Shown here: in pieces, positions 1-64,000 of the stretch
How positions within the stretch are numbered: position 1 is the stretch's first letter
Layout of the letters: each line of letters opens with the position of its first letter
NCBI GenBank assembly: GCA_035541435.1
Contig: DATKNL010000012.1
Span: 70,498 to 134,497, forward strand
DNA from: Minisyncoccota bacterium
Lineage (GTDB): Bacteria > Patescibacteriota > Minisyncoccia > UBA6257 > 2-01-FULL-56-20
Reading direction: 5' to 3'
DNA: 64,000 nucleotides
Made by a program: the position numbers and the translations under genes
Notes under the pieces: generated by a model
Told to the model about the DNA's origin: nothing
The model's database searches: none
Seen by the model: only the letters and a program-made list of their open reading frames with translations

Positions 1-319
1 TCGTGGAACGCATGGCTCCGAACTGCCGATTGATGTTCGTCGCATCAAAGCGTTCATTGTCGGCGATCCTCACGGTTCCGACCCCCAACCGAAGAAACTT
101 CTCGGCGAGCTGACCGCCCATTCCTCCACATCCTGCAACCCCGATCGTGCAATTTCGAAGATATTCCTGCTCGTCCCGCGTTATCCAACCGAGATTCCGG
201 TCGACACGCTTCCAGTAATACGCCTCGTCCTCATTGGCGCGCAAAAGCCGATACGTCGCATCAATGCTCGGCTCTAACGGCAACTCAAGGCACTCAACCA
301 TAGAAACATCTTCCTTCAT
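1..319 (-). CDS. ThiF/MoeB/E1-like adenylyltransferase family protein, partial (C-terminus runs off window start)
   Basis: Minus-strand ORF starting at ATG ~319 after GAGGAGGGG SD; translation MKEDVSMVECLELP...IGVAGCGGMGGQLAEKFLRLGVGTVRIADNERFDATNINRQF has ThiF-type GxGxxG Rossmann and NxNRQ motifs; absent from track because truncated. Confidence 0.5.
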   Translation of the reverse strand, partial: MKEDVSMVECLELPLEPSIDATYRLLRANEDEAYYWKRVDRNLGWITRDEQEYLRNCTIGVAGCGGMGGQLAEKFLRLGVGTVRIADNERFDATNINRQFGAMRST

Positions 320-426
320 GTAATCCCCTCCTCTTGAAATCAAAGGTGCTGGAAGCATTATGCAATGCCGCACATTAAGAAAATCTTAAAAGATGCCGCT
401 TTGAAAACATAAAGCGGCTGGCAATT

Positions 427-446
427 TTGACAAATCGGGCTATAAT
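427..446 (+). promoter_or_regulatory. TTGACA/TATAAT hexamers upstream of tRNA-Arg; the -10 TATAAT (441-446) is plausible, but the 8-nt spacer to TTGACA is too short for a canonical sigma70 pair
   Basis: ttgacaaatcgggctataat read directly; tRNA starts 17 nt downstream. Confidence 0.25.
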
Positions 447-463
447 CATCGAAACGGTATCCG

Positions 464-534
464 CCCCTGTGGTGAAACGGATATCACGCATGGCTTCGAA
501 CCATGAAGTTGGGGTTCAACTCCCTACGGGGGCA
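464..534 (+). tRNA. tRNA-Arg (anticodon TCG)
   Basis: Cloverleaf read from sequence: acceptor GCCCCTG/CGGGGGC, D-stem GTGA/TCAC, anticodon stem CATGG/CCATG with loop CTTCGAA, T-loop TTCAACT. Confidence 0.75.
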
Positions 535-1016
535 CGAATAGGGTGAATGGAGCTCGTAAACTCCCACCAAAGAAAAAGGCCGCATCTTACGATGAAGCCT
601 TATTATCGTCCCTTACCGATGTCAGTAGCGCTTTCGCGTACATGCCCCAGATTGCAGGGGTCAGACATCCCGGTGCTTCGCATCCATTGCGGGGCTCAGA
701 TGCTTAGCCTTTTCTGACTACCTATTCCCCGAATGAGCTATAGCCTTTCGTTGCGCTACAGCCACATTGGCTGGATCCGGTCCGGGTCACATCTCTTGCG
801 AGATGCTCCTTTTTGGCTCTGGCAATCATGCTCGGAATCGTCGACCTCACGGCATACAACGACCCACGCTCTCTACCGTGTCGGGTTGTCCGTTTCTACT
901 ACGAGCCGTTCAGGAACTATCCTTATCATAGAGCGATCTCCAGCGAGGTCAAATCGCAATTGTACACAGGACAATGACCGCCTCAGCTGGTTCCATACGA
1001 GGGCGCGATCTTTCTC

Positions 1017-1424
1017 TCACCGCAAATCCTTCCTGAACACCCGGAGCGTTCCGCGCTGCTTATAGCCGCACCTGACCGCGAAGGCGAAGTTTTTCCGCTC
1101 GGTCTCGAAATAGGCCGTCGTCCCCTTCGCGCACGCCGCGATCTTCTTCATCATCCTGAGGCCGAGCCCCTGCCGTTGGTACTCCGGCGCAATCACAAGG
1201 TCGAGGATCTTCGTGTCGATCGCGAAGTCGGACAAGGCGCGGCCAAGGCCGACAAGCTCGCCGTCCTCGTTGCGGGCCGAGACGACGATGTCGCAGTTCG
1301 CGAGGGACTTCCGCATGCGCGCAGCGGAATAGTCCTTGGCCGTCCCCCATCCGAGCTCGACGTAAAGGTCGGCCGCTTCCTGCGGCTTCACCGCCTTGCG
1401 GTCGGTCGAGATCGTGACGGCCAT
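1017..1424 (-). CDS. GNAT family N-acetyltransferase
   Basis: 135 aa; acetyl-CoA binding-like motif QRQGLGLRMMKKI typical of GNAT fold. Confidence 0.65.
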   Translation of the reverse strand: MAVTISTDRKAVKPQEAADLYVELGWGTAKDYSAARMRKSLANCDIVVSARNEDGELVGLGRALSDFAIDTKILDLVIAPEYQRQGLGLRMMKKIAACAKGTTAYFETERKNFAFAVRCGYKQRGTLRVFRKDLR

Positions 1425-1432
1425 CGGCTCGC

Positions 1433-3187
1433 TCAGGCCTTGGACGGTTGCGCGGGAGCGGCCGCCGGCACCTTCGGGGCAGGCTTGGCCGAAGCCGCCG
1501 CCATCGCGGTAGGCTCGATATGGTCCACGCTATATTGCAGGCTGCCGCCCACCTTCTTGCCAGGATTGAACATGTTCAGCGGGTCGAAGATCTTCTTGAC
1601 TTCCTTGAACAGTTCGACGATCTCTGAACCGTACATCTCCTCGAGGTACGGCGTGCGGATCAGGCCGTCGTTGTGCTCGCCCGTGATCGAGCCGTGATAT
1701 TGGAAAACGAGCCGGTACACCTTTTCGGAAATCTCGGGGATGAGCGCCCGCACGCGCGGATTCGAAAGGTCCATGAGCGGGATGATGTGGAAGTTGCCGT
1801 TGCCCGGATGGCCGGCGATCGTATAGATCAGGTCCTTTTCATAAGGGTCGAGGATCGCGTTGAGCTTCGGCATGAATTCGGGCAGGTATTCCGGCTTCAC
1901 GACGAAGTCGTCGATGAACGGGGCCGTGTCCTTGCCCGTCGTGTTGTTGTGCAGCAGCGCGAAGCTCTGGCGGCGGATCGTCCAATATTTCTCCTCGTCG
2001 CTCTCCTTCGTGAGCGGCCGCACGCTGATGCCGGAACGCGTCTTCGCAAAGCGGCGCACGTCGTCGGCGAGCTGGTTGAGCTTCGCGACGAGCTCCGGCT
2101 CGTCGTCGCCCGTGAGCTCGACGAGCACGATCATCTTCGGCATGCCGCCCGTCATCACCATCCACATCTCGGGCAGGAACTGGAACCCGAGCGTGATCGC
2201 GTTGCCCTTCATTGAGCGCAGGACCTGGCGCCACAGCTTGACCGCCACCTGGATCGTCTTGTCGTCATAGGACTCGATGCTTTCGGGATGGAACCGCAGC
2301 ACCTCGACAACGAGGTCGGCGACCCACTTGAGGTCGTTCACGAAGATGACCGCGAGCCGCGAATGCTTCTTCGCGCGGACGAGGCCGAGCTTCGCCTCGG
2401 TGAGCAGGCCGAACGTCCCCTGCGAGCCGACGATGAGCTTCGTGAGGTCGAACGTGTTCTTGTCCCAGACGTTCCAAAGGTAATAGCCCGCCGAATTCTT
2501 CGAGACGTCCGGCTTCGCCTTCTTGATGACGTCGTAATGCTTGTCCATGAGGTCGTACAGCTTGCGATAGAGGTCGCCCTCGAAGCCCTGCTCGTTCAGC
2601 TTGGCGCGCAGCTCGCCGCCGGCGAGCGGCCGGATCGTGTGCTCCTCGCCGTCGCTCATCACGAGCTTCAGCTCGCGCACGTAATCCTCGGTCTTGCCAT
2701 ACGCCAGCGTCTTCTCGCCGCCCGAATTGTTGTTCACGATGCCGCCCATGGCGCAGAGCTCCTTCGAGGCGGGATAGGACGGATAGAGCAGGCCCTTCGG
2801 CTTGAGCTCCTTCTCGAAGTCCCGGTAATAGACGCCGGGCTCGACGACCGCATAGGGTTCGCCGGTCACCGGGGACGACTCCGCGACCTCCTTCACGTGG
2901 TTGAAATACTTGGTGAACGAAACGATGATCCCCTGCGAAAGCGGGCCGCCCGTCATGTCGGTTCCGGCGGACCGGCCGGTGATCGAGATGTCCTCCCCCG
3001 CCGCGCGCTTCGCGGCGACGAACTTCACGAGGTTGCGAACGTCGTCGACGTCCTTCGGGAAGACGACGACCTTCGGCCGCACCTTGAAGACGGAATAGTC
3101 GCGGCTGTACTTTTCGAGCGTCGCGTCGTCGACCGCCACGTCGCCATGCAGGAACTGCTTGATCTCTTCTGCGATCATTACTCTCAT
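1433..3187 (-). CDS. FAD-binding oxidoreductase, FAD-linked oxidase (GlcD/D-lactate dehydrogenase-like) family
   Basis: 584 aa; N-terminal PCMH-type FAD-binding domain (VVFPKDVDDVRNLVKFV...ISITGRSAGTDMTGG) and C-terminal FAD-oxidase_C region. Confidence 0.7.
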   Translation of the reverse strand: MRVMIAEEIKQFLHGDVAVDDATLEKYSRDYSVFKVRPKVVVFPKDVDDVRNLVKFVAAKRAAGEDISITGRSAGTDMTGGPLSQGIIVSFTKYFNHVKEVAESSPVTGEPYAVVEPGVYYRDFEKELKPKGLLYPSYPASKELCAMGGIVNNNSGGEKTLAYGKTEDYVRELKLVMSDGEEHTIRPLAGGELRAKLNEQGFEGDLYRKLYDLMDKHYDVIKKAKPDVSKNSAGYYLWNVWDKNTFDLTKLIVGSQGTFGLLTEAKLGLVRAKKHSRLAVIFVNDLKWVADLVVEVLRFHPESIESYDDKTIQVAVKLWRQVLRSMKGNAITLGFQFLPEMWMVMTGGMPKMIVLVELTGDDEPELVAKLNQLADDVRRFAKTRSGISVRPLTKESDEEKYWTIRRQSFALLHNNTTGKDTAPFIDDFVVKPEYLPEFMPKLNAILDPYEKDLIYTIAGHPGNGNFHIIPLMDLSNPRVRALIPEISEKVYRLVFQYHGSITGEHNDGLIRTPYLEEMYGSEIVELFKEVKKIFDPLNMFNPGKKVGGSLQYSVDHIEPTAMAAASAKPAPKVPAAAPAQPSKA

Positions 3188-3214
3188 TCTATCACATGGC
3201 CCCGGGCCGCCCTG

Positions 3215-3796
3215 TTAAAAACGGGCTTTGGCCGCCCCTTGGCGCAGCACGGTGACGGCGCCATCCCGCAGGGCGATCAGCGTCGACGGCGGAGCGTCAC
3301 GGCGGCCGGCATCGACATAGAAATCGACGCGGTCGCCGAAATAGCGCTTCGCCTCGCTTAGGGTCTTGGCGGGCGGTTTTCCTTCGAGGTTCGCACTCGG
3401 CGCGACAAGCGGCCCCGCCTTCGCAAGCAGCGACCGCAGCCACGCAGCCTTCGGCATGCGGAAGGCCAGCGTCTTCGTCCCCCGGTGAAGGTAGGCGAAG
3501 CGGCTTCGCGCCGGCAGGGGCGCTATCACACTTATGGGCCCAGGCCAAGATTTCTTTAATATTTTTTTCATGAATGCGTCGGGACGGATGCCGAACAGCC
3601 CGAGGTCGCGCACGGACCCTACCAGGATGATCATCGGCTTCTTCGGGTTTCGCCGCCGCACCCGATAGATCCGCAGCACCGCCGTGCGGTCGAGCGCCGA
3701 TCCGACGATGCCATAGAGCGTGTCGGTCGGGAGCACGCCGATGGCGCCGTTTTGCAGCATCGGAGCGATAAAATGATTGATTTTCCTGATGTTCAT
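3215..3796 (-). CDS. tsaC: L-threonylcarbamoyladenylate synthase (YrdC/TsaC/Sua5 family)
   Basis: 193 aa; YrdC signature GVLPTDTLYGIVGSA and SANLEGKPP motif. Confidence 0.8.
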   Translation of the reverse strand: MNIRKINHFIAPMLQNGAIGVLPTDTLYGIVGSALDRTAVLRIYRVRRRNPKKPMIILVGSVRDLGLFGIRPDAFMKKILKKSWPGPISVIAPLPARSRFAYLHRGTKTLAFRMPKAAWLRSLLAKAGPLVAPSANLEGKPPAKTLSEAKRYFGDRVDFYVDAGRRDAPPSTLIALRDGAVTVLRQGAAKARF

Positions 3797-3811
3797 GGTA
3801 TAACTTACATT

Positions 3812-4393
3812 ATGGACAAGTTGAGCGCGACGAGCAAAGTGATCATCATCGCGGTCGTGGTCTGCCTCGTCATTTTCGCCATCTTCCTCTATGGAGGGCC
3901 GAAGACCTCGTCGGCTCCGGCCTCGCCGTCGCCGGCAGGCTCCGCCGAAACCGCGGCTACGGCCGGCACGGAAACGTCGTCGGTCACGACGTCGACGCTC
4001 CCGACCACCCAGGGAACGGGATCATCGAAGCCGGTTTCCGGATCGGCGCCGAAGCCCGTGACGAAGCCGCAGAACGCTATCAAGATCATCACCCCGGTCT
4101 CGGGCGACGAATGGAAGATCGGCGTGACAAACCCGGTTTCGTGGACGCCCGAAGCGAACTTCACCGGCGAGATCGACCTCGTCGATGCGAAGACCGGAAC
4201 GGTCATCGGCGTCATCCTTTCGGAAACCGGACCGCACCAGACCTCCTATGGCTGGAACACCCGCGAGATCTCGCTTAACCGCTACAGCCCGCTCAAGAAG
4301 GAGGTTGCGGCCGGCACCTATAAGGTCAGGATGAAGTTCGACGGCAACAACCTGCCGACGATCACGAGTCCGACCTTCACGATCACGAACTGA
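3812..4393 (+). CDS. Membrane-anchored exported protein with Ser/Thr/Pro-rich linker and C-terminal beta-sandwich region, function unknown
   Basis: Track ORF 3752..4393; start moved to internal ATG (MDKLSATSKVIIIAVVVCLVIFAIFLY TM helix) to avoid overlap with tsaC start. Confidence 0.5.
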   Translation: MDKLSATSKVIIIAVVVCLVIFAIFLYGGPKTSSAPASPSPAGSAETAATAGTETSSVTTSTLPTTQGTGSSKPVSGSAPKPVTKPQNAIKIITPVSGDEWKIGVTNPVSWTPEANFTGEIDLVDAKTGTVIGVILSETGPHQTSYGWNTREISLNRYSPLKKEVAAGTYKVRMKFDGNNLPTITSPTFTITN

Positions 4394-5756
4394 GCGAACG
4401 GCGACCCCTCAGCCTCTTGTGATACCCGATGGCGAATCGGTGCGCCTCGTCGCGCACCCGCACGAGCGTCTCTTTGGTGACGCCCTTCGGGATGGCGCCG
4501 ATCACGTCGTTGCGCTTGCGTTCGGCGCCCTTCGCGATGCCGAGGATCGGGATCCTGAGGCCGGCGCGCAGGATCACCTTCTTCGCCGCGTTCGCCTGCG
4601 CGACGCCGCCGTCGATCAGGATGAGGTCGGGCAGGCGCCAGGCGTCCGGCTCGACGGTGCCGTCCCTGCCGACGCGCGCGCGTTCCCCTGCGGAATCATC
4701 CGCGATTCCCTTCCGAAGCCAGTCCTTCGGCCGCGTCGACGGCGCGTGGCGGGAAAACCGCCGCTCGAGCACCTCGGTCAGCATGCCGACGTCGTTCGGC
4801 TGGAAGATGCTCCTGATCCTGAATTTTCGGTATTCGTTCTTGTTCGGTTCGCCATCCTCGAAGACCACCATCGATCCTACGGCGTCGGTTCCCGAAATAT
4901 TCGAAATGTCATAGCCCTCGATGCGATAGGGCTCGGCGCGGTCCTCGCCCGGCGCACCGCGGCCGCGGCCGTCCTTCGACATGGCCGGGCCGGCGACGAT
5001 CGGCGAATCAGAAATGAAGGCTGTGTCGCGGATGTGCCGCAGCGAGAAAAGCTGGCGGCGCAGCTTCTCGGCCTTCTCGAAATCAAGACGCCTGCTCGCG
5101 GCCTTCATGTCGTCCTCGAACGACCTGATCACGCTCTTCTTGCGCCCTTCGAGGAAGAGCCGCAGGCGCCCGATGGTGCGCGCATATTCGCGCTGCGAGA
5201 CGGCGCCGATGCACGTTCCGGGACAGAGCCCGACTTCATAATCGAAGCAGGGACGCCTGAACGTGCCGATGGTTTCGGGGTCGTGGGTGTTCCACGGGAA
5301 GATCCTGCGCAGGATGCGCAGCGCCTCGCGGGCGCTGTGGGCGGACGTGAACGGCCCGAACCGGCGGCCGCGGCCGAGGCCCCGCTTCACGGCATCGGCG
5401 TTCGGCGTCCCGCGCACGAGCAGCACGCGCGGAAACTTCTCCTTCGTGATCTCAATATAGAGGAAGCTCTTGTCGTCCTTTTCGCGCACGTTGAACGGCG
5501 GTTCGTATTTCTTGATGAGCTCGGCCTCGAGGATCAGCGCCTCGAGCGCGCTGTCGGTCGGACGGTAGTCGACCGAGCGGATGAGCTCGACAAGCCGCTC
5601 GATGCGCACGTCGTGCGGCCGCTCGAAATAGCTCGAAACGCGCCGGCGCAGGTTCGCGGCCTTGCCGACGTACAGGATGCCGCCCCCTTCGCCCTTCATA
5701 AGATAAACGCCCGGCGTGTCCGGGAGTTTTTTGTATGGGATATCGGTCTTAACCAT
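4383..5756 (-). CDS. uvrC: Excinuclease ABC subunit C (short form, apparently lacking C-terminal HhH2 domain)
   Basis: 457 aa; N-terminal GIY-YIG (GVYLMKGEGGGILYVGKAANLRRRVSSYF), UvrBC-interaction region, ends at RVRDEAHRFAIGYHKRLRGRR endonuclease motif. Confidence 0.85.
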   Translation of the reverse strand: MVKTDIPYKKLPDTPGVYLMKGEGGGILYVGKAANLRRRVSSYFERPHDVRIERLVELIRSVDYRPTDSALEALILEAELIKKYEPPFNVREKDDKSFLYIEITKEKFPRVLLVRGTPNADAVKRGLGRGRRFGPFTSAHSAREALRILRRIFPWNTHDPETIGTFRRPCFDYEVGLCPGTCIGAVSQREYARTIGRLRLFLEGRKKSVIRSFEDDMKAASRRLDFEKAEKLRRQLFSLRHIRDTAFISDSPIVAGPAMSKDGRGRGAPGEDRAEPYRIEGYDISNISGTDAVGSMVVFEDGEPNKNEYRKFRIRSIFQPNDVGMLTEVLERRFSRHAPSTRPKDWLRKGIADDSAGERARVGRDGTVEPDAWRLPDLILIDGGVAQANAAKKVILRAGLRIPILGIAKGAERKRNDVIGAIPKGVTKETLVRVRDEAHRFAIGYHKRLRGRRSLSS

Positions 5757-5806
5757 TTTTTAATCCCCTCTATTATACTGGACCGCCGCCCGCGCTCAAG
5801 GACCGC

Positions 5807-6085
5807 TCACCCTTCGAAGAGGACGTGCACCGCGCACTTCACGTTCAGCGGATAGGTCCCCTCGATCTCCTCGTTGATGCGCTCGAGCGAGACGTGCGGC
5901 TGCCCGTTCTCGAAGTGCAGGGCGTCGTTCTCGATATAGGCGATCTTGTGCATCATGGCGTCATAGACATAGGTCCGGTCGAAATAGCCGAGCAGCTGGT
6001 TGTCGGCGGAGCGAATGTGGCTGCCCTCGATCCAGCCCATCTTCTGCCCGTGGTGATAGACCTTGTTCTCGATGATCTGCGGCAT
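5807..6085 (-). CDS. Hypothetical protein with internal ~28-aa repeat (VYHHGQKMGWIEGSHI / VYDAMMHKIAYIENDAL)
   Basis: Track ORF 5807..6145 trimmed to ATG giving MPQIIENKVYHH...; no recognisable family. Confidence 0.4.
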   Translation of the reverse strand: MPQIIENKVYHHGQKMGWIEGSHIRSADNQLLGYFDRTYVYDAMMHKIAYIENDALHFENGQPHVSLERINEEIEGTYPLNVKCAVHVLFEG

Positions 6086-6150
6086 GGCTTCAGTATAGCA
6101 GAACGAAAAAGCGCCGGTCCCGATGAACGGGCCGGCGCATGTCACTCCCT

Positions 6151-6891
6151 TCAGTTCCGCTGGCGGGAAAAGACGTGATAGACAAGGTGGTTGTCGAAGT
6201 TCCCCTCATAGAACACGAGCGCGGTGAGCAGTCCGCCGCGCGCGCACTTCGTATCGACGGGATACAGGTTGCCCCGCTGGGGATATTCCCACACCTTGCC
6301 GACCTCGACCCGGATGGATTCGTGACCGAACACGACGGGCTTCGCCGTGCGCGGATACGTCACACACCATCCAGGCAGCCCGTCGGTCGCCTTCTTCTCG
6401 CGACGGACCTGGTACGGCGGCTCGCCGAGCAGGACCGCCATCCCCTCGTGTGTCCGCTGCTGTTCGGCGAGCGGGATGCCATAACGGAGCCCCGCATGCA
6501 CGATGGTCACATCCTCGAGTTCCCTGAACAGCGGGAGCTTCGAGAAATATTCGAGGGCGTCGCCATAACCGATGCCGATGCCGTTCCTGCCTGCGGCCTC
6601 GAACTGGGCGATCGTCCTCCGATGGGACGCGGACAGGCATTCCGGCGGCATCTGCTTCTTGTTCTTGTCGGCCCACAGGTGGCGCACCTCATGATTGCCG
6701 CACACCGGTTTCGCGCCGATGTCCATGAGCAGCCTGATCACCCGCGGGGAATCGGAATCAGGGCCGCCGTTGACCGTATCCCCGACCGGAATGACGGTAT
6801 CGGACGGCATGAGGCCGATCCGGCTGAACAGCTCGTCCAGTTCGACATAACAACCATGGATGTCCCCTACGATGACATATCGCTTCGACAC
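6151..6891 (-). CDS. Metallophosphoesterase, PPP-family Ser/Thr phosphatase / ApaH-PrpE-like bis(5'-nucleosyl)-tetraphosphatase
   Basis: 246 aa; motifs VIVGDIHGC, GDTVNGGP, GNHE characteristic of calcineurin-like phosphoesterases. Confidence 0.7.
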   Translation of the reverse strand: MSKRYVIVGDIHGCYVELDELFSRIGLMPSDTVIPVGDTVNGGPDSDSPRVIRLLMDIGAKPVCGNHEVRHLWADKNKKQMPPECLSASHRRTIAQFEAAGRNGIGIGYGDALEYFSKLPLFRELEDVTIVHAGLRYGIPLAEQQRTHEGMAVLLGEPPYQVRREKKATDGLPGWCVTYPRTAKPVVFGHESIRVEVGKVWEYPQRGNLYPVDTKCARGGLLTALVFYEGNFDNHLVYHVFSRQRN

Positions 6892-6936
6892 AACCCCTCC
6901 TTGGCTTGAAACGTGCGAAAACGCGCTGGCTCCAGC

Positions 6937-9510
6937 TTAGCGCATCGCGAGCAGTTTGCGCAAATACTGCCCGGTGAAGCTGCCCGCCTTGCGGGCGACC
7001 TGCTCGGGCGTGCCGACCGCGACGATCTGGCCGCCGCGCTCGCCGCCTTCGGGGCCGAGGTCGATGATCCAGTCCGCGGTCTTGATCACGTCGAGGTTGT
7101 GCTCGATCACGACGATCGTGTTCCCGCGGTCGACCAGGCGCTGCATCACCTTGATGAGCTGGTCGACGTCGGCGAAATGCAGCCCGGTCGTCGGCTCGTC
7201 GAGCAGATAAAGCGTGCGGCGCGTGTCGCGCTTGCCGAGCTCCGCGCCAAGCTTGATGCGCTGCGCCTCGCCACCCGAGAGCGTCGTTGCGGACTGGCCG
7301 AGCTCGAGATAGCCCAGGCCGACCTCTTCGAGGATCGCAAGCTTCTCGTGGAGCCAGGGGATGTCGCCGAAGAACTTCACCGACTCCTCGATCGTCATCT
7401 TCAGGATGTCATAGATGCTCTTTCCTTTATATTCCACCTCGAGGGTCTCGCGGTCGAACCGCCGGCCCTTGCAGACGTCGCAGGTCACATAGACGGTCGG
7501 CAGGAAGTGCATCTCGATCGCGATCGTGCCGTGGCCCTCGCAGTTCTCGCAGCGGCCGCCCGGGACGTTGAAGCTGAACCGTCCCGGCTTGTAGCCGCGC
7601 ACCCGCGCGTCCTCGGTCGAGGCGAAGAGGTCGCGGATGTGGGTCCAGGCGCCGACATAGGTCGCCGGGTTCGACCGCGGCGTGCGGCCGATCGCGGACT
7701 GGTCGATGTTGATGATACGGTTGATGTATTCGAGTCCCAGGATCTGCTGATAGCCGCCGGCCTTGTGGTTCGCGCGGTTCAGCTTGTCGGCGACCGCCTT
7801 ATAGAGGACGTCATACACGAGGCTCGACTTGCCCGAGCCCGAGACGCCCGTCACGGCCGTGAGCCGGCGCAGCGGAATGTCGACGTCGAGGCCCTTGAGG
7901 TTGTTGGCATGCGCGCCGCGGATCTTCAGGAACTCCTGCGAGCTCCCCTTCTTCTCGCCGTCCTTCGCCGACGGCAGGCGCACGGCGCGCCGCTCGGACG
8001 GGACCTCGATGAACTGCTTGCCCCGCAGGTACTGCAGCGTGAGCGAGTTCTGCTTCGCATCCTTCAGGATCTCGGGCATGGGGCCCTTCGCGACGACGCG
8101 GCCGCCGTGCACCCCGGCCGCCGGGCCGATGTCGACGAGATAGTCCGCCGCGCGGATCGTGTCCTCGTCGTGCTCGACGACGACGATCGTGTTGCCGAGG
8201 TCGCGCAGGTCCTGCAGGGTCCTGATGAGCTTCGCGTTGTCGCGCTGATGGAGGCCGATCGTCGGCTCGTCGAGGATGTAGAGCGTGCCGACCAGGCGCG
8301 AGCCGATCTGCGACGCGAGCCTGATGCGCTGAGCCTCGCCGCCCGAGAGCGTTCCCGCCTTGCGGTCGAGGGTCAGATAGTCGAGCCCCACGTCCATCAT
8401 GAACCTGAGCCGCGACGTGATCTCGCGGAGCGGGGCTTCGGCGACCTCGGTCATCGATTCGCTCCTGAACTTCATGGCGCCGAAGAATGCGAAGGCGTTC
8501 TCGATCGACAGGCCGACGACCGAATTGATGTTCTTGCCGTCGATCAGCACGTTGAGGCTCTCGACGCGCAGGCGCTTGCCTTCGCAGACCGGGCAGATCT
8601 CGTCGGACCACAGGTCCTTCGTGCCGAGGCCGTGGCATTCGGGACAGGCGCCATAGGGACTGTTGAACGAGAACAGGCGCGGCTCGATCTCGGGGAACGA
8701 GAAGCCGTCGTGCGGACAGGTGAACTTCGCCGAGAGCGATACCTCCTTGTCGGCGATGATCGTCGCGACGTCGTTGCCATATTTGAGCGCGTGCTCGATC
8801 GCCTCGGCGAGGCGCAGGCGGTTGTCCTTGTCCTTGAAATCCATGCTCGACGGGATGCGGTCGATGACGAGGTCGATGTCGTGCGTCTTGTAGCGCGACA
8901 GCTCGACCCGCTCGCGGAGCGAGTGATATTTGCCGTCGATGCGGACTTCGGAAAATCCGGCGTTCAGGAAGTCATAGAGCATCTGGTAATATTCGCCTTT
9001 CCGGCCGCGGACGACCGGCGCAAGGATCACGAGGTTGCTGCCGGCCTTCCCTTTCGCGCCGCCCTGGCTCTGCCGCGCGAAGTCGATCGCGACGTCGACG
9101 ATCTCTTCGTTCGTGAGCTTCTTGATCTCGCGGCCGCAGGTCGGGCAATACGGCTTGCCGGCGCGGGCGAACAGCACGCGCAGATAGTCGTAGATCTCGG
9201 TGATCGTCGCGACGGTCGAGCGGGGGTTCGAGGAATGGCTCTTCTGGTCGATCGAGATCGCGGGCGAGAGGCCCTCGATGTCGTCGACGTCCGGCTTGTC
9301 GAGGCGGCCCAAAAACTGCCGCGCATAGGCGGAGAGCGACTCGATGTAGCGGCGCTGGCCCTCGGCGAAGATCGTGTCGAACGCGAGCGACGACTTGCCC
9401 GACCCCGAAAGGCCGGTGAAGACGACCATCTTGTCGCGCGGGATCTCGAGGCTCACGTCCTTAAGGTTGTGCTCGCGGGCGCCTTTGATGATGATTTTGT
9501 CGTGGGGCAT
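6937..9510 (-). CDS. uvrA: Excinuclease ABC subunit A
   Basis: 857 aa; two ABC ATPase modules ([32 protein letters not shown] x2), zinc modules CPTCG / CPECHGLG / CPVCEGKR, UvrB-binding region [14 protein letters not shown]. Confidence 0.9.
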
Positions 9511-9639
9511 GGGAATAACAAACGTTCCCCCGAGCCGGGCTCATAGGGGGTAGCTGTCGTTCAGTTATGGATCCATGATAGCGCCCTGCGGCGGTTTTCG
9601 CAAATCGCCGGCATGAACGCGGCGCCCAACTCGGCGGCG

Positions 9640-11424
9640 CTACCGCGCGAATGCCCGGGCGCCCTCAAGCACCTCCCCTTCCCCGTTGCCGCTCTGCTCG
9701 CGCCACAGCGCCGAATAGAGCCCGTCGGGATTCCGCAGCAGCTCGGCGTGCGCGCCGCGCTCGATGATCGATCCCTTCTGCAGCACGAAGATCGTATCGG
9801 CGTGCGCGATCGTCGAGAGCCGGTGCGCGATCATGACCGTGATGAGGTCGGGGCGCGACCGGGCGATCTCCTTGATCGTGTCGGTGATGGACCGCTCGGT
9901 GATCGAGTCGAGGCTCGAGGTCGCCTCGTCGAAGATGATGAGGTCGGGCCTGCGCAGGAGCGCCCGCGCGATCGCGAGGCGCTGGCGCTCGCCGCCCGAG
10001 ATCTTGATGCCGCCCTCGCCGATCTTCGTGTCGAGCCCCTTGCCGCCGCGCTCGGCGATGCCCACGACCGAGGCGTTCCGGAGCGCCTCCCAGCAGTCCT
10101 CGTCGGTCGCCGCAGGGTTGACGAACAGCAGGTTCTCGCGGAGCGTCCCCGCGAACAGCTGGGTCTCCTGCGAGACATAGCCGATCGTGCCGCGCAGGGC
10201 GTCGAAGTCGATGCGGCGGCTGTCGGTCCCGTTGATCGTGATGGACCCGCCCGTCGGATGATAGAGGCCCACGAGCAGCTTCACGAGCGTCGTCTTGCCC
10301 GATCCTGAATAGCCGGCAAACGCGACCGTCTCACCGCTCCGGATGGTGAACGAGGCGCCGTTCACCGCGGGGGCGTTGTTGCCGTCATAGCCGAACGAGA
10401 CGTTCTCGAACTCGATGGCCTTCAGGCTTCCGAGCCTCACCGCATCGGCCGGCTTCTCTTCGGGCGCGATATTCAGGATCTCCTCAAGCTTCTCAAGGCT
10501 GCCGCGCGCCTCCTGATATTGCGCCGCCACCGTACCGATGTCGCCGAGCGGCGAGAAGATATAGAAGGAATAGAACCAGAGGCTCAGGAACTCGCCGAGC
10601 GAGACGCGCCCGAGCACGATGAGCCAAAGCATGGCGAACAGGATCGCCGAGCGCATCGCGTTCACGATCGTCCCCTGCGTGAAGCTCAGCTTGCGGATCA
10701 GCTTGAGCTTCGAAAGCTCGAGGCCGAGCACCTTCGTGTTCACCTCGTTGAGCCGCTTCGTCTCCTGCTCCTCGAGGCCGAGGCTCTTCACGAGCTCGAC
10801 GTTCCTGATCGTCTCGGTCGTCGATCCGGCAAGGTTCGCCGATTCGACCACGATGTTCTTCTGCACCGCCTTGATGCGGCGTCCCAAAAAGAACATGGTC
10901 GTTCCGACGATCGGAATGATGAGGAAATAAAGGAGGCCGATAAGCCAATGCACGAAGAACGCATAGACGAGCACGAACAGGATGCCGACGCACGAGACGA
11001 ACACGATGTCGACGAAGCTCAGGATGAGCTGCTGCGCGTCGAGGCGCGCCTTCTGGAGCTTCTGCAGCAGCTCGCCGGACCGCTGGTCCTCGAACACCGA
11101 ATACGGAAGCGAAAAGGAGTGCGACACGCTGTGGGCATAGAGCTCGGTGCCGACGCGCTGGGTCACGACGTTCTCATAATATTGCTGGAAGTTCTTGGCG
11201 ATGCGCGAAACGAGCGCCGCGCCCACCGAAGCGAGCAGCAGGATCCCCACCCCGCGCAGGAAGTCGGCATGCGAAATCGACCCGACCTTCGAGACGTAAT
11301 CGTCAATGATGAGGCGGAAGATCTGAGGATCGAGCAGCGAAAACAGCTGGTTCACCGAAGCGAGGACCAGCGTCAGGCCAAGATATTTCTTATAGCGTCT
11401 TAGATAGTTCCACAATAATTGCAT
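9640..11424 (-). CDS. ABC transporter permease/ATP-binding fusion protein (MsbA-like exporter)
   Basis: 594 aa; six N-terminal TM helices then NBD with GYSGSGKTT Walker A, ISGGERQRLAIARAL signature, IIFDEATSSLD Walker B. Confidence 0.8.
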   Translation of the reverse strand: MQLLWNYLRRYKKYLGLTLVLASVNQLFSLLDPQIFRLIIDDYVSKVGSISHADFLRGVGILLLASVGAALVSRIAKNFQQYYENVVTQRVGTELYAHSVSHSFSLPYSVFEDQRSGELLQKLQKARLDAQQLILSFVDIVFVSCVGILFVLVYAFFVHWLIGLLYFLIIPIVGTTMFFLGRRIKAVQKNIVVESANLAGSTTETIRNVELVKSLGLEEQETKRLNEVNTKVLGLELSKLKLIRKLSFTQGTIVNAMRSAILFAMLWLIVLGRVSLGEFLSLWFYSFYIFSPLGDIGTVAAQYQEARGSLEKLEEILNIAPEEKPADAVRLGSLKAIEFENVSFGYDGNNAPAVNGASFTIRSGETVAFAGYSGSGKTTLVKLLVGLYHPTGGSITINGTDSRRIDFDALRGTIGYVSQETQLFAGTLRENLLFVNPAATDEDCWEALRNASVVGIAERGGKGLDTKIGEGGIKISGGERQRLAIARALLRRPDLIIFDEATSSLDSITERSITDTIKEIARSRPDLITVMIAHRLSTIAHADTIFVLQKGSIIERGAHAELLRNPDGLYSALWREQSGNGEGEVLEGARAFAR

Positions 11425-11432
11425 GAGGTTTC

Positions 11433-11479
11433 AGTATACCAATCCGCGCGGATTTTTGCGACGTGCGGGTGGCGCAAAA
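11433..11479 (-). promoter_or_regulatory. Promoter/operator region of ABC exporter gene: -10 TATACT 8 nt before ATG (leaderless), perfect palindrome AATCCGCGCGGATT plus second inverted repeat TTTTGCG-N12-CGCAAAA
   Basis: Read directly; palindrome lies in the -35/-10 spacer region on the minus strand. Confidence 0.35.
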
Positions 11480-11768
11480 TCCAGATCTGTGATAGGGTAT
11501 GAAGCAGTTATCTTCCTTCGAAGGAGCAGACGTGGACGATTACAACAGCGCCAGGACGTATGGAGGTTTCTACCGAAGGGACCGACCCCCGCGAAAGCCC
11601 CATCCTCGACCGCAGCACGCCACGCAGGACGCAAAAGCGCCGCCCCGCGAATCCGTCGGCGATGAACGGCCGAAGCCGCTTCAAAGCGACCACCGCCTCG
11701 CGAACAGAAACTGAATCTTCTTGATTTGCCTCTGAACAGTCGACTAACCCGACTATTCTCCCTTGAAT

Positions 11769-11803
11769 GGCCGTTCCCTCACCGGAACGGCCCTTTTTAT
11801 TTC
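11769..11803. terminator. GC hairpin GGCCGTTCC-N6-GGAACGGCC with T-tract on plus side, immediately after uvrB stop
   Basis: Read directly; uvrB stop codon lies in the T-tract; U-tract only on plus strand so role (bidirectional terminator/attenuator) uncertain. Confidence 0.35.
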
Positions 11804-13860
11804 GCCGCAGGCGCCTTTTCGGCCGCCGCAGCGTCCTTGCGCGCCTCCTTCTCGAACTCCCGCGCCTTCACGGCAAGCTCTTTGATCTCGTCGCGCAGGA
11901 TGGCCGCAAGCTCGAAATCGAGCGCCTTCGCCGCATCGCGCATCTCGCGCTGCTTGTCGGCGATGAGCCTCGCGAGCGCCGTCCTGGATTTCGGCACGGG
12001 CCGCGTCTCGAGCTTCAGGATCTCGTCGACGTCGGGCAGGATGTCCGAGATCTTCTTGATGATCGTCGTCGGCGTGATGCCGTGCTCGGCGTTATAGGCG
12101 AGCTGCAGGGTCCGGCGGCGATCGGTCTCCTTCGCCGCGCGCTCGATCGATCCCGTCACCTGGTCGGCATACATGAGCACTTCGCCCTGCGCGTTGCGTG
12201 CCGCGCGGCCGATCGTCTGGATGAGCGACACCTCGCTGCGCAGGAACCCCTCCTTGTCGGCATCGAGGATCGCGACGAGCGACACCTCGGGAAGGTCGAG
12301 CCCTTCGCGCAGCAGGTTCACGCCCACGAGCACGTCGACCTTCCCCTTGCGGAGGTCGGTCAGGATCCTGATGCGGTCGAGCGTCTTCACGTCGCTGTGC
12401 AGATAGGTCACCTTCACCTTCTTCTCCTCGAGGTACGAGGCGAGGTCCTCGGCCATGCGCTTCGTGAGCGTCGTCACGAGCACGCGCTCCCTCTTCGCAA
12501 CGCGCTCCTCGATGCGCGGGATGAGGTCCTCGACCTGTCCGCGCGCCGGCTTGATCGTGATCCGCGGATCGACGAGCCCCGTCGGGCGGATGATCTGCTC
12601 GACGGTCTGCCCGCCGTGCGCCGGATCGCTTTCCTCGCGCTCATAGGGGCCCGGCGTCGCCGACGTGTAGATCACCTGGCCGATGCGCGCCTCGAACTCC
12701 TCGAACCGCAGGGGCCGGTTGTCGATGGCGGACGGCAGGCGGAACCCGTACTCGACGAGCGTCTTCTTGCGCGCGGCATCGCCGTTGTACATGCCCTGGA
12801 GCTGCGGCACCGTCATGTGCGACTCGTCGATGACCGTCAGGAATTCGGGACGGCCCTTCTCGTCGTGCGGGAAATAGTCGAGGAGCGTCGCCGGCGGCTC
12901 GCCCGCGGCCCGTCCCGAAAGGTGCCGCGAATAGTTCTCGATGCCGTGGCAGTACCCGACCTCGCGCATCATGGCGATGTCGAACTTCGTGCGGCGCTCG
13001 AGCCGCTCCGCCTCGAGGAACTTCTTCTCTTTGTCGAACTTCGCGAGCTGCTCCTTGAGCTCGGCCTGGATAGCGACGATCGCCCGCTCGCGCTCCGGGG
13101 CCTCGGTGATGAAGTGCTTCGCCGGCGCGAACGTGATGTCGGGGATCTTCGGCGTCTTGCCGGGCCTGAACCCGACGACGGGATCCACCTCATAGATCTC
13201 CCGGATCACCCCGCCCAGGACCTCGATCGTATACACGATCTCGCGGTCCGCGGGCATGATCTCCCAATTCTCTCCGCGCAGGCGGTACGTGCCGCGCTTG
13301 AGGTCGGCGTTCGTGCGGTTGAACTGCAGCTCGACGAGCCGGCGCGAGAACTCCTTGCGTTCGATGCGGTCCCCGACCTTGAAGTGGAAGATGTTCTGCC
13401 GATAGACATCGGGGGCGCCGAGGCCATAGATGCACGACACCGACGCGACGATGATCACGTCGCGCCGCGTGAGGAGCGCCGTCGTCGCCGCGTGGCGCAG
13501 CTTGTCGATCTCGTCGTTGATGAGCGCCTCTTTGTCGATATAGGTGTCGCTCGACGGGATGTAGGCTTCGGGCTGGTAATAGTCGTAATACGAGACGAAA
13601 TAGTTCACCGAGTTGTTCGGGAACAGTTCGCGGAACTCGTTGCAGAGCTGCGCGGCGAGCGTCTTGTTGTGCGCGATGACGAGCGTCGGCCTCTGCACGC
13701 CCGCGATCACGTTCGCAATGGTGAAGGTCTTGCCCGAGCCCGTGACGCCGAGCAGCGTCTGCGCGGGCATGCCCCGCTCGACGCCTTTCGCGAGCGCCGC
13801 GATCGCCTTGGGCTGATCGCCCGCCGGCTTATTGGATGAGATGATTTCGAATTTTGACAT
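11797..13860 (-). CDS. uvrB: Excinuclease ABC subunit B
   Basis: 687 aa; helicase motifs GVTGSGKTF, DESH, UvrB beta-hairpin region and C-terminal UVR domain (LRDEIKELAVKA). Confidence 0.9.
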   Translation of the reverse strand: MSKFEIISSNKPAGDQPKAIAALAKGVERGMPAQTLLGVTGSGKTFTIANVIAGVQRPTLVIAHNKTLAAQLCNEFRELFPNNSVNYFVSYYDYYQPEAYIPSSDTYIDKEALINDEIDKLRHAATTALLTRRDVIIVASVSCIYGLGAPDVYRQNIFHFKVGDRIERKEFSRRLVELQFNRTNADLKRGTYRLRGENWEIMPADREIVYTIEVLGGVIREIYEVDPVVGFRPGKTPKIPDITFAPAKHFITEAPERERAIVAIQAELKEQLAKFDKEKKFLEAERLERRTKFDIAMMREVGYCHGIENYSRHLSGRAAGEPPATLLDYFPHDEKGRPEFLTVIDESHMTVPQLQGMYNGDAARKKTLVEYGFRLPSAIDNRPLRFEEFEARIGQVIYTSATPGPYEREESDPAHGGQTVEQIIRPTGLVDPRITIKPARGQVEDLIPRIEERVAKRERVLVTTLTKRMAEDLASYLEEKKVKVTYLHSDVKTLDRIRILTDLRKGKVDVLVGVNLLREGLDLPEVSLVAILDADKEGFLRSEVSLIQTIGRAARNAQGEVLMYADQVTGSIERAAKETDRRRTLQLAYNAEHGITPTTIIKKISDILPDVDEILKLETRPVPKSRTALARLIADKQREMRDAAKALDFELAAILRDEIKELAVKAREFEKEARKDAAAAEKAPAAK

Positions 13861-14085
13861 GATGGTTGGCGTGGAAGATCGCAGGAAGGCCCCGAGGGCC
13901 TTGCCCTAAGGGGTATCGTTTCCTTCTCTTTCAGCCACTATTATACCGCAAATCGCGACAAAAGAAAAACCGCTTTCCGACCTCACCGGAAAACGGCCTT
14001 TCTCGTAATTACTTACAAGATTCATTATAGCACGCCCGAAGCGGACGGGTGTGGATAGAATCTGGATTCCAAAAACGCCCGATTT

Positions 14086-14757
14086 TCAGGCATTCGGGAG
14101 ACGCGCGAGCACCTTGGTCAGCGGGCACAGCTCGTGCTTGTGCGGCCGGGCCACGCAATAGGCGCGTCCGTAGTCGATGATCATATAGGTGGCCCTGAAC
14201 CAGTCCTTTTTCGGAATGATCGCCATGAGGTCCCGCTCGATCTTGACCGGATCGGATTCCCGGCTCAACCCGAGGACGTTCGACAGGCGCTTCACGTGCG
14301 TGTCGACGGCGATCCCCTCGACGACGCCATAGGCGTTCCCTAAGATGACGTTCGCCGACTTGCGGCCCACGCCGGGGATCTTCGTCATCTCCTCCATGGT
14401 CTTCGGCAGCACGCCGTGATGCTTCGTCTTCACCACGTTCGCGGCGGCAAGGATGTTCTTCGTCTTCGCGCGATAGAAGCCGCAGGCATGGATGTCCTTC
14501 TCGAACCCCCTGATCCCCTTCGCCGACTTCGACGCCCTCACATAGGCTTCGAGGTTCGGGTATTTCTTGAAAAGCGCGGGGGTGACCTGGTTCACCTTCT
14601 TGTCGGTGCACTGCGCCGACAGCTGCACGGCCACCAGAAGCTCCCACGCGTTGCCGAAATTCAGCGCGATCTCGGCTTTCGGGAAAAGCCTTGCGAGCGT
14701 TTTGGATATGGCCCGCCAGCGCTTCCTGAGCCGCGGAAGGTCCTTAGGCGAATTCAT
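14086..14757 (-). CDS. nth: Endonuclease III-like HhH-GPD DNA glycosylase (only two C-terminal Cys; canonical 4Cys Fe-S motif not evident)
   Basis: C-terminal 223 aa of track ORF 14086..15858, starting MNSPKDLPRL; HhH-GPD motif LPGVGRKSANVILGNAYG...VDTHV; upstream 1.1 kb of the track ORF is antisense to mpg and rejected. Confidence 0.8.
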   Translation of the reverse strand: MNSPKDLPRLRKRWRAISKTLARLFPKAEIALNFGNAWELLVAVQLSAQCTDKKVNQVTPALFKKYPNLEAYVRASKSAKGIRGFEKDIHACGFYRAKTKNILAAANVVKTKHHGVLPKTMEEMTKIPGVGRKSANVILGNAYGVVEGIAVDTHVKRLSNVLGLSRESDPVKIERDLMAIIPKKDWFRATYMIIDYGRAYCVARPHKHELCPLTKVLARLPNA

Positions 14758-14781
14758 AGCAATGATTATAATGAAAAAATC

Positions 14782-15357
14782 ATGAAAAGAATATTGACAA
14801 AAGCGTTCTTCGATCGGCCGGCCGTCGACGTGGCGCGCGACCTCATCGGCGCCTATGTCGTGCGCCGCCATCGCGGGCGCACGCTCGCGGTCATGATCAC
14901 CGAGACCGAGGCCTATGACGGGCCGCGCGACCGCGCATCGCACGCCCATCGCGGCCTCACGCCGCGCACCAGGCCGATGTTCGGGCCGGCAGGCGTCCTC
15001 TATGTCTATTTCACCTATGGCATGCACTGGCTCATGAACGTCGTCACCGGCCCCGAAGGCTATCCCGCGGCCGTCCTCATACGGGCCGGACGCTTCGCGG
15101 ATCCGAAAACGGGCGCCGTTCGCGAGCTCAAGGGCCCCGCGCTTCTCGCCCGCTATCTTCATATCGACGGGTCCGCGAGCGGCAGGAAGGCAGCCCGCCC
15201 TACCGGCATCTGGTTCGAAGACCGGGGCGTCCGCATCGCGCGAAGCGCCATAAGTGCCTCGCGGCGCATCGGCGTCGACTATGCCGGACCGACCTGGTCG
15301 CGCAAGCCTTATAATTTCAGACTTTCCCAAAATATTGACTTTTTGTGCAAAAAGTGA
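14782..15357 (+). CDS. mpg: DNA-3-methyladenine glycosylase (Mpg/AAG family)
   Basis: Starts MKRILTKAFFDRPAVDVARDLIGAYVV..ITETEAYDGPRDRASHA (AAG-family signature); divergent from nth with ~24-bp intergenic. Confidence 0.75.
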   Translation: MKRILTKAFFDRPAVDVARDLIGAYVVRRHRGRTLAVMITETEAYDGPRDRASHAHRGLTPRTRPMFGPAGVLYVYFTYGMHWLMNVVTGPEGYPAAVLIRAGRFADPKTGAVRELKGPALLARYLHIDGSASGRKAARPTGIWFEDRGVRIARSAISASRRIGVDYAGPTWSRKPYNFRLSQNIDFLCKK

Positions 15358-15363
15358 TATAAA
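15335..15363 (+). promoter_or_regulatory. sigma70-like promoter TTGACT-N17-TATAAA for downstream hypothetical gene
   Basis: ttgactttttgtgcaaaaagtgatataaa read directly; followed by AAAGGGAG SD and TTG start. Confidence 0.4.
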
Positions 15364-15402
15364 TGAACGTAGAACGCCATCTTTACCAAAGGGAGAAGAG
15401 CT

Positions 15403-15870
15403 TTGACAAGGAAACGGATCGCGCGGAAAACGTTTTTGCAGTTGGCCATCGAGGTGCGCATGATGCGGGGCTCGGGTGTCCTCATCAGCAAGACTATCGA
15501 GCACACGCTTGATGAAAACGGCATAAACGACGGATTTGAACGCCTGGTGCTCCAGCGGGAACTCACCCATGAGGTAACCTGCAACCAGGTTGATTTCACC
15601 GAGGACGAGCTGCCAAGGAATCCCGACGAACGCTTCGACTTCATGGTACGGTGGGCGGGCGTGCTTCATAAGTACCGCTATCCCGGACGGAACGGCCTCA
15701 CGTCGTTCCTCAGCGCCGTGCATCGGACCATGTGGCAGTTCAACGTGCCGGCGACGGAGCAGATAAAGACAAGGTCGCGGATCTGCAGCGCTTTGCAGAA
15801 ACATAGCGTCGCACGAAGGAAAAAGAACGACGAGACCGATCGCTTCAATGCGATCCAAGCCAGCATGTGA
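15403..15870 (+). CDS. Hypothetical protein (155 aa), TTG start
   Basis: Track ORF with own promoter and SD; lower GC (~55%) than neighbours; no recognisable domain. Confidence 0.5.
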   Translation: MTRKRIARKTFLQLAIEVRMMRGSGVLISKTIEHTLDENGINDGFERLVLQRELTHEVTCNQVDFTEDELPRNPDERFDFMVRWAGVLHKYRYPGRNGLTSFLSAVHRTMWQFNVPATEQIKTRSRICSALQKHSVARRKKNDETDRFNAIQASM

Positions 15871-15928
15871 TCACCCCCCCGCCCAGGGAATACCAGGCGG
15901 GGGTTTTTCTTGCCCGCATCCCCTCCTT

Positions 15929-16456
15929 TCAGAATCCGTCCCGCACGCGGCGGCGCGAGAAGCGGATCCCGCCGGGGAAAAATTCGATCTGATCGGCGCC
16001 TTCGTTGATGAACCCGATGCCCCGTCCGCTCGTCGCGAGCGGTTTCTCGCTGAAGTCCCTCACCGCCTGGGCGACGTCGTCTTCGGTCGGCAGAAACCGG
16101 CCCTGGTCGACGACCGTGACCTCGGCTTCGTCGGGCGCGAAGCGGAACGTGACGTCGACGTGACGCTTGGATTTCTCGCCCGCTTCTGCCTCGTGGATGC
16201 GCTGCGAGATGTGCTGGTCGTCCGGACTTTCCTTCGCGACCTCAAGATTGCCGTGCACGATGGCGTTCGTCACGGCTTCGCGGATGGCGAGAAGAAACGG
16301 CGCCGATTCGTCCTCGGTCCATCCGAGATCGGCGAGATGCCGTTCGGCAAGCTGCTCCACCTCGTTGACGGTCTCGCTGCGGCTTTCGAGCAAAAATGCG
16401 GCCTCAAAAACGCCTCCTTTTTCCTTTTTCCCGCTGTCTGGATGTTCGAACGGCAT
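15929..16456 (-). CDS. Anti-sigma regulatory factor / GHKL-type ATPase (RsbW/SpoIIAB-like serine protein kinase)
   Basis: 175 aa; motif LLAIREAVTNAIVHGN and GRGIGFI typical of HATPase_c anti-sigma factors. Confidence 0.6.
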   Translation of the reverse strand: MPFEHPDSGKKEKGGVFEAAFLLESRSETVNEVEQLAERHLADLGWTEDESAPFLLAIREAVTNAIVHGNLEVAKESPDDQHISQRIHEAEAGEKSKRHVDVTFRFAPDEAEVTVVDQGRFLPTEDDVAQAVRDFSEKPLATSGRGIGFINEGADQIEFFPGGIRFSRRRVRDGF

Positions 16457-16472
16457 GCGAGTGGTCGTGCTG

Positions 16473-16973
16473 CTAATGGATCGGGGCCGATGGGGCCGTC
16501 GACGACGCGAAGACGACCGGCACCGCGAACGATTCGTCGCGCGCTGGATCGCCCGAAGGGTTGTCCTTGGAAAACACGATCGAGCCGGTCGCCGTCGCGG
16601 GCGCCCGGAACGAGACCGACGCCGAGAACGGGACGGTCCCCGTCGACATCCAGTCCGCCGTCGCGCGCGCCTGTCCCTCGCCGATCATGGCACCCGTCGC
16701 GTCGAGCACCTTCACGGGGAACGTGGCCTCGAAAAACCATCCGCCGCCGGTGACGGTCCCTGCGATCGAGACGGGCGAAGCGACCGATGCGCCGGCCTGG
16801 GGGATCGTGACCGCGACGTGGCCGTCCAGCGACAGCGCGACGGTCGATGTGGCGCCGAACGAAGGCCCCGGCGCGGGCGTCGCCGGTTTGGGATTATAGA
16901 AGATGAGCACGCCAAGCAGGGCCACGATGATGACCGCAAGCACGACGACGAGCGCCTTGAGTCCCCGGTTCAT
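16473..16973 (-). CDS. Exported Ig-like (Gmad2-type) domain protein
   Basis: 166 aa; N-terminal TM/signal MNRGLKALVVVLAVIIVALLGVLIF, Pro/Thr linker, then GGWFFEATFPVKVLDATGAMIGEGQA beta-sandwich motif. Confidence 0.5.
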   Translation of the reverse strand: MNRGLKALVVVLAVIIVALLGVLIFYNPKPATPAPGPSFGATSTVALSLDGHVAVTIPQAGASVASPVSIAGTVTGGGWFFEATFPVKVLDATGAMIGEGQARATADWMSTGTVPFSASVSFRAPATATGSIVFSKDNPSGDPARDESFAVPVVFASSTAPSAPIH

Positions 16974-16979
16974 GGCAGG

Positions 16980-17249
16980 TCAGCGGATCGCCCCCTCGCG
17001 GCGGAGGATCTCGATCTTTTTCGGCGTCCCGCTCGCATAGCCGCCGACCGTCCCGTCGGAGCGGACCACGCGGTGGCACGGCACGCGCTTCGTGTCGGGA
17101 TTGTTGTGCATGATGTTGCCGACCGCCCGGGCGGCGCGAGGGCTGCCCGCGCGGCGCGCGACTTCGGCATAGGTCATGGTGCTGCCACGCGGGATCGCGG
17201 CCACCACGTCATAGACCCGCTCGGTGAACGACTTCATATTCTTCATCAT
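16980..17249 (-). CDS. ogt: Methylated-DNA-protein-cysteine methyltransferase DNA-binding/active-site domain protein (Ogt/YbaZ-like)
   Basis: 89 aa; HTH plus catalytic PCHRVV motif (RVPCHRVVRSDGTVGGY). Confidence 0.75.
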   Translation of the reverse strand: MMKNMKSFTERVYDVVAAIPRGSTMTYAEVARRAGSPRAARAVGNIMHNNPDTKRVPCHRVVRSDGTVGGYASGTPKKIEILRREGAIR

Positions 17250-17280
17250 GCCATCATTATATCAGACCGCCCGGGACAGC

Positions 17281-17308
17281 AAAAAGCCGCAGCGTGGTTC
17301 CGCTGCGG
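17281..17308 (-). terminator. Rho-independent terminator (CCGCAGCG-N6-CGCTGCGG followed by U5 on minus strand)
   Basis: aaaaagccgcagcgtggttccgctgcgg read directly; downstream of 76-aa gene. Confidence 0.5.
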
Positions 17309-17318
17309 CATCGGCGAT

Positions 17319-17549
17319 TTAACGGCCTTTTCTCGGACCCATCCGCCGGGCAAGCTCTATTTCAAGCTCGCGGGCGACGAGGTCGAGGGTCACTCCCGGC
17401 AGGACTTGCTGCCTGTTATCATGGTTACGTTTGACGATCGCGTGGACCGCGGCTTCGAACTGCGTCGGCGTGAGGCCCGGATAACGCTGCTCGGCGATGC
17501 TCAGGCACAGTTGGCCCCATTCCTTCATGAAAGCAGGTTCCTTTCTCAA
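17319..17549 (-). CDS. Hypothetical small protein (76 aa)
   Basis: Track ORF followed by an intrinsic terminator; no family recognised. Confidence 0.35.
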   Translation of the reverse strand: MRKEPAFMKEWGQLCLSIAEQRYPGLTPTQFEAAVHAIVKRNHDNRQQVLPGVTLDLVARELEIELARRMGPRKGR

Positions 17550-17643
17550 AAGCTCCGCCTATGATACTGGATTTGATCGAAAACCGCAAATGATGTATCA
17601 TGTACGGCGGTACGTTACCATATCTTGGAGGAACAAACGCCGC

Positions 17644-18231
17644 ATGTCGGGAACCCTTACCATCCACGACGAACTGACGATCGAAATGCTCATCAAAGCC
17701 GGAGTCCTCACGGACACCGACTACAAATCGCTGCCGCTTGAAAACGGAACGGCGCTCATCGCCTGCTCCGACGGCGACCGGTTCTATGATACCTTCCTGC
17801 ATCACGCCCATCTTCAGGTCAATCAGCTCAATCGCAAGACCCGTTCGGAGCCGCGCGTTCACACGTTCGCCTGGCACGGCGGCATTCTCGCCTGCGTGCC
17901 CGACTCGCCTGTCAACAACCATCCGAAGGCGGCCGAGGTGTTCCTGGATCAGATCAGGGACGCGCGTCGCATCGTCAAGAAGGACATCGATGTCTTCGCC
18001 CCGCACTCGCATTTCCCCTGTACGGCGGCCGCGAATGCCGACCTCGACATTCCGAAAATCCTCGCACTTCACGCCCGAGGCAAAGAAGAGCTTATGAACC
18101 TCGGCCTTTCGCTCAAGGTTCCCTGCTATTTTCACGTCGATTACCAAAGGAACAAGAAGCGCACCTATCAGATCAACTGGGACCGCTGGAACATCTGGTC
18201 CCGCGAGCAGATGACCCTCGTCGCAGCGTGA
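17644..18231 (+). CDS. Hypothetical protein (~195 aa)
   Basis: Track ORF 17497..18231 trimmed to ATG MSGTLTIHDELTIE to avoid overlap with divergent gene; followed by strong terminator. Confidence 0.45.
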   Translation: MSGTLTIHDELTIEMLIKAGVLTDTDYKSLPLENGTALIACSDGDRFYDTFLHHAHLQVNQLNRKTRSEPRVHTFAWHGGILACVPDSPVNNHPKAAEVFLDQIRDARRIVKKDIDVFAPHSHFPCTAAANADLDIPKILALHARGKEELMNLGLSLKVPCYFHVDYQRNKKRTYQINWDRWNIWSREQMTLVAA

Positions 18232-18267
18232 TTCCTCCTTCCGCTCTCTCCTGAGCGATTAGCAACA

Positions 18268-18301
18268 CCCCGCATGGCTGGTCCATTGCGGGGCTTTTTT
18301 A
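18268..18301 (+). terminator. Rho-independent terminator CCCCGCA-N12-TGCGGGG + T6
   Basis: ccccgcatggctggtccattgcggggctttttt read directly. Confidence 0.6.
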
Positions 18302-18327
18302 TCCCTTTTTAATAAATGAAGAAATCC

Positions 18328-18762
18328 TTAAACCGCATAGAGCCCGTCGAAGTCGGCGAAATAGGCGCCAACCGGCACCTGGACCTCGCCCATGACGAAC
18401 TTCTTGGCCGCCTCAAGCTGGCTCTCGTAATGGGCGCTCTCGTCCTGCGGGTTCGCAAACGCCTGCGACCCACCGTAGGCGCCGCAGTCGCGGTGGACCA
18501 TGAGGATCACGCGCTTCGCCTTGTGCATGTCGATCGAGGCCCTGATCTGGGCGAGGACGAAGTCGCGCTCCGGCGAACCGCCGCCGGCGAGCGCCTTCGC
18601 GCCGCCCGCGACCTTCACGAGGTCGATGTGGCTGACATGCTCATGCTTGCCGAACGCCTTGAGCAGCCGGTAGAAGCGGTCGTCGAAGCACCAGACGACG
18701 CAGGCATCGGCCTCATAGTGGGCCTGATCCGTCGCGAACGGCAATACGAGTCGTACGGGCAT
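18328..18762 (-). CDS. Small beta-class carbonic anhydrase-like protein
   Basis: Zinc-ligand motifs CFDDRF (Cx[DS]xR) and HRDCG (HxxC) as in small mycobacterial beta-CAs; start moved to MPVRL to avoid overlapping atpC. Confidence 0.5.
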   Translation of the reverse strand: MPVRLVLPFATDQAHYEADACVVWCFDDRFYRLLKAFGKHEHVSHIDLVKVAGGAKALAGGGSPERDFVLAQIRASIDMHKAKRVILMVHRDCGAYGGSQAFANPQDESAHYESQLEAAKKFVMGEVQVPVGAYFADFDGLYAV

Positions 18763-18784
18763 GGGTTCAGTATAGCAAGTTCCG

Positions 18785-19042
18785 TTATGCGTCGGCGTGC
18801 CCTTCCTCCACAAGGAGCATCGCCTGGTCCTGAGAATTCACCTCGAGGAATCCCGACCGGACCGGGATCCAGTGTTCGCGGCCGGCGCCGTCCGTGATCT
18901 TCACCGTCCCCTTCGCCAGGATCGAGATGATCGGCCGGTGATGGCTGAGGATCGTGATCTCCCCCGCCTGGGTGTTGCAGTTCACCGCGACGGCGTCGCC
19001 CCGGAAGAGCACCTTCTCGATGGAATAGACGCTCACGGTCAT
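18785..19042 (-). CDS. atpC: ATP synthase F1 epsilon subunit
   Basis: 85 aa; position after atpD and typical N-terminal beta-sandwich sequence. Confidence 0.85.
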   Translation of the reverse strand: MTVSVYSIEKVLFRGDAVAVNCNTQAGEITILSHHRPIISILAKGTVKITDGAGREHWIPVRSGFLEVNSQDQAMLLVEEGHADA

Positions 19043-19050
19043 CGCGGTTC

Positions 19051-20451
<1,401 letters not shown>

Positions 20452-20466
20452 TTAACGGCTTCTTGA

Positions 20467-21402
20467 CTATTGAAGCGCCTGCGCTCCCGACGCGATCTCG
20501 ATGAGCTGGCTCGTGATTGCCGCCTGTCGGGACTTATTATATTCGACGCCGAGGGTTTCGGAAAGCTCCGAGGCGTTGTCGGACGCGTTCTTCATGGCCA
20601 CGCGGCGGGCCGAATGCTCCGAGGCGTTCGCCTCGAGGATCATGTGATAGACGCGGATCTTGAGGAGCTTCGGCGCGAGTTCGGCGAGGACGGACGTCGG
20701 GTCGGGCTCGATGATGAAGTCGCGGTCGACGTTCCGCAGGAAGGCCTCGGCCTTGGCGAATTCGGAATAGCGCCCCGCGCGCGGGATCGTCTCTTCGATC
20801 GATTCCTTGACGTTGTCATAGGTCACCGGAAGGAACTCGCGCACGACCGCGTCCTGGCGGAGCGCCGTGACGAACGTCGTGAAGAACGCGAGGACATTGT
20901 CGAACTCGCCCCGCACGTAGCCGTCGATGAGGGTATCGGCGATCGGGTCGGCCTCGGTCTCGCGCACGACATCCCCCACGTGCGTGAAGGCCCGGACGAC
21001 GTTCAGGCCGCGGCGCTCGAGATAGGACCGCGCCTTCTGGCCGACGGCGATGAACGAATAGCGCGGATCGCGGGGGTCGATGCGGTTCTCGCGCACGTAC
21101 TGCTCGAACCGCCGGAGGACCGAGCTGTTGAACGAACCGGCAAGCCCCTTGTCGGAGGTCATGACGAGGAATGCGGTGCGGTGAACGGGCCGGGCGAGCA
21201 GGATCTCGGGGAGCTTCACGCCCTCGATGGCCGACAGCGTGCCGAGAAGCTCGAGCGCGGCATAGGAATACGGCCGCGACGTGAGCGCAAGCTCCTGGCT
21301 GCGCCGCATCTTGGTCGCGGCGACGAGCTCCATCGCCTTCGTGATCTGGCCGATGTTCTGCACGCTCCGCATCCGACGCTTGAGGCTCTGTCCTGATTCC
21401 AT
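20467..21402 (-). CDS. atpG: ATP synthase F1 gamma subunit
   Basis: 311 aa; conserved N-terminus RRMRSVQNIGQITKAMELVAATKMRR and C-terminal helix ITSQLIEIASGAQAL. Confidence 0.9.
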   Translation of the reverse strand: MESGQSLKRRMRSVQNIGQITKAMELVAATKMRRSQELALTSRPYSYAALELLGTLSAIEGVKLPEILLARPVHRTAFLVMTSDKGLAGSFNSSVLRRFEQYVRENRIDPRDPRYSFIAVGQKARSYLERRGLNVVRAFTHVGDVVRETEADPIADTLIDGYVRGEFDNVLAFFTTFVTALRQDAVVREFLPVTYDNVKESIEETIPRAGRYSEFAKAEAFLRNVDRDFIIEPDPTSVLAELAPKLLKIRVYHMILEANASEHSARRVAMKNASDNASELSETLGVEYNKSRQAAITSQLIEIASGAQALQ

Positions 21403-21421
21403 GCTTGTGGGTGATGAGTGG

Positions 21422-22966
21422 TTATTGGTCCATGCCCGGCCGCTCCGCGACGAAGCGCGACAGCGCCTCTTTCAGCGCGTTCTCGGTGCTTTCGGGGAAC
21501 TCGCCGGTCTCGCGGATCGGGCGCAGGACGTCGTTCTCGTGCAGCCGCTCGAGGTAGTCGACGAGCGACCGTTCGGCCTTCTTCACGTTCGCGGCGTCGA
21601 TCGACTCGAAATAGCCGTTCAGGACCGCATAGAAGACGCAGACCTGCATCTCGACCGGCATGGGCGCGAGGTCGTCCTGCTTGAGGATCTCGTTGATCTT
21701 CTGTCCCTGCGCGATGCGCTTCTTGGTCGATTCGTCGACGTCCGTCGCGAACTGCACGAACGCCTGAAGCTCGCGGAACTGCGCGTGGGCGAGCTTCAGC
21801 TTGCCGGCGACCTTCTTCATCGCCTTCGTCTGCGCCGACGAGCCGACGCGCGACACCGAGATGCCGACGTTCAGCGCCGGCCGCTGGCCCTGGTTGAAGA
21901 GGTCCGTCTCGAGGAAGATCTGGCCGTCGGTGATCGAGATGATGTTCGTCGGGATGTAGGCCGTCACGTCGCCCAGCTGGGTCTCGACGATCGGGAGCGC
22001 CGTGAGCGATCCGCCGCCCTTCTCGCGCGAGAGCTTGGCCGCGCGCTCGAGCAGGCGCGAGTGCAGATAGAAGACGTCGCCCGGATAGGCTTCGCGGCCC
22101 GGCGGGCGGCGGAGCAGGAGCGAAATCTGGCGATACGCCCATGCGTGCTTCGAAAGGTCGTCATAGACGATGAGCGCGTCCATCCCCTTGTCGCGGAAGT
22201 ATTCGCCGATCGCGCAGCCCGCGTAGGGCGCGAGGTACCACTGCGCGGCGGGCGACGACGCCGAGGCGGCGACGATGATGGAATATTTCAACGCGTCGTA
22301 CTTCCGCAGGGTTTCGGCGATCCTCACGATCTTCGACTCCTTCTGGCCGATCGCGACATAGATGCAGATCGGCGTGCGGCGGCCCTGGTCGTTCTTCTGG
22401 TTGAGGATCGCGTCGAGCGCGATGGCGGTCTTGCCGGTCGAACGGTCGCCGATGATGAGCTCGCGCTGGCCGCGGCCGATCGGGATCATCGCGTCGATCG
22501 CCTTGATGCCGGTATGCACCGGCGTGTTCACGGACTCGCGCTCGAGGACCGACGGCGCGCGCGCCTCGAGGTTGTTGCGCTGCGGCGCGCCGCCCTTCCT
22601 GAAGATCGGTCCCAGGCCGTCGAGCGGCTCGCCGAGGGGGCTCACCACGCGGCCGACAAGCTCGTCGCCGACCTCGATCGAAAGGACCTCGCCCGTGCGC
22701 TTCACGGTGTTGCCGACCTCGATCGCCAGGAAGTCGCCGAGGACGAGCGCGCCGATCGACTCCTCCTCGAGGTTGAGGGCGAGCGCGGTGCGCGGGCCTT
22801 TCGGCGTTTCAATGTTCAAAATTTCCTGGCTGACCGCGTTGCGCAGGCCGAGGATCCGGACGATCCCGTCGCCCACCTCGATGACGCGGCCGACTTCGGC
22901 CCATTCGGGTTTCTCCTTATATCCCTCTATTTCGCGCTTCAGTTTTTCGATGATGTCGTAGGACAT
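21422..22966 (-). CDS. atpA: ATP synthase F1 alpha subunit
   Basis: 514 aa; Walker A GDRSTGKT, conserved alpha-subunit sequence. Confidence 0.95.
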
Positions 22967-22972
22967 GGGCCG

Positions 22973-23365
22973 TTAGTGTGTGTTGAATATGGTATCAAGC
23001 TTCCCCTTGAGCGATGCATCGAACTGCAGCTCGTCATTCACCGTGATGCGGACGCCGGCGATGAGCTGCGGGTCCGTGATCCGCTCGACGACATCGGTCG
23101 GCGTGAGGAACCGTGCGAGCTCCTTTTCCTGCGCAGGCGTCAGCCGCCGCGCCGCCGCAACCGTCACCTTGCGGACGCCGCTCGCGCCGCGCGCGAGCCG
23201 GGCCGCATGCTCGACGATGTTCGTGAGGTGCGCCTCGTCGCCGTTCCTGCGCACCAGCGCGAGGAAGTTCTTCGCGATCCGCGACGACTGCTCGGGGGTG
23301 AGCTTCGGCGAATCGGCGATCACTTCGGCGAGCGCCTTCGCGTAGATGTGGGCGGAGTATCTCAT
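22973..23365 (-). CDS. atpH: ATP synthase F1 delta subunit (short)
   Basis: 130 aa; OSCP-like, operon position between atpF and atpA. Confidence 0.75.
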   Translation of the reverse strand: MRYSAHIYAKALAEVIADSPKLTPEQSSRIAKNFLALVRRNGDEAHLTNIVEHAARLARGASGVRKVTVAAARRLTPAQEKELARFLTPTDVVERITDPQLIAGVRITVNDELQFDASLKGKLDTIFNTH

Positions 23366-23868
23366 GGCTGTGATGCGCCCGCCTCCTTGACCGCGCGCGC
23401 GATCAGGGCGTCGTCGATGTCCTTCGGCGCAAGCTCAACCGTCTTCGCGATCGCCCGGCGGATCATGGCGACCGCCTCCTGCTCCATGCCCTGACGCGAC
23501 TCCTCTTCGAGGGACTTGAGGCGCGCCTGGGCCGCCGCAAGCTCCTCGGCCTCCTTGCGCCGGGCTTCGGCGAGCATCCTCTCTTCGAGCTCCCTGGCCC
23601 GCGTCTCGGTCCGCTTGAGGATCGCGACCGCCTCGCCCTCCCCTTCGCGGATCTTCGCCATGCGTACCGCATCGGCCTCGACGAGGCGCCGGTCGGCCTC
23701 CGCGGCCTTCTCGAGCCCCGCTTCGATCCGTTCGCGGCGCTCGCGCATGAGGGCGAGCAGCGGCTTATAGGCGAACGCCCGGAGCGCGATGAGCAGCAGC
23801 GCGAAATTCACCGCCTGCGAGATGAGGAGGTGCCAGTCGATGCCGAGTTGGGAAATGAGTTCCTGCAT
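23362..23868 (-). CDS. atpF: ATP synthase Fo b subunit
   Basis: 168 aa; single N-terminal TM then long charged coiled coil. Confidence 0.8.
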   Translation of the reverse strand: MQELISQLGIDWHLLISQAVNFALLLIALRAFAYKPLLALMRERRERIEAGLEKAAEADRRLVEADAVRMAKIREGEGEAVAILKRTETRARELEERMLAEARRKEAEELAAAQARLKSLEEESRQGMEQEAVAMIRRAIAKTVELAPKDIDDALIARAVKEAGASQP

Positions 23869-23909
23869 GCTGGGGTTTCGTGCGACTGCCGACGGACGGG
23901 ATGCGGGGC

Positions 23910-24140
23910 TTACGAGACGAACTTGATGATGAGCGCCATGACAAGCGCATAGATCGCGATGGCTTCGGCGAACGCGATGGCGAGAATCGCCATGGTCTGC
24001 ACTTTCGATGCGGCCTCGGGGTTGCGGCCGATCGCGTCGACCGCCTTCGAGCCGATGAGGCCGATGGCGAGCGCAGGCATGATGGTACCCATGCCGATCG
24101 CGGCTGCGGTTGCAAGCAAGCGGATGCTGGTGGTGTCCAT
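23910..24140 (-). CDS. atpE: ATP synthase Fo c subunit
   Basis: Track ORF trimmed to MDTTSIRLLATAAAIGMGTI...; hairpin of two TM helices with conserved acidic residue (AFAEAIAIYALVMA). Confidence 0.85.
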   Translation of the reverse strand: MDTTSIRLLATAAAIGMGTIMPALAIGLIGSKAVDAIGRNPEAASKVQTMAILAIAFAEAIAIYALVMALIIKFVS

Positions 24141-24156
24141 GAAGGGTTGTCGTTGG

Positions 24157-24915
24157 TTAATGGGTTGCGACCTTTGCGTCGTGTCCTGCGTCATGAGGGG
24201 TGATGGCCATCGCCACGAAGACGAGCGTCAGCATGCCGAAGATGAAGGCCTGGATGAACCCCACGAAGATCTCGAGGAACATGAAGGGAAGCGGCACGAG
24301 GTAGGGCACGAGGAACGCCATGATGGCGAGCAGCACCTCGCCCGCGAACACATTCCCGAAAAGACGGAACGAGAACGAGATAATTCTAGCAAACTCGCCC
24401 ACGAGTTCAAGGATCCCGATGAAGAAGTCGATCGGCCCCGTGAAGTTGAGGAAGACCCCGAGGCGCCCGCGCAGGCCGACGGCCGCGGCGCCGACGACGT
24501 TCACGAAGGTCACGGCGATGAGCGCGAGCGCGAGGGTGAAGTTGAGGTCGCTCGCCGGCGAGCGCAGCAGGGGCACGGAACCGCTCCCCTCCCGGACCAC
24601 GATCGAGCTCACGCCGGGCAGGAGGCCCGACCAGTTCGAGATGAGCACGAAGAGGAAGATCGTGAAGACGAGGGGCAGGTACCGTTCCGACGTGCGCCGG
24701 TCGCCGAGGACCGAATCCATGAGCCCGAGCGCCCCCTCGAGGATCATCTCGAACAGGTTCTGCAGGGCCCCGGGAACGAGCTTGATGGTCTCGCGCAGGT
24801 GATAGGCCAGGCCGGCCAGAAAGAGCAGGACGAGCGTCGAAAGCAGGACCGCGTTCGTCACGGGCCATCCAGCGATCCGGAAAACCTGCTCGGCCTTCAG
24901 GGAAATTTCGAGCAT
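24157..24915 (-). CDS. atpB: ATP synthase Fo a subunit
   Basis: Conserved C-terminal helices incl. LSFRLFGNVFAGEVLL; track start at 24945 is a TTG, ATG at 24915 chosen. Confidence 0.85.
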   Translation of the reverse strand: MLEISLKAEQVFRIAGWPVTNAVLLSTLVLLFLAGLAYHLRETIKLVPGALQNLFEMILEGALGLMDSVLGDRRTSERYLPLVFTIFLFVLISNWSGLLPGVSSIVVREGSGSVPLLRSPASDLNFTLALALIAVTFVNVVGAAAVGLRGRLGVFLNFTGPIDFFIGILELVGEFARIISFSFRLFGNVFAGEVLLAIMAFLVPYLVPLPFMFLEIFVGFIQAFIFGMLTLVFVAMAITPHDAGHDAKVATH

Positions 24916-24963
24916 ACGGGGATAGTATAGCAGAACCTCCCGCAATTGTCAGCGTGCCGGGCT

Positions 24964-27900
24964 TCAGGGGTACTGATAGGCGCCCCGGTCCCAGGCGGAC
25001 GGACTGCGGACGCTTCCCCGCAGGTCGGTGTCGAAGGGCGCCGCGAGCGGCACCCCGTCATTCAGGTGCGGCAGGAGCGTGTCGCTCGTGAGCCTGAAAT
25101 CCTTCGCGGCGTCAGACACGAAGGGGTCGGCCGTCGACGACGGCTGATAGGAATCGTGCGGGCCGGCGAGCGCGGTCCCGCTGTGAATCCTGCCGATCAC
25201 CGTGTTGTAGTCCTCGAACGAACCGGCGCCCGCGGGCATGAAGACGTAGCGGCTGGTCGATCCGCCGTTCGGGAAATAGAACAGGTTGTTCTCGACGGTG
25301 CCGAACGAGCGCGGGCTCACGAGGACGATCCCGTCGTGAAGCGAGTTCATGTCCGCGAACGTATTGCCATAGAAGAAGCCGTTCGTCGTGTCGTTCGCGC
25401 CGTTGTCGTCGCCGATGTCGGCGCTCACGCCGCAGCGGGGACCGATGGCCGGATTGGGGCTCGCAAGCGCGGCCTGCGAGCAGAAGAAGACGTTGTTGAC
25501 CACATAAAGATGGTCCATCACGATGTCGCTCGTCTGGGCGCCGGTCGAGTTGATCACGGCGGTTCCGGTGATGTCCTCCCAGATGTCGTCGACGAAATAG
25601 GTCTGCGACGTCGCCTCGTTCGCGTTATAGCCGTTCTGATGGTTCGTCGCCGTGCTCCTCGTCTTCGCAAAGTAATTGCGGTCGAAATGGCAGTCGATGC
25701 AGCCGATGACGTTGATGCCTCCGGTGAAGTCGTGCATGTACGAGTCGTCGACATAGATGCTGTTCGCGAGCGACGACGCCCCATAGGCCGATCCATAGAT
25801 GCCGATCGGGCCGTTGCCGCCCCCGTTCAGCGTGACGTAGGTCTGCGGGGTCGTGACGAGGGTCTCGTCGGAACCCGCCTGGGCATAGCTCACCGTCGTC
25901 CCGTTCACGGACGTGAGCGTCACGCCGTAGCCCGAGGACCCGGTGTTGAAATCCGTCGTCGATGCGCTATAGAGGTCGATGCGGTCCCCCGCCACCCAGG
26001 CCGGCGCTCCGGCAAGCGTGAGCGTGACGACGCCCGCCGCACGGTGCCCCGCGACGACGACCTCGCCGTACTGCGACGAGACGCCGTCGTACTCGATGTG
26101 CTTCAGCGTCACATTCGTGATCGCGCCGCCGCCGCATCCCGAGCTGTAGCCCACGTCGACGAACGTCGTGTGGTTGATCGTGCGCAGGACGATGCCATAG
26201 GGCCCGTTCGTGCTCGGTGTCACGGCCGGCGTCACGCCGTCGATCAGATAGTTGCTGCCGCAGATCATGAAGAAGTTCGCCGCCGGCTTCTGCGGGTCGG
26301 CGTTGGCCGTCTGCGTGAAGACGGCCTGATTCGTCCCGTACGATCCCTGCCAGCCGGCCACGCGTTCGGGGCTGCCCGGGCCGCCTGCGACCGCCTTATA
26401 GATGCGGACCGGCTTGTCGGGCGTGCAGTTCGTGTTCCACGTATGTCCGCCGGTCGTATAGTCGAACGTCCCGCCGGCGACATAATAGGTGACGCCGCAG
26501 GTGAGCGCCTGCGGGAAGTCGGCATAGGCGTTGTTCCAATCGAGGCCGCGGCGCGTGCCGGTCCCGCCCGAAACGACATAGCAGCTGCCCTGCTTCTCGC
26601 ACGACTGGTTGACGGACGTGAAGGCGGCGACCGACATGTTCCAATAATCGGCGAATCCCGAAACCGCGGTCGCGGCATAGCTGCCGGCGGATCCCGCGAC
26701 CATGTCCTCGAAGAATCCCCGGTCATAGAGCGACGACGAGGTCGAGAGCCGCATCGTGAATCCGGTCCCCGGCGTGAACGTCCCCGAGCTCTTGCTCGCA
26801 TTGCCGCCGAAACCGAGGATGAGCTCGCCCGGACCGACGGTCACGACCGCGGGCGACGCGAGCGCCGTGATCTTCGAAGCGGGATTCGGGCTGGTCGATG
26901 CCGCGTCGAAGGGTTCGAGCTGGCTCAGTCCGGCGTATTCGGCGCAGATCAGCGCGCCGCGCGGGCTGTTGTCGGGCTGGACCTGGATGACGTCGGACGA
27001 TCCTGCGCCCGCGACCGCATACCACACCGTGACGTTGCCGAGGGCGGGCGACGTGCCGTTCCACACCTGTTTTTTCGTAAAGGCCGAACCGAGCGAATCG
27101 CTCACCGCCGGCACGTTGTTGTAACTCGATTCCTGGAACACGGCGATGATGAGGTCGCCCGCGTGCACCGGCTGATTGAGCGAGCATTGATAGGTGGAAC
27201 CGAAGACGCCCCATGACGCGTTGCCCTGCACGAACGAGATGCCGCCGGGCGTCGGGTTGGGTGTCGGGGTCGGGGTCGGGGTCGGCGTCGGACCCGATCC
27301 GGCGTTCCCAACGGTGACCGCGACCGTGCGCGACGTTGCCCGGTTGCCGGCCGCGTCGAAGGCGACCGCTTGCAGCGCATGCGATCCGTTCGCGGCGCCG
27401 GTCGTGTTCCACGAGAACGCATACGGCGGGACGGCGACCGCGCTGCCGAGGTTCGCTCCGTCGAGCACCCACTGCACCTGCGTCACACCGACGTTGTCGG
27501 ATGCCGCAGCCGCAAGGCTCACGACGCCCGAAAGCGAAGCTCCCTGGGCCGGTGCTGTGACCGAGATGATGGGAGGAATCGTGTCAGCCGGCGTTCCGCC
27601 GCCACCGCCCGATCCCCCGCCGGAATTCCCGCCGCCACCTCCGCCCGTCGAACCGCCGCCTGATCCGCCCCCGCCGCCTCCCGTCGAAGGCGTCGGCGTT
27701 CCGGACGGAGTCGGCGTCGGTATGGGCGTCGGGGTCGGCCCGGACGGCGCGGGCGCATCAAGGATCGCGATATCGGCGTTCATCGCTGCGAGCGTGCGCG
27801 GACCGACCGCGCCATAGCCGTTCGTGAGGGGCGCACCCGAGCAGACGATCCCGCGCGCGCACTGATAGCGCGCCACGGCAGCCTGCGTCGCGGCGTCATA

Positions 27901-28545
27901 GGCTCCGGTCGGATAGGTGTTCGGCAGATATCCCTCGTGAACAAGGAACGTCTGAATGCGCGCGACGTTCGTCGTGTCCGACGATCCCGGCCGGAGCGTT
28001 GCCGTCACATAGGCAAACGGCGTGCCCGGTCCGGGGGGCGGCGTTCCCTGCCCCGTTCCCGATCCCGATCCCGCCTGCAGCGCGGCGAGCTTGGCCTCGA
28101 GGGCGAGAAGCTGCGCTTCAAGGGACTGGATGAGCGCCAACAGGCTCGACGTCGATGCCGACGACGTTCCGCCGCCTGCCGGCGCGGCGGCGAGCTGGGC
28201 GTTGATCGATGCGCGCGTGCGCGGCCCGACCCATCCATAGCCGAGGCCGCCCGGGCAGACGATGCCGTTCGCGCACTGATAGCCGCCGACGGCCTGCATG
28301 GTCGCCGCGTCATAGGCGCCCGAAACGAACCCGCCCGCCGGCGCAAAGCCGTGGGCGGCAAGGAAGTCCTGCAACGTGGCGACCGATGCGTCGTCGGTGC
28401 TGCCGGGCGCAAGATTGGACGTCAGGCTCCCTGCGGCGCGGGCGCGAGGGGCGCCTGCGGTGAGCACGGCCGCCGTGAGCGCCGCAACGACGGCGCCTGC
28501 AGCGAACAGGCCGAGAATTATCGCAAGGGTAGGGCGATTTCGCAT
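24964..28545 (-). CDS. Large exported surface protein: signal peptide, 2x peptidoglycan-binding (PG_binding_1-like) domains, Gly/Ser and Pro-Thr linkers, Ig-like domain, C-terminal right-handed parallel beta-helix (pectate-lyase-fold)
   Basis: 1193 aa; repeats LQDFLAAHGF...AYDAATMQAVGGYQCANGIV and IQTFLVHEGY...AYDAATQAAVARYQCARGIV; Ig-like VSLAAAASDNVGVTQVQWVLDG; beta-helix repeats near C-terminus (NNLFYFPNGG). Confidence 0.7.
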   Translation of the reverse strand: MRNRPTLAIILGLFAAGAVVAALTAAVLTAGAPRARAAGSLTSNLAPGSTDDASVATLQDFLAAHGFAPAGGFVSGAYDAATMQAVGGYQCANGIVCPGGLGYGWVGPRTRASINAQLAAAPAGGGTSSASTSSLLALIQSLEAQLLALEAKLAALQAGSGSGTGQGTPPPGPGTPFAYVTATLRPGSSDTTNVARIQTFLVHEGYLPNTYPTGAYDAATQAAVARYQCARGIVCSGAPLTNGYGAVGPRTLAAMNADIAILDAPAPSGPTPTPIPTPTPSGTPTPSTGGGGGGSGGGSTGGGGGGNSGGGSGGGGGTPADTIPPIISVTAPAQGASLSGVVSLAAAASDNVGVTQVQWVLDGANLGSAVAVPPYAFSWNTTGAANGSHALQAVAFDAAGNRATSRTVAVTVGNAGSGPTPTPTPTPTPNPTPGGISFVQGNASWGVFGSTYQCSLNQPVHAGDLIIAVFQESSYNNVPAVSDSLGSAFTKKQVWNGTSPALGNVTVWYAVAGAGSSDVIQVQPDNSPRGALICAEYAGLSQLEPFDAASTSPNPASKITALASPAVVTVGPGELILGFGGNASKSSGTFTPGTGFTMRLSTSSSLYDRGFFEDMVAGSAGSYAATAVSGFADYWNMSVAAFTSVNQSCEKQGSCYVVSGGTGTRRGLDWNNAYADFPQALTCGVTYYVAGGTFDYTTGGHTWNTNCTPDKPVRIYKAVAGGPGSPERVAGWQGSYGTNQAVFTQTANADPQKPAANFFMICGSNYLIDGVTPAVTPSTNGPYGIVLRTINHTTFVDVGYSSGCGGGAITNVTLKHIEYDGVSSQYGEVVVAGHRAAGVVTLTLAGAPAWVAGDRIDLYSASTTDFNTGSSGYGVTLTSVNGTTVSYAQAGSDETLVTTPQTYVTLNGGGNGPIGIYGSAYGASSLANSIYVDDSYMHDFTGGINVIGCIDCHFDRNYFAKTRSTATNHQNGYNANEATSQTYFVDDIWEDITGTAVINSTGAQTSDIVMDHLYVVNNVFFCSQAALASPNPAIGPRCGVSADIGDDNGANDTTNGFFYGNTFADMNSLHDGIVLVSPRSFGTVENNLFYFPNGGSTSRYVFMPAGAGSFEDYNTVIGRIHSGTALAGPHDSYQPSSTADPFVSDAAKDFRLTSDTLLPHLNDGVPLAAPFDTDLRGSVRSPSAWDRGAYQYP
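27251..27292. repeat. GGGGTC/GGTGTC hexanucleotide microsatellite encoding (PT)n linker inside the large surface protein gene
   Basis: gtcgggttgggtgtcggggtcggggtcggggtcggcgtcgg read directly. Confidence 0.6.
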
Positions 28546-28590
28546 CTCCGTCCCTCTATTATATCACCTTCCGTGCGCACGGGCCGCGCG

Positions 28591-29502
28591 CTACGGCGAA
28601 ACGCCGTCGAGGCAGACGTTGAACGCCTCGACCTCGTCGTTATATTGCGCGACTTCCTGCTTGAGCTGCGCGCCGAAGGCGTTGTACTGGGTGGCGAGCG
28701 CGTTATAGGCCGCGACTTTGTCGTTGTAGTCCTCGCCGTATTTCGGCTGCTCTGCGTTTATCGCCGCGTTCTGCTCCGCAAGCGTCGACGCCATCTGGTT
28801 GAGCTGCGCCTCGCCGTTGTCGATCGTCACCTTGAGCGCCGGGTCGGGTTCGGGACAGTCCGACGCCGGACGGCCGAACACCTGAACGGCGATCCATGTC
28901 GACTGGCCCTCATAGACGCCTTTGCGCACGGCGACGCCGATCTCGGTATACTGCCGGCTCAGGATGTTCTCGCGGTGACCCTCGCTCGCCATCCACGCGT
29001 TCACGACGTCCTGGTCACCCGCGAAGTTGCCGAGCGCGAGGTTCTCGCCAAGGGCGAGATAGGCGTAGTTCACGTCGCTCGCAACCGTAAGCGCGCTCTC
29101 GCCCGTCGGCGAAACGTGCGCGAAGTACTGCTTGGCGAACATGTCGTCGAGCCGCAGCAGCGCGACGTCGTCGAGGATCTGGTTCTCGGCGAGCGGCGGC
29201 AGCGGCGTCGACGTCGCGGTTGCGCGCTCGACGTTCGTGTCGTCGATCACGCCCTCGATGGTCAGCACGCCGGCGCCCGACGCGAATCCCTTCGTGCCGG
29301 TCGCCGCCAAAGGCGGTGGCGCCGCGAACTGCTTCTCGGCCTGGGTCACCGCGAACTGCCCGATCGAGTCGGACAGGATCGAGAACTCGTTGATCGACGT
29401 GTAATGGAAGAACAGCCACAGCCCGACGCCCGAGCCCGCGATCACGACGGCAAGCAGGATCAGTCGATTCCTTGCGCGCTGCCGGTAATGGTCCTCGTTC
29501 AT
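28591..29502 (-). CDS. Membrane-anchored CAP/SCP/PR-1-like (YkwD-type) domain protein with C-terminal coiled coil
   Basis: 303 aa; N-terminal TM LILLAVVIAGSGVGLWLFF; CAP motifs NAWMASEGHRENIL...YTEIGVAV...WIAVQVFG; C-terminal heptad-rich QLNQMASTLAEQNAAINAEQ...QYNDEVEAFN. Confidence 0.65.
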   Translation of the reverse strand: MNEDHYRQRARNRLILLAVVIAGSGVGLWLFFHYTSINEFSILSDSIGQFAVTQAEKQFAAPPPLAATGTKGFASGAGVLTIEGVIDDTNVERATATSTPLPPLAENQILDDVALLRLDDMFAKQYFAHVSPTGESALTVASDVNYAYLALGENLALGNFAGDQDVVNAWMASEGHRENILSRQYTEIGVAVRKGVYEGQSTWIAVQVFGRPASDCPEPDPALKVTIDNGEAQLNQMASTLAEQNAAINAEQPKYGEDYNDKVAAYNALATQYNAFGAQLKQEVAQYNDEVEAFNVCLDGVSP

Positions 29503-29542
29503 GGGTCGTTTCGGGCGGTGCGGGGAGCGCGTCGGCGGACGG

Positions 29543-30451
29543 CTAGTTCCTCAGGTAGCGCCGGACGGCGAAGAAGCTCGACAGGGCGCCGACCACGACG
29601 CCGAAGAGGAGCTCATAGAGGAGCAGCTGCGGCAGGTGCATCGAGAAATAGCCGAACAGGTTGAGTCCCGGAATGAACGAATCGAGATAGGGATTCACCA
29701 GATAGACGGCAGGCGCCGCGATGATCAGGCTCGCGACCGCCGCGATGGCGCCGCAGATCATGCCCTCGATGACATAGGGCCCGCGCACCATGCTGTTCGA
29801 GGCGCCCACGACGCGCATGATGCCGATCTCGTCCCGGTTCGAATAGATGGCGAGCCGGATCGTGTTGAAGATGACGAGCCCCGCGACGATCACGAGCAGC
29901 AGCGTCACGACGAACCCGCCGGTCTCGACGTTGCGCACGATCGTGGCCAGGCGGTCGATGACCTGCTGGTTCTCGGTGTAGCTCACGTTGTCGATATAGG
30001 GCTTGAGGTTCGGCGAGTCGAGATAGTCGGCGATCGCGCCGTACTGGCTCGGATCCTTCGCCTTGACGTCGAGCGACGCCTCAAGCGGGTTCGTGTCGAG
30101 CTCGCTGATCGCCTGCGAGATCGACGGGTCGTTCGCATGGTTCGCCTGGAAATCCGCCATCGCCTGGTCGCGCGACACATAATTCACGCTCGCGACCTGC
30201 GACAGGCTCTCGAGCGACTGCTGGATGCTGAGGATCTGGTCCTCGGAGGTGTTGGTATTGAAATAGACGCTGATGTCGATCTTGTCCTGGATGGACGCCG
30301 ACGCGGCCTTCGTCACGACGCCGAACATGATGAGCGCGGCGAAGACCGTGAGCGCGACCGTCATGATGGCGACCGTCGCCGTCGAGAGCCAGCCGTTCCG
30401 CCAGAAGTTCTTGAACCCGTAATGGAAGATACGCGAGATGACCGTGACCAT
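29543..30451 (-). CDS. ftsX: Cell division permease FtsX
   Basis: 302 aa; FtsX topology, stop/start coupled to ftsE (TAACATG). Confidence 0.85.
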   Translation of the reverse strand: MVTVISRIFHYGFKNFWRNGWLSTATVAIMTVALTVFAALIMFGVVTKAASASIQDKIDISVYFNTNTSEDQILSIQQSLESLSQVASVNYVSRDQAMADFQANHANDPSISQAISELDTNPLEASLDVKAKDPSQYGAIADYLDSPNLKPYIDNVSYTENQQVIDRLATIVRNVETGGFVVTLLLVIVAGLVIFNTIRLAIYSNRDEIGIMRVVGASNSMVRGPYVIEGMICGAIAAVASLIIAAPAVYLVNPYLDSFIPGLNLFGYFSMHLPQLLLYELLFGVVVGALSSFFAVRRYLRN

Positions 30452-30452
30452 G

Positions 30453-31136
30453 TTAGACGAGGATGTATTTGCCTTTCTTTTCGTCGCGGACGATGCGGCC
30501 CTTGTCGAGCGTGATCACGCGGCGCTCGAGCGAGTTGATCACCTCGCGGTCGTGCGTCGCGAGGAGCACCGTCGTGCCGAGCTGGTTGATCTTCTCGAGG
30601 AGCTTCATGATCTCGAACGTGTGGAACGGGTCGAGGTTGCCGGTCGGCTCGTCGGCGATGATGACCTCGGGCCGGTGGATCATCGCGCGCGCGATCGCGA
30701 CGCGCTGCTGCTCGCCGCCCGACAGCTCGTTCGGGAAGTTCTTCGTCTTGTCGCCGAGGCCCACCATGTCGAGCACCTGCGGCACGAGCTCGGCGATCTC
30801 GCGCTGGGGCCGCCCGGCCACCTCGAGCGCGAACGCCACGTTCTCATAGGCGTTCTTCGTCGGGAGGAGCCGGAAATCCTGAAAAACTACGCCGATATGG
30901 CGCCTGAAGGCCGGCAGGTCGTTGTCCCGAAGCTTGTTCACCTCGTATTGCCCGAAAAAAACGCGCCCCTTCGAGGGCCGTTCCTCGCCGATGAGGAGCT
31001 TGATGATCGTGGACTTGCCCGCGCCGGACCGTCCCGCGAGCGAGACGAACTCGCCGGGATCTATTTCGAAATCGACTTCCTCGAGCGCGGCGCCGTGGCC
31101 CGCATATTTTTTCGATACGCCCTGAAAGACAATCAT
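30453..31136 (-). CDS. ftsE: Cell division ATP-binding protein FtsE
   Basis: 227 aa; Walker A GRSGAGKST, LSGGEQQRVAIARA, IIADEPTGNLD. Confidence 0.9.
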   Translation of the reverse strand: MIVFQGVSKKYAGHGAALEEVDFEIDPGEFVSLAGRSGAGKSTIIKLLIGEERPSKGRVFFGQYEVNKLRDNDLPAFRRHIGVVFQDFRLLPTKNAYENVAFALEVAGRPQREIAELVPQVLDMVGLGDKTKNFPNELSGGEQQRVAIARAMIHRPEVIIADEPTGNLDPFHTFEIMKLLEKINQLGTTVLLATHDREVINSLERRVITLDKGRIVRDEKKGKYILV

Positions 31137-31162
31137 GCGCGTTTTCTTATTATATCATATCG

Positions 31163-32195
31163 CTACCGTTCGAGCATCGCTTCGATGAAGCGATCGATAT
31201 CCCCCGCAAGCACTTCGTCGACGCGCGACGTCTCGACGTCGGTGCGGTGATCCTTCACGAGCTGGTACGGGTTGAGCACGTACGAGCGAATCTGGTTCCC
31301 CCACTCCGGCTTCACCTTCGTGCGCAGTGCGCCGACCTCCTCGACCTTCTCCTTTTCCATCAGCTGGAACAGTTTCGCCTTGAGCAGACGCATCGCGTTC
31401 TCGCGGTTCTGCTGCTGGCTCCGCTCGACGCGCGAACTCACCGCGATGCCAGTCGGCAGGTGCACGATCCGCACGGCGGTCTCCACCTTGTTCACGTTCT
31501 GGCCGCCCGGACCGCCGGCGCGGGAGAGCTCGAGTTTGAGATCCGATTCGGGGATGACGAGCTTCGACTCCTCGAGCGGCGGCAGGTCGGGAACGACCTC
31601 GACGAGCGCGAACGACGTATGGCGCAGCTTTTTCGGGGAGAACGGCGAGATGCGGACCAGGCGGTGCACGCCCGATTCGTGCTTCAGATAGCCGAAAGCG
31701 TGGTCGCCCTTGATCTCGATCGTGCGCGAGCGGATGTTGTCGTCGATCACGCGGATCTTCCAGCCCCGGGCCTTGGCATAGCCTTCGTACATGACACCGA
31801 GCATCCGCGCCCAGTCCTCGGCGTCCTCGCCGCCCGCTCCCGGAAAGACCGACAGCACCGCCGCCTGGGCGTCATAGCGCCCGGTGAACAGCTCGTCGCG
31901 CTCGAATTCGCGGAACATCCGCTTGATCTCGTGGAAGCGGTCCTCGAAGCCGGGGTCGTTCGCCTCAAGTTCGAGAATGCCGTCCTCGATCGCCTTGAAC
32001 TTCGCGATCTTGTCGTTCAGCACGCCCAGCTCGCGGATCTTCGCGTCGGCCGCCTCGCGATTCTTCCAGAATTCCGGCGACGACATTTCCGCCGTCAGTT
32101 CTCCGGCGCGGCGCTCCTTCGCCGGAATGTCAAAGACGCCCGCCGAGCCGGCGGGCTTCGTCCTTCAGCTGCTCAAGCGATTCGATGGTCTTCAT
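31163..32195 (-). CDS. prfB: Peptide chain release factor 2, with programmed +1 ribosomal frameshift (CTT TGA C at ~32135..32129)
   Basis: Track ORF 31163..32086 carries SPF and GGQ motifs; upstream frame-0 ATG at 32195 encodes [21 protein letters not shown] then in-frame TGA; shifting +1 at CUU-UGA-C joins the main frame; SD-like GGCGGG 3 nt upstream of CUU. Confidence 0.85.
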
Positions 32196-32208
32196 GGTTT
32201 TCGATCAA

Positions 32209-32514
32209 TCAATAGGAAACCGGCTTTTCTTTGTCGAGACGCTCGTCGGCCGACATGTTCCGGTGATGCTTCTCCATGCGGAACCGAAGCTCGGCCAGAT
32301 CCCACTCGATATCGTCGGCGTCCTTGCCTTTGACGACATGGCCTTCGGCGACGGCGGCTTTCGCCATCCGGTCGATCACCGCGAGCTCTTCCGCCGTATA
32401 ACCCGCCCTGCGCTGCTCCCGCTTTTCGCGTTCGCGCGCCTTGCGCGCTTCCATCGCCTTGCGCAACGCCTCGACGTCACCGCCTCGTTCGGGCAACGGC
32501 ATCCGTTCGTTCAT
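32209..32514 (-). CDS. Hypothetical highly charged protein (~101 aa)
   Basis: Track ORF trimmed to ATG (MNERMPLPERGG...) so it does not overlap tRNA-Thr. Confidence 0.4.
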   Translation of the reverse strand: MNERMPLPERGGDVEALRKAMEARKAREREKREQRRAGYTAEELAVIDRMAKAAVAEGHVVKGKDADDIEWDLAELRFRMEKHHRNMSADERLDKEKPVSY

Positions 32515-32536
32515 GGTTTCAGTATAGCACCTATAT

Positions 32537-32609
32537 GAGCCGATGAGAGGAGTTGAACCTCCAACCTCTCCCTTACGAAGGGATTGCTCTGCCATTGAGC
32601 TACATCGGC
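32537..32609 (-). tRNA. tRNA-Thr (anticodon CGT)
   Basis: Reverse complement folds: acceptor GCCGATG/CATCGGC, D-arm GCTC-AATGGCA-GAGC, anticodon loop TTCGTAA, T-loop TTCAACT. Confidence 0.7.
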
Positions 32610-32612
32610 ATG

Positions 32613-32683
32613 TGGACCTAGCGAGAATCGAACTCGCGTCTTTTCGATGCCATCGAAATATTCTACCATTGAACTATAGGCCC
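32613..32683 (-). tRNA. tRNA-Ala (anticodon GGC)
   Basis: Reverse complement: acceptor GGGCCTA/TAGGTCC with G3:U70 Ala identity pair, anticodon stem TTTCG/CGAAA loop ATGGCAT, T-arm GCGAG-TTCGATT-CTCGC. Confidence 0.7.
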
Positions 32684-33360
32684 TGGCCGAACAAATTCCT
32701 GATTACCTCCAGCTCATTATATATTTCCGTCGAGAAATAATCTACCTTGAAAACGCCCTTATAGTCAATTTTCCGTGTCGGTTTTCCGATCGTGCGCGGA
32801 TCGATCCTGCTTTTATAGAGTTGCCGCGGCGGTATGCTTGAAACCGCAGACCAATACCGTTCCAGCGCTGCAATATCCTGATCGGCACGGCACTGCACGG
32901 TTCCCCTGAACTTTGCCTCATCGAGACGATAACATTTTCTCAAAAGCAATAGGTAGGTTCTTATCAAGGCGGGGTCTGAGTTGCCAAGCGTGAGATTCCG
33001 ACAGCTCTTGCCGCCCTCGCACCAGTAGATCATGGCGAGGGATATCTTGGCTACGTCATCATTTTTCGCCACGTCGATCAAATAGCTGGATCGCGAACGA
33101 ATTTCGTCATCCCGAAGAATGCCAATTTTTCGACGTGAAATAACCGATTTCGCACGTGCAATCAGCAATTTCTTTTTTAAACGTTCTGCCAATTTCCCTC
33201 GTTCCTCATCTGACAATTCAAGTTCCGAAAGCCAATCGGACAACGTGCCCCGGGGGATTGCCACCCCGAGCACCGCTCTGATGTCGGCATAAGAGTTACC
33301 TTCGCGGCGAAGCGCGATGGCGCGTTCCTTGTATTCGCTGAATCGTTGCCGTAATTTCAT
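32674..33360 (-). CDS. Hypothetical HTH-domain protein, lower GC (~50%); N-terminal resolvase/transposase-type HTH (ALRREGNSYADIRAVLGVAIPRGTLSDWL)
   Basis: 228 aa track ORF; stop codon overlaps 5' end of tRNA-Ala by ~10 nt; composition atypical for the window. Confidence 0.5.
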   Translation of the reverse strand: MKLRQRFSEYKERAIALRREGNSYADIRAVLGVAIPRGTLSDWLSELELSDEERGKLAERLKKKLLIARAKSVISRRKIGILRDDEIRSRSSYLIDVAKNDDVAKISLAMIYWCEGGKSCRNLTLGNSDPALIRTYLLLLRKCYRLDEAKFRGTVQCRADQDIAALERYWSAVSSIPPRQLYKSRIDPRTIGKPTRKIDYKGVFKVDYFSTEIYNELEVIRNLFGQGL

Positions 33361-33434
33361 CTTTCAATCATCATTCTAACCCGCCTCCCATGCAACATTT
33401 CTTTTAGAAATTTTTAATGATTAGAAAGAGCGGG

Positions 33435-33463
33435 TTGCCCCTTCGGCGGCGATCCTCTATAGT
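33435..33463 (+). promoter_or_regulatory. Candidate promoter TTGCCC-N17-TATAGT for tRNA-Arg(CCT)
   Basis: Read directly; -10 ends 11 nt before tRNA 5' end. Confidence 0.3.
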
Positions 33464-33474
33464 GAACCCGTATC

Positions 33475-33546
33475 GCCCTCGTAGTTCAACGGATAGAACT
33501 ATTCCGTCCTAAGGAAGAGATGGGGGTTCAATTCCCTCCGAGGGCA
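33475..33546 (+). tRNA. tRNA-Arg (anticodon CCT)
   Basis: Acceptor GCCCTCG/CGAGGGC perfect, D-arm GTTC-AACGGATA-GAAC, anticodon loop GTCCTAA, T-loop TTCAATT. Confidence 0.75.
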
Positions 33547-33656
33547 CAGTCTGGGAAGTCCTTTCGGGAACCGCGTCGCGGCCTGCTGGCCGCGCGCTTT
33601 CTCTCGCCGCCTCCGCGGCTCCGAGGCATTCCCGAAAGGACTTCCCAGCCTGTGCC
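33543..33656. repeat. Large imperfect palindrome: 28-bp arms GGCACAG(t/g)CTGGGAAGTCCTTTCGGGAA separated by 58-nt GC-rich spacer with nested hairpins; left arm begins in the tRNA-Arg 3' end
   Basis: Arms compared base by base, 27/28 complementary. Confidence 0.6.
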
Positions 33657-33788
33657 TTGTGCGATGTAATCGAACGGGAATCTTGACGTATCCCCATCTT
33701 CATCCTAGGGTGAAGATGCTTTTCCGCGAATACCGGGAAGCCCTGCGGAATCCCGCAGGAACGTTCGTTTACAAGAAAGGTGAATCAC

Positions 33789-34298
33789 ATGTCTGCGAAT
33801 ACCAGACCGGCGAAAGATACCACAAAGAAAGTCGAACTCTGCCTGCTTTTCACCAATGCCGTTGGGCTCATCGAGAAGGGCGCCCGTTCGACGATCATGA
33901 TCGACGAACTTCTCAGCGCGCTTCAGCTGTTTAAGCAGGGTAAGCTGGGAACCGTACTCCCCATGGCTTCGGAATACTCGCTGCGGGGCGTATTGGAACG
34001 GCGCTTAGCCACCCGTCAGAAGATGAGAATGATCGGAACGGAAGCCATCTACGAAGAGATACTCGACCGGCTACCTAAGCGTATCCAGAGAGGCCTCGCC
34101 TATGCCGGTATCCGAACTCTCCAACAACTCCTTGAGAACGATCCGTTCAATTTCCAAAAGATAAAGGGCCTCGGAGAAAGGTCGGTCGACACGATCGAAG
34201 AAACGTTGAGAGGGTATGGAATTGGACTCCGCATGGATGCCGACGCGCTCCGCCAGCTTTTCTCTGGCATCGGATCGGGACCGCTCGCCGCTTCGTAA
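33789..34298 (+). CDS. Hypothetical HhH protein resembling RNA polymerase alpha C-terminal domain, lower GC (~53%)
   Basis: LPKRIQRGLAYAGIRTLQQLLENDPFNFQKIKGLGERSVDTIEETLRGYG matches the alphaCTD HhH pattern. Confidence 0.5.
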   Translation: MSANTRPAKDTTKKVELCLLFTNAVGLIEKGARSTIMIDELLSALQLFKQGKLGTVLPMASEYSLRGVLERRLATRQKMRMIGTEAIYEEILDRLPKRIQRGLAYAGIRTLQQLLENDPFNFQKIKGLGERSVDTIEETLRGYGIGLRMDADALRQLFSGIGSGPLAAS

Positions 34299-34319
34299 TC
34301 ACCTTTCACGTTCGGATTC

Positions 34320-34350
34320 GGCCGTTCTTCGGAACGGCCATTTTGTTTAT
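34320..34350 (+). terminator. Rho-independent terminator GGCCGTTC-TTCG-GAACGGCC + ATTTTGTTTAT
   Basis: Read directly, downstream of alphaCTD-like gene. Confidence 0.55.
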
Positions 34351-34469
34351 GACGATTCGCCCGAAGAAATCCATTCGAGGGCTCTCGGAGCTCGCGAAGG
34401 CGAGCGAGAGCTGAGCAGTTTTGCGCAACAGCGCAAAACTGCGTACCTCGAAAAGAAAGAGGGAGGGGG

Positions 34470-35570
<1,101 letters not shown>

Positions 35571-35623
35571 GGTTTTGTTTTACAGAGTATTACGCAGTAT
35601 AGCAAGGATTTATTAAATCCAGA

Positions 35624-36709
35624 TTAATACCCGATGATCTCCTTGGTCTGGGTGACCTCGGTAATCTTCATAAAACCGGTCGCGAGGAGGATCTCATAGA
35701 AGATGAGCGAGACGAACTGCGCGACCCAGACGAAGACGATGCCGAGCGTGCGAAGCGCGAAGAACAGCACTACGCCCCAGCCGATCGCGAACCAGGTCGG
35801 GCCTTCCGCCTGCCATGCCTGAAGCATGCCGACGAAGAAGTTATAGAAGGCGTCGCTCGTCGGGGCGGTCGGGGGTACCGGCGCGGACGAGGGCGTCGAG
35901 GTCGAGATGGTGCCGACCGGAGCCGTCGCGCCCGAGCTTGTGGCCGCGGTCGACGACGGCGAGACGCCGAAGCTGTGCTCGATCTGCGTCGTCGCGGCCG
36001 TGAGGGTGTTCGTCTGCTCCTGAGAGGACATCGCCTGGAAGTTCGGGTTGTTCTGCAGCTCCATCTTCGCCAGGCTTGTCGCGAACGACTGGAAGTCGCC
36101 GTTCAGCGAGATGTTCGGATAGAAGCCGCTCACGAACCCCGTCGACCAGTCGAAGAACTTCCGGAAGCTCCCCTGCGAGATGAGCACGGTGCTCGGGCCG
36201 ATGTTCGGCACGTAGACGAGGATCATGAAGAGCAGGGCGGCGGTGGCGAACTTGCCGAGCACGCTGCCCGTCGTCCTGAAGAACTGGATCTCGATGCTGT
36301 TCGCGATGTCGGACCGGCCGGCGAGATAGCCCCACGCGAGGATCGCGAAAACGACGACTCCCGTCACGAGCACGATCTCGAGTGCGGCATGGGTGAAGAA
36401 CGCCATTGCTGCGACCGATTCGAGGATGAGGACGAGCAGCCGCCGCGAGACGCTCTTCATGAGGAACGTCTCGACGACCTCGAGGACCGCCCAGAGGAGG
36501 AGGGCCGCGATAAGCCAGGCGATGGAGAGCCCCGTGGTCAGGTAGCGGAAGAAGGCATAGCCGAAGACCCCCGCTGACGCGACCGCAACGATGTCGACGA
36601 TAATCGACTTATAGAAACCGGGGGCCGAAAGGACGCTATTGAACTTCGCCTGGTCGATCAGGTTCTGGCTGCGGGCCTCCCCCGCCATCACCTGTTTGAG
36701 GTCCACCAT
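35624..36709 (-). CDS. Polytopic integral membrane protein of unknown function with Ser/Thr/Pro-rich extracytoplasmic segment, inserted between dnaK and dnaJ
   Basis: 361 aa track ORF; multiple hydrophobic helices; true start uncertain because annotated start overlaps dnaK 3' end by ~70 nt. Confidence 0.5.
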
Positions 36710-38528
36710 TGTTCTTATTATAGAACGCCTGGCCGATTTTTTGAATCTCGGCGCTGAGCGCCTCGGTCGCCGCCTTGATGGCGGCCCCGTCCTCGCCCGC
36801 CTGGGCCTTCTTCAGGGCCTCGATCTTCTCGGTGATGGCGGCCTTGATGTCGGCCGGCACCTTGTCCCCGGCGTCGCGAAGCGACTTCTCGGCGAGATAG
36901 GTCATCGATTCCGCCTGGTTGCGGATCTCGACGAGCTCCTTCTTCCTGGCGTCCTCGGTCGCGTGTTCGGCGGCCTCCTTCTTCAGGCGCTCGATTTCGT
37001 CCTTGGACAGGTTGGTCGACGCCTCGATCTTGACCGACTGCGTCTTGCCGCTCGCCTTGTCCTTCGCCGAGACGTTGAGGATGCCGTTCGCGTCGATGTC
37101 GAACGTCACCTCGACCTGCGGCACGCCGCGCGGCGACGGCGGGATGCCGTCAAGGATGAACTTCGCAAGCGTCTTGTTGTCGGCCGCCATCGGGCGCTCG
37201 CCCTGCAGCACGTGCACCTCGACGGACGTCTGGTTGTCGGCCGCCGTCGAGAACGTCTGCGTCTTCGCCGTCGGCACGGTCGTGTTCTTCTGGATCATGG
37301 GCGTCGCCACGCTGCCGAACGTCTCGATCGCGAGCGTGAGCGGCGTGACATCGAGTAGTAGGATGTCCTTCACGTCGCCCTGCAGGATGCCGGCCTGCAC
37401 CGCGGCGCCGACCGCGACGACCTCGTCGGGATTGATACCCTGGTGCGGGTCCTTGCCGAAAAGCTTCTTCACCGCCTCCTGGATCGCCGGCATGCGCGTC
37501 TGGCCGCCGACAAGGATCACCTCGTTGATCTCCGCGAGCTGGAATCCGGCGCCCTTCGGGGCCGCGGCCGTCACCGTCTCGCGGGTGAGGTTCACCGAAT
37601 GGTCGACGAAGTCCTGCACGAGCGCCTCGAGCTTGGCGCGCGAGAGCTTCATCACGAAGTGCTTCGGGCCGTTCGCGTCGGACGAGATGTAGGGAAGGTT
37701 GATCTCGGTCTCGTTCGCGGTCGAGAGCTCGTGTTTCGCCTTCTCGGCGGCCTCTTTCAGGCGCTGCAGCGCGAGCGGGTCCTTCGAGATGTCGATCCCC
37801 TCCTGCTTGCGGTATTCGTCGACGAGGTATTCCTGGATCTTCTTGTCGAAGTCGTCGCCGCCGAGATGCGTGTCGCCGCCCGTCGCCTTGACCTCGACCG
37901 TGTCCTCGCTCACCTCGAGCACCGAGATGTCGAACGTGCCGCCGCCGAAGTCATAGACGACGATCTTCTCGTTCTTGTGCTTGTTGAGGCCATAGGCGAG
38001 CGCGGCCGCCGTCGGCTCGTTCACGATGCGGCGCACCTTGAGTCCGGCGATCTCGCCGGCGTTCTTCGTGGCCTGCCGCTGCGAGTCGTCGAAATAGGCG
38101 GGAACGGTGATCACCGCCTCCTCCACCTTCTCGCCGAGCTTCGCCTCAGCGTCCGCCTTGAGCTTCGCAAGTACCATCGACGAGACTTCCTCCGGCGAAT
38201 ACCACTTGTCGCCGAGCTTCACCTGCACGCTCCCATTCGGGCCCTCCTGCAATTCATAGGGAAGCCAGGCCCGGTCGCGCTGCACTTCGGGATCGCTCCA
38301 CGTGCGCCCGATGAGCCGCTTCACCGAGAAGATGGTGTTCTTCGGGTTCGTGACCGACTGCCGCTTCGCAAGAAGCCCGACGAGCCGCTCGCCCGACTTC
38401 GAGATCGCGACGATCGAGGGCGTCGTGCGGTTGCCCTCGGCGTTCTCGAGGATGCGCGGCTCGCCGCCCTCCATGACGGCGACGGCCGAGTTCGTGGTCC
38501 CCAGGTCGATTCCAATGATTTTTGGCAT
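36636..38528 (-). CDS. dnaK: Molecular chaperone DnaK (Hsp70)
   Basis: 630 aa; [18 protein letters not shown], highly conserved. Confidence 0.95.
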
Positions 38529-38560
38529 GTCAATTATTATTTAATAAAGTTTTAACGACA

Positions 38561-39100
38561 TTATTTCTCTTTGCTCAGGATCACGCGGGCCGGCCGCAGG
38601 ACCTTGTCGTGGAGCCGGTAGCCGGGCTCGATCATCTCGACCACCGTGCCGGGCGGCTTGTCGGATTCGACCGCCGAGAGCGCCTCGGCGACGGCGGGGT
38701 CGAACGGATCCCCTTCCTTGAGATCGATCTTCTGCAGTCCGCGTTTCTTCAGAATGTCCTCAATCTGCGTGCGGATCAGATAGACGCCCTTCTCGACGGG
38801 GCCGTTCTTCTCGAGGGCGCGCAGGCCGAGATCGAAGTTGTCGAGCACCGAGACGAGGTCCCTGATGAGGTCTTGGCTGCCGTACTGCGCGACCTCTTCG
38901 AGATGCCGCATCTCCTCTTTGCGATAGTTGATGAAGTCGGCTTTCGCGCGCTGCCATCCGGCAAGGTACTCGTCGCGCTGCTTCTCGGCGGCCGCAAGCC
39001 GCTCGTCGAGGCTTCCGCCTGCCGATGCCGACGGTTGCGACGGCGGCTGAGCCGCTCCGTTTCCGTCATGCTTATCCTGCTTGTCGTAATTGTCGTCCAT
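38561..39100 (-). CDS. grpE: Nucleotide exchange factor GrpE
   Basis: C-terminal 179 aa of track ORF 38561..39481 starting MDDNYDKQ...; GrpE motifs LRLRADFDNYRKR-like (ADFINYRKEEMRH) and C-terminal beta domain; N-terminal Arg/Gly-rich extension of the track ORF rejected. Confidence 0.85.
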   Translation of the reverse strand: MDDNYDKQDKHDGNGAAQPPSQPSASAGGSLDERLAAAEKQRDEYLAGWQRAKADFINYRKEEMRHLEEVAQYGSQDLIRDLVSVLDNFDLGLRALEKNGPVEKGVYLIRTQIEDILKKRGLQKIDLKEGDPFDPAVAEALSAVESDKPPGTVVEMIEPGYRLHDKVLRPARVILSKEK

Positions 39101-39105
39101 GGTCG

Positions 39106-39774
39106 TTAAAGGTTTTTGAAAATCCTGATCGTCTTCCTGTAATCCATCCGCTTTGGGCCGATCGCGAAGATCGAGATCGTCATGTCGCCCACCTGATAGT
39201 TGCCGCCGACGACCGACAGGTTCTCGCTCCTCGTCACCGGGCTCTTGCGGCCGATGAACACCTTGGGGCCGTCGGTGCCGATCTTCGGCGCGGCGCGCGG
39301 CACCCGCTCGTCGACTTCCTCGAAGTCGTGGATCACCGAGCGGATCGCGGCGCGGTCCTCCCAGTCGAGCCGGTCGACGAGCGCCTCGAGGCCCGCCTTC
39401 CAGACCGCCTCGCGCGCGCAGTCCGCCGCGACGCTCAGGAGGCCGAGCTCGGCCGAGAGCCGCTCGAGCAGGTCGGGCCACGCCCGCTCCTCGAGGAGCT
39501 CCCGCATCGTGTATTCGCGGGAGGGCGGCTCTTTGGCCATGGCCCGCGTCGCGAAGAACTCATAGCCCACGTCGGTCGGGACCCGTCCCGCCGAATGGTG
39601 CGGCTGGGCGAGATACCCTTCGCGCTCGAGCTCGTCGAGCTCGAGGCGGATCATGGCCGGCTTGATGCCGAAATCATAGCGGTCATAGAGCGATCCCGAA
39701 CTCACCGGCTCGCCGGCCGTAATGAATTCCTGGATGAGCGCCTCAAGGATGTCAGCCTGCCGTTCGTTCATCAT
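39106..39774 (-). CDS. hrcA: Heat-inducible transcription repressor HrcA (short, ~222 aa), probably leaderless
   Basis: N-terminal wHTH ERQADILEALIQEFITAGEPVSSGSL; TATAAT immediately upstream of the start region; start ambiguous among TTG 39783 / ATG 39774 / ATG 39771. Confidence 0.8.
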   Translation of the reverse strand: MMNERQADILEALIQEFITAGEPVSSGSLYDRYDFGIKPAMIRLELDELEREGYLAQPHHSAGRVPTDVGYEFFATRAMAKEPPSREYTMRELLEERAWPDLLERLSAELGLLSVAADCAREAVWKAGLEALVDRLDWEDRAAIRSVIHDFEEVDERVPRAAPKIGTDGPKVFIGRKSPVTRSENLSVVGGNYQVGDMTISIFAIGPKRMDYRKTIRIFKNL

Positions 39775-39794
39775 CAGGGTCAATTATAGCTCGA

Positions 39795-39821
39795 TTAGCA
39801 GTCAGGTCAAGGGAGTGCCAG
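39795..39821. promoter_or_regulatory. Degenerate CIRCE element TTAGCAgTC-N9-GAGTGCcAg between hrcA (minus) and corA (plus)
   Basis: Matches CIRCE consensus TTAGCACTC-N9-GAGTGCTAA at 8/9 and 7/9 positions with correct 9-nt spacer, directly upstream of hrcA -10. Confidence 0.55.
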
Positions 39822-39859
39822 TGTGCATATCCGTTGCCCCCACATGGTAGAATGATCCT

Positions 39860-40741
39860 ATGGACATCAAGAAGGGCAAGGGCGTGCAGTGGATCGACAT
39901 CCACAAGCCGAGCGAGAAGGAGCTGCAGTGGCTCGAGGCCCAATACGACATCCATCCGGTGATCATCGACGAGCTCCGGGGGCCGTCGGCGCGCGCCCGG
40001 GTGGAGGTCTATAAGCACTACATCTACTTCGTCTATTATTTCCCGCTGTACGACAAGGAGGACGAGGCGTCGATCCGCACCGAGATCGACTTCATCGTCA
40101 CGAAGGACACCCTCGTCACCGTGCGCTATGAGAACATGCGCGACGTCTATGACGGGTTCAGCGTCGCCCACGCGACGACGACCCTCGAGATCATGTACCG
40201 GCTGATCGAGCACCTCATCGCTTTCCAGGAGCGGCAGCTCCGGCACGTGCGCGAAAAGGTTGAGGCGGTCGGCAAGGAGATCTTCAAGGACCACGAGCTC
40301 GAGGTGCTGCAGCGCATCACCTATGTGAAGCGCGACATCTCGGAATACCGCATCGTCGTGCGCCTGCAGGAACCGATCCTCCGCTCGCTCGTGGCGAACG
40401 GCCGGACGTTCTGGGGCGGCGACGCCGACGTCTATCTGAACGACCTCATGGGCGACCAGCTCAAGGTCGTGAACCAGCTCGAGGATTACCGCGAGGCGAT
40501 CTCTGACTTCGAGGACACGAACAACCAGCTCATGAACCTCAAGATCAACAGCGTGATGAAGACGTTCACGTCGCTCTCGTTCCTCACCTTCCCGTTCATG
40601 CTCCTCGCCGCGCTCTTCAGCATGAACACGCGCGACACGCCCCTCATCGGCCTGCCGCACGCGTTCTGGATCGTCTTCGGCACGATGGCGACCGCGATGA
40701 TCGTCCTCAGCGCCTATTTCAAACGCAAGGGTTGGTTCTGA
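39860..40741 (+). CDS. corA: CorA-family Mg2+/Co2+ transporter
   Basis: 293 aa; two C-terminal TM helices with SMN(GMN-variant) motif LFSMNTRDTP. Confidence 0.8.
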   Translation: MDIKKGKGVQWIDIHKPSEKELQWLEAQYDIHPVIIDELRGPSARARVEVYKHYIYFVYYFPLYDKEDEASIRTEIDFIVTKDTLVTVRYENMRDVYDGFSVAHATTTLEIMYRLIEHLIAFQERQLRHVREKVEAVGKEIFKDHELEVLQRITYVKRDISEYRIVVRLQEPILRSLVANGRTFWGGDADVYLNDLMGDQLKVVNQLEDYREAISDFEDTNNQLMNLKINSVMKTFTSLSFLTFPFMLLAALFSMNTRDTPLIGLPHAFWIVFGTMATAMIVLSAYFKRKGWF

Positions 40742-40754
40742 ACCCGCACGATGC

Positions 40755-42146
40755 ATGATCAAGATCTACAACACGCTTTCGGGCGCTAAGGAGCCGCTCC
40801 CCGACCAGAAGAAGCTGCGGCTCTTCGTGTGCGGCCCGACCGTCTATGACTATCAGCACATCGGGAACGCGCGCACCTATGTGTTCTTCGACTTCTTCGC
40901 GAAGTACCTGCGCGCGCAGGGGTACGACGTCTTCTATCTGCAGAACATAACCGACGTCGACGACAAGATCATCAGGCGCGCCGCCGAGGAGCACGAGGAT
41001 CCGGCGGACCTCGCCAAGCGCTACACGAAGGCCTATCTCGAGGACATGAAGGCGCTCGGCATCGACGCCGTCACGAAGTACGCGCCGGCGACCGACTTCA
41101 TCACGCAGATCGCGGCCCAGGTCGAGCGGCTGATCGAGAAGCGCTACGCCTACAGGATCGAGGACGATGGCTGGTATTTCGACATCGCGAAATTCCCCGA
41201 CTATGGCAAGCTCTCGCACCGCACCGCCGCGCAGGCCGAGGACTCGGTGTCGCGCATCGACGAATCGGTCGGCAAGCGCAACAAGGGCGACTTCTGCCTG
41301 TGGAAGTTCTCGTCGAAGGCCGGCCGCGCCGCGGGCGCCGAACCCTCGTGGACGACGCAGGTGGGCGAAGGCCGTCCCGGCTGGCACATCGAGGACACGG
41401 CGATCTCGGATTATTTCTTCGGACCGCAATACGAGATCCACGGCGGAGGCGTCGACCTGAAGTTCCCCCACCATGAAGCCGAGATCGCCCAGCAGGAAGC
41501 GGCATCGGGCCGCGAACCGTTCGTGCGCTACTGGGTCCACACCGGACATGTGCTCGTAGAAGGGAAGAAGATGTCGAAGAGCCTCGGCAACTTCGTGACG
41601 ACGCGCGACTTCCTCGTGAGCCATCCGCCCGAGCTCCTCCGCTGGATCACGTTCACGAGCCATTACCGCTCCCCCGTCGACTTCTCCGAAACGCTTGCCG
41701 CCCAGGGGACGGCCGCCATGAACACGCTCGGGTCGTTCCTCGCGAAGCTCGACCGCACGGACGGCAGGACCGACGCCGACGCCGAACGCGCCGCGGCGGT
41801 TTTCACGGCGAAGTTCCACGAGGCCCTTGCGGACGACCTCAACACCCCGGCCGCCATCGCGTCCATGTTCGAATTCATGGCCCGGTTTCAGACGAACATC
41901 TGGTCGCTCCGCGCATCCGAGGCGCGCATGATTAAAAAATCCTTAAAAGCCGCCCTCGACACCTTCGGCATCTCGCTGCCGTCGCCCAAAATCCCGGCCG
42001 AAGTCGAGCGAATGGCCAAGGAACGCGAGAAGTTCAGAAAGAGTAAACAGTTTGTTCAGGCCGACGCCTTGCGCGAGCGGCTGGGCAGCGTAGGATATGA
42101 AATTGAGGACACGCCCCAGGGATACTTCCTGTGGCCCAGGCCTTGA
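40755..42146 (+). CDS. cysS: Cysteine--tRNA ligase
   Basis: 463 aa; HIGNARTYV and KMSKSLGN class I motifs. Confidence 0.95.
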
Positions 42147-42149
42147 TTC

Positions 42150-43514
42150 ATGCCCATCCCCAAGAAAACCGACCTCAAAGTGCCGCCTCAGAACCTCGAG
42201 GCGGAGCAGAACGTCCTCGGAAGCCTCCTCATCGACAAGAACGCGATCTTCCGGATCGCGGACCAGCTGACCGCCGACGACTTCTATGTGCCCGCGCATG
42301 CGAGGATCTTCGAGGCGATCGTATCGCTCTATGAGAAGCGCCAACCGATCGACGTGCTCTCGCTCACGACCTTCCTCAAGGACCGCGAGACGCTGAAGGA
42401 CGTCGGCGGGTCCGCCTATCTCGCCGAACTCACGAACCACGTGACGACCGCGTCGCATGTCGCGCACTACGCCGGGATCGTGCGCGACAAGAAGGTGCGC
42501 CGCGACCTCATCAAGGCGTCGGCCGAGATGGCCGAGAGCGCCTTCGAGACCGGCCAGGACATCGACGACCTGCTCGACGACAACGAGCAGAAGATCCTCT
42601 CGATCTCGCAACGCTCGCTCCCCCAGAACTTCGTCGCGCTGAAGGACGACCTCGTCACCGCCTATGAGCGCATCGCGTCGCTCCACGAGGGCGGCGGCAA
42701 GCTGCGCGGCGTGCCGACCGGGTTCCCCGAGCTCGACGAGACTCTTTCGGGCCTTCAGAAGTCCGAGCTCATCATCCTCGGCGCGCGGCCGTCGGTCGGC
42801 AAGACGTCGCTCTGCCTCGACATCGCCCGCAACGCCGCGAAGGCCGGCCACACCGTCGGCATCTTCTCGCTCGAGATGTCGCGCGAACAGCTGCAGGACC
42901 GCATCATCGCCGCCGAATCCGGCGTGCCGCTCTGGCACATCCTCACGGGACGCCTGAGCGACCACACCGAGCTCCCGATCATCCAGGAGTCCCTCGACCG
43001 CCTTTCGCAGATCAAGCTCTTCATCGACGACTCGCCGTCGCTCAACGTTTTGCAGATGCGGTCGATGGCGCGCCGGCTGCAGGTGGAACACGGCCTCGAC
43101 CTGCTCGTGATCGACTACCTGCAGCTCATCCGCCCGCGCGTGAACTTCGAAAGCATGGTGCAGCAGATCACCGAGATCTCCCGCGGCCTCAAGGCGCTCG
43201 CCCGCGAGCTCAAGGTGCCCGTCGTCGCGCTCTCGCAGCTCTCGCGCGGCGTCGAGCAGCGCGACCACAAGATCCCCCGCCTTTCCGACCTCCGCGAATC
43301 GGGTTCGATCGAACAGGACGCCGACATCGTCATGTTCATCTATCGCGACGAGCGCAACCCGAACGACACCGCGAGCGAGGCCGACAACATCGTCCACCTC
43401 CGCATCGCGAAACACCGCAACGGCCCCCTGCGCGACATCGACTTCTTCTTCGACGCCGAGCGCGCGTCGTTCAAGGTGCTCGAGAAACGCTACAGCGAGC
43501 TGCCGCCGCTCTGA
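42150..43514 (+). CDS. dnaB: Replicative DNA helicase DnaB
   Basis: 454 aa; N-terminal domain, Walker A GARPSVGKTS, RecA-like fold motifs. Confidence 0.95.
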   Translation: MPIPKKTDLKVPPQNLEAEQNVLGSLLIDKNAIFRIADQLTADDFYVPAHARIFEAIVSLYEKRQPIDVLSLTTFLKDRETLKDVGGSAYLAELTNHVTTASHVAHYAGIVRDKKVRRDLIKASAEMAESAFETGQDIDDLLDDNEQKILSISQRSLPQNFVALKDDLVTAYERIASLHEGGGKLRGVPTGFPELDETLSGLQKSELIILGARPSVGKTSLCLDIARNAAKAGHTVGIFSLEMSREQLQDRIIAAESGVPLWHILTGRLSDHTELPIIQESLDRLSQIKLFIDDSPSLNVLQMRSMARRLQVEHGLDLLVIDYLQLIRPRVNFESMVQQITEISRGLKALARELKVPVVALSQLSRGVEQRDHKIPRLSDLRESGSIEQDADIVMFIYRDERNPNDTASEADNIVHLRIAKHRNGPLRDIDFFFDAERASFKVLEKRYSELPPL

Positions 43515-43576
43515 TTTCGCGCCGCCGCGCGGCGGGCGGGCGCGGACGAGGGCGGACCCGTGGTATACTGACCCCT

Positions 43577-44179
43577 ATGAAACTGCCATCGCCCATCCAG
43601 CGCGTGATCGAGGAGCTTTCGAAACTGCCGTCCATCGGCCCCCGCCAGGCCATCCGCCTCGCGTTCTACATGATCGGCGAAGGCAAGGACGAGCTCGCGG
43701 ATTTCGCCCGGGCCGTCGACGGCCTGCGCACGATCAACGTCTGCGAACGGTGCTTCTTCATCCATCAGAACGAGGGCGGCCTCTGCGACATCTGCCGCAA
43801 CCCGAACCGCAACCAGCGCGTCGTGATGGTCGTCGAAAAGGAGACGGACCTCATCTCGCTCGAGGACACGAGGAAGTTCACCGGCCGCTATTTCATCTCG
43901 GGACCGATCTCGAAGACCGGATTCCTCGAGCCCTGGCAGAAGCTGCGCCTGCAGAGCCTCGTGTCGTTCATCAGGAAGGACCTCGGCGGGACCGCCGACG
44001 AGATCATCTTCGCCTTCAATCCGACGACGCTCGGCGACTTTCAGGCGTCGCTCCTCATGAAGGAGCTCGGCCCGGTGACGAAGAAGATGAGCCGCCTGGG
44101 GCGCGGCCTGCCGACCGGCGGCGAGATCGAGTTCGCCGACGACGAGACGCTCGGATCGGCGCTCGACCGGCGCGGCTGA
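43577..44179 (+). CDS. recR: Recombination protein RecR
   Basis: 200 aa; HhH, C4 zinc finger CERCFFIHQNEGGLCDIC, Toprim; TATACT 8 nt before ATG (leaderless-like). Confidence 0.9.
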   Translation: MKLPSPIQRVIEELSKLPSIGPRQAIRLAFYMIGEGKDELADFARAVDGLRTINVCERCFFIHQNEGGLCDICRNPNRNQRVVMVVEKETDLISLEDTRKFTGRYFISGPISKTGFLEPWQKLRLQSLVSFIRKDLGGTADEIIFAFNPTTLGDFQASLLMKELGPVTKKMSRLGRGLPTGGEIEFADDETLGSALDRRG

Positions 44180-44257
44180 CGGCGCGCGCATCCCGTTCGA
44201 TAACAAAACGCCCCGTCCATGTGGTTGCATGAACGGGGCTCACCTCCGATCGGCCGG

Positions 44258-44584
44258 TCAGTCTGCCCAGTGCGGACAGCTTGCGGGATCGGCCTTGCAT
44301 AGAAAAGCCGTGATCTGCGGCGTCTTCTTGGGCGTGAAGGCTCCGTTGTAATAGAGCTTGCCATACCCGACCTTCACCACCGCGACATACCGCGAAACTT
44401 CCTTGGTCTTATAGCAGTCGTCTCCTTGGCAGGCTCCCTTCGCCCGCAGGTTCGCGACGACGGTGTCGGCCTGACCCATGGTCTGAATGACCTGGTCCGC
44501 GACGCCGTCCTGATAGGTCGTCACGATCACGAACAGGATGACGAGCCCGAGTACGGTACCGCAAAACGCAAGAACGATCTTCAC
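44258..44584 (-). CDS. Small secreted Cys-containing protein (108 aa), unknown function
   Basis: Signal peptide MKIVLAFCGTVLGLVILFVIV; 4 Cys; own consensus promoter and GGGAGGG SD. Confidence 0.5.
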   Translation of the reverse strand: MKIVLAFCGTVLGLVILFVIVTTYQDGVADQVIQTMGQADTVVANLRAKGACQGDDCYKTKEVSRYVAVVKVGYGKLYYNGAFTPKKTPQITAFLCKADPASCPHWAD

Positions 44585-44648
44585 AATACCCTCCCTGTGG
44601 CGCCACGCGCCGGCTGGTTTTTAAATTTGCATTACTAACACTAGGGGA

Positions 44649-44678
44649 ATTATAACAACAAAATTGCCACTTTGTCAA
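44649..44678 (-). promoter_or_regulatory. Consensus sigma70 promoter TTGACA-N18-TATAAT driving the small secreted protein gene
   Basis: Reverse complement of 44649-44678 reads ttgacaaagtggcaattttgttgttataat. Confidence 0.55.
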
Positions 44679-44695
44679 GTACCGGCCGGTGCCCC

Positions 44696-45727
44696 CTATC
44701 CGTGCCGCACTTCGAGCACGTCCCCGTCGGCAACGACATAGTCCTTGCCTTCGACGCGGAGCCACCCTTTCTGCTTGGCCTGGGACCATCCGCCCGCGGC
44801 GACGAGCTTGTCATAGGCGACCACCTCGAGCCTGATGAACTTCTTCTCGAAGTCGGTATGGATGACGCCGGCGGCCTGGGGCGCCTTCGTCCCCTGTTCG
44901 ATCGTCCACGCGCGCGTCTCGTCCTCGCCGGTCGTGAAGAAGCTGATCAGGTTGAGCGTGCGATACGCCTCGCGGACAAGCTCCGGAACGGCATCCGCGG
45001 CGGCGAGGTTCGCGACGAGGTGGTGACCGCCGAGCGAGGCGATGCGTTCGAGGAGCGCGGGCGGGACGTCGTCCGGCTCGCCGTTCAAAAGATAGATCTG
45101 CCGCTTGAGCGTGAGCAAATTAAGATCGTTTAACCGTCCCGTCGTCCTTCCCTCGTGCGCCACGTCGTTCGCGAGCGCCGCATCGGCGACGGGCAGGCGC
45201 CCTGCCTCAAGACACGCCTTGAGCCGCGAAAGGAGGTCGCGGTCCGCAAGCGCCTCCTTCTTGCCGGTGCGCGCTTCGGCTTCGGCTTTCGCGAGCCGCT
45301 TCTCGACGAGCTCGAGGTCCTTGAGGATGAGTTCCTGGTTGATGATCTCGAGGTCGCGCAGCGGATCGACGGAATTCTCGACGTGGATGATGCCGGGATC
45401 CTTGAACGCGCGCAGCACGAGGATGATCGCCTGCGTCTCTTTGATGTGCCCAAGGAACTGGTTGCCCAGCCCCTCGCCCTTGTTCGCGCCCTTCACGAGG
45501 CCCGCGATGTCATAGAACTCGACGACCGCCGGGATCTTCTTTTTCGACTTGCTCATGGCCGCGAGCTTCTCGACCCGCTCGTCGGGAACGGCGACGATGC
45601 CGACATTCGGATCGATCGTCGCGAAGGGATAGTTCGCGATCACGATGTCCTGGTTCGTAAGGACCTTGAACAGCGTGGATTTGCCGACGTTCGGCAGCCC
45701 GACGATGCCGAGGGAGATTTTGGCCAT
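44696..45727 (-). CDS. ychF: Ribosome-binding ATPase YchF (Obg-family GTPase)
   Basis: C-terminal 343 aa of track ORF 44696..46354 starting MAKISLGIVGLPNVGKSTLF; TGS domain at C-terminus; upstream part of track ORF rejected. Confidence 0.9.
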   Translation of the reverse strand: MAKISLGIVGLPNVGKSTLFKVLTNQDIVIANYPFATIDPNVGIVAVPDERVEKLAAMSKSKKKIPAVVEFYDIAGLVKGANKGEGLGNQFLGHIKETQAIILVLRAFKDPGIIHVENSVDPLRDLEIINQELILKDLELVEKRLAKAEAEARTGKKEALADRDLLSRLKACLEAGRLPVADAALANDVAHEGRTTGRLNDLNLLTLKRQIYLLNGEPDDVPPALLERIASLGGHHLVANLAAADAVPELVREAYRTLNLISFFTTGEDETRAWTIEQGTKAPQAAGVIHTDFEKKFIRLEVVAYDKLVAAGGWSQAKQKGWLRVEGKDYVVADGDVLEVRHG

Positions 45728-45848
45728 GTGATGAACACTATCATATCGGCGCAGCAGATCAAAGAGGGCCCCGGTTGCGTTCTCGCGCGGGAAGGCTATA
45801 CTGGCGTCAGCGAAAGCTGATTTCAAATTCACCACCGAGGCGACTCCG

Positions 45849-46880
45849 ATGGAACTGCAGGCTCTCTGGCGGAAGGCGGACTCGCTCCGCGGCTGCCTTT
45901 CCCACCTCAAGACGACCCAGGGGCGTCGGCGGTATCCCGTCGACGAAGATCCCCTGGCGCTGACCGACCCGTTCGTGAGCGACGAGGCCAAGCTCCTCTC
46001 GAGCAAGGCCTTCCGCGTCATGGACGACAAGACCCAGGTATTCACCCAGCCGAAGACGCCGCTCATCCGCAGCCGCAAGTCCCACGTCCTCGAAGTCGCG
46101 GCCTGCTCGGTCGTCGCTTCGGAGATGCTTGGGCTCAACACGAACCTCGTCCGTGCGGCGGCGATCGGACACGACATCGGCCACGTCCCCTTCGGCCACC
46201 AGGGCGAATCGTGGATGGCGAAAGCGATGAACCGGCCCGAATTCTGCCACGAAGTGATGGCGCCGATCATCGCCCAGAAGATCGAGCGCAAAGGCCAGGG
46301 CCTCAACCTGACCTTCGAGACGCTCGAGGCGATGATGCGGCACAGCGGCAACACGGCGCGCGAAGGGATGAGTCAGGAGGCGTGGACGCTCCGGCACACG
46401 GACAAGTTCACCTATATCTTCCACGACGTGAACGACATCATCGTGCGCATGGGCTATCCCGTCCGCGAGGAACTCACCGCGCTCATCGACGAATTCGGAT
46501 CGACGCAGCGCGAACGCACGACGACGGCCATCGCCGGACTCGTCATCGAGTCGGCCGAGGCCGGCAAGGTCAGCTTCGAGGAATCGGAGCTCGGTCGGAA
46601 GTTCAAGCGGCTCCGCTCCCTGATGTACGAGATCTATCCGTGCGTAACCCAGCAGAAGGTGTGCTACACGATGGAACCGGTCCTCGAGTGCCTGCGGCAG
46701 ATGAAGATCGGCGATCCCTTCCTGCTGCTCGCCCTCATGACCGACAAGGACGCCATCATGCTGGCGGCAGAACCGATGAAGGACATGCAGGCCTTCAGAA
46801 GCACGGCCGTAAGCGAGATCGTTCCGCACCTCAAGCGGATCGGGCCGATCGACCTCTGCGATCCCGGTCTCGATTGGTAA
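45849..46880 (+). CDS. HD-domain phosphohydrolase, dGTP triphosphohydrolase-like
   Basis: 343 aa; HD motif region KSHVLEVAACSVVASEMLGL...AAIGHDIGHVPFGH. Confidence 0.7.
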   Translation: MELQALWRKADSLRGCLSHLKTTQGRRRYPVDEDPLALTDPFVSDEAKLLSSKAFRVMDDKTQVFTQPKTPLIRSRKSHVLEVAACSVVASEMLGLNTNLVRAAAIGHDIGHVPFGHQGESWMAKAMNRPEFCHEVMAPIIAQKIERKGQGLNLTFETLEAMMRHSGNTAREGMSQEAWTLRHTDKFTYIFHDVNDIIVRMGYPVREELTALIDEFGSTQRERTTTAIAGLVIESAEAGKVSFEESELGRKFKRLRSLMYEIYPCVTQQKVCYTMEPVLECLRQMKIGDPFLLLALMTDKDAIMLAAEPMKDMQAFRSTAVSEIVPHLKRIGPIDLCDPGLDW

Positions 46881-46903
46881 TATGGCGACATCCCCGATTA
46901 TGC

Positions 46904-46935
46904 GAGCACGACCTTATGGCGTGCTCGTTTTTTTT
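46904..46935 (+). terminator. Rho-independent terminator GAGCACG-N9-CGTGCTC + T8
   Basis: Read directly after HD gene stop. Confidence 0.6.
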
Positions 46936-47086
46936 GCGCTTTGACGCGGCGGCGGCCCGTTTGCGCCCCGAAACCTTGTGCCATTCCGGACGTTCCGTAG
47001 TATGGACGCCCGAAGCCGCTAACAGATCTGGATTTCAGGCGTATTATAAGAGGAACGGGTCGAAACAAACCATTCATTAAAAATTC

Positions 47087-48454
47087 ATGAAAAAGACAGC
47101 CTTCATAGCCATGCTGCCGGTCCTTGCGCTCGCCCTCGTCGCGGGAACGGTCGCGATGGCTCAGAATGCGCCGGGCGCGGGGGCGGCCATCGGCGCAAGC
47201 GGCAGCGGATCGGCAAGCGCCGGAACCGCCACGATCGCCCCGCCGGCGCCGGTCCCCGGTGATGCCGGATTCGTGCAGTTCAACAGCCTCACGGTCGAAA
47301 GCGTATCGGGCACCGGCGTCCCGGCCGAAATCACGGCCATGCCGCAGGTGACGATCATGTCGGGCGGAGCGGCGGGCGGCGGAACGGGAAGCGCTTCGGG
47401 CGGCGCGATGTCGTCCGGCAACGCGGCAAGCAACTGCCTCCGCTTCGACACGCAGAACGCCGGCAAGGGCATGGTCATCCCCTGTCCCATAGCGCCTCCG
47501 GTACCCGCCCCGTCGGCATCGAACGGAACGTCGCCCGCGAACGGCCCGGCCATCATGACCGTGCCGCCGATCGGCGCCTTCCGCATCGAGGTCTCGGCGA
47601 ACACCGAGATCATGCTCCGCGACCGCACGGCGGCATCCCTCGCCGATATCTCGGCGGGCGACCAGATCAACGTCTTCGGCTACTATAACACCGACGGCAG
47701 CATCCAGGCCTACGTCGTGCGCGACACCTCGAAGCCCGTCGAGACGCAGACGATGCAGCTCAACAATGTTTCAGTCGTGTCGGTTTCGGGAACATCGATT
47801 CCCGCGACGCTCACGGTGACGCAGACGGTCGGTGCGCCCTGCTACCACTTCAACACGAACGGCGCGCAAGCCCCGATCGCGTGCCCGCTGGGGATCATCG
47901 CCCCGGCGCAGGTCCCCGCGCCGTCGTCGAACGCGGCGAACACGTCGAGCGCCCCGACGGCTCCGACCGTCGCCCCGAACTACATGATGCTCCGCAGGTA
48001 CTCGGTGAACGTCGATGCGCGCACGATCGTGCTTGACCGCAACCGCAACGCGCTCACGCTCGCCGACATCCATCAGGGCGACCGCCTCAACGTGTACGGC
48101 GAGACGAGCGACAACGGCCAGACGATCGCGGCCGACATCATCCGCGACCTCTCGCTCCCCGTCGCCCCGTCGACCTATATGGGAACCGTGACCCAGGTGA
48201 ATCCCGACGGATCGTTCACCGTCCAGACGAACGACGGCCGCACGTTCACCGTGCAGGGTCCGGTCGCGGCCGGCGAAAGCGTCTCGGTGGACGGCCTGCT
48301 GAACCAGAGCGGAACCGTCCTCACGGGCGTCACCCGCCTCTCGGTCTCGAGCGGGACCGCCTATCCTCCCCAGCCGCCGGTCATGCTCCCCATGATGCGG
48401 GTCCAGGGATCCCCGTATCCGACGAGCACGAACGGCAAGCCGATCAACTATTAG
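47087..48454 (+). CDS. Secreted protein with Ala/Gly/Pro-rich N-terminal region and two DUF5666-like repeats
   Basis: 455 aa; signal peptide MKKTAFIAMLPVLALALVAGTVAMA; repeated motif R(D)R..A.(T)LADI..GD..NV.G....DG...A..(I)RD(L)S.P. Confidence 0.55.
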   Translation: MKKTAFIAMLPVLALALVAGTVAMAQNAPGAGAAIGASGSGSASAGTATIAPPAPVPGDAGFVQFNSLTVESVSGTGVPAEITAMPQVTIMSGGAAGGGTGSASGGAMSSGNAASNCLRFDTQNAGKGMVIPCPIAPPVPAPSASNGTSPANGPAIMTVPPIGAFRIEVSANTEIMLRDRTAASLADISAGDQINVFGYYNTDGSIQAYVVRDTSKPVETQTMQLNNVSVVSVSGTSIPATLTVTQTVGAPCYHFNTNGAQAPIACPLGIIAPAQVPAPSSNAANTSSAPTAPTVAPNYMMLRRYSVNVDARTIVLDRNRNALTLADIHQGDRLNVYGETSDNGQTIAADIIRDLSLPVAPSTYMGTVTQVNPDGSFTVQTNDGRTFTVQGPVAAGESVSVDGLLNQSGTVLTGVTRLSVSSGTAYPPQPPVMLPMMRVQGSPYPTSTNGKPINY

Positions 48455-48504
48455 GCATTCCTCGCAACGCGTCAGGCGCCTTGAAACCAGCGCCCTCGCA
48501 CGAA

Positions 48505-48532
48505 CAGCCGGCGTCAGGCCGGCTGTTTTTTT
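48505..48532 (+). terminator. Rho-independent terminator CAGCCGGC-N5-GCCGGCTG + T7
   Basis: Read directly between the two paralogous secreted-protein genes. Confidence 0.55.
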
Positions 48533-48595
48533 CGCGCCGAAAATCCAGCACGGCATCGCTGTAATAAACGAAACGAAGGGGGCGTATGAACTACC

Positions 48596-49600
48596 ATGAA
48601 AAAAGCCACGTCAGCGCTTGCCGTCATCACGCTCGCCGCCATCGCCGGAGGCGCCGCACTCACGGCGAACGCGCAGCTGTTTACCTATTCCGGCACCACG
48701 ACGACGCCAAGCTCGAGCGTCGTGAGCACGACCGCGTCATCTTCGCCGGCGGAAACTTCGACGAGCAGCGGAAGCGTGCTCGGCGCCGCCACCTCGACGA
48801 CGACATCCTCGACGGTCCCGACCGTTTCGCCCGCCGTCGTCTCCGTGACGCCTCAGTGGATCCAGGTGAACGGACTCACGGTCACCGGCATGTCGTCGAC
48901 GCTCAAGCCGGCGACGCTCGCCGCTTCGACACCGAGCCCCAGCTGCGAGACGTTCGCCGATCAGTCGTCGGCATTCGGCACCGCGGTCACATGCCCGGCC
49001 GTCTCATCCTATGAGATCGCCGTCGACCAGGCGACGGTTGTCCGCCTGCGCGACCGGAGCGTCGGCGTCCTTGCGAACGTCACGACGGGCGACGTCGTCA
49101 ACGTGTTCGGATCCCTCACTGCCGACGGCACGCTGCAGGCGACCATCCTGCGCGACCTCTCGAAGCCGCAAGTCGGCCTCGTGCCCTCGACCGGCTTCCC
49201 GTCTGGCGGCGGCACGACCATCGCCGGCACCGGAACGTCGAATGACGCCATCCTCAGCCTCGCCGCCGCGCTGCTCACCCTCTTCCCGAACCTTGCCGCG
49301 ACCATGACCTCCTCAGGCACCCTTCCCGCCGACCTCCGCTCGTTCGGCGCGACGATCACCCAGGTGAACGCCGACGGATCGTTCGTCGTGCGCCTGACCG
49401 ACGGCCGCACGTTCACGGTACCGAACGTCATCCGGGTCGGAACGACCGTGACGCTCGGCCAGGTCGTCGACTGGATCAACGCGCACTGGAACTCGATCAC
49501 CGGAACCGCATCAGGCACGATGCCGGCCTCGGGACTCATGATCCCCTATAACGGCAGCACGAGCGTCGCGACGCCAAGCGGAACGCCGAACATCTATTGA
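48596..49600 (+). CDS. Secreted Ser/Thr-rich protein, paralog of upstream gene (DUF5666-like repeat)
   Basis: 334 aa; signal peptide MKKATSALAVITLAAIAGGAALTANA; shares RLRDRSVGVLANVTTGDVVNVFG and DGRTFTV motifs with 47087..48454. Confidence 0.55.
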   Translation: MKKATSALAVITLAAIAGGAALTANAQLFTYSGTTTTPSSSVVSTTASSSPAETSTSSGSVLGAATSTTTSSTVPTVSPAVVSVTPQWIQVNGLTVTGMSSTLKPATLAASTPSPSCETFADQSSAFGTAVTCPAVSSYEIAVDQATVVRLRDRSVGVLANVTTGDVVNVFGSLTADGTLQATILRDLSKPQVGLVPSTGFPSGGGTTIAGTGTSNDAILSLAAALLTLFPNLAATMTSSGTLPADLRSFGATITQVNADGSFVVRLTDGRTFTVPNVIRVGTTVTLGQVVDWINAHWNSITGTASGTMPASGLMIPYNGSTSVATPSGTPNIY

Positions 49601-49620
49601 TATCGATCGGTCGCACGACG

Positions 49621-50508
49621 TCATTTCGGAGCCACGATCGACTGCAGCAGCGGCTGCGCGAGGGTCGACGGCTTCGTGACGTCGATGTCGGCATGGCCGC
49701 CGGACCTGAAGACGAACGTATAGCCGAACGGATCGGGAGGGACTTCGGGTATGACGCGCGCCGCGACCAGTTCGTCGGTCGACGTTGGATAGGTCCCACG
49801 CGCCTGCTTATAGATGCGGGCCGCCGCCTCGAGATAGTCGAAGATCTGCAGGCGCGTCACATAGGCCTGGGCCCGCTCGCGGGTCGCCTCGTCGTTCGTC
49901 GAGCTCGCGATGGTGAGCCAGAGTTCCTCGGTCGTGGCGCGCTGGTTGGCGCCGACGCCGAAGTTGAGCGCGAACCGCTCGGCGTAATCGGGGATGCCCG
50001 GCGTCCGGGCGGCGACATCGAAATAGGTGAGTGCGCTCCGTTCGTCCTTCGCGTCGAGATAATAGTCGATGGCCATGTAATACGGGATGCGCCAGTCGTT
50101 CTGCACGTTCTCGAGTCCCTTGCGGCCGATCGCGAGCGCGATCGTGTCGCTCGCATCCTGGCCGGCGAACCGGCCGGCAGGAATGGCCGGAATGGCGATC
50201 ACCGAAAACGCGTACGGGTACCCGAGCTTCGGGTCGACGCTGCTCACATAGGCGACGTCCGAAACGTATTCCGTCTTGCCGACGAACAGGTCGAGGATCT
50301 CGGGCATCGTTCCCGCCCAGAGCGCCGACGCGACGGTCGAGTGGAATCCCATGTCGACGAGGCGCACGAACTCGGGCGACGTATAGCTTGCGAGCGACGG
50401 CGGCCCGGACGGCTTCACGAGGTCATAGTCGTACTGCGTCGCGGCGATCGCCGCGATAAAGAGGATGACGATCAGCGCCTTCATGCCCGATCCGAAGCGC
50501 GAGACCAT
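49621..50508 (-). CDS. N-terminally membrane-anchored hypothetical protein
   Basis: Track ORF 49621..50577 trimmed to ATG (MVSRFGSGMKALIVILFIAAIAA) 1 nt after stop of ABC-2 permease gene. Confidence 0.45.
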   Translation of the reverse strand: MVSRFGSGMKALIVILFIAAIAATQYDYDLVKPSGPPSLASYTSPEFVRLVDMGFHSTVASALWAGTMPEILDLFVGKTEYVSDVAYVSSVDPKLGYPYAFSVIAIPAIPAGRFAGQDASDTIALAIGRKGLENVQNDWRIPYYMAIDYYLDAKDERSALTYFDVAARTPGIPDYAERFALNFGVGANQRATTEELWLTIASSTNDEATRERAQAYVTRLQIFDYLEAAARIYKQARGTYPTSTDELVAARVIPEVPPDPFGYTFVFRSGGHADIDVTKPSTLAQPLLQSIVAPK

Positions 50509-50509
50509 G

Positions 50510-51274
50510 TCAGATTTCCTTGTGGTTGAAGATCCAGATGCCGGCGACAAGGAGCAGGGTCGCATAGACGGCCGCATACGCGACGGCCAGCACGAACGTC
50601 GATGCCGGCAGGGCGATCGCGTGCACCGCGAAATCCCTGATGTCGAACTTCTCGAGGTTCGGGAATATATAATAGAGGGCCTGCACGAGCCGGTATTTCA
50701 GCCCCGTGATGTGGATGGCCTGCGCGTCGGCCACGAGGGCGCTCACGATATGGCCGGCGAAGAAGACCGCCGAGGTATAGACGATCGAGAGGAGCGATGT
50801 CGAGAACGTCGAGACGAACGTCGCGAACGCGATGAAGAGCACCATTTCGACGTATTGAAGCGCGATCGCCACGATGCCCATCACGTCGAACCCTCCTCCC
50901 TCGTACCCGATCACGCCGAGATAGGCGACCATGAAGATCGCCGTCGTCGCGAGCAGGACGAGGCAGAGGCCGAGGAACTTGCCGAGCAGGAACTGCGCGC
51001 GGGTGACCGGCTTCGACAGGACGAAATAGACCACCTTGCGGTCCACGTCCTTGAAGAACGACGTGGTGCCGAGGAAAAGCGCGAGAATCGCGTTGAAGAA
51101 ATAGGTTCCCGCGAGGGCGAAGCTCTTCACCATCGGCAGCTCTTTCAATACGAGGTCCGCAAGGAAGAGCGACGACAGCATATAGAGGACGGCGAAAACG
51201 ATGATCGCGTACAGGATCTTCTCGCGGACTTCGAGCTTGAACGTGTTTTTGGCGACGACCCAGATGTTACGCAT
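50510..51274 (-). CDS. ABC-2 type transporter permease
   Basis: 254 aa; six hydrophobic helices; overlaps ATPase gene by 8 nt. Confidence 0.7.
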   Translation of the reverse strand: MRNIWVVAKNTFKLEVREKILYAIIVFAVLYMLSSLFLADLVLKELPMVKSFALAGTYFFNAILALFLGTTSFFKDVDRKVVYFVLSKPVTRAQFLLGKFLGLCLVLLATTAIFMVAYLGVIGYEGGGFDVMGIVAIALQYVEMVLFIAFATFVSTFSTSLLSIVYTSAVFFAGHIVSALVADAQAIHITGLKYRLVQALYYIFPNLEKFDIRDFAVHAIALPASTFVLAVAYAAVYATLLLVAGIWIFNHKEI

Positions 51275-52022
51275 GGCTTACGGCGTGCTCACGCCCATGA
51301 TGGTTCGCGGCCTTTTTCCCTTCGTGCTCCATGAGCATGTTCGTAAACGCCTCCTCGAGGGACGTCCCGTGCGCGAACCCCTTGACCGTGCCGGCATAGA
51401 GCAGGTTGCCCGCGTGGATGATGCCGACTTCGTCGCACATCTCCTCGACGTCGTAAAGGATGTGGGTGTTGAGGAATATCTTCTTCCCCTCCTTCTTGAG
51501 GCCGAGCATCACCTCTTTCATCTCGCGCCGGCCGAGCGGGTCAAGGCCGTCAAGCGGCTCGTCGAGGAAGACGTATTGCGGATCGTTGACGAGCGCCTGC
51601 GCGAACGCCAGACGCTGGCGCATGCCTTTCGAATAGGTCCTGATCTCGAAGTTGCGTGCATCGCGAAGGCCGACGCTCGTGAGCAGCTTCTCATAATGGG
51701 CCTTCTTGTCGGACGTCTTTTCGAACAGCTCGTCGGCGAACGTCAGGAATTCCATGCCGGTCATGCGTTCGTGGAAGTACGGCGTCTCGGGCATGAAGCC
51801 CATCTTCTTCTTCGAGACCGTATCGGTCGACGGGATGCCGTCGACGAGGATCGAGCCGCTCGTCGGCGCAAGCAGGCCGACCGTCATCTTCATGATCGTG
51901 GTCTTGCCGGCGCCGTTCTGCCCGAGGAACCCGAAGATGGGGACGTCGACCTTCAGGGAAAAGTCGTTCACCGCGCTTTTCCTCTTCTTATAGGTCTTCG
52001 TGACGTGCGAAAATTCAACCAT
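51267..52022 (-). CDS. ABC transporter ATP-binding protein
   Basis: 251 aa; Walker A GQNGAGKTT, signature YSKGMRQRLAFAQAL, Walker B VFLDEPLDGLD. Confidence 0.85.
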   Translation of the reverse strand: MVEFSHVTKTYKKRKSAVNDFSLKVDVPIFGFLGQNGAGKTTIMKMTVGLLAPTSGSILVDGIPSTDTVSKKKMGFMPETPYFHERMTGMEFLTFADELFEKTSDKKAHYEKLLTSVGLRDARNFEIRTYSKGMRQRLAFAQALVNDPQYVFLDEPLDGLDPLGRREMKEVMLGLKKEGKKIFLNTHILYDVEEMCDEVGIIHAGNLLYAGTVKGFAHGTSLEEAFTNMLMEHEGKKAANHHGREHAVSHA

Positions 52023-52079
52023 ATGGCATCTATTGTACCAAAACGGCCTTTTGAGACAACTCTCGACTTTGTTCCCGTG

Positions 52080-53198
52080 TTAACTGATGATGCCGCCGCC
52101 AAGCATTTCGCCGCTTTCATCATAAAAAACCGCCGACTGGCCGGGTGCGACGAACTTCTGCGGCTCGTCGAAGCTCAGCGTCCATGAGCCGCCGCCCGAA
52201 GCAAGCGTCGCCCGCGCCAGGGGCTGCCGGTAACGCACGCGCGCAAAGACGGTCGACGGCCCGCCGGCCGGCCGCGTCTTTTCAAAAGATGAAGGATTCA
52301 TTAAATGAAGGTTGACAAGGGTGATGTCCTTCTTGAACAGCTCCTCATGATCGCTCCCTTCGGCCAGCACGACCGTGTTCGTCGCGGCATCCTTGCGGGC
52401 GACATAAAACGGGGCGCGATTCCGGTTCCCCTGCTTCGGGAACGCGAAGTCGGCGTCGATGTGCCGCTGGCCGATCGTATAGAATTCCGCCCCGGCATGC
52501 TCGCCGACGCGCCGACCGTCCGTCGTGACGAGTTCGCCGCGGCGTTCGGAGATGTGGGCCTTCAGGAAGTCGGCGATCGAGACCTGCCCGATGAAGCAGA
52601 TGCCCTGCGAATCCTTCTTGTCGGCCGTAGGCAGGCCCGCGGCACGCGCCATCGCGCGCACGTCGGCCTTGCGGTAGTCGCCGATCGGAAAGAGACAGTG
52701 CCGCAGCTCGTCCTGTCCCAGCGTCCACAGGAAATAGGACTGGTCCTTGTTCTCGTCCTCGGCCGCGGCCAAGGCATAGGTCGGCGTTCCCTGCGGGCCG
52801 TCCCCGCGCTCGACGAGCCTCACGTAATGCCCGGTCGCCACGAAGTCCGCTCCGGCGGCGAGCGCCTTCTCGAGAAACAGGCCGAACTTGATCTCGCGGT
52901 TGCACATCACGTCGGGATTCGGCGTGATGCCTGCCCGGTAGCCTTCGATCATATAGTCCACGACGCGCCGCTTGTAGGCCTCTTCGAAATCCCAGACATA
53001 GAACGGGATGCCGAGGCGCTCGGCGACGCGGCGGGCGTCCTCGGCGTCGCGCTCGGCGCATCCGGCGACGTTGTAGCAGCGCATGAACACGCCCACGGTT
53101 TCATAGCCGCGGTCCCTCATGAGCATCGCCGTGACGGAACTGTCCACCCCGCCCGACATGCCGACGAATACTTTTTTTCGCGTACCAGTCACGGGCAT
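52080..53198 (-). CDS. mnmA: tRNA-specific 2-thiouridylase MnmA
   Basis: C-terminal 372 aa of track ORF 52080..53549, starting MPVTGTRKKVFVGMSGGVDSS (PP-loop SGGxDS); N-terminal extension rejected. Confidence 0.9.
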   Translation of the reverse strand: MPVTGTRKKVFVGMSGGVDSSVTAMLMRDRGYETVGVFMRCYNVAGCAERDAEDARRVAERLGIPFYVWDFEEAYKRRVVDYMIEGYRAGITPNPDVMCNREIKFGLFLEKALAAGADFVATGHYVRLVERGDGPQGTPTYALAAAEDENKDQSYFLWTLGQDELRHCLFPIGDYRKADVRAMARAAGLPTADKKDSQGICFIGQVSIADFLKAHISERRGELVTTDGRRVGEHAGAEFYTIGQRHIDADFAFPKQGNRNRAPFYVARKDAATNTVVLAEGSDHEELFKKDITLVNLHLMNPSSFEKTRPAGGPSTVFARVRYRQPLARATLASGGGSWTLSFDEPQKFVAPGQSAVFYDESGEMLGGGIIS

Positions 53199-53227
53199 GG
53201 AACGACCGCCTTTCGACGGCTCGAGAA

Positions 53228-53791
53228 TCAGACGCGTTCGACGTACTCCCCGGTCTGCGTGTTGATGCGGATCGTCTCGCCCTCGTTTACGAAGAGCGGC
53301 ACGTTCACCTTCGCGCCCCCTTCGATCGTCACGGACTTCGTTCCGCCCTGGGCGGTGTTGCCCTTGATCGAGGGCGGCGCCTCGGTCACCTTGAACTCCA
53401 TCTTGATCGGAATCTCGACGTTGATCACCTTGTCGTTGAAGATCATCGTCTGCACTTTCGTGTTCGGCTTCAGAAACCGGCCCTGCTCGCCGACAAGCTC
53501 CTCGCTCAGCGAAAAGCGGTTTTTCGGATTGCCCTCCTCGTGGAACCAATATTCGCCGCGGCTCGCATAGATGAACGTGGCGTTCTTCTTCGTGATCTCG
53601 GCCTCTTCGAACGAATCGCTCGCCTGAAAGTTGCGGTCCAAAAGCTTGCCCGTGATCAGGTTGCGGATCCGGGTCTGCACGACCGCCTTGCGCTGCTGCA
53701 TGCGCAGGAAGTGGGTCTCGATCACCTCGTACGGCGAGCCGTCCATGATGAAGAGCACTCCCTTGGTCAAATCGGTATAGGCGAGGGCCAT
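53228..53791 (-). CDS. efp: Elongation factor P
   Basis: Track ORF trimmed to MALAYTDLTKGVLFIMDGSPYEV; KOW-like N-domain and OB domains. Confidence 0.85.
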   Translation of the reverse strand: MALAYTDLTKGVLFIMDGSPYEVIETHFLRMQQRKAVVQTRIRNLITGKLLDRNFQASDSFEEAEITKKNATFIYASRGEYWFHEEGNPKNRFSLSEELVGEQGRFLKPNTKVQTMIFNDKVINVEIPIKMEFKVTEAPPSIKGNTAQGGTKSVTIEGGAKVNVPLFVNEGETIRINTQTGEYVERV

Positions 53792-53830
53792 AACGGAACC
53801 ATTGTAGCCCAACACGTCGTCGATTGCAAC

Positions 53831-53862
53831 AAAAAAAAGATCGCCCGTCGTGACGGGCGATC
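53831..53862 (-). terminator. Rho-independent terminator (GATCGCCCG stem, U8 tract) after KH-domain gene
   Basis: Plus strand aaaaaaaagatcgcccgtcgtgacgggcgatc; on minus strand hairpin followed by T8. Confidence 0.6.
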
Positions 53863-53882
53863 TTTCGGGCGGCTGTCGCTCA

Positions 53883-54194
53883 CTACTGCTCGCTTTCCGA
53901 AGCGGCAGGATGATCGCGACGCTCGCCGCGGGTCGAGCCTTCGGGTTCCTCGATCTTAAGGTTGACGCGGGCGTTGTTCTTGACGCCGACGATCCGCAAA
54001 AGCGACCGGATGGCCTTCGCAGTCGCGCCCTGACGGCCGACCACCTGGCCCATGTCCATCGGATTCACGTGAAGCGAGAGCAGGACCCCCATTTCGTCGA
54101 CCTTGCGGTCGACCTTCACGTCCTCTGGATGGTCGACGAGCGACTTTACCAGGTATTCAAGGAACTCCTGATCGGCTGAAGAAGAATTCGACAT
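53883..54194 (-). CDS. KH-domain RNA-binding protein (KhpA/YlqC-like)
   Basis: 103 aa; KH motif MGQVVGRQGATAKAIRSLL; conserved position next to rpsP. Confidence 0.7.
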   Translation of the reverse strand: MSNSSSADQEFLEYLVKSLVDHPEDVKVDRKVDEMGVLLSLHVNPMDMGQVVGRQGATAKAIRSLLRIVGVKNNARVNLKIEEPEGSTRGERRDHPAASESEQ

Positions 54195-54300
54195 GGAATT
54201 TCGGTGTTTCGAGCGACCTTTCCAATCTTCTGGATGGTAAGGAAATTATATCTTATTTAATTAAAACTGTCAACGTTTTCTGCGCTGTTCCCTTCACTAT

Positions 54301-54681
54301 CTACGCTTCAGGACCCGCTTCGGTTGCATCTGCGGCTGCATCCGCCGGAACCGCTTTCTCGTCGGCCGTCGCCGCCGCTTCGGCCGAAGCCTCTGCCGCG
54401 GGGGCTGCCGGGGCGGCTTTTGGCATCTTGACCGCCTTCTTCGGAGCTGAAACGATCCCCTGGGCAACGAGCAGGTTGTGCACCGAAACCGTCGGCTGGG
54501 CGCCAACGTTCATCCAATAGAGGATCCGCTCCTTATTGACGGCGGCGGCCTTCGTGAAGGGATTGTACGAACCAAGGTCCTCCACGGGCGGCGCAGCCAT
54601 TTTGGAGCGGCGTTCGGCAACCACGAACCGATAGCTCGGCTGGTGCTTCTTCCCGATGCGCTGCAATTTGATAGCCAACAT
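54301..54681 (-). CDS. rpsP: 30S ribosomal protein S16 with Ala-rich C-terminal extension
   Basis: 126 aa; MLAIKLQRIGKKHQPSYRFVVAE N-terminus is diagnostic. Confidence 0.9.
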   Translation of the reverse strand: MLAIKLQRIGKKHQPSYRFVVAERRSKMAAPPVEDLGSYNPFTKAAAVNKERILYWMNVGAQPTVSVHNLLVAQGIVSAPKKAVKMPKAAPAAPAAEASAEAAATADEKAVPADAAADATEAGPEA

Positions 54682-54688
54682 GCCTAAC

Positions 54689-54718
54689 AGTATACGCGAA
54701 CCATGGCCGTTTCGTCAA
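54689..54718 (-). promoter_or_regulatory. Promoter TTGACG-N18-TATACT ending 7 nt before rpsP ATG (leaderless)
   Basis: Reverse complement reads ttgacgaaacggccatggttcgcgtatact gttaggca ATG. Confidence 0.45.
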
Positions 54719-54732
54719 CCCTCGTTTCGTGA

Positions 54733-54771
54733 TTCTTTAATGAAAATTCCGGCGCGTAAACGCCGGAATTT
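54733..54771 (-). terminator. Rho-independent terminator (11-bp stem AAATTCCGGCG) after membrane protein gene
   Basis: aaattccggcgcgtaaacgccggaattt read directly; T-rich tract follows on minus strand. Confidence 0.5.
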
Positions 54772-54801
54772 CCGCTGCGATCCGGGGACCGAAACGCCGC
54801 G

Positions 54802-55485
54802 TCAGCGGTTTTCGGTATGCTCCCGAAGGCGCCCGATCAGATGGGACGCATAGTCCCGTCCGCCGAGCCCGAACGCCAGGCCTCCCGCGAGGGCGAGCAT
54901 GGCGATGAATCCCGTCACCAAGGTCTGGATGATCTCGGCGGCGATATTGAGCTGCTGGAGCGCCGCGAGCAGTCCGAAGATGACGACGGCCCACCACGTG
55001 AGCGATCCGAGGAAGCGGGCCGCATTGAGGCGCGCGCTCATGACCGAGGCCACAACGACCCTGCGCAGGAAGTTGCCGAGCACGACCGCGGCGAGCATGA
55101 TAAGCACCGCGGCGATCACGTTCGGAAGGTAATTGAGGACGTTCGTCAGGAAGACCGAAAGCGCGTAGAGGCCGACCGTCTGCACGACGGCAAGCAGGAA
55201 CGCGATGACGACGAACCAATAGACGAGCCTGCCCAGGAAATACGACGCGCGGAGCCTGATGCCGGCCCGCTCGAAGATCGGCTTCAGGCCGAGCTTCTCG
55301 AGGAACCCGTCAAGCCGGAGCCCGTCGAAGATCTTCTCGACGAGGGCGCCGAGTCCCGCGGCCACCACGAGGCCGATGATGAGGACGAAGATTGCGCCGA
55401 TCAGGTTCGGAACGAAGTTCACGAAGCCGACCCACAGGTTCTGAAGCGATCCCACGATCACATCCGTCCAATTCTGCACAATCAT
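54802..55485 (-). CDS. Integral membrane protein (MscS-like TM-helix repeats, no soluble domain)
   Basis: 227 aa, at least four TM helices; weak resemblance to conserved TM helix repeats of mechanosensitive channel family. Confidence 0.5.
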   Translation of the reverse strand: MIVQNWTDVIVGSLQNLWVGFVNFVPNLIGAIFVLIIGLVVAAGLGALVEKIFDGLRLDGFLEKLGLKPIFERAGIRLRASYFLGRLVYWFVVIAFLLAVVQTVGLYALSVFLTNVLNYLPNVIAAVLIMLAAVVLGNFLRRVVVASVMSARLNAARFLGSLTWWAVVIFGLLAALQQLNIAAEIIQTLVTGFIAMLALAGGLAFGLGGRDYASHLIGRLREHTENR

Positions 55486-55544
55486 GTTGTTGTTAAAGGT
55501 AAAATCCGCTGCTTCGACCTTTTATTACATTATAGCAAACAGCC

Positions 55545-55574
55545 TTGCCGTCCCCTGCGGGTCGCTGGTATAGT
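55545..55574 (+). promoter_or_regulatory. Promoter TTGCCG-N18-TATAGT upstream of the membrane-anchored wHTH-like gene
   Basis: Read directly; AAGGAGG SD 6 nt before GTG. Confidence 0.4.
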
Positions 55575-55604
55575 GCAAATAGGACGTTTACAAGGAGGTT
55601 TCAC

Positions 55605-55919
55605 GTGTTCGCTACCCTGTTCTGGACGTTCATTGCCATATTGTCCGTCGTCATGCTCTTCGCCGGGCTCTCTTATAAGAACCAGCAGGCACAGCGCAAG
55701 ATCCTGAAGACGCTGCGCGACTCGGCCGACGAAGGCGAGTGGCTTACGGCAACGGACATCAGCGCCAAAACCAGTCTCGAACCCACCTTTGTTTTTGGGG
55801 TTTTATCCGACCTCGAAAACAAGGGCGAGATCCGAGGAGAGGAATCCGTACCGATACCGGATCGCCGCTTCACCATCAGGAAATTTCCGCTCAGAGCCTC
55901 CCGCTCCTGTGCTTCATAA
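55605..55919 (+). CDS. Small membrane-anchored protein with winged-helix-like C-terminal domain (GTG start)
   Basis: VFATLFWTFIAILSVVMLFAGL TM then LKTLRDSADEGEWLTATDISAKTSLEPTFVFGVLSDLENKGEI; strong SD AAGGAGG. Confidence 0.5.
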   Translation: MFATLFWTFIAILSVVMLFAGLSYKNQQAQRKILKTLRDSADEGEWLTATDISAKTSLEPTFVFGVLSDLENKGEIRGEESVPIPDRRFTIRKFPLRASRSCAS

Positions 55920-55955
55920 GCGCAGCGCGGGCGGCGGACCCTTCTCTTCTATAAC

Positions 55956-55983
55956 CGCTCGCACCCCGCGCGCGGTTTTTTTC
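55956..55983 (+). terminator. Rho-independent terminator CCGCTCGC-ACCCC-GCGCGCGG + T7
   Basis: Read directly. Confidence 0.55.
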
Positions 55984-56008
55984 GTCATCAAATCGATCGT
56001 GCAACGCA

Positions 56009-56036
56009 TTGACATCTTTCGGCCGTTTTCTAGAGT
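56009..56036 (+). promoter_or_regulatory. Cassette-1 promoter TTGACA-N16-TAGAGT (homologous to cassette-2 promoter)
   Basis: gcattgacatctttcggccgttttctagagt vs gcattgacatccatagtcggttttctagaat. Confidence 0.55.
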
Positions 56037-56058
56037 GAAGGGAGCGTGGAGGATATTT

Positions 56059-56199
56059 ATGGATGCTTGGCTTGCGGAAGTTCTTCAGGAAGCCCACGAA
56101 GAAGTGGAAAAATGGCCTTCGTGGCGTAGAGATCCAGAATTCGCGAATGAGCGAACGCCCGAGCTAAATTCCAGCGAACTGGAACGAGTCGCCAACTAA
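56059..56199 (+). CDS. Micro-ORF 1 (46 aa, acidic): MDAWLAEVLQEAHEEVEKWPSWRRDPEFANERTPELNSSELERVAN
   Basis: GGAGG SD 6 nt upstream, own promoter and terminator; below the ORF-track length cutoff. Confidence 0.4.
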   Translation: MDAWLAEVLQEAHEEVEKWPSWRRDPEFANERTPELNSSELERVAN

Positions 56200-56203
56200 C
56201 CAA

Positions 56204-56245
56204 CCCCTCTGAGGATTGAATCCGCGGAGGGGCTTTTCTTTTTTG
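56204..56245 (+). terminator. Terminator T1 CCCCTCTG...CGCGGAGGGG + CTTTTCTTTTTT (homologous to T2)
   Basis: Read directly. Confidence 0.55.
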
Positions 56246-56390
56246 AAAGCAGCTGAGCCTTGTTAAAAAATCGTCGTGTGGACCATCTAAGCGGATGGAT
56301 CGAACGTGGGAAGCGCTGATATGATTGCTTCTCAAAGCAAACGTTTGTTACGAGTGAAGGATTGCGCTGAGGTAGTCCCGCCGCATGGAA

Positions 56391-56414
56391 AACCCCACCG
56401 TATCAGGTGGGGTT
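56391..56414. terminator. Hairpin AACCCCACC-N6-GGTGGGGTT overlapping stop codon of HTH gene
   Basis: Read directly; weak U-tracts on both strands. Confidence 0.35.
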
Positions 56415-56696
56415 TGTTTTGGGCCGTTTCTTGGTTTCTACGTTTCTTGCGAGGAACCGCTCCGCGGTCTCGGCCGTAAAATCGATCTCGAGAGTCGCGG
56501 AGATTGCCCGGTGGACCTCCTTCGCGTTGAACAGGGTCTTGCCGTTCGGGGCGGTCAGGGGCTTGAGTTCTGCGAGCGGTGGGGGCCACGGCGATTCGCC
56601 GGCGACCCATCTCTGCAGCGTGCGCAGGCAGACGCCGAGCAGTGCCGCCGTCTCCTCGCAGGAATAGAACGCGAGGTCGTCGCCGTATTTCAGCAT
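56403..56696 (-). CDS. Excisionase/AlpA/MerR-type HTH (HTH_17-like) DNA-binding protein
   Basis: 97 aa; YSCEETAALLGVCLRTLQRWVAGE matches excisionase-family HTH. Confidence 0.6.
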   Translation of the reverse strand: MLKYGDDLAFYSCEETAALLGVCLRTLQRWVAGESPWPPPLAELKPLTAPNGKTLFNAKEVHRAISATLEIDFTAETAERFLARNVETKKRPKTNPT

Positions 56697-56766
56697 GGGA
56701 TTCCTTTGGTGGAGGGCTGGCTAGACTATATGGCGCGAAACGATATGTGTCCAGGCTGCGGGTGCA

Positions 56767-56794
56767 TTGACATCCATAGTCGGTTTTCTAGAAT
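56767..56794 (+). promoter_or_regulatory. Cassette-2 promoter TTGACA-N16-TAGAAT; -10 overlaps palindrome TTCTAGAA
   Basis: Read directly. Confidence 0.55.
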
Positions 56795-56816
56795 AAGTAA
56801 AGCATAAGGGGGACAA

Positions 56817-56993
56817 ATGCGAACTACGCTTATCGCGTTTCGAACCATAAAGCGTCTGCCGAAGCCGTCGATGGAAGGCAATTCTGTTTATACGCTTGGC
56901 AAGAAAAAGCCCAGCAGCGAGTTGACGCCTCTCGACGTTCCGCCGGGAATGGACCCGGACGATTTCGCCCTCGATTCATGAGTGCGAGTTAGT
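56817..56993 (+). CDS. Micro-ORF 2 (58 aa, basic): MRTTLIAFRTIKRLPKPSMEGNSVYTLGKKKPSSELTPLDVPAGNGPGRFRPRFMSAS
   Basis: AAGGGGG SD 4 nt upstream; own promoter and terminator; weak SSEL similarity to micro-ORF 1. Confidence 0.35.
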
Positions 56994-57004
56994 GCATTCC
57001 TAAC

Positions 57005-57043
57005 CCTCTGCAGGCAAAATCTGCGGAGGGATTTTCTTTTTTA
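57005..57043 (+). terminator. Terminator T2 CCCTCTGCAG-N7-CTGCGGAGGG + ATTTTCTTTTTT
   Basis: Read directly. Confidence 0.55.
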
Positions 57044-57054
57044 AGCTTCGGTTG

Positions 57055-57090
57055 AAAAAATTCCCTGCATAGAGTTCTATGCAGGGAATG
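57055..57090 (-). terminator. Terminator: 14-bp perfect inverted repeat ATTCCCTGCATAGA / TCTATGCAGGGAAT with U6 on minus strand
   Basis: Read directly; convergent with T2. Confidence 0.55.
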
Positions 57091-57093
57091 GTC

Positions 57094-57834
57094 CTATCGG
57101 GCAAAAACCCAAGGGGTTTTACTGCGGATAGAGTTAAGTTCGCCGAGGAAACAAGCCCCAAGAGATGGCTGCCCCCTCTGATGGTTGAGTACGAGAATCA
57201 CCGACCTGGGCCGCCGATAGATCTTGATTGGGCTCATCCCGACATAAACGTACGATGCGGTGCCCGCGTTGAGCGTGGGCTGTTCGGGGTATTGGAGTCT
57301 CAGGAAGGGCACCACCTCGGCCGGGACCGGCTTCAGGCCGTGCGCCGCCGCGGCTTCGTGGACCGTCTTGCCGTTCGTGTACTCCTTCGTAATGCCGAGC
57401 TCGGCCGGGAAAGCGAGCACGCACTCCGCGCTCATTGGACGGTCGAAGCTGAGCGTCGCGAGCGCATGTCTGGCCCGTCCATAGACGAGGAAGCCTTGAG
57501 CCAGGAGTTCGGCGACGAGCTCCTCGCCGGAGCCGCGCACCTGCGTGCGCACCGTCTTCCAGACCGGAAACGGCGGCCGCTGCGGATCAACCGCCACGGG
57601 GATCCAACACGGCTCTCTGCGGAGGAATTTCTCGAATTCTCCTCCCCAGGCCTCGGCATCGTCTCCCAGCAGGTTGGTCACGAGTTGCTTGAACGCCCCG
57701 TCGAAGCGGCAAAGCGTCTCACCGATCACGCTTTTCATGGTCAGCGCTACCTTTCTGCCGGGGACTACGATCCGTAGCCGCAGCCGCAAAACTCCGATGG
57801 GGGCTTTGTGGCTGCGGCCAGAACCCGCTGGCAA
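57094..57834 (-). CDS. Hypothetical protein (214-246 aa depending on start)
   Basis: Track ORF; driven by consensus promoter at 57898-57926; no family recognised. Confidence 0.5.
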   Translation of the reverse strand: MPAGSGRSHKAPIGVLRLRLRIVVPGRKVALTMKSVIGETLCRFDGAFKQLVTNLLGDDAEAWGGEFEKFLRREPCWIPVAVDPQRPPFPVWKTVRTQVRGSGEELVAELLAQGFLVYGRARHALATLSFDRPMSAECVLAFPAELGITKEYTNGKTVHEAAAAHGLKPVPAEVVPFLRLQYPEQPTLNAGTASYVYVGMSPIKIYRRPRSVILVLNHQRGQPSLGACFLGELNSIRSKTPWVFAR

Positions 57835-57897
57835 CCTAGAGCGCTCGCCTCGAACGACTTATTTGTAGGGAAAATAAACCAACGATGAACTGTGCAA

Positions 57898-57926
57898 ATT
57901 ATATCGCATAACGATATATTTGTCAA
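57898..57926 (-). promoter_or_regulatory. Perfect-consensus sigma70 promoter TTGACA-N17-TATAAT
   Basis: Reverse complement reads ttgacaaatatatcgttatgcgatataat. Confidence 0.55.
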
Positions 57927-58001
57927 ATAACTTTCGGCTGGACGTCGGACTGGCCGCAGTCTGCGCGGTCGTGTTTTGATTTATGGTTCGATTTCCGCCG
58001 G

Positions 58002-58072
58002 TGGACCCAGGGAGAATCGGACTCCCGCCTCCGCAATGCGAATGCGGCGTAATACCACTTTACTATGGGCCC
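58002..58072 (-). tRNA. tRNA-Ala (anticodon CGC), slightly atypical T-loop (C at position 55)
   Basis: Reverse complement: acceptor GGGCCCA/TGGGTCC with G3:U70, D-arm GTAA-AGTGGTA-TTAC, anticodon stem CCGCA/TGCGG loop TTCGCAT, T-arm GGGAG-TCCGATT-CTCCC. Confidence 0.55.
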
Positions 58073-58081
58073 GAGTGAGGC

Positions 58082-58219
58082 AAAAATGAATGGTTCTTAA
58101 CTATTCATTTTTGACGAGCGAGGGCACAGGCGGCGAAGCCGCCGGGGCCCGAAGAACAAACAACACATTATCTTCCACGAGCGAGGGCACAGGCGGCGAA
58201 GCCGCCGGGGCCCGAAGAA
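58082..58219. repeat. AT-rich hairpin (AAAAATGAAT-N11-ATTCATTTTT) followed by two identical 43-bp direct repeats (acgagcgagggcacaggcggcgaagccgccggggcccgaagaa) spaced by 20 bp, each forming a GC hairpin
   Basis: Units at ~58114-58156 and ~58177-58219 are identical base for base. Confidence 0.7.
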
Positions 58220-58256
58220 ACAATAGCACCCAACCGGCGCTCTTTCAACATCAGAA

Positions 58257-60479
58257 TCACGCGGCCGGCGTCGCCGTCGCTGCCGCCTCTTCGGCCGTCT
58301 CGAGCTTCAGCGAGACGACCTTCGAGCTGCCGTCCTCGGCGAGCGTGATGCCATACAGCACCTCGGCCGCCTCCATGGTCGCGCGGTTGTGCGTGACGAC
58401 GATGAACTGCGTGCGCTTCGAGAACTCGTGCAGCATCTCGCCGAACCGGCGCGCGTTGCGCTCGTCGAGCGGCGCGTCGATCTCGTCGAGCACAAGGAAC
58501 GGCGGCGGGCTCACCGAGACCATGGCGAAGAGCGCCGCGATGCCGACGAGGCTGCGCTCCCCTCCCGAGAGCACGTCGAGCGACGTCGTCTTCTTGCGCG
58601 GAAGCTTCACCTCGATCTCGACGCCGCCCTCCTTCTCGGGCGGGATCGGCACGAGGTTCTCCTCGTCATTGCCGCCCGCCTCGCCGGTACCGCCGTCCTC
58701 ATCGTCATCGCCGCCGCGGACCGGCTCCTTCGGACGCAGCACCTTGAGGCGCGCCGTGCCGCCGCCGAACATGAGGCCGAAGAACTTATCGAATTCCGCG
58801 TTGATCTTCACGAGGGATTTTTCGAACTCGGACTTGATCTTCTCGGAAAGGTCGATCATGAGCGTCGTGAGGTCGTTCACCGCCTTCGTGAGGTCCTCGG
58901 ATTCCTTCTGCAGGAACTCGTAGCGCTTCTCGGTCTCCTGCGCCTCGCGCATGAGGGCCTCGTCGACTTCGCCGATGCTCGCCAGGTCCCCGCGCAGCCT
59001 GAAGATGCGACGCTCCATCTCGTTGAAATCGGTCCCCTGAGCCGCCGGAGGCGTGTCGCGGAACTCGTCGGCGCGGCGGCCGGCCTGCTCGATCTGATGC
59101 AGGACCTCCTCGCGGCGCAGGTCGATGCGCTCCTTCTGGAGCAGGAGCTCGCGGTTCCCCTTCTCCCATTCGTCGATGCGTCCCTGCGCGTTCTGAACCG
59201 CGGCCACCGCCCCTTTGAACGTGTCATAAAATTCCTCCTGGCCCGTTTCGAGCGCCTGTTCGCGCGAGCGGAGCTCGGCGATCGCCGCCTCAAGCCGCTT
59301 CAGGTCCTCGGCCGTCTTCTCGAGGTCGCGCCGCAGCTCGTCGGGGACGGCCGCCGGACGCTCCTCGCGCTCCTCAAGCGCGAAGCCGATCTCCTCAAGC
59401 ACCGTCTCGATGGCCGCCTGGATGCCGAGCGGCTCCTCGTTCAGGGCCTCCTCGAGCTCGGCTTTGATCTTCTGCAGCACATCGATGAGGTGCTCGACGG
59501 ACCGGTCGCCGCGCGGGCCGCCGGACTTCCGCGCGATCTCGATCTGCGCCTCGATGCGGCCAAGGTCCTTCTGCAGGTCGCTGCGCGACTCCATGAGCTT
59601 GCGGATCTCGTCCTTCACGAGCTGGAGCGCCTTCCGCTCCTCGGGCTGGCTCGCCTCGATCGCGGCCTGCCTCATCTCGGCCGCCTTCTTCTCCTTTTCG
59701 AGATGTTCGAATTCCCGGCGGTGGTCCGCAAGAGCGGCCTCGACCACCGCACCCTTCTCGGCGAGTTCGCGGATGTGCGAGCCGAAAAAGGCACCTTCGA
59801 GCACGCGCAGCTCCTCTTCGAGCGCGCCGCGCCGCTCCCACCGGCCGGTCTGCCGCTTGAGCGACCGAAGATGCGGCAGGATCTCCTCGATGAGGGCCGT
59901 CACCTTGTCAAGGTTTATTTTACTGTTTTTTAACCTTCGTTCCGCGTCGGCCTTCTTCAGCTGATATTCGCGAAGACCCAACATCTCTTCGATCATCTCG
60001 CGGCGCTCGGTGGCGGACGATCTGATGAACACATCGCTGTCGCCCTGGCCGATGATGACGAGGCCGTGGCTGCCGAGGCGGGCCTTCGCGAAGAAGTCGA
60101 CGAGGTCGCGCAGCAGGATCTCGGAACGGTTCAGGAAGTATTTGCTCTGGCCGTCGCGACGGATCTCGCGCGAAACCACGACCTCCTCGAAGTCGATCGG
60201 GAAGAACTTGTTCTTGTTCTCAAAGACGAGGCTCGCGCTCGCCATGCCGACGCGCGGGCGCTTCACGGTCCCCGCAAAGATGAGGTCGTCGATCTTCGCG
60301 CCGCGCAGGTTCTTGGCGTCGCGCTCGCCGAGCAGCCACCGCAGGGCGTCGACGATGTTCGACTTGCCGCTGCCGTTCGGGCCGACGATGGCCACGATGC
60401 CCGCGGGGAACTCGAGCACGGTCCGGCCGGCGAACGATTTGAACCCGTTGAGCTCGAGCCGGCGAAGGAAGTGAGGCAT
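58257..60479 (-). CDS. smc: SMC-like chromosome segregation ATPase, short (740 aa) with no recognisable hinge domain
   Basis: N-terminal LELNGFKSFAGRTVLEF..GPNGSGKSNIVDAL, long coiled coil, C-terminal LSGGERSLVGIAALFA...LVLDEIDAPLD. Confidence 0.75.
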   Translation of the reverse strand: MPHFLRRLELNGFKSFAGRTVLEFPAGIVAIVGPNGSGKSNIVDALRWLLGERDAKNLRGAKIDDLIFAGTVKRPRVGMASASLVFENKNKFFPIDFEEVVVSREIRRDGQSKYFLNRSEILLRDLVDFFAKARLGSHGLVIIGQGDSDVFIRSSATERREMIEEMLGLREYQLKKADAERRLKNSKINLDKVTALIEEILPHLRSLKRQTGRWERRGALEEELRVLEGAFFGSHIRELAEKGAVVEAALADHRREFEHLEKEKKAAEMRQAAIEASQPEERKALQLVKDEIRKLMESRSDLQKDLGRIEAQIEIARKSGGPRGDRSVEHLIDVLQKIKAELEEALNEEPLGIQAAIETVLEEIGFALEEREERPAAVPDELRRDLEKTAEDLKRLEAAIAELRSREQALETGQEEFYDTFKGAVAAVQNAQGRIDEWEKGNRELLLQKERIDLRREEVLHQIEQAGRRADEFRDTPPAAQGTDFNEMERRIFRLRGDLASIGEVDEALMREAQETEKRYEFLQKESEDLTKAVNDLTTLMIDLSEKIKSEFEKSLVKINAEFDKFFGLMFGGGTARLKVLRPKEPVRGGDDDEDGGTGEAGGNDEENLVPIPPEKEGGVEIEVKLPRKKTTSLDVLSGGERSLVGIAALFAMVSVSPPPFLVLDEIDAPLDERNARRFGEMLHEFSKRTQFIVVTHNRATMEAAEVLYGITLAEDGSSKVVSLKLETAEEAAATATPAA

Positions 60480-60480
60480 G

Positions 60481-61167
60481 TCAGCGTTGCTTCTTGAGCG
60501 CGTTCCGGGCGGCCTCGATCTCGGCCTCCTGCTTCGACGTCCCCTTCCCTTCCGCGATCAGCGCATCGCCGAAATAGACGCCCATCGTGAAGACGCGCTT
60601 GTGGGCGGGACCCGACTCGTCAAGCACGCGGTACGTCGGCGTCACCTTCATCCGTTCCTGGACCGACTCCTGAAGCTCGCTCTTCGCGTCGCGGTAGCTT
60701 TTCGTCTCAAGGACCTCATCGAGGTTCGACATCACGAACTTCTTCACGAACGGGCGGACCGCCTCGAACCCCTGGTCGAGATAGAGCGCGCCGATCAGCG
60801 CCTCCATCGCGTTCGCGAGGATGACCTCGCGCGCCTTGCCCGTGTCCTTCTTCTCGCCCCGGGACATGAGGATGAACTGCTGCAGCCCGAGGCGCTCGGC
60901 GACCAGCGCGAGGATCTGATAGTTCACGAGCGCGGCGCGCAGCACGGTGAGGCGCCCTTCGGGAAATTCGGGAAAGCGCTCGAAAAGCTCCTCGGAAACG
61001 AGGAGTTCGAGGACGGCGTCGCCCAGATATTCGAGGCGCTCGTTGTGCGGCAGGCGCCAGTTCGGATATTCGTTGAGGTACGAGCGGTGCGTCAGGGCTT
61101 CGGTGAGCAGGTCCTCGTTCCTGAATGCGGTGCCGATGGTCTTCTTAAGAGCTTCGGACGGTGTCAT
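60481..61167 (-). CDS. rnc: Ribonuclease III
   Basis: 228 aa; ERLEYLGDAVLEL catalytic signature and C-terminal dsRBD. Confidence 0.9.
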   Translation of the reverse strand: MTPSEALKKTIGTAFRNEDLLTEALTHRSYLNEYPNWRLPHNERLEYLGDAVLELLVSEELFERFPEFPEGRLTVLRAALVNYQILALVAERLGLQQFILMSRGEKKDTGKAREVILANAMEALIGALYLDQGFEAVRPFVKKFVMSNLDEVLETKSYRDAKSELQESVQERMKVTPTYRVLDESGPAHKRVFTMGVYFGDALIAEGKGTSKQEAEIEAARNALKKQR

Positions 61168-61176
61168 GACGGTTGG

Positions 61177-61650
61177 TTAACGGTCGGCCGGCTTCGCCTC
61201 GTGGCCCGCAGGCGCCTCGCCCGCGGTCCTCTTCTCGGCAGTCTCGCGATAGATCGTCCCCAGCACGCCGTTCACGAACCGGGCGGAATTCGGGCCGCCA
61301 TAGTTCTTGGCAAGCTCGATCGCCTCGTTGATGGCGACCTTCGGCGGGACCTCGTTCGGATCGGCATAGAGGAGCTCGTAAAGGCCGATGCGGAGGATGT
61401 TGCGGTCGATGACCGCGATCTTCTCGAGCGGCCATTCGGGGGCCGCCTTGCGGATGATATTGTCGATCTCCTTCAGATGGGACGCGACGCCCTGCATGAT
61501 CTTCCACGCGAACTCCGGCTCATCGACACCGGGCGCGAATTCGGCCATGTTGCGCTCCAGGATCAGGGTGATGTCCTTTTTCTGCTGATAAAAGTCCCAC
61601 TCATAGAGGGACTGCAGGATGACGGTTCGGATGAGATGCCTGGTGGCCAT
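61177..61650 (-). CDS. nusB: Transcription antitermination factor NusB
   Basis: 157 aa; NusB fold motifs ([27 protein letters not shown]). Confidence 0.85.
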
Positions 61651-61683
61651 GGAAAGAGCTAGGAACGCAGAAACCGGCCCGCC

Positions 61684-61837
61684 GCTATTTCTTGCCGCAT
61701 TGCGGGCATGCGCGGTGCGCCTGCTTCGGGGCGCCGCAGTTCTTGCAGACGAGAAGCCGCTGTTTCTTCATCGCGAGATGCGAACGCCGGCGGCCGACTT
61801 TCCCCTTGGTGTGATGCTTGATTGGTACGCCTCCCAT
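61684..61837 (-). CDS. rpmF: 50S ribosomal protein L32
   Basis: Unlisted 50-aa [53 protein letters not shown] with RRSH motif and CxxC...CxxC zinc ribbon. Confidence 0.7.
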
Positions 61838-61854
61838 ATCGGTAATCTATAGAG

Positions 61855-62451
61855 TCATTGTACGTTTTGCGCGAGAAAAGTCAATCGGTGCGCGGGCGTC
61901 GGACCGTTCTCGCGGATCGCCTTGCGGTGCGCCGCCGTCCCGTACCCCTTGTGGATCTCGAAGCCGTACGCCGGGAATTTTTTGCCGAGCCGCGCCATGA
62001 ACCGGTCGCGCGAAACCTTGGCGATGATCGACGCGACGGCGACGGCCGGGATCTTCTCGTCGCCCTTGATCACCGTTTTCGCGTGCGCCGGCTGCGCCGA
62101 CCGGCTTCCTATATAGAGGCCGCCGTCGAGGAACACGCGGGCGCGCCGACCGGCCCGTTCCCGTGCCGCGAGGCGCTCATAGGCCCGCTGCGCCGCGACG
62201 TTCGCCGCGCGGGAGATATTCCGCTTCTCGATCTGCCGGGGATAGACGCGCGCCAAAGCGAACCGGACCCGCGGGGATTTCGTCAGATGGTCGAACCATG
62301 CCTCGCGCTGCAGCCTCGTGAGCTTCTTGGAATCCCTCAGCGGCCCGAGGGCGGCGTCGCCCACCCTGCCGGTCACGAGCGCGGCGACCACGACGACCGG
62401 GCCGGCGAGACAGCCGCGCCCGACCTCGTCGATGCCGATGACCTGCCTCAT
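61855..62451 (-). CDS. rnhB: Ribonuclease HII
   Basis: 198 aa; IGIDEVGRGCLAGPVV active-site motif. Confidence 0.9.
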   Translation of the reverse strand: MRQVIGIDEVGRGCLAGPVVVVAALVTGRVGDAALGPLRDSKKLTRLQREAWFDHLTKSPRVRFALARVYPRQIEKRNISRAANVAAQRAYERLAARERAGRRARVFLDGGLYIGSRSAQPAHAKTVIKGDEKIPAVAVASIIAKVSRDRFMARLGKKFPAYGFEIHKGYGTAAHRKAIRENGPTPAHRLTFLAQNVQ

Positions 62452-62879
62452 TGCAGCTCAGCGCCGTTCAGGATGCCGTTCAGCTGGCCGACATAATATT
62501 GAACGATCGCGATCGAAGCCCAGACCGTCACGATGGTCGAGAGGACGGTGAGCCCGATGGCGATCATCCCGATCTTCTTCGCGGCCGGGTCGTCGCTGCG
62601 GAAATATTTGATGCCCGGCCACAGTCCGAGCGGCGGAAGGAACACGCTCACGAGATAGATCCACGCCTGCGAAAACACGGTGACCGAAAGCTGCTTCGCG
62701 CGAAGGGCCTTGCCGCAGTTCGGGCAGAACGTATAGAGCTTCGGAACGACCGCCCCGCACGACGGGCAGGTCGCGCTTACGTCGGGCAGGTTCGGGAATT
62801 CCGGCTGGGGCTGCCGCGGAGCCGGCGACGGCTGCGGCGGCGCAACCGGCATCGGCGGCTGATTCGCTTCGTCCATCAT
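62448..62879 (-). CDS. Zinc-ribbon domain membrane protein
   Basis: 143 aa; Pro-rich N-term, CPSCGAVVPKLYTFCPNCG zinc ribbon, two TM helices; ATGA overlap with rnhB. Confidence 0.5.
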   Translation of the reverse strand: MMDEANQPPMPVAPPQPSPAPRQPQPEFPNLPDVSATCPSCGAVVPKLYTFCPNCGKALRAKQLSVTVFSQAWIYLVSVFLPPLGLWPGIKYFRSDDPAAKKIGMIAIGLTVLSTIVTVWASIAIVQYYVGQLNGILNGAELQ

Positions 62880-62939
62880 TCAATTGTAATCCTTTCGCGC
62901 GTTGAATTAAATGAGCGTTTGTTTTAGGATAGGGCTGAA

Positions 62940-63012
62940 GCCCCTATAGCTCAGCTGGTAGAGCAGCTCCCTTTTAAGGAGACGGTCCCAGGTTCGAGTC
63001 CTGGTGGGGGCA
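62940..63012 (+). tRNA. tRNA-Lys (anticodon TTT)
   Basis: Acceptor GCCCCTA/TGGGGGC, D-arm GCTC-AGCTGGTA-GAGC, anticodon loop CTTTTAA, T-arm CCAGG-TTCGAGT-CCTGG. Confidence 0.8.
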
Positions 63013-63066
63013 CACTGCCCGAAAAAGGTAGCCATCCATATTTGTTTTTCCTTCGCTGCCGGCGAT

Positions 63067-63106
63067 AAGGAGACGGTCCCAGGTTCGAGTCCTGGTGGGG
63101 GCACCA
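63067..63106 (+). repeat. Direct duplicate of the 3' half of tRNA-Lys (anticodon-loop AAGG to 3' end), here with encoded CCA; no matching 5' half
   Basis: aaggagacggtcccaggttcgagtcctggtgggggcac identical to 62976-63013; 54 bp downstream of the intact gene. Confidence 0.6.
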
Positions 63107-63213
63107 CAGGTTAGGAACAGGGCCCTGTTGCGTTCAGGCCTGGATTGCGCTATGGTTTTAGGCAGCAACATTTAAATAACAAGAGAGTGAGATGTTGCTA
63201 GAGGAGATTCAGC

Positions 63214-63855
63214 ATGGCGAGTCGAAGTACTGTAATGAGACCGGGGCGGTCTCATACGAGCATTTCCCACCTTCAACCTTCAACAACGTCATCGGCAGTA
63301 CCGGCCCCGAAGACGTATCCCTCCCGATACGAACGGCCCTTGTACGTCTTCGGATATGTACCCCTCGTTCCCCTCGTAAGCACTCCCGAAGTCAGGATCA
63401 TACGCTGCGGCGCCGCCAATGTCCTGCCGCTTCCTCAACGCGAGCATGGCGACCCGTACTATTACGACCGTTTTGCCTTCGAATCGAAAGGTCTCGAGCT
63501 CCCTCTCAACGAACAGTGGCAGCATCTGATCTTCTCGTGGTTCACCGAAGGTATCGACGCCATGTGCCGGCCCTATCAGGCCGAAGCGGATAGCGACGAC
63601 ATTCGTCTCCGGATTTTCACATCGCCCGTCATCTGCACGGATCGCGAAGAGGCAAAGCTCATCAAGCAGATGCAGGGACCAGAACGCCAGACCAGGCAGC
63701 AGGCGCATTGGAACGGATGCGAATACTGCCGAATCCTTCGCGACGCGCGCAAGGTCGGCGGCAACATCCAGCCGTTCCTGATCGACCCGGATGTCATAAC
63801 CCCGAAGCGCCTTTCGGACCTCCGTCTCCTCGGCAGCCCGCAAGGTACCGCCTAA
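63214..63855 (+). CDS. Hypothetical protein (213 aa), lower GC
   Basis: Track ORF with AGAGGAG SD; followed by GCGCCC...GGGCGC + TTTTATT terminator at ~63878-63912. Confidence 0.45.
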   Translation: MASRSTVMRPGRSHTSISHLQPSTTSSAVPAPKTYPSRYERPLYVFGYVPLVPLVSTPEVRIIRCGAANVLPLPQREHGDPYYYDRFAFESKGLELPLNEQWQHLIFSWFTEGIDAMCRPYQAEADSDDIRLRIFTSPVICTDREEAKLIKQMQGPERQTRQQAHWNGCEYCRILRDARKVGGNIQPFLIDPDVITPKRLSDLRLLGSPQGTA

Positions 63856-64000
63856 TGCAGTCACTCTCAAGCTCGCACCAGCTAGCGCCCAGCCCTACCA
63901 GGCCCCGGGCGCTTTTATTGTCTTCGGCCGCGCGCCGCCGCTCGTTGAAATTCAGCGGCGCTTCCCCTACAATAGTCGGGACAGTTCGGAGGGTTGGCAG

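Follow-up and report, generated by a model that had tools for sequence, protein, structure and literature searches.

A conserved gene family that adjoins the 5' end of tRNA-Ala(GGC) genes in Patescibacteria

Layout of the region

In the window, which is the whole 64-kb stretch of DNA analysed here, a tRNA-Thr(CGT)/tRNA-Ala(GGC) pair on the minus strand and a tRNA-Arg(CCT) gene on the plus strand lie together with two open reading frames, ORF A and ORF B, in a segment of unusual composition. The GC content over positions 32500-34500 is 0.46-0.56 in 200-nt windows, compared with approximately 0.62-0.70 on either side, and GC3 is 0.56 in ORF A and 0.64 in ORF B versus 0.88-0.92 in ftsX, ftsE, prfB, dnaJ and dnaK. 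The positions of the tRNA genes and the GC drop between them, which had been reported in a preliminary description of this DNA, were reproduced with ARAGORN, Rfam and GC windows, and the sequence is matched at 100% by two independent Logan contigs (run SRR8879131). The features are as follows:

32537-32609, minus strand: tRNA-Thr(CGT), the downstream member of the tRNA cluster (ARAGORN and Rfam, 65 bits)
32612-32683, minus strand: tRNA-Ala(GGC), CCA not encoded (ARAGORN and Rfam, 67 bits)
32674-33360, minus strand: ORF A, 228 aa (ORF call, homologues, alignment and AlphaFold model)
32674-32683, minus strand: 10-nt overlap of ORF A and tRNA-Ala, where the Gly-Leu-stop codons are tRNA positions 2-10
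32739-32768, minus strand: promoter-like TTGACT-18-TAGATT in the 3' part of ORF A, 55 nt upstream of tRNA-Ala (consensus scan)
33435-33463, plus strand: promoter-like TTGCCC-17-TATAGT for tRNA-Arg (consensus scan)
33475-33547, plus strand: tRNA-Arg(CCT), CCA not encoded (ARAGORN and Rfam)
33543-33656, plus strand: palindrome of 114 nt, with arms at 33543-33570 and 33629-33656, a 58-nt spacer and two inner hairpins
33577-33604, plus strand: inner terminator-like hairpin CGCGGCC-TGCT-GGCCGCG followed by CGCTTTCTCT (terminator scan)
33683-33711, plus strand: promoter-like TTGACG-17-TAGGGT upstream of ORF B (read by eye)
33777-33782, plus strand: Shine-Dalgarno AGGTGA of ORF B (read by eye)
33789-34298, plus strand: ORF B, 169 aa, with an alpha-CTD (helix-hairpin-helix) domain at aa 98-153
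34320-34349, plus strand: canonical intrinsic terminator of ORF B, GGCCGTTC-TTCG-GAACGGCC followed by ATTTTGTTTA (terminator scan)
34408-34449, no strand assigned: inverted repeat with 19-nt arms between ORF B and the 3' end of dnaJ (repeat search)

The divergent intergenic region between ORF A and tRNA-Arg (33361-33474) is 114 nt long and contains the tRNA-Arg promoter-like site, while the inverted repeat next to dnaJ is probably the dnaJ terminator. The three tRNAs are the only matches that pass Rfam 15 over the region, and one of them, tRNA-Ala(GGC), has an unusually low GC content of 0.47. We are inclined, with modest confidence, to read the region as a composite of three things, namely the unit of ORF A and tRNA-Ala, ORF B, and the palindrome, rather than as a single island.

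The ORF A family and tRNA-Ala(GGC)

ORF A is composed of an N-terminal helix-turn-helix (HTH) at aa 2-44, a long helix at 51-91 and a conserved C-terminal alpha/beta domain at 101-227; its AlphaFold model (pLDDT 92.8) places the HTH helices at 2-19, 24-31 and 37-44. The Pfam HTH match of the window protein is weak (E 0.08). Among 30 members of the family, HTH_SB is found in 15 and HTH_23 in eight, HTH_28 is also matched, and a distant paralogue (L143) passes Pfam for HTH_23 with 25.9 bits against a cut-off of 24.6. ORF A would thus be a sequence-specific DNA-binding protein with a transposase-type HTH and a long helix that probably dimerises. Its C-terminal domain contains many invariant polar residues and matches no assignable fold, and a LAGLIDADG-like motif (YWCEGGK...GNSD) can be read in the protein.

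The length of ORF A, its N-terminal HTH and the overlap of its stop codon with tRNA-Ala are as first described; its supposed orphan status is not, since we found more than 500 homologues, with 340 cluster representatives at E <= 1e-30. The family is one of Patescibacteria (CPR), with approximately 300 clusters at 50% identity. Its alignment has 30 invariant residues, which stay invariant while synonymous sites are saturated, and the gene is intact, with no visible degradation, in 160/160 loci.

These 160 loci (80 from genomes and 80 from metagenomes) were all picked as carriers of an ORF A homologue. In 155 of them (77/80 genome and 78/80 metagenome loci), tRNA-Ala(GGC) lies directly 3' of the homologue on the same strand. 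Four of the exceptions are loci cut by contig ends, and in the single locus where the gene is placed after the tRNA (L044) it still adjoins tRNA-Ala(GGC). By comparison, only approximately 12% of the genes of other tRNA types have an ORF of 150 aa or more abutting their 5' end on the same strand (2/90 for Arg(CCT)). No protein-coding neighbour of ORF A is conserved, the commonest being present in 37 of 162 loci. Of 159 loci, 89 have a tRNA-Arg(CCT) gene no more than 1.5 kb from the ORF A homologue, with the divergent arrangement of the window in 27; this tRNA gene is thus a frequent, not obligatory, neighbour of the module.

The contact between gene and tRNA is exact to the nucleotide. In the window, the stop codon of ORF A is U8-A9-G10 of tRNA-Ala (GGC CUA UAG being positions 2-10). 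The stop falls at the same tRNA nucleotides 8-10, giving a 10-nt overlap, in 74 related loci, about half, and at nucleotides 13-15, giving a 15-nt overlap, in approximately 17 more, while approximately 40% of the family members end before the tRNA starts. Because ORF A occupies the 5' leader of tRNA-Ala and runs into it, the tRNA would be transcribed either through ORF A or from within it. The promoter-like site at 32739-32768 is a possible internal tRNA-Ala promoter, if a weakly indicated one: sites resembling it occur in approximately 11 related loci and promoter-like matches are enriched in the last 60 nt, and the site coincides with the coding of a conserved xDY...xDY motif, with mild codon bias at I206/Y208. 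If gene and tRNA are co-transcribed, RNase P cleavage of the transcript would strip the mRNA of its stop codon, so that tRNA maturation and protein synthesis from one transcript would be mutually exclusive. This consequence would not be general, since approximately 40% of the family stops before the tRNA.

The preliminary description had proposed that the genes between the tRNAs are horizontally acquired cargo at a tRNA hotspot. For ORF A, comparison across loci speaks against this. In a relative (L086), the order ORF A, tRNA-Ala, tRNA-Thr, small ORF, prfB is that of the window, RF2 is 88% identical and tRNA-Thr is identical at 73/73 positions. The tRNA-Ala genes of the two are only 66-68% identical despite the identical tRNA-Thr next to them; nevertheless, such divergence need not mean replacement, because in another pair of loci (L030/L142) tRNA-Ala also diverges fast between flanks that are uniformly approximately 70% identical. 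Similarly, ORF A is richer in AT than its flanks in all loci of the family (mean GC3 difference -0.12), and a regression of GC3 across loci (r = 0.75, slope 0.51) predicts 0.55 for the window, where 0.56 is observed. The low GC of ORF A is therefore a family-wide trait, at the value the regression predicts for this host.

Moreover, the identity between ORF A homologues follows that of the flanking proteins (r 0.6-0.84 in seven of eight flank families and 0.13 in the eighth) and equals or exceeds it. The unit of ORF A and tRNA-Ala is old, found across Patescibacteria and mostly inherited vertically, and it is very probably a conserved module rather than recent cargo. With its host-like conservation and a divergence that tracks the flanks, ORF A looks more like a host gene than like an active selfish element, and no copies were found in 2.9 million viral contigs. 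Its distribution may nonetheless have gaps: the best 120 of more than 500 ORF A homologues lie on none of the eight large contigs (0.44-0.91 Mb) that carry the closest DnaJ relatives, an indirect hint that ORF A is absent from near relatives of the window.

Origin of ORF A and of its neighbours

ORF A is not alone at its position. The genes of seven distant paralogues stop where another tRNA gene, for Arg(TCT), Gly(GCC) or Arg(CCT), has its 5' end, and in the same set of loci LAGLIDADG_3 and HNH genes that score above the Pfam cut-offs abut tRNA-Phe, tRNA-Ser, tRNA-Leu and tRNA-His. Two of the loci (L153 and L158), otherwise collinear, differ by a 695-bp LAGLIDADG gene directly 5' of tRNA-Phe; in L153 the gene lies at 4859-5539 and its end is 21 nt inside the tRNA. 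This presence/absence polymorphism concerns a true LAGLIDADG gene, among loci that all carry ORF A. As the insertion shows, tRNA flanks are a favoured place for selfish genes in Patescibacteria. ORF A itself, in 155/160 loci and together with its paralogues, has the fixed position at a conserved target gene that is characteristic of homing endonuclease genes.

It is tempting to speculate that ORF A is a resident, possibly domesticated, homing-endonuclease-like gene in a tRNA 5' leader, a reading to which we give a little less than an even chance. A site-specific selfish gene would have settled between the tRNA gene and its promoter and would now be fixed, and perhaps domesticated. In the leader it would be expressed without disrupting the tRNA, its loss would require a precise deletion, and subfamilies would have specialised on different tRNA genes. 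Among viral predicted structures, ORF A is matched best by a homing endonuclease and next by intein-bearing proteins. Foldseek searches against the PDB with the full model and with the C-terminal domain returned only OmpA-like and IspF structures (TM <= 0.43) and no nuclease fold. The window protein has no Pfam LAGLIDADG match, and one of 30 family members touches LAGLIDADG_2 (E 0.03). Alignment with hhalign to I-CreI and to two LAGLIDADG_3 proteins from the loci gave no convincing match; with I-DmoI, the expected motif was aligned at E 0.024, but with a probability of 2%. A bolder version, which we regard as doubtful, is that ORF A and its paralogues form a superfamily not described before, whose proteins are specific for tRNA genes and have a new catalytic fold; it would be either a new class of homing endonucleases targeting tRNA 5' edges or a domesticated descendant dependent on tRNA maturation.

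The same conservation can be read differently, with ORF A as an ordinary host gene that acts in cis for its tRNA and was never selfish. Such a gene could encode a transcription factor or insulator of the tRNA cluster, or a processing factor of the ORF-tRNA co-transcript. The degree of conservation, at least that of the flanking housekeeping proteins, and a divergence that tracks the flanks argue for it, as do the intact copies in every locus, the thirty invariant residues, the lack of a nuclease fold among the Foldseek matches in the PDB, the absence from the viral contigs searched, and the one locus in which the gene follows the tRNA and still stays beside it. We nevertheless think it unlikely. 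A diffusible factor needs no nucleotide-exact abutment in 155 loci while other neighbours vary, the family is of modest size (approximately 340 representatives at E <= 1e-30), and the eight large contigs with the closest DnaJ relatives do not recur among those of the 120 best homologues. Selfish genes are typically richer in AT than their host, as ORF A is, and the position is identical to that of the true homing endonuclease genes.

ORF B is of a different kind. Its likeness to the C-terminal helix-hairpin-helix domain of RNA polymerase alpha, already noticed in the sequence, is borne out by Pfam RNA_pol_A_CTD (PF03118; 27.4 bits against a gathering score of 23.8, aa 98-144) and by solved alpha-CTD chains in the PDB (E 1.4e-4). 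The match is to this domain only: we rejected ORF B as an rpoA gene, as the NCBIfam rpoA models score 12-26 bits against cut-offs of 228-523. Here the orphan label stands, as a search of 5.8 billion proteins returned only ORF B itself and none was found in phages or plasmids. The gene has its own promoter-like site, missed by the consensus scan because its second hexamer is weak, as well as a ribosome-binding site and a terminator. Synteny beyond dnaJ breaks at the ORF B side and differs in each of three relatives. ORF B is thus a lineage-specific orphan with an alpha-CTD-like domain at a synteny break beside dnaJ; given its atypical composition, its lack of homologues and the break, the ORF B half may have been acquired by a lineage-specific event.

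The palindrome has the dimensions first described, with arms that pair at 27 of 28 positions and a left arm that begins in the last bases of tRNA-Arg. As RNA, it has a minimum free energy of -87.4 kcal/mol (z = -9.15), and none of 200 shuffled sequences was equally stable. The inner hairpin at 33577-33594 together with CGCTTTCTCT passes the terminator scan, whereas the outer 28-bp stem is followed by CCTTGTGCG, not by a U-tract, and is far longer than the stems of the other terminators of the window. Long trailer hairpins are common in the related loci (one of them, L003, has a 26-bp stem and a T-run after tRNA-Arg(CCT)), and the palindrome is the most stable of the 239 tRNA trailers compared. 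The simplest reading, to which we give about an even chance, is that it is the 3' trailer of tRNA-Arg(CCT), a terminator or insulator hairpin. As such it would halt or insulate tRNA-Arg transcription before ORF B and block 3' exonucleases.

A miniature inverted-repeat transposable element, or another DNA repeat, that landed at the 3' end of tRNA-Arg seems a clearly less probable source of the palindrome. A length of 114 nt with 28-nt terminal inverted repeats fits this class, and the 10-mer at its start, GAGGGCACAG, is found twice more, in a tandem repeat near tRNA-Ala(CGC), so that there are three matches where 0.14 are expected. On the other hand, there is no second copy within the 64-kb window, no target-site duplication is visible at the ends, and six single-arm matches in viral contigs are about what chance would give.

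Nor does much speak for the whole of 32.5-34.5 kb being a recently acquired islet at a tRNA hotspot with the palindrome as its attachment or recombination site, which we consider quite improbable. The GC3 values of both genes set them apart from the flanking genes as in acquired DNA, ORF B lacks a homologue anywhere searched, the order of genes after dnaJ differs in each of the three relatives, and tRNA-Ala is oddly low in GC and differs from its L086 counterpart next to an identical tRNA-Thr. However, ORF A is conserved with its tRNA throughout the phylum and keeps its syntenic place in L086, its GC content falls on the family regression line, and the fast-diverging tRNA-Ala of the L030/L142 pair needs no replacement. 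Both tRNA genes next to ORF A face it with their 5' ends, and not with the 3' end that integrases use; neither ORF was found to be an integrase or recombinase in Pfam, NCBIfam or PHROGs. The 23-mer at the 3' end of tRNA-Arg occurs once in the 64 kb even with up to three mismatches allowed, and the best downstream match to that end is reached by 231 of 1000 shuffles, which is the chance level. Thus, of the cargo originally proposed, ORF B remains atypical and free of homologues, while ORF A does not belong to it, and the attachment-site reading of the palindrome finds no backing.

Very improbable, finally, is that the palindrome works as a structured RNA, whether as a small RNA or by regulating ORF B in cis. 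The nested fold is very stable and lies upstream of that gene, but Rfam 15 assigns 33543-33656 to no family (the best match, the microRNA precursor model MIR1094, reaches 18.4 bits against a gathering score of 80, with a chance-level E of 2.2), no homologous sequence was found, the promoter-like site of ORF B is downstream of the element, and a perfect stem of 28 bp would be expected in a DNA repeat or terminator sooner than in an RNA with a functional fold.

Significance and comparison with known systems

Patescibacteria have tiny genomes with many conserved proteins without known function, and one such family now gains an exact and testable genomic rule: ORF A ends at the first bases of tRNA-Ala(GGC), and its paralogues likewise at other tRNA genes. 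Our results suggest that selfish genes in these bacteria generally find a safe harbour in the tRNA 5' leader, and with it a route to permanent residency. Should ORF A prove to be a nuclease, it would represent a new family whose long target sites are defined by tRNAs; otherwise, the overlap of coding sequence and tRNA would be a natural system in which to study how translation and tRNA processing compete. The lesson for genome scanning is that recent horizontal transfer is not the necessary cause of a sharp fall in GC between tRNA genes.

Like Rho-independent terminators and tRNA trailers, the palindrome starts at a tRNA 3' end and holds a GC hairpin of 7 bp with a T-rich run after it, and the related loci also have long hairpins right after tRNA genes. 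It departs from them in its 28-bp outer stem without a U-tract, its three-way nested form and a stability that tops the 239 trailers.

For ORF A, the phage T4 GIY-YIG protein SegB offers a first parallel. Its gene is a free-standing homing endonuclease gene located among tRNA genes and inherited with them, and the enzyme cuts the tRNA region of relatives without the gene (PMC2330249). ORF A too is locked to one tRNA gene. In contrast to SegB, it is found in cellular Patescibacteria and not in phages, with none in the viral contigs, and it contains neither a GIY-YIG domain nor any other known nuclease domain. Its position at the 5' end of the tRNA, which it overlaps, is exact to the nucleotide, and its inheritance is mostly vertical.

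A closer case by host is that of the LAGLIDADG homing endonucleases, which occur in rRNA insertions of Patescibacteria (PMC11270868). The free-standing genes of this type beside tRNA-Phe, tRNA-Ser and tRNA-Leu share with ORF A the host group, the size (approximately 228 aa) and the geometry. ORF A differs from them in failing the Pfam, hhalign and Foldseek tests, in its N-terminal transposase-type HTH and in its far higher conservation.

Domestication of such enzymes is exemplified by WhiA, a conserved and vertically inherited bacterial protein in which a homing-endonuclease scaffold is fused to an HTH. ORF A, as we read it, would likewise join an endonuclease-like alpha/beta domain to an HTH. 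The order of the domains is reversed, however, and ORF A has a single C-terminal domain; WhiA is not among its Foldseek matches and is not known to be tied to a tRNA gene.

The overlap itself recalls the tRNA punctuation of mitochondria, where a coding sequence abuts or overlaps a tRNA whose excision sets the 3' end of the mRNA and may remove or complete the stop codon. The coding sequence of ORF A likewise overlaps tRNA-Ala, and an analogous processing step may act on its transcript. Unlike the mitochondrial arrangement, this one would operate on a bacterial chromosome, in one gene family and at one tRNA.

A gene family joined to tRNA-Ala(GGC)

The features treated here, with positions in the window, are as follows.

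32612-32683 (-): tRNA-Ala(GGC)
32674-33360 (-): ORF A, a 228-aa gene with an N-terminal HTH, running into tRNA-Ala(GGC)
33475-33547 (+): tRNA-Arg(CCT)
33543-33656 (+): the palindrome, a 114-nt element starting at the 3' end of tRNA-Arg(CCT)
33789-34298 (+): ORF B, a 169-aa gene with an RNA polymerase alpha C-terminal-like domain

The host is a high-GC (62%) member of the Patescibacteria. The region is bordered by ftsX-ftsE-prfB and a small ORF on one side; opposite lie dnaJ, a gene for a membrane protein, and dnaK. In run SRR8879131, assembled independently, two contigs reproduce 32611-34550 at 100%, and the three tRNA genes of the preliminary description are where it placed them. As read from the sequence, prfB (31163-32086) extends upstream in another frame across CTTTGAC (32129-32135 (-)), which matches the well-known motif for +1 programmed frameshifting in release factor 2.

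ORF A encodes the same protein as NCBI entry VMT99_03820, from a 'Candidatus Paceibacterota bacterium' genome bin, and is far from the orphan it had been called: its homologues number over 500, are around 225 aa long and share about 45% identity with it, and all of them belong to Patescibacteria and lack a Pfam domain. A profile search recovered 340 of 1.84 billion cluster representatives at E <= 1e-30, a number that rises to 2,549 when the threshold is relaxed to 1e-10, and 30 residues are invariant across 30 diverse family members. The best identity among the metagenome relatives in the matches listed is 51%; in that relative (L087:474-1238; L-numbers denote fetched Patescibacteria loci) the frame runs through the whole tRNA-Ala (1157-1234) before its stop.

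We compared 80 loci from species-level genomes of many Patescibacteria lineages and 80 from metagenomes. A tRNA-Ala(GGC) directly follows the ORF A homologue on the same strand in 155 of the 160; four of the five exceptions are cut by a contig end, and L044, the fifth, has its tRNA just upstream of the gene. The reported overlap of stop codon and tRNA was confirmed in the window, where GGC CUA UAG forms tRNA nucleotides 2-10 and the stop is U8-A9-G10. In 74 loci the stop codon coincides with tRNA positions 8-10 and in about 17, where the frame differs, with positions 13-15, while nearly all the remaining stops fall no more than about 30 nt ahead of the tRNA. Of the tRNA genes of other types in these loci, only about 12% have an ORF of 150 aa or longer, on their own strand, directly against the 5' end. 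No protein-coding neighbour of the unit is conserved (the commonest occurs in 37/162 loci), and tRNA-Arg(CCT) is often nearby, no more than 1.5 kb away and in any orientation in 89/159. In several other lineages (L040, L043, L049 and L166), tRNA-Lys(TTT) comes after dnaJ and the ORF A-tRNA-Ala unit stands 0.6-2.5 kb further on, so that its closeness to dnaJ recurs beyond the window.

Because the homologues end inside or just before the tRNA, there is no intergenic space for a promoter, and tRNA-Ala transcription outside L044 would come through ORF A or from inside it. This fits L044:3808-4663, the only locus with the homologue downstream of tRNA-Ala(GGC), whose tRNA has its own consensus promoter (TTGACA-17-TACAAT) and a hairpin terminator; the protein there carries YLEGTRK in place of YLGEGSK. 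In the window, a weakly supported promoter-like site lies within the 3' end of ORF A (32768-32739). Synonymous constraint on an internal tRNA promoter was also considered and set aside, the signal amounting to mild codon bias at two codons. The tRNA genes of the window and of the fetched loci (L002-L166) do not encode the 3' CCA, and the three bases that follow tRNA-Ala(GGC) are mostly A-rich, so cleavage and CCA addition must produce the mature 3' end.

Descent and composition of ORF A

The preliminary description saw here a low-GC island acquired horizontally at a tRNA hotspot. The GC dip is real (0.46-0.56 across 32.5-34.5 kb, in a window of 62% GC), and GC3 is 0.56 in ORF A and 0.64 in ORF B versus 0.88-0.92 in five flanking housekeeping genes. 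In a comparison of 47 loci, ORF A GC3 rises with that of the genes beside it (r = 0.75, slope 0.51) and stays lower in every case, by a mean of 0.12. The family regression predicts 0.55 for this host, as against 0.56 observed, and the dip is thus a trait of the ORF A family. Lower GC (0.52-0.58) also occurs at 56000-57900 and 1-1000, beside tRNA-Ala(CGC) and tRNA-Arg(TCG); near tRNA-Ala(CGC), two ORFs at 56385-56807 and 57079-57834 have no Pfam match.

The order of genes in a relative, L086, is that of the window: ORF A, tRNA-Ala (with a 10-nt overlap), tRNA-Thr, small ORF and prfB. Between the two, identity is 88% for RF2, 100% for tRNA-Thr and 56% for ORF A. Over the compared loci, ORF A identity follows that of seven of the eight shared flank families (r = 0.6-0.84; 0.13 for the eighth) and is as high as theirs or higher. 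Taken together, the GC regression, the synteny with L086 and the tracking of flank identity indicate that ORF A is a long-term resident passed on mostly vertically, and the reading as a recently acquired island is largely wrong for this gene.

Another possibility is that ORF A and tRNA-Ala were replaced as a cassette, a scenario prompted by the identical tRNA-Thr and the 66-68% identity of tRNA-Ala between the window and L086. The tRNA-Ala of the window is 93% identical to that of L020, a Liptonbacteria genome; no other of the six tRNAs in the window has a GC as low as its 0.47, and the family mean is 0.58. We rejected replacement, since like contrasts are seen in pairs of loci with an even flank identity of about 70%, and the similarity of tRNA-Ala shows little correlation with that of ORF A (r = 0.16). 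As tRNA-Ala evolves fast even in such uniformly diverged pairs, replacement is not required, and fast evolution accounts for the contrast equally well. A phage or plasmid origin was dismissed, there being no ORF B match in phage or plasmid records and no ORF A relative in viral contigs; PADLOC returned no matches for defence-system membership.

The palindrome and ORF B

The palindrome has the arms first described (28 nt, 27/28 paired, with a 58-nt spacer), and its left arm does begin in the 3' end of tRNA-Arg(CCT), the 10-mer GAGGGCACAG being common to both. It folds at -87.4 kcal/mol (z = -9.15), and no other tRNA trailer in a comparison of 239 is as stable. Of its two proposed identities, structured RNA found no match in Rfam, and attachment site finds no counterpart in the window, where the 23-mer of the tRNA-Arg 3' end is unique. 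A 13/16 match to that end at 34367-34382 was discarded as an att-site repeat, as shuffles equal it 23% of the time. In the fetched loci, tRNA genes are commonly followed at once by long perfect hairpins (that of L003 comes after tRNA-Arg(CCT) and has a T-run), and the first inner hairpin of the palindrome is terminator-like. With moderate confidence, we regard the palindrome as a trailer, terminator or insulator hairpin. The main rival is a repeat element: in its favour, GAGGGCACAG occurs three times in the window versus 0.14 expected; against it, the palindrome itself has a single copy within these 64 kb, and no duplication flanks it. Two tandem copies of another unit (63-nt period, 88% identical) lie at 58107-58229, just 5' of tRNA-Ala(CGC) (58000-58072 (-)); the unit holds GAGGGCACAG and the hairpin GGCGGC-GAAG-GCCGCC.

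ORF B lived up to its first description on both counts: it scores above the curated Pfam cut-off for the RNA polymerase alpha C-terminal domain and also matches solved alpha-CTD structures, and it is an orphan, with no homologue among 5.8 billion proteins. Neither phage or plasmid records nor the fetched loci hold a homologue. Its own signals comprise a promoter-like site, a Shine-Dalgarno sequence and a canonical terminator. In relatives whose DnaJ is 78-79% identical, the hrcA-grpE-dnaK-membrane protein-dnaJ operon is retained and the downstream side of dnaJ differs in each, which places ORF B at a rearrangement point; its origin may be lineage-specific, by transfer or otherwise.

ORF A and homing endonuclease genes beside tRNA genes

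A local iterative search of the fetched loci found seven distant ORF A paralogues, each ending at the 5' end of tRNA-Arg(TCT), tRNA-Gly(GCC) or tRNA-Arg(CCT); some loci hold two members of the family. Among other ORFs abutting tRNA 5' ends, three are LAGLIDADG_3 genes above the Pfam cut-off and five (three distinct genes) match HNH profiles, one above cut-offs and the others just below. The five LAGLIDADG_3 or HNH genes listed below besides that of L153 end no more than 25 nt from the 5' end of tRNA-Ser(CGA), tRNA-Leu(TAA) or tRNA-His(GTG) in Patescibacteria tRNA clusters.

Genes at tRNA 5' ends in the fetched loci
L103:111-842, ORF A paralogue
L098:1886-2569, ORF A paralogue
L143:4882-5589, ORF A paralogue
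L112:2393-3079, ORF A paralogue
L076:5086-5796, ORF A paralogue
L127:2014-3060, LAGLIDADG_3 or HNH gene
L037:7485-8171 (-), LAGLIDADG_3 or HNH gene
L008:7244-7732, LAGLIDADG_3 or HNH gene
L008:2574-3125, LAGLIDADG_3 or HNH gene
L054:1808-2284 (-), LAGLIDADG_3 or HNH gene
L153:4819-5539 versus L158:3638-3690, LAGLIDADG_3 insertion (Pfam and locus comparison)

L153 and L158 are collinear at 75-80% identity but for a 695-bp insertion in L153, a LAGLIDADG_3 gene (Pfam, 48 bits) between tRNA-Val(TAC) and tRNA-Phe(GAA) whose stop codon lies 21 nt inside tRNA-Phe. True homing endonuclease genes thus share the exact geometry of ORF A and are polymorphic.

In the AlphaFold model of the protein (pLDDT 92.8), a three-helix HTH is followed by a helix of 40 residues and then by an alpha/beta domain. 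The resolvase/transposase-type HTH proposed earlier is partly borne out, by this three-helix HTH and by transposase/homeodomain-type HTH profiles that match many family members, one paralogue matching HTH above the Pfam cut-off. The C-terminal domain carries a LAGLIDADG-like motif (YWCEGGK...GNSD), which is suggestive; neither Pfam nor hhalign nor either of two Foldseek searches against the PDB supported membership of that family. The best Foldseek match in the PDB (TM 0.43) was to OmpA-like domains and did not place the C-terminal domain, and among viral predicted structures a homing endonuclease heads a weak match list.

The geometry shared with true homing endonuclease genes leads us to infer that the ORF A family has, or had, a similar way of life, as a site-specific gene that would sit between a tRNA gene and its promoter. 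The main rival is that ORF A is domesticated or has a purely host cis-acting function. Its high conservation, the absence of decayed copies among those found and its absence from 2.9 million viral contigs weigh against an active selfish element.

Full-text literature searches returned nothing on the ORF A family or its tRNA-Ala link, and a phylum-wide ORF-tRNA fusion with tRNA-specific paralogues appears to be undescribed; it is open to direct testing. Among known systems, homing endonucleases have been reported in rRNA insertions of Patescibacteria (PMC11270868), and SegB of phage T4 is a homing endonuclease case from the literature (PMC2330249).

Follow-up and report, generated by a model that had tools for sequence, protein, structure and literature searches.

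CPR genomes are tiny, and it is therefore useful to know where their variable, lineage-specific genes sit. In the uncultured Candidatus Paceibacterota (CPR) MAG analysed here, a stretch of lowered GC content next to the gene for tRNA-Ala(CGC) raises the question of what its genes are and how they came to lie there. The initial annotation had offered a decayed integrative element, a toxin/antidote pair or an sRNA pair as candidates. All positions refer to the window, i.e. the whole 64-kb stretch of DNA that was analysed, and the coordinates of the features are collected in Table 1.

As had been recognised, the tRNA gene (58000-58072) is located on the minus strand and its 3′ end therefore abuts the stretch, which starts at 57999. 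The opposite boundary had been placed at 55920 and was corrected to about 55545, since the MS227-upstream homology with relatives ends at about 55541. The strain-specific insert thus extends from 55545 to 57999 (2.45 kb), and the membrane-anchored winged-helix gene, rightly counted as part of the module, is located inside the insert and not at its boundary. The GC content is indeed lowered but only modestly, with 56.5% in comparison to 62.4% for the window instead of the claimed 50% in a background of about 68%. Values near 50% are confined to the cassettes described below and to intergenic DNA, while the helix-turn-helix (HTH) gene and ORF214 have 62-63% GC and, being host-like in GC content and codon usage, are not obviously recent imports. 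In accordance with the initial annotation no integrase is present: no ORF of the islet resembles a recombinase or reaches the length of an integrase, the largest gene encoding 214 aa. Outside the islet, the 63-nt unit found in tandem upstream of the tRNA occurs in one copy upstream of tRNA-Ala(TGC) in L001, another contig of the same MAG.

Table 1. Features of the tRNA-Ala(CGC) islet and its border; promoters, terminators and small ORFs are predictions.
Feature	Position	Strand	Remark
Promoter-like site TTGCCG-N18-TATAGT with TG, for the winged-helix gene	55545-55574	+	Left edge of the insert
104-aa protein: N-terminal hydrophobic helix and winged-helix-like domain	55605-55919	+	Inside the insert
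GC-rich hairpin and T-run, likely terminator of the 104-aa gene	55955-55982	+	Read from the sequence; missed by the simple terminator scan
Cassette 1 promoter GCATTGACATC-N8-GTTTTCTAGAGT	56006-56036	+	Motif and promoter scans
Small ORF 1: 46 aa, pI 4.4, GGAGGA 6 nt upstream of ATG	56059-56199	+	
Cassette 1 intrinsic terminator: two-part stem, then CTTTTCTTTTTT	56204-56246	+	
Inverted repeat GATCCATC-N6-GATGGTCCAC, then T-run, downstream of the HTH gene	56278-56301	-	Kept after both HTH copies
HTH gene terminator CCCCACC-N6-GGTGGGG and T-run	56385-56410	-	Identical in the second copy
97-aa orphan with putative N-terminal excisionase/MerR-type HTH	56403-56696	-	
Promoter TGGACA-N17-TATAGT of the HTH gene, back to back with that of cassette 2	56725-56753	-	Conserved in the second copy
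Cassette 2 promoter GCATTGACATC-N8-GTTTTCTAGAAT, includes TTCTAGAA	56764-56794	+	Motif and promoter scans
Small ORF 2: 54 aa, pI 8.1, GGGGGA upstream of ATG	56817-56981	+	
Cassette 2 intrinsic terminator: 11-bp stem, then ATTTTCTTTTTT	57004-57043	+	
ORF214 terminator: 13-14-bp perfect hairpin and TTTTTT	57060-57089	-	
ORF214: three-helix N-terminal bundle, then predicted C-type-lectin-like (CLec/FGE-like) domain	57094-57738	-	
19-bp imperfect hairpin in the ~150-nt ORF214 leader	57777-57818	-	No Rfam match
ORF214 promoter TTGACA-N17-TATAAT, 12/12	57898-57926	-	
tRNA-Ala(CGC)	58000-58072	-	Conserved anchor of the variable site
Two tandem 63-nt units, each with a GC hairpin, upstream of the tRNA	58107-58229	.	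Outside the islet, part of the tRNA locus

Comparison with relatives confirmed an accessory, insertion-like islet on the 3′ side of the tRNA. In 16 of 16 relatives analysed, the tRNA gene is flanked by the SMC gene on one side and on the other by MS227, the gene of an MscS-type membrane protein, and the proteins of the islet were encoded in none of 54 related loci. In six relatives, including the three closest, the site holds just 300-530 bp, and in others 0.8-6 kb of unrelated DNA with mostly unannotated ORFs, among which no recognisable mobility gene was present. In two close relatives, L005 and L006, the tRNA is directly followed by a 48-nt copy of its 3′ part, resembling an att scar. The orientation of the tRNA is flipped among relatives. 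By these comparisons the site, which varies in all relatives, is hypervariable across the lineage, a hot spot rich in orphan genes.

With moderate confidence, the region from 55545 to 57999 is interpreted as a strain-specific mosaic accessory islet of five autonomous, moron-like units at this hot spot. The units would be those of the winged-helix protein, cassette 1, the orphan HTH protein, cassette 2 and ORF214, each with its own predicted promoter and terminator. Promoter-like sites are enriched in the islet (7 in comparison to 1.1 ± 1.1 in shuffled sequences), and five of them match the five genes. The moron of temperate phages, a concept of Hendrix and colleagues, is reportedly an autonomous unit of promoter, gene and terminator. 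Like morons, all five genes of the islet, and especially the cassettes, are self-contained with a predicted sigma-70-type promoter and an intrinsic terminator, consensus-grade promoters and stable terminator hairpins being predicted around both small ORFs, and the GC content of the cassettes is below that of their surroundings. Unlike morons, they have neither a prophage context nor phage genes, match no phage family beyond the weak match of the HTH protein and are without relatives among phage records and viral contigs. What was observed directly comprises the anatomy of the islet, its absence from relatives, the additional HTH module beside another tRNA-Ala gene and the family to which ORF214 belongs. 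Recombination at the tRNA hot spot may have brought the islet there, with any att or integrase signature lost since.

The leftmost unit encodes the 104-aa protein, which weakly resembles the Z-alpha winged-helix domain, RPC34 and Rrf2 and has no match in the 54 related loci. Its annotated frame ranks best of six by codon usage, and a 90%-identical variant of the protein (P0006) exists, for which the contig look-up returned none.

The HTH gene was said to be divergently oriented and bracketed by two cassettes; it is bracketed and divergent from cassette 2 but convergent with cassette 1. Its protein shows weak matches to HTH_17 (22.4 bits, cut-off 27), TIGR01764 (15.7, cut-off 28.8) and a Xer activation factor, and matches phrog_66 over residues 9-78 with an E value of 9e-4; PF05930 (Phage_AlpA) was not among its Pfam matches at E ≤ 0.1. 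Among 5.8 billion clusters the only relative is a paralogue in the same MAG, and none was detected by tblastn of phage records or by the scan of viral contigs. This paralogue belongs to a 94% identical copy of the whole module from promoter to terminator, located on L001 30 bp downstream of tRNA-Ala(TGC), a duplication at a second tRNA-Ala that had been missed previously. Each module follows a tRNA-Ala gene in the same orientation, and the GATCCATC-N6-GATGGTCCAC motif recurs on L001 at 10322-10345. The two copies give a dN/dS of 0.57, with hardly any change in the N-terminal 63 residues. The neighbour of the second copy is a DUF5701 gene of a size similar to ORF214; kinship of the two was rejected (BLASTP E value of 2.6, hhalign probability of 0.6%).

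The duplication bears on the reading of the islet as the remnant of an integrative element attaching at tRNA-Ala, with the HTH protein as an excisionase/AlpA-like directionality factor and mobilisation by an integrase encoded elsewhere. Like tRNA-linked islands with an AlpA/Xis-type regulator, the islet adjoins a tRNA on its 3′ side, is missing from relatives and contains a small HTH gene of putative excisionase type; relatives carry tRNA-fragment scars at the same site, the 3′ part of the tRNA being duplicated in L005 and L006, and the paired modules after two tRNA-Ala genes as well as the weak excisionase and Xer activation factor matches point in the same direction. Unlike such islands, it comprises 2.45 kb only, is devoid of an integrase and of a flanking direct repeat, and encodes an HTH protein that remains under every family cut-off, does not match PF05930 and is without relatives among phage records and viral contigs; nor do the hot-spot contents of relatives include a recognisable mobility gene. 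Neither the islet nor the HTH module is bordered by an att-like repetition of the tRNA 3′ end: within 55301-57999 the longest local match to the tRNA has 8 nt, and the repeat anticipated at the islet borders was seen only in L005 and L006. The tRNA end and the motif downstream of the HTH gene have the 7-nt sequence GGTCCAC in common, which was discarded as an att core because a 7-mer is expected several times per 64 kb by chance. With neither a bounding tRNA repeat nor an integrase, the decayed integrative element is no more than putative, and so is mobility. This origin is considered rather unlikely, though less so than the further alternatives below.

The promoters of the two cassettes were confirmed as homologous: the 64 kb contain exactly two instances of the box GCATTGACATC-N8-GTTTTCTAGA (56006-56034 and 56764-56792; 0 expected by chance), and both promoters score 10-11 of 12 as sigma-70-type. 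The same holds for the terminators, in which CCCTCTG-N8-ATCNGCGGAGGG followed by a T-run was found at 56205-56231 and 57004-57030 (0.08 expected). From position -40 to the ATG, 36 of 61 ungapped positions are identical, including 21 of 21 in two conserved boxes, and the terminators share about 70% identity over 44 nt. Outside the terminator and the segment that reaches from the -35 box to the ATG, the cassettes are not alike; for the interiors no homology was detectable at the DNA or protein level, the local alignment scores being below the shuffle mean. The cassettes are best described as paralogous expression modules whose coding interiors have diverged or been replaced past recognition. Only two copies exist anywhere in the collections searched, and selection on the shared ends is consequently inseparable from shared ancestry. 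Exact scans with 18 bases of the promoter box yielded 2 viral and 11 metagenome matches, which were attributed to chance because every one falls in an unrelated contig of low GC content that shows no further similarity. An identity of the terminator hairpins as integron attC sites was likewise rejected, the core-site motifs being absent from the sequence.

A palindrome had been proposed to overlap the promoter box as an operator. It is perfect in cassette 2 (TTCTAGAA) but not in cassette 1, which has TTCTAGAG. Within 20 kb of the second HTH copy, no TCTAGA/TTCTAGAA box was found. The HTH protein, encoded divergently from cassette 2, would be the likeliest regulator, and the two cassettes, each having the same kind of promoter, would be expected to be co-expressed.

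What the cassettes express was also considered, since small regulatory RNAs instead of proteins, or a small toxin/antidote pair, had been suggested. Both cassettes are short promoter-to-terminator units of about 200-240 nt. Small ORF 1 is acidic, as annotated, codon usage lends its frame no support, and no homologue was found by profile and word-indexed protein searches or by tblastn of phage records; with support from neither, it may go untranslated. Small ORF 2 is gene-called by public pipelines, and among the six frames codon usage ranks the annotated one first. It had been described as a basic protein of 58 aa; with 54 aa, a pI of 8.1 and a net charge of +0.5 it is not basic. Against regulatory RNAs, both predicted transcripts begin with a strong Shine-Dalgarno sequence, followed by an ATG whose distance from the promoter is equal in the two, and in each the ORF spans the transcript and ends with an in-frame TAA within a conserved CTAACC ahead of the terminator. 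Moreover, folding is no more stable than that of shuffled sequences (z of -1.5 and -1.7 including the terminator), Rfam matching of the region 54000-59000 passed only the tRNA with the remaining matches at chance level, and antisense overlap with convergent neighbours is absent because these carry their own terminators. A toxin/antidote pair is disfavoured by the organization as separate monocistronic units, whose ORFs start 758 nt apart with an opposite-strand gene between them, by the second ORF not being basic and by the lack of matches of either ORF in Pfam, NCBIfam and PADLOC, including toxin-antitoxin and defence families. Both ideas are thus regarded as improbable.

The unit next to the tRNA had been annotated as a 240-aa orphan with a perfect promoter. 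The promoter (57926-57898) was confirmed, but the protein has 214 aa, starting at the ATG at 57738 where the homologues align, and it is no orphan: its family comprises 196 cluster representatives at E ≤ 1e-3. In the word-indexed protein search only one marginal match (E value of 3.9e-3) was obtained. AlphaFold prediction of ORF214 resulted in a pLDDT of 33 from the single sequence and of 90 from an alignment of 40 sequences. The best match to a proven target of a diversity-generating retroelement (DGR) is P0010 (E value of 6e-24), whose variable and template repeat (VR/TR) pair shows 16 differences, all at TR adenines, and L077 and L079 behave likewise. In three of five homologue contexts, a bAvd gene and a template repeat lacking non-adenine mismatches are present, one of them with a complete RVT_1 reverse transcriptase as well; other family members also stand alone amid housekeeping genes. 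CPR DGR targets are usually devoid of recognisable domains (Roux et al. 2021, PMC8144416). ORF214 resembles CPR DGR variable proteins in length, predicted CLec-like fold, a terminal WVFAR motif and the absence of a Pfam domain, and differs from them in its altered conserved scaffold residues of the variable region and in the lack of a template repeat, Avd and reverse transcriptase in the 64 kb. By homology ORF214 is assigned, as a putatively stand-alone protein, to a family in which its nearest kin are DGR variable proteins, a relationship that the initial annotation had not noticed.

Whether the locus itself is a decayed DGR, with ORF214 as former variable protein and the opposite-strand small gene and the next gene in the places of a lost or replaced avd and reverse transcriptase, was weighed against this classification. 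In the loci of the closest homologues the target is followed by the template repeat, an opposite-strand avd and then the reverse transcriptase, and downstream of ORF214 an opposite-strand small gene and then a same-strand gene follow likewise. However, no template repeat is present in the 64 kb, where the best 60-nt segment retains 13 non-adenine mismatches with any adenine mismatch allowed, and neither a cognate template repeat nor a reverse transcriptase was found in the window or in L001. Queries with Avd and reverse transcriptase gave no tblastn match, the small ORFs and the HTH protein match neither bAvd nor RVT families, further family members stand alone among housekeeping genes, and an assembly made from another sequencing run contains the identical ORF214. 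Cassettes 1 and 2 were also tried as template repeats on either strand, and neither fits. Little credence is therefore given to a decayed DGR, and ORF214 is retained as the stand-alone member described above.

The arrangement of the cassettes was additionally compared with the PeSL regulatory cassettes of T4-type phages (Arbiol et al. 2010, PMC2839356; Comeau et al. 2014, PMC4122927). Like these, it consists of repeated, conserved strong-promoter and stem-loop-terminator sequences around small unrelated orphan ORFs in a hypervariable region. Unlike these, just two copies are present, in a cellular (CPR) genome, the promoter and terminator bracket the ORF instead of forming one composite intergenic motif, and evidence of recombination or mini-circles is lacking. 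It is conceivable, at a low probability, that the conserved promoter and terminator ends are PeSL-like mobile cassettes by which small orphan genes of a CPR chromosome are shuffled, while a trans-acting recombinase places the minimal, integrase-less HTH module of about 400 bp next to tRNA-Ala genes; the flipped tRNA orientation and the tRNA-fragment scars in relatives would fit. If this were true, tRNA-Ala loci would be engines of gene turnover in reduced genomes.

The islet does not overturn current views and is itself fairly ordinary, ORF214 being its one informative gene. ORF214 indicates that a DGR-type binding protein can persist without a retroelement of its own, and the cassette pair provides a small natural example of regulatory ends that outlive their cargo. 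The comparison identifies one conserved tRNA-Ala as a hot spot of orphan genes across a whole family of Paceibacterota.

The five genes that lie between tRNA-Ala(CGC) and MS227, an MscS-type membrane protein gene, each possess a promoter-like site and a hairpin terminator, and promoter-like sites occur in excess over shuffled sequences (7 observed vs. 1.1 ± 1.1). As had been proposed, the stretch adjoins the 3′-end of the tRNA, which is located on the minus strand and therefore faces it with this end. The features described in the initial annotation were real, but their numbers were overstated; the GC content is indeed lower than that of the window, but not by the figures first given (56.5% vs. 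62.4% measured), and is near 50% only in the cassettes and intergenic DNA. The leader that separates ORF214 from its consensus promoter contains an imperfect hairpin without an Rfam match, which could be a regulatory leader.

Features of the islet and of the compared loci (window coordinates unless a locus is named; window genes carry locus tags VMT99_039xx, Candidatus Paceibacterota (CPR) metagenome-assembled genome; VR, variable repeat; TR, template repeat; HTH, helix-turn-helix)
Feature	Position	Strand	Details
MS227, conserved membrane gene	54802-55485		MS_channel_1st_1 domain
104-aa protein	55605-55919	+	one hydrophobic helix, winged-helix-like domain
Cassette 1	promoter 56006-56036; 46-aa ORF 56059-56199; terminator 56204-56246	+	
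Inverted-repeat motif with T-run	56278-56301	-	GATCCATC-N6-GATGGTCCAC
Same motif, second HTH locus	L001 10322-10345		
Palindrome	56331-56354		CAAACGTTTG, perfect, 10 bp
HTH gene	56403-56696	-	97 aa
Cassette 2	promoter 56764-56794; 54-aa ORF 56817-56981; terminator 57004-57043	+	
ORF214	57094-57738	-	214 aa; 12/12 consensus promoter, ~150-nt leader
Leader hairpin	57777-57818	-	19 bp, imperfect
tRNA-Ala(CGC)	58000-58072	-	ARAGORN and Rfam
Two tandem 63-nt units	58107-58229		
One 63-nt unit and AT-rich hairpin	L001 ~9761-9838		~93% identical
Second HTH copy	L001 10001-10294		94% DNA identity, promoter to terminator
tRNA and partial copy	L005 10474-10621; L006 10528-10676		
VR and TR	L072 939-1071 and 1439-1571		
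VR and TR	L077 about 1356-1490 and about 1835		
VR and TR	L079 about 2175-2309 and about 2683		
HigB-like toxin gene with small upstream partner; HicB-like gene	L077 123-626 and 3379-3606		HicB-like call made by eye

An SMC-anchored scan provided 54 related loci, 16 of which were analysed for the position of the tRNA. tRNA-Ala(CGC) was located between the SMC and MS227 genes in 16/16, and the comparison of presence and absence at this tRNA, suggested at the outset, revealed the islet proteins in none of the 54 loci. Only 300-530 bp occupy the site in L005, L006 and L052, the three nearest relatives (SMC identity 79-82%), and in L013, L014 and L016; the remaining relatives carry 0.8-6 kb of unrelated DNA, chiefly unannotated ORFs, and of ten such ORFs tested nine lacked a Pfam match and none was a recombinase. 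Homology 5′ of MS227 stops at a conserved GTTTGCTATAAT (window ~55541), hence the insert comprises 55545-57999 and includes the winged-helix gene. The extra DNA of the relatives lies mostly on the 3′ side of the tRNA, whose orientation to the conserved neighbours is as in the window in 6 relatives and inverted in 10; taken together, the orientation differences and the variable 3′ side suggest that the locus has undergone repeated inversion or recombination. A second copy of the last 48 nt of the tRNA, exact in L006, lies 28 nt beyond the tRNA in L005 and L006; integration into a tRNA leaves repeats of this kind. In the window islet the search for an att-like repeat of the tRNA 3′ part gave a best match of 8 nt, and, as stated initially, no integrase is present. 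The proposal of a decayed integrative element thus holds for an accessory insertion at a tRNA, but not for a mobility signature: the data show an accessory islet at a recombination hot spot, and because the islet contains neither a tRNA repeat nor an integrase, an integrative element can only be inferred.

Further features were observed at the hot spot of the relatives. L005 contains three tRNA 5′-like fragments (GGGCTCATAT) upstream of the tRNA and an 18-bp inverted repeat (GCTCTCAATTTCGTTTAC / GTAAACGAAATTGAGAGC) flanking it, and in L010, L011 and L051 a conserved small protein of ~61-83 aa (…GGLVGP.NTM…DPDEKLREYL…EEELE.A.RNLK.YLILAGE.A…), unrelated to the small ORFs of the window, is encoded just after the SMC gene (e.g. 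L011 10283-10501).

The HTH protein scored below the cut-offs of HTH_17 (22.4 bits, cut-off 27) and of the excisionase domain TIGR01764 (15.7 bits, cut-off 28.8), aligned weakly to phrog_66 ('excisionase and transcriptional regulator') and did not match the AlpA family. In 5.8 billion protein clusters it has a single relative, a paralogue from the same MAG. The gene of this paralogue starts 30 bp 3′ of tRNA-Ala(TGC) on contig L001, in the same orientation to the tRNA as in the window; a convergent DUF5701 gene comes next. The ~90 nt 5′ of both tRNA-Ala genes are ~93% identical. Compared with L001, the window holds 1.24 kb of extra DNA between tRNA and HTH module, namely ORF214 and cassette 2, and the homology of the HTH modules stops 8 bp from the cassette 2 promoter box. 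Between the copies there are 6 synonymous and 10 non-synonymous substitutions (dN/dS 0.57), and residues 1-63 are nearly invariant, as would fit a functional DNA-binding protein.

The inverted-repeat motif is kept 3′ of both HTH copies, past the main terminator, and has GGTCCAC, a 7-mer expected by chance, in common with the tRNA 3′-end. The palindrome in the spacer between the terminators of cassette 1 and the HTH gene is missing at the second HTH locus. Upstream of tRNA-Ala(CGC), each 63-nt unit contains a GGCGGC-N-GCCGCC hairpin and begins like the tRNA 5′-end (GGGCCC), and an AT-rich hairpin follows immediately before the tRNA; one unit and this hairpin recur upstream of tRNA-Ala(TGC), although the tRNA bodies differ.

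The claim of two homologous promoters and two homologous terminators was borne out. Both the promoter box GCATTGACATC-N8-GTTTTCTAGA and the terminator motif are present in two copies in the 64 kb, where chance would give essentially none, and TCTAGA is found nowhere else in the window. From -40 to the ATG the cassettes align without gaps (36/61 identical, most mismatches being transitions), and the distance from promoter to start codon is therefore equal. Conservation beyond the -35 hexamer (3 nt upstream, 2 nt downstream) and 6 nt upstream of the -10 hexamer hints, from sequence, at the mark of a bound factor, for which the divergently transcribed HTH protein would by inference be the obvious candidate; TCTAGA is absent within 20 kb of the second HTH copy, so that comparative support for the proposed operator is nil. 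Directly 5′ of both terminator stems, a conserved CTAACC contains a TAA that terminates small ORF 1 and is in frame with small ORF 2, whose own stop comes 7 codons before. Inside, the two cassettes are unrelated in both DNA and protein sequence, their alignment scores falling short of the shuffle mean. Most simply, the pair would be an old duplication in which only the functional ends survived, i.e. the -35 and -10 blocks, Shine-Dalgarno sequence and ATG, stop codon and terminator stem. Alternatively, cargo may have been exchanged between conserved regulatory ends, by analogy with the exchange described for PeSL motifs of T4-type phages (PMC2839356).

In favour of coding, both small ORFs are preceded by a strong Shine-Dalgarno sequence and begin with an ATG whose distance from the promoter is conserved, each cassette transcript is filled by an ORF, and host codon usage ranks the annotated frame of small ORF 2 first of six; it does not favour the frame of small ORF 1. 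Homologues and family matches are lacking for both, and the collections searched contained no loci related to the cassettes for comparing frame conservation. The toxin/antidote pair proposed from an acidic and a basic product does not fit: the units are separate and monocistronic, the second product has 54 aa instead of 58 and is nearly neutral instead of basic, and neither ORF matches a toxin-antitoxin or defence family. A pair of sRNA genes is unsupported, as neither Rfam nor folding against shuffles (z -1.5 and -1.7) gave any gain.

ORF214, initially a 240-aa orphan, was almost without matches in a word-indexed protein search; a full scan with HMMER, covering 1.84 billion cluster representatives, returned 196 proteins at E ≤ 1e-3, most of them ~210 aa long and alignable over their whole length. 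This family is covered by no Pfam family, resembling in this the targets of diversity-generating retroelements (DGRs) in CPR bacteria, which usually lack recognisable domains (PMC8144416). Five contexts of homologues were examined. In three (L072, L077 and L079) a variable repeat at the 3′-end of the homologue is matched ~500 bp downstream by a template repeat with mismatches confined to template adenines (16/16 in L072; 0 non-adenine mismatches in all three), and an opposite-strand bAvd gene precedes a reverse transcriptase gene, complete in L077 (RVT_1) and partial at the contig ends in L072 and L079. These loci are canonical DGRs around ORF214 homologues. ORF214 itself stands alone, as do the members in L073 and L080; the 64-kb window contains no template repeat for it, even ignoring adenine mismatches, and neither Avd nor reverse transcriptase. 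The HigB-like and HicB-like genes of L077 flank its DGR locus, which is from a CPR bacterium.

The best-supported interpretation of the islet is a mosaic of accessory, moron-like single-gene modules at a tRNA-Ala hot spot, the likeness to morons being that each module has its own promoter-like site and terminator; as an island it is supported by the comparative data, without any mobility signature. The islet belongs to an already known kind of feature, and of the new findings, the DGR-target ancestry of ORF214 and the duplication of the HTH module at two tRNA-Ala loci tell the most.

Follow-up and report, generated by a model that had tools for sequence, protein, structure and literature searches.

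In the window, by which we mean the whole 64,000-nucleotide stretch of DNA that was analysed, a complete and presumably functional tRNA-Lys(UUU) gene is followed by an exact copy of its own 3' half (Table 1). A repeat search within the window gave an exact 39-nt direct repeat (62975-63013 and 63066-63104) that spans tRNA-Lys positions 36-73 together with the C after the discriminator, and the gap between the two copies is 52 nt (63014-63065). The preliminary description of this DNA had correctly recorded an exact tRNA-Lys half-copy, but gave it as 38 nt long and 54 bp away. By our estimate, the chance of an exact 39-mer repeat in 64 kb is ~1e-19. The flanks of the two copies differ: copy 1 runs on as C-A-C and copy 2 as C-C-A (63104-63106), and the earlier statement that only the second copy is followed by CCA therefore stands. 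Among the other five tRNA genes of the window, none (0/5) encodes CCA, and a C follows the discriminator in all of them.

Table 1. Features at the tRNA-Lys locus and elsewhere in the window
Feature	Position	Strand	Description
Module found by covariance model R1	58069-58142		In the leader of tRNA-Ala(CGC)
Likely tRNA-Lys promoter	62902-62930	+	TTGAAT (62902-07), 17 nt, TAGGAT (62925-30), 9 nt to tRNA start; read from the sequence
tRNA-Lys(UUU), complete, presumably functional	62940-63012/13	+	ARAGORN; Rfam tRNA, 67.8 bits, E = 4e-14
Putative right-arm relic	63013-63065	+	CACTGCCC, degenerate T-rich strand, then TTCGCTGCCGGCGA
Displaced putative outer 3' half of tRNA-Lys	63066-63106	+	Exact 39-nt repeat, then CA, so that it reads CCA
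Orphan ORF, 213 aa	63214-63855	+	AGGAG Shine-Dalgarno at 63202-06, 7 nt before ATG
Promoter	63945-63973		Promoter scan; between orphan ORF and tRNA-Ser
tRNA-Ser(CGA)	63988-64074		Downstream of orphan ORF; from contig L001, which reaches 253 nt past the window

The second copy does not belong to a second full tRNA gene, a possibility that had been raised: neither ARAGORN nor Rfam at E<=1 called a tRNA at 63020-63110. An alternative 5' half had likewise been named as something to look for, and no 14-mer of the tRNA-Lys 5' half occurs elsewhere in the 64-kb window. The tRNA-Lys gene itself is 100% identical to that of one of the related loci described below (L032). Its likely promoter has a layout that matches the promoters before plain or outer tRNA-Lys genes in relatives; with 8/12 matches it falls under the threshold of our promoter scan and is thus given as a candidate only.

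Repeats of this kind might be suspected of arising from a chimeric join, or from a repeat that was collapsed or expanded in assembly, the more so as short metagenomic reads underlie the assembly of the window and the corresponding ENA contig ends 253 nt past it. However, the ENA contig (L001/L003) has both copies, with 4 mismatches to the window over 10.8 kb, and homologous structures are also present in records titled whole chromosomes (OY970382.1 and OY970126.1). Because this second assembly carries the same structure, the half-copy is real and not an assembly artefact, an explanation to which we give next to no credence. A Logan unitig (L002) starts 30 nt inside copy 2, presumably the effect that a 39-nt repeat is expected to have in a de Bruijn graph.

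Neighbouring genes and the orphan ORF

Upstream of tRNA-Lys, the opposite strand encodes a zinc-ribbon membrane protein, RNase HII, L32, NusB, RNase III and SMC. The window belongs to a metagenome-assembled genome (MAG) of Candidatus Paceibacterota, in the Candidate Phyla Radiation (CPR), and its GC content is 62%. Downstream of the half-copy lies an orphan ORF that had been put forward as the DNA delivered by an integrating element. Its lower GC is borne out (GC3 of 0.68 vs 0.77-0.90 in neighbouring genes), and so is its Shine-Dalgarno sequence; the terminator ascribed to it is not, since a terminator scan found no canonical terminator after the ORF, and 3' of it there is only a weak stem of 7 bp, with a loop of 16 nt and TTTATT after it (63884-63919). 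The sole match of the orphan protein among 5.8 billion proteins is itself, in the form of a 171-aa NCBI model (VMT99_04000) encoded on a 151-kb contig of a Candidatus Paceibacterota MAG. There was no Pfam or PHROG match to it and no tblastn similarity in any fetched locus. Furthermore, no recombinase or integrase Pfam family matched any called gene between 53.2 and 64.25 kb, and no third copy of the tRNA-Lys 3' half is found beyond the orphan ORF up to tRNA-Ser or the contig end. Because the ORF lies outside both copies and no third copy bounds it, its delivery as cargo is not supported; it looks like an unrelated neighbour of the tRNA relic.

Nested tRNA-Lys units in relatives

Loci around RNase HII homologues were fetched from 80 species genomes, and in 20 of these a tRNA-Lys gene is nearby. 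Metagenomes were scanned with a pattern consisting of the inner 3' end, 30-60 nt, and the start of the 3' half; 28 contigs were returned, 18 of which have tRNA-Lys-related structures of the nested kind. The layout of a nest is an outer 5' half, a left arm, a complete tRNA-Lys, a right arm and an outer 3' half. Both outer halves and both arms are present in 14 loci from Paceibacteria genomes and metagenome contigs: four genomes (L005, L006, L015 and L026, of which L026 comes from a record with a whole-chromosome title) and ten contigs (L085, L088, L089, L090, L092, L097, L105, L106, L108 and L110). In the four genomes, the upstream side consists of a copy of positions 1-35 and then about 65-75 nt, and the downstream side of about 48-52 nt and then a copy from position 36 on. 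The flanks are mutually complementary and prolong the acceptor stem of the central tRNA, and RNAfold folds the nest as a cloverleaf inside a cloverleaf. In the main arm family, the outer gene is broken between U35 and U36, with CCCTTT before the insert and TAAGGAG after it, and nothing is duplicated or lost. A second arm family (L087, L096, L100 and L104) occupies the same site, with the break at about the same place.

Other loci have more or fewer parts. One contig (L097) is a multi-level array in which two left units and a degenerate third one are combined with at least five right units. Right-only forms of the tRNA-Lys structure are found at three loci (L094, L098 and L087), two loci keep only a further decayed arm remnant (L035 and L130), and equally close relatives have plain tRNA-Lys genes (L007, L030, L032 and L127-129). 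A decay series from full unit to right-only form, arm remnant and plain gene is visible across the loci.

The outer halves themselves range from intact to broken. Both are identical to the inner gene at L090, L092, L106 and L108. Elsewhere they are truncated (L005, L006 and L098), have a broken T stem (L015) or carry secondary insertions (L085, L110, L095 and L089), and 5 loci (L006, L085, L094, L098 and L088) have a mutated T36 in the outer 3' half. The outer halves look unconstrained. At L026 and L015 the outer 5' half (GAGAGCTGACTCCC) differs in sequence from the inner 5' half. Inner and outer halves share species-specific variants of the D-loop and T-loop, which indicates concerted evolution of the two.

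The databases contained no relative of the window above about 70% RNase HII identity and no close relative with a full nest. Because the nearest relatives stand at only about 65-70% identity, we infer, and have not observed, a nest in the ancestor of this lineage.

The spacer of the window matches the right arm

The right arms of 13 other loci, stripped of tRNA parts and not including that of the window, were made into an nhmmer profile. This profile matches the spacer of the window at 63014-63064 (E = 8.9e-7), and this is its sole significant match in 64 kb. In the alignment, the arm of the window is colinear with the right arms of seven loci (L090, L026, L006, L085, L110, L005 and L094). Its first segment, CACTGCCC, prolongs the acceptor stem in full nested units; the T-rich strand is off consensus and TTCGCTGCCGGCGA is preserved. 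The junction with the half-copy reads GGCGA/TAAGGAG at 63065/63066, as compared with ...GGCGG/TAAGGAG in L090, L110 and others, and copy 2 begins at T36, the same boundary as that of the outer 3' halves in full nests. On this evidence from sequence comparison, the tRNA-Lys of the window would correspond to the inner tRNA of the nested units.

No left arm is recognisable on the other side of the gene. The left-arm profile had no match upstream of the tRNA-Lys of the window, and the duplex energy of the 60 nt upstream of the gene with the right arm is -19.8 kcal, which equals that of shuffles (-19.5 +/- 3.8). The corresponding arm duplexes reach -55 kcal in L090 and -45 kcal in L026 vs about -21 and -13 for shuffles. 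With no outer 5' half, no P2 hairpin (described below) and no left arm, the window is a right-only member of the group, like L094 and L098.

The comparison also bears on the CCA after copy 2. After the equivalent outer 3' halves at other loci stand CCT, CGG, CAA, CAG or GCG, and since CCA is not conserved there we do not regard it as meaningful. It is probably due to chance, for which we estimate ~1/16 given the shared C. A retro-copy of a mature tRNA half, an idea prompted by the CCA, was rejected: the CCA is unconserved and the adjoining arm is homologous genomic sequence.

Structure and covariation of the arms

Pairing between the arms was assessed with RNAalifold and by explicit pair counting. 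The 13 aligned units have 64 pairs, with 95.1% of cells paired and with changes on both sides in 28 of the pairs. Not one of 500 shuffles reached any of five pairing measures, and slid controls were ~45% paired. The structure consists of P1, formed by the outer anticodon stem; P2, a small hairpin with a variable stem, located at the 5' junction and often topped by AATARGAAT; P3, of 7-8 bp and separated by an internal loop from P4; P4, which is AU-rich and about 17 bp long; and P5, the continuation of the inner acceptor stem. In the internal loop, a core of 5-7 nt, TTCGCTC on the left and TTCGCTG on the right, forms a direct repeat within the inverted arms, both strands reading TTCGCT in the 5'-to-3' direction. 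A target-site duplication would be expected to give such a pattern, as would attL/attR derived from two palindromic sites.

In single-sequence folds, G-U pairs outnumber A-C mismatches by 45 to 11. The covariation could reflect RNA function rather than homogenisation at the DNA level. Between the sister species L015 and L026, P4 shows several double changes, and the flanks look alike by eye; this fits gene conversion between the arms of a palindrome. A promoter inside the left arm of the tRNA-Lys units was considered and found unconvincing.

tRNA-Ala nests and modules without a tRNA

Nesting is not confined to tRNA-Lys. A tRNA-Ala(CGC) gene is nested in six loci (L005, L006, L007, L032, L092 and L098), and a right-only state for tRNA-Ala occurs at L132. 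The outer pieces comprise positions 1-18 and 27-73, and because about 7-8 nt of the outer gene are absent, the tRNA-Ala nest is not a spliceable intron. Its left arm has a clear promoter for the inner gene (TTGAAA, 17 nt, TACTAT).

With a covariance model (R1) of the arms from which the tRNA was left out, a cargo-less module was found in antisense orientation within the T-loop of the outer 3' half at L110 (71 bits) and L085, and L089 has two cargo-less modules. This antisense placement in a T-loop argues for events at the DNA level. R1 also finds modules in the leader of tRNA-Ala(CGC) at L098, L024 and L035 and in the window. The copy number is low: the 64 kb contain one module and one arm. 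The tRNA-Ala leader of the window has tandem repeats as well.

Discussion

We propose that the spacer and the half-tRNA of the window are probably the right-hand remnant of a nested tRNA-Lys gene. In the nests of the relatives, a block of about 190 nt (P2 hairpin, left arm, tRNA-Lys and right arm) interrupts what we take to be an older tRNA-Lys gene exactly at U35/U36, and the halves of that gene flank the block as outer fragments. The arms are inverted repeats and lengthen the inner acceptor stem to a helix of about 35 bp. We take the complete inner tRNA to be the working gene, and the outer halves, presumably non-functional, may be held similar to it mainly by gene conversion. If an ancestor of the window had such a full nest, recombination between the 35-nt direct 5' halves could have deleted the outer 5' half together with the left arm and set the original promoter directly before the surviving tRNA-Lys. 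Such a deletion would account for the parts that we find, namely a promoter, an intact tRNA-Lys, a right arm that has no pairing partner and is decaying, and the outer 3' half. On this reading the relic would have no present function, its CCA would be coincidental, and the orphan ORF would be unrelated to it. Alternatively, the right-only form could be the primary state and not a half-deleted one. The 39/39 identity of the two copies beside a diverged arm requires either ongoing gene conversion or a recent event.

The locus had originally been interpreted as an integration scar. The anticodon loop is reportedly a common crossover site in K. Williams' survey of tRNA integration sites. A tyrosine-integrase element with the tRNA-Lys 3' half in its attP, mostly deleted so that 52 nt of its ends are left, would account for the intact tRNA and the direct repeat from anticodon loop to 3' end, which is the signature used in mapping islands (PMC4383910). 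We nevertheless consider an attL/attR scar unlikely. No recombinase family matched any called gene of the 53.2-64.25 kb region. In 14 other loci, the homologue of the spacer pairs across the tRNA and lies beside a duplicated 5' half, which integrase islands do not duplicate; the outer junctions show a clean U35/U36 break without an overlap core; and the flanks of the inner tRNA are complementary, which is not expected of att arms. Both ends of the 52-nt spacer were sought by exact matching in IMG/VR viral contigs, without a match, and a scan for a predicted attP, composed of the right P4 strand, the core and the left P4 strand, gave nothing. The left-arm motif had 14 viral matches, all of which we regard as chance since they lie inside a phage coding region with no tRNA near. 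What remains of the original interpretation is that a piece of a tRNA-Lys gene split by an insertion has been displaced, and that the present state reads as a remnant after partial loss; the tyrosine-integrase part is unsupported. IS200/IS605-like ends, integron attC, Xer/dif-like sites, and serine or tyrosine recombinase cores were also considered for the outer junction, and none seems to fit the clean 35/36 break.

A function at the RNA level is a further alternative. The structure might be a tRNA-hosting intron or a structured leader or trailer, and the arm and CCA half of the window might act as a minihelix or decoy in processing. The strong covariation of the arms and the strand-specific excess of G-U pairs are in its favour, as is the clean insertion, from which exon joining would give CTTTTAA in most full units; the insert also ends in G in most units with the most intact-looking outer halves. 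Yet the outer halves decay freely, down to the anticodon base T36 in 5 loci, about 7-8 nt of the outer gene are missing from the tRNA-Ala nest, one module is antisense, and the double arm changes between L015 and L026 fit palindrome gene conversion. When the window and the full unit of L026 were searched for group I introns and known ribozymes with Rfam 15 at permissive E-values, only the tRNA and noise were returned, and no Rfam family matches the structure. In the window, moreover, the arm has no partner, and the CCA is unconserved. Taken with these points, RNA function seems to us decidedly unlikely. An independent local duplication, in which slippage or template switching in the genome of the window alone copied the 3' half 91 nt downstream, would suit repeats that are short, close and exact, as well as the proneness of tRNA genes to secondary structure and the tandem repeats in the tRNA-Ala leader of the window. 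A simple tandem copy, however, would repeat the spacer after copy 2, where it is absent, and distant relatives have right arms homologous to the spacer and share the T36 boundary. Judged by the sequence match to the right-arm profile, local duplication appears to be already largely refuted, and we hold it to be very improbable.

Returning to the nested gene, we conclude that the nests are DNA-level rearrangements or insertions with homogenised repeats and probably not a working intron. For their formation, we favour an enzyme-less hairpin cassette that inserts into the DNA stem-loops of tRNA genes, or template-switch repair at such stem-loops. More tentatively, and with some doubt, we entertain a broader reading in which the nests represent either an undescribed class of protein-less hairpin cassettes that home into the loops of tRNA genes or a true tRNA-hosting intron, with a half-excised copy in the window. 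If a cassette, it would bring its own promoter and a replacement tRNA, and its targets would be the anticodon loop of tRNA-Lys, the D-loop of tRNA-Ala and a T-loop; if an intron, it would lie in a bacterial tRNA, have a second tRNA inside it and be excised by a pathway not yet described.

Our literature search brought up no account of bacterial tRNA genes with another tRNA gene nested inside them, and we compared the nests with systems that share some of their features. MITEs and REPINs are short, protein-less hairpin repeats, and rRNA intervening sequences replace hairpin loops. The nests resemble these in being small hairpin modules found at several sites and in either orientation, and the intervening sequences also in lying in loops. 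They differ from MITEs and REPINs in that no link to a transposase or RAYT has been shown, in their low copy number, in the direct-repeat core within inverted arms, and in that one nest lineage has a complete tRNA gene. Archaeal tRNA introns, for their part, lie mostly at 37/38, in a bulge-helix-bulge motif, and are spliced by EndA. By inspection, the nests have no bulge-helix-bulge-like arrangement; they are bacterial, lie at 35/36, contain a whole tRNA in the insert, and have an outer copy that is apparently dead. More generally, disrupted tRNA genes of archaea include intron-containing, split and permuted forms, and the Caldiarchaeum model invokes disruption by mobile elements (PMC3293823, PMC4390854). 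As in the nests, the interruption lies in or near the anticodon loop, pieces of tRNA are found next to the gene, and a mobile origin has been proposed (PMC3293823, PMC4390854).

The closest parallels among integrated elements are tRNA islands and mycobacteriophages. The islands mapped by Islander also show an intact tRNA with a direct fragment from anticodon loop to 3' end, and the inserted DNA restores gene function (PMC4383910). Islander, however, requires an integrase gene within the DNA bounded by both tRNA copies (PMC4383910), whereas the nests are ~190 nt long, have no integrase and no overlap core, duplicate the 5' half too, and flank the inner tRNA with inverted repeats. In the tRNA-dependent lysogeny of mycobacteriophages, a host tRNA-Lys(UUU) is disrupted and not rebuilt, and the insert supplies a complete tRNA-Lys, much as in the nests (PMC10865867). 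There, a whole prophage is involved, with an integrase and a shared core of about 10 bp (PMC10865867). The nests have none of these, and the tRNA that they supply as a replacement lies within the anticodon loop of the very gene they disrupt.

Gene-in-gene tRNA organisation in the Paceibacteria is apparently both undescribed and recurrent. If the comparative picture holds, tRNA-Lys and tRNA-Ala have been rebuilt repeatedly as genes within genes in this branch of the CPR, with partial and multi-level forms. For tRNA gene evolution, this would provide a bacterial counterpart of the disrupted tRNA genes of archaea, and for genome dynamics it bears on how tiny genomes with few repair or mobile-element genes restructure essential RNA genes. 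In annotation, half-tRNAs beside tRNA genes in such genomes should not be taken for island boundaries. Within the window alone, the half-tRNA would be a harmless, non-functional relic, modest in itself.

The leader of tRNA-Ala(CGC) and nested tRNAs in relatives

The leader of tRNA-Ala(CGC) carries a hairpin module akin to the arms that surround the inner tRNA in nested tRNA-Lys units. With R1, a covariance model of these arms without the tRNA, the module scored 28 bits, the E-value lying between roughly 1e-5 and 1e-4. Its elements run in the order TCGCTCG, AU hairpin, CCTCACTC, and they are preceded by two tandem units of 63 nt, each comprising GGGCCCC, a GC hairpin, TGTGCCC and TCGCTCG. The leader promoter (TTGAAA, 17 nt, TATTGT) is spaced as though GGGCCCC were the 5' end of a tRNA. 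In relatives, tRNA-Ala(CGC) is nested in full, with outer pieces corresponding to positions 1-18 and 27-73. The only recombinase found adjoining any structure of the nested-tRNA type, a large serine recombinase, lies in one relative, at locus L132.

Features located in the window and in related loci
Feature	Position	Strand	Remarks
HTH_17/excisionase-like protein, 97 aa	window 56403-56696		Pfam E = 1.5e-4; PHROG 66
Hairpin module and tandem repeats, tRNA-Ala(CGC) leader	window 58069-58256	minus	upstream of tRNA-Ala(CGC), 58000-58072
Large serine recombinase gene (Resolvase, Recombinase, Zn_ribbon_recom domains)	L132 8146-8600	minus	adjoins right-only nested tRNA-Ala
tRNA-less hairpin module (P2, P3, core, P4)	L110 3310-3386; L085 102-178	antisense	in T-loop of outer tRNA-Lys 3' half

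Arrays and insertions around tRNA-Lys

Among the metagenome contigs with nested tRNA-Lys, L097 (Ga0078972_1000113) holds, at 13100-13901, a multi-level array around one full tRNA-Lys. On the left are two units, each a 5' half plus left arm, together with a degenerate third; on the right, at least five units of right arm plus 3' half follow with an 85-nt period and reach the end of the fetched DNA. Because the numbers of left and right units are unequal, the array points to unequal crossing-over after nesting. L110 and L085 carry the hairpin module without a tRNA, and the outer copy in L089 has small GC-hairpin insertions in its D and T arms.

tRNA 3' ends and neighboring regions

All six tRNA genes of the window (at 463, 32537, 32612, 33475, 58000 and 62940) have a C directly after the discriminator, and none encodes CCA. 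In nested units, this post-discriminator C pairs with the base preceding the tRNA, within a helix that prolongs the acceptor stem.

Beyond the 3' end of tRNA-Ala, window 55500-58000 contains patches of reduced GC (0.50-0.57) and four small ORFs, three of them without a family and the fourth encoding the HTH_17/excisionase-like protein of the table. Neither an integrase nor a tRNA-Ala fragment is present in this stretch, which may therefore be a degraded islet.

At the other end, we covered window 63945-64000 and positions 10775-11040 of L001, the near-identical ENA contig. tRNA-Ser(CGA) starts at 63988, extends beyond the window end and is followed by a strong terminator. The final 130 nt of the ENA contig, which ends there, contain tRNA-like pieces (acceptor GCGGAGG...CCTCCGCA, T-loop) split by hairpins; neither ARAGORN nor Rfam gave a call for these pieces.

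The Logan unitig L004 (SRR8879131) ends at window 62972/62973, tRNA-Lys position 33, directly before the wobble base, which suggests that this sample holds a second tRNA-Lys (e.g., CUU) with an identical 5' part.
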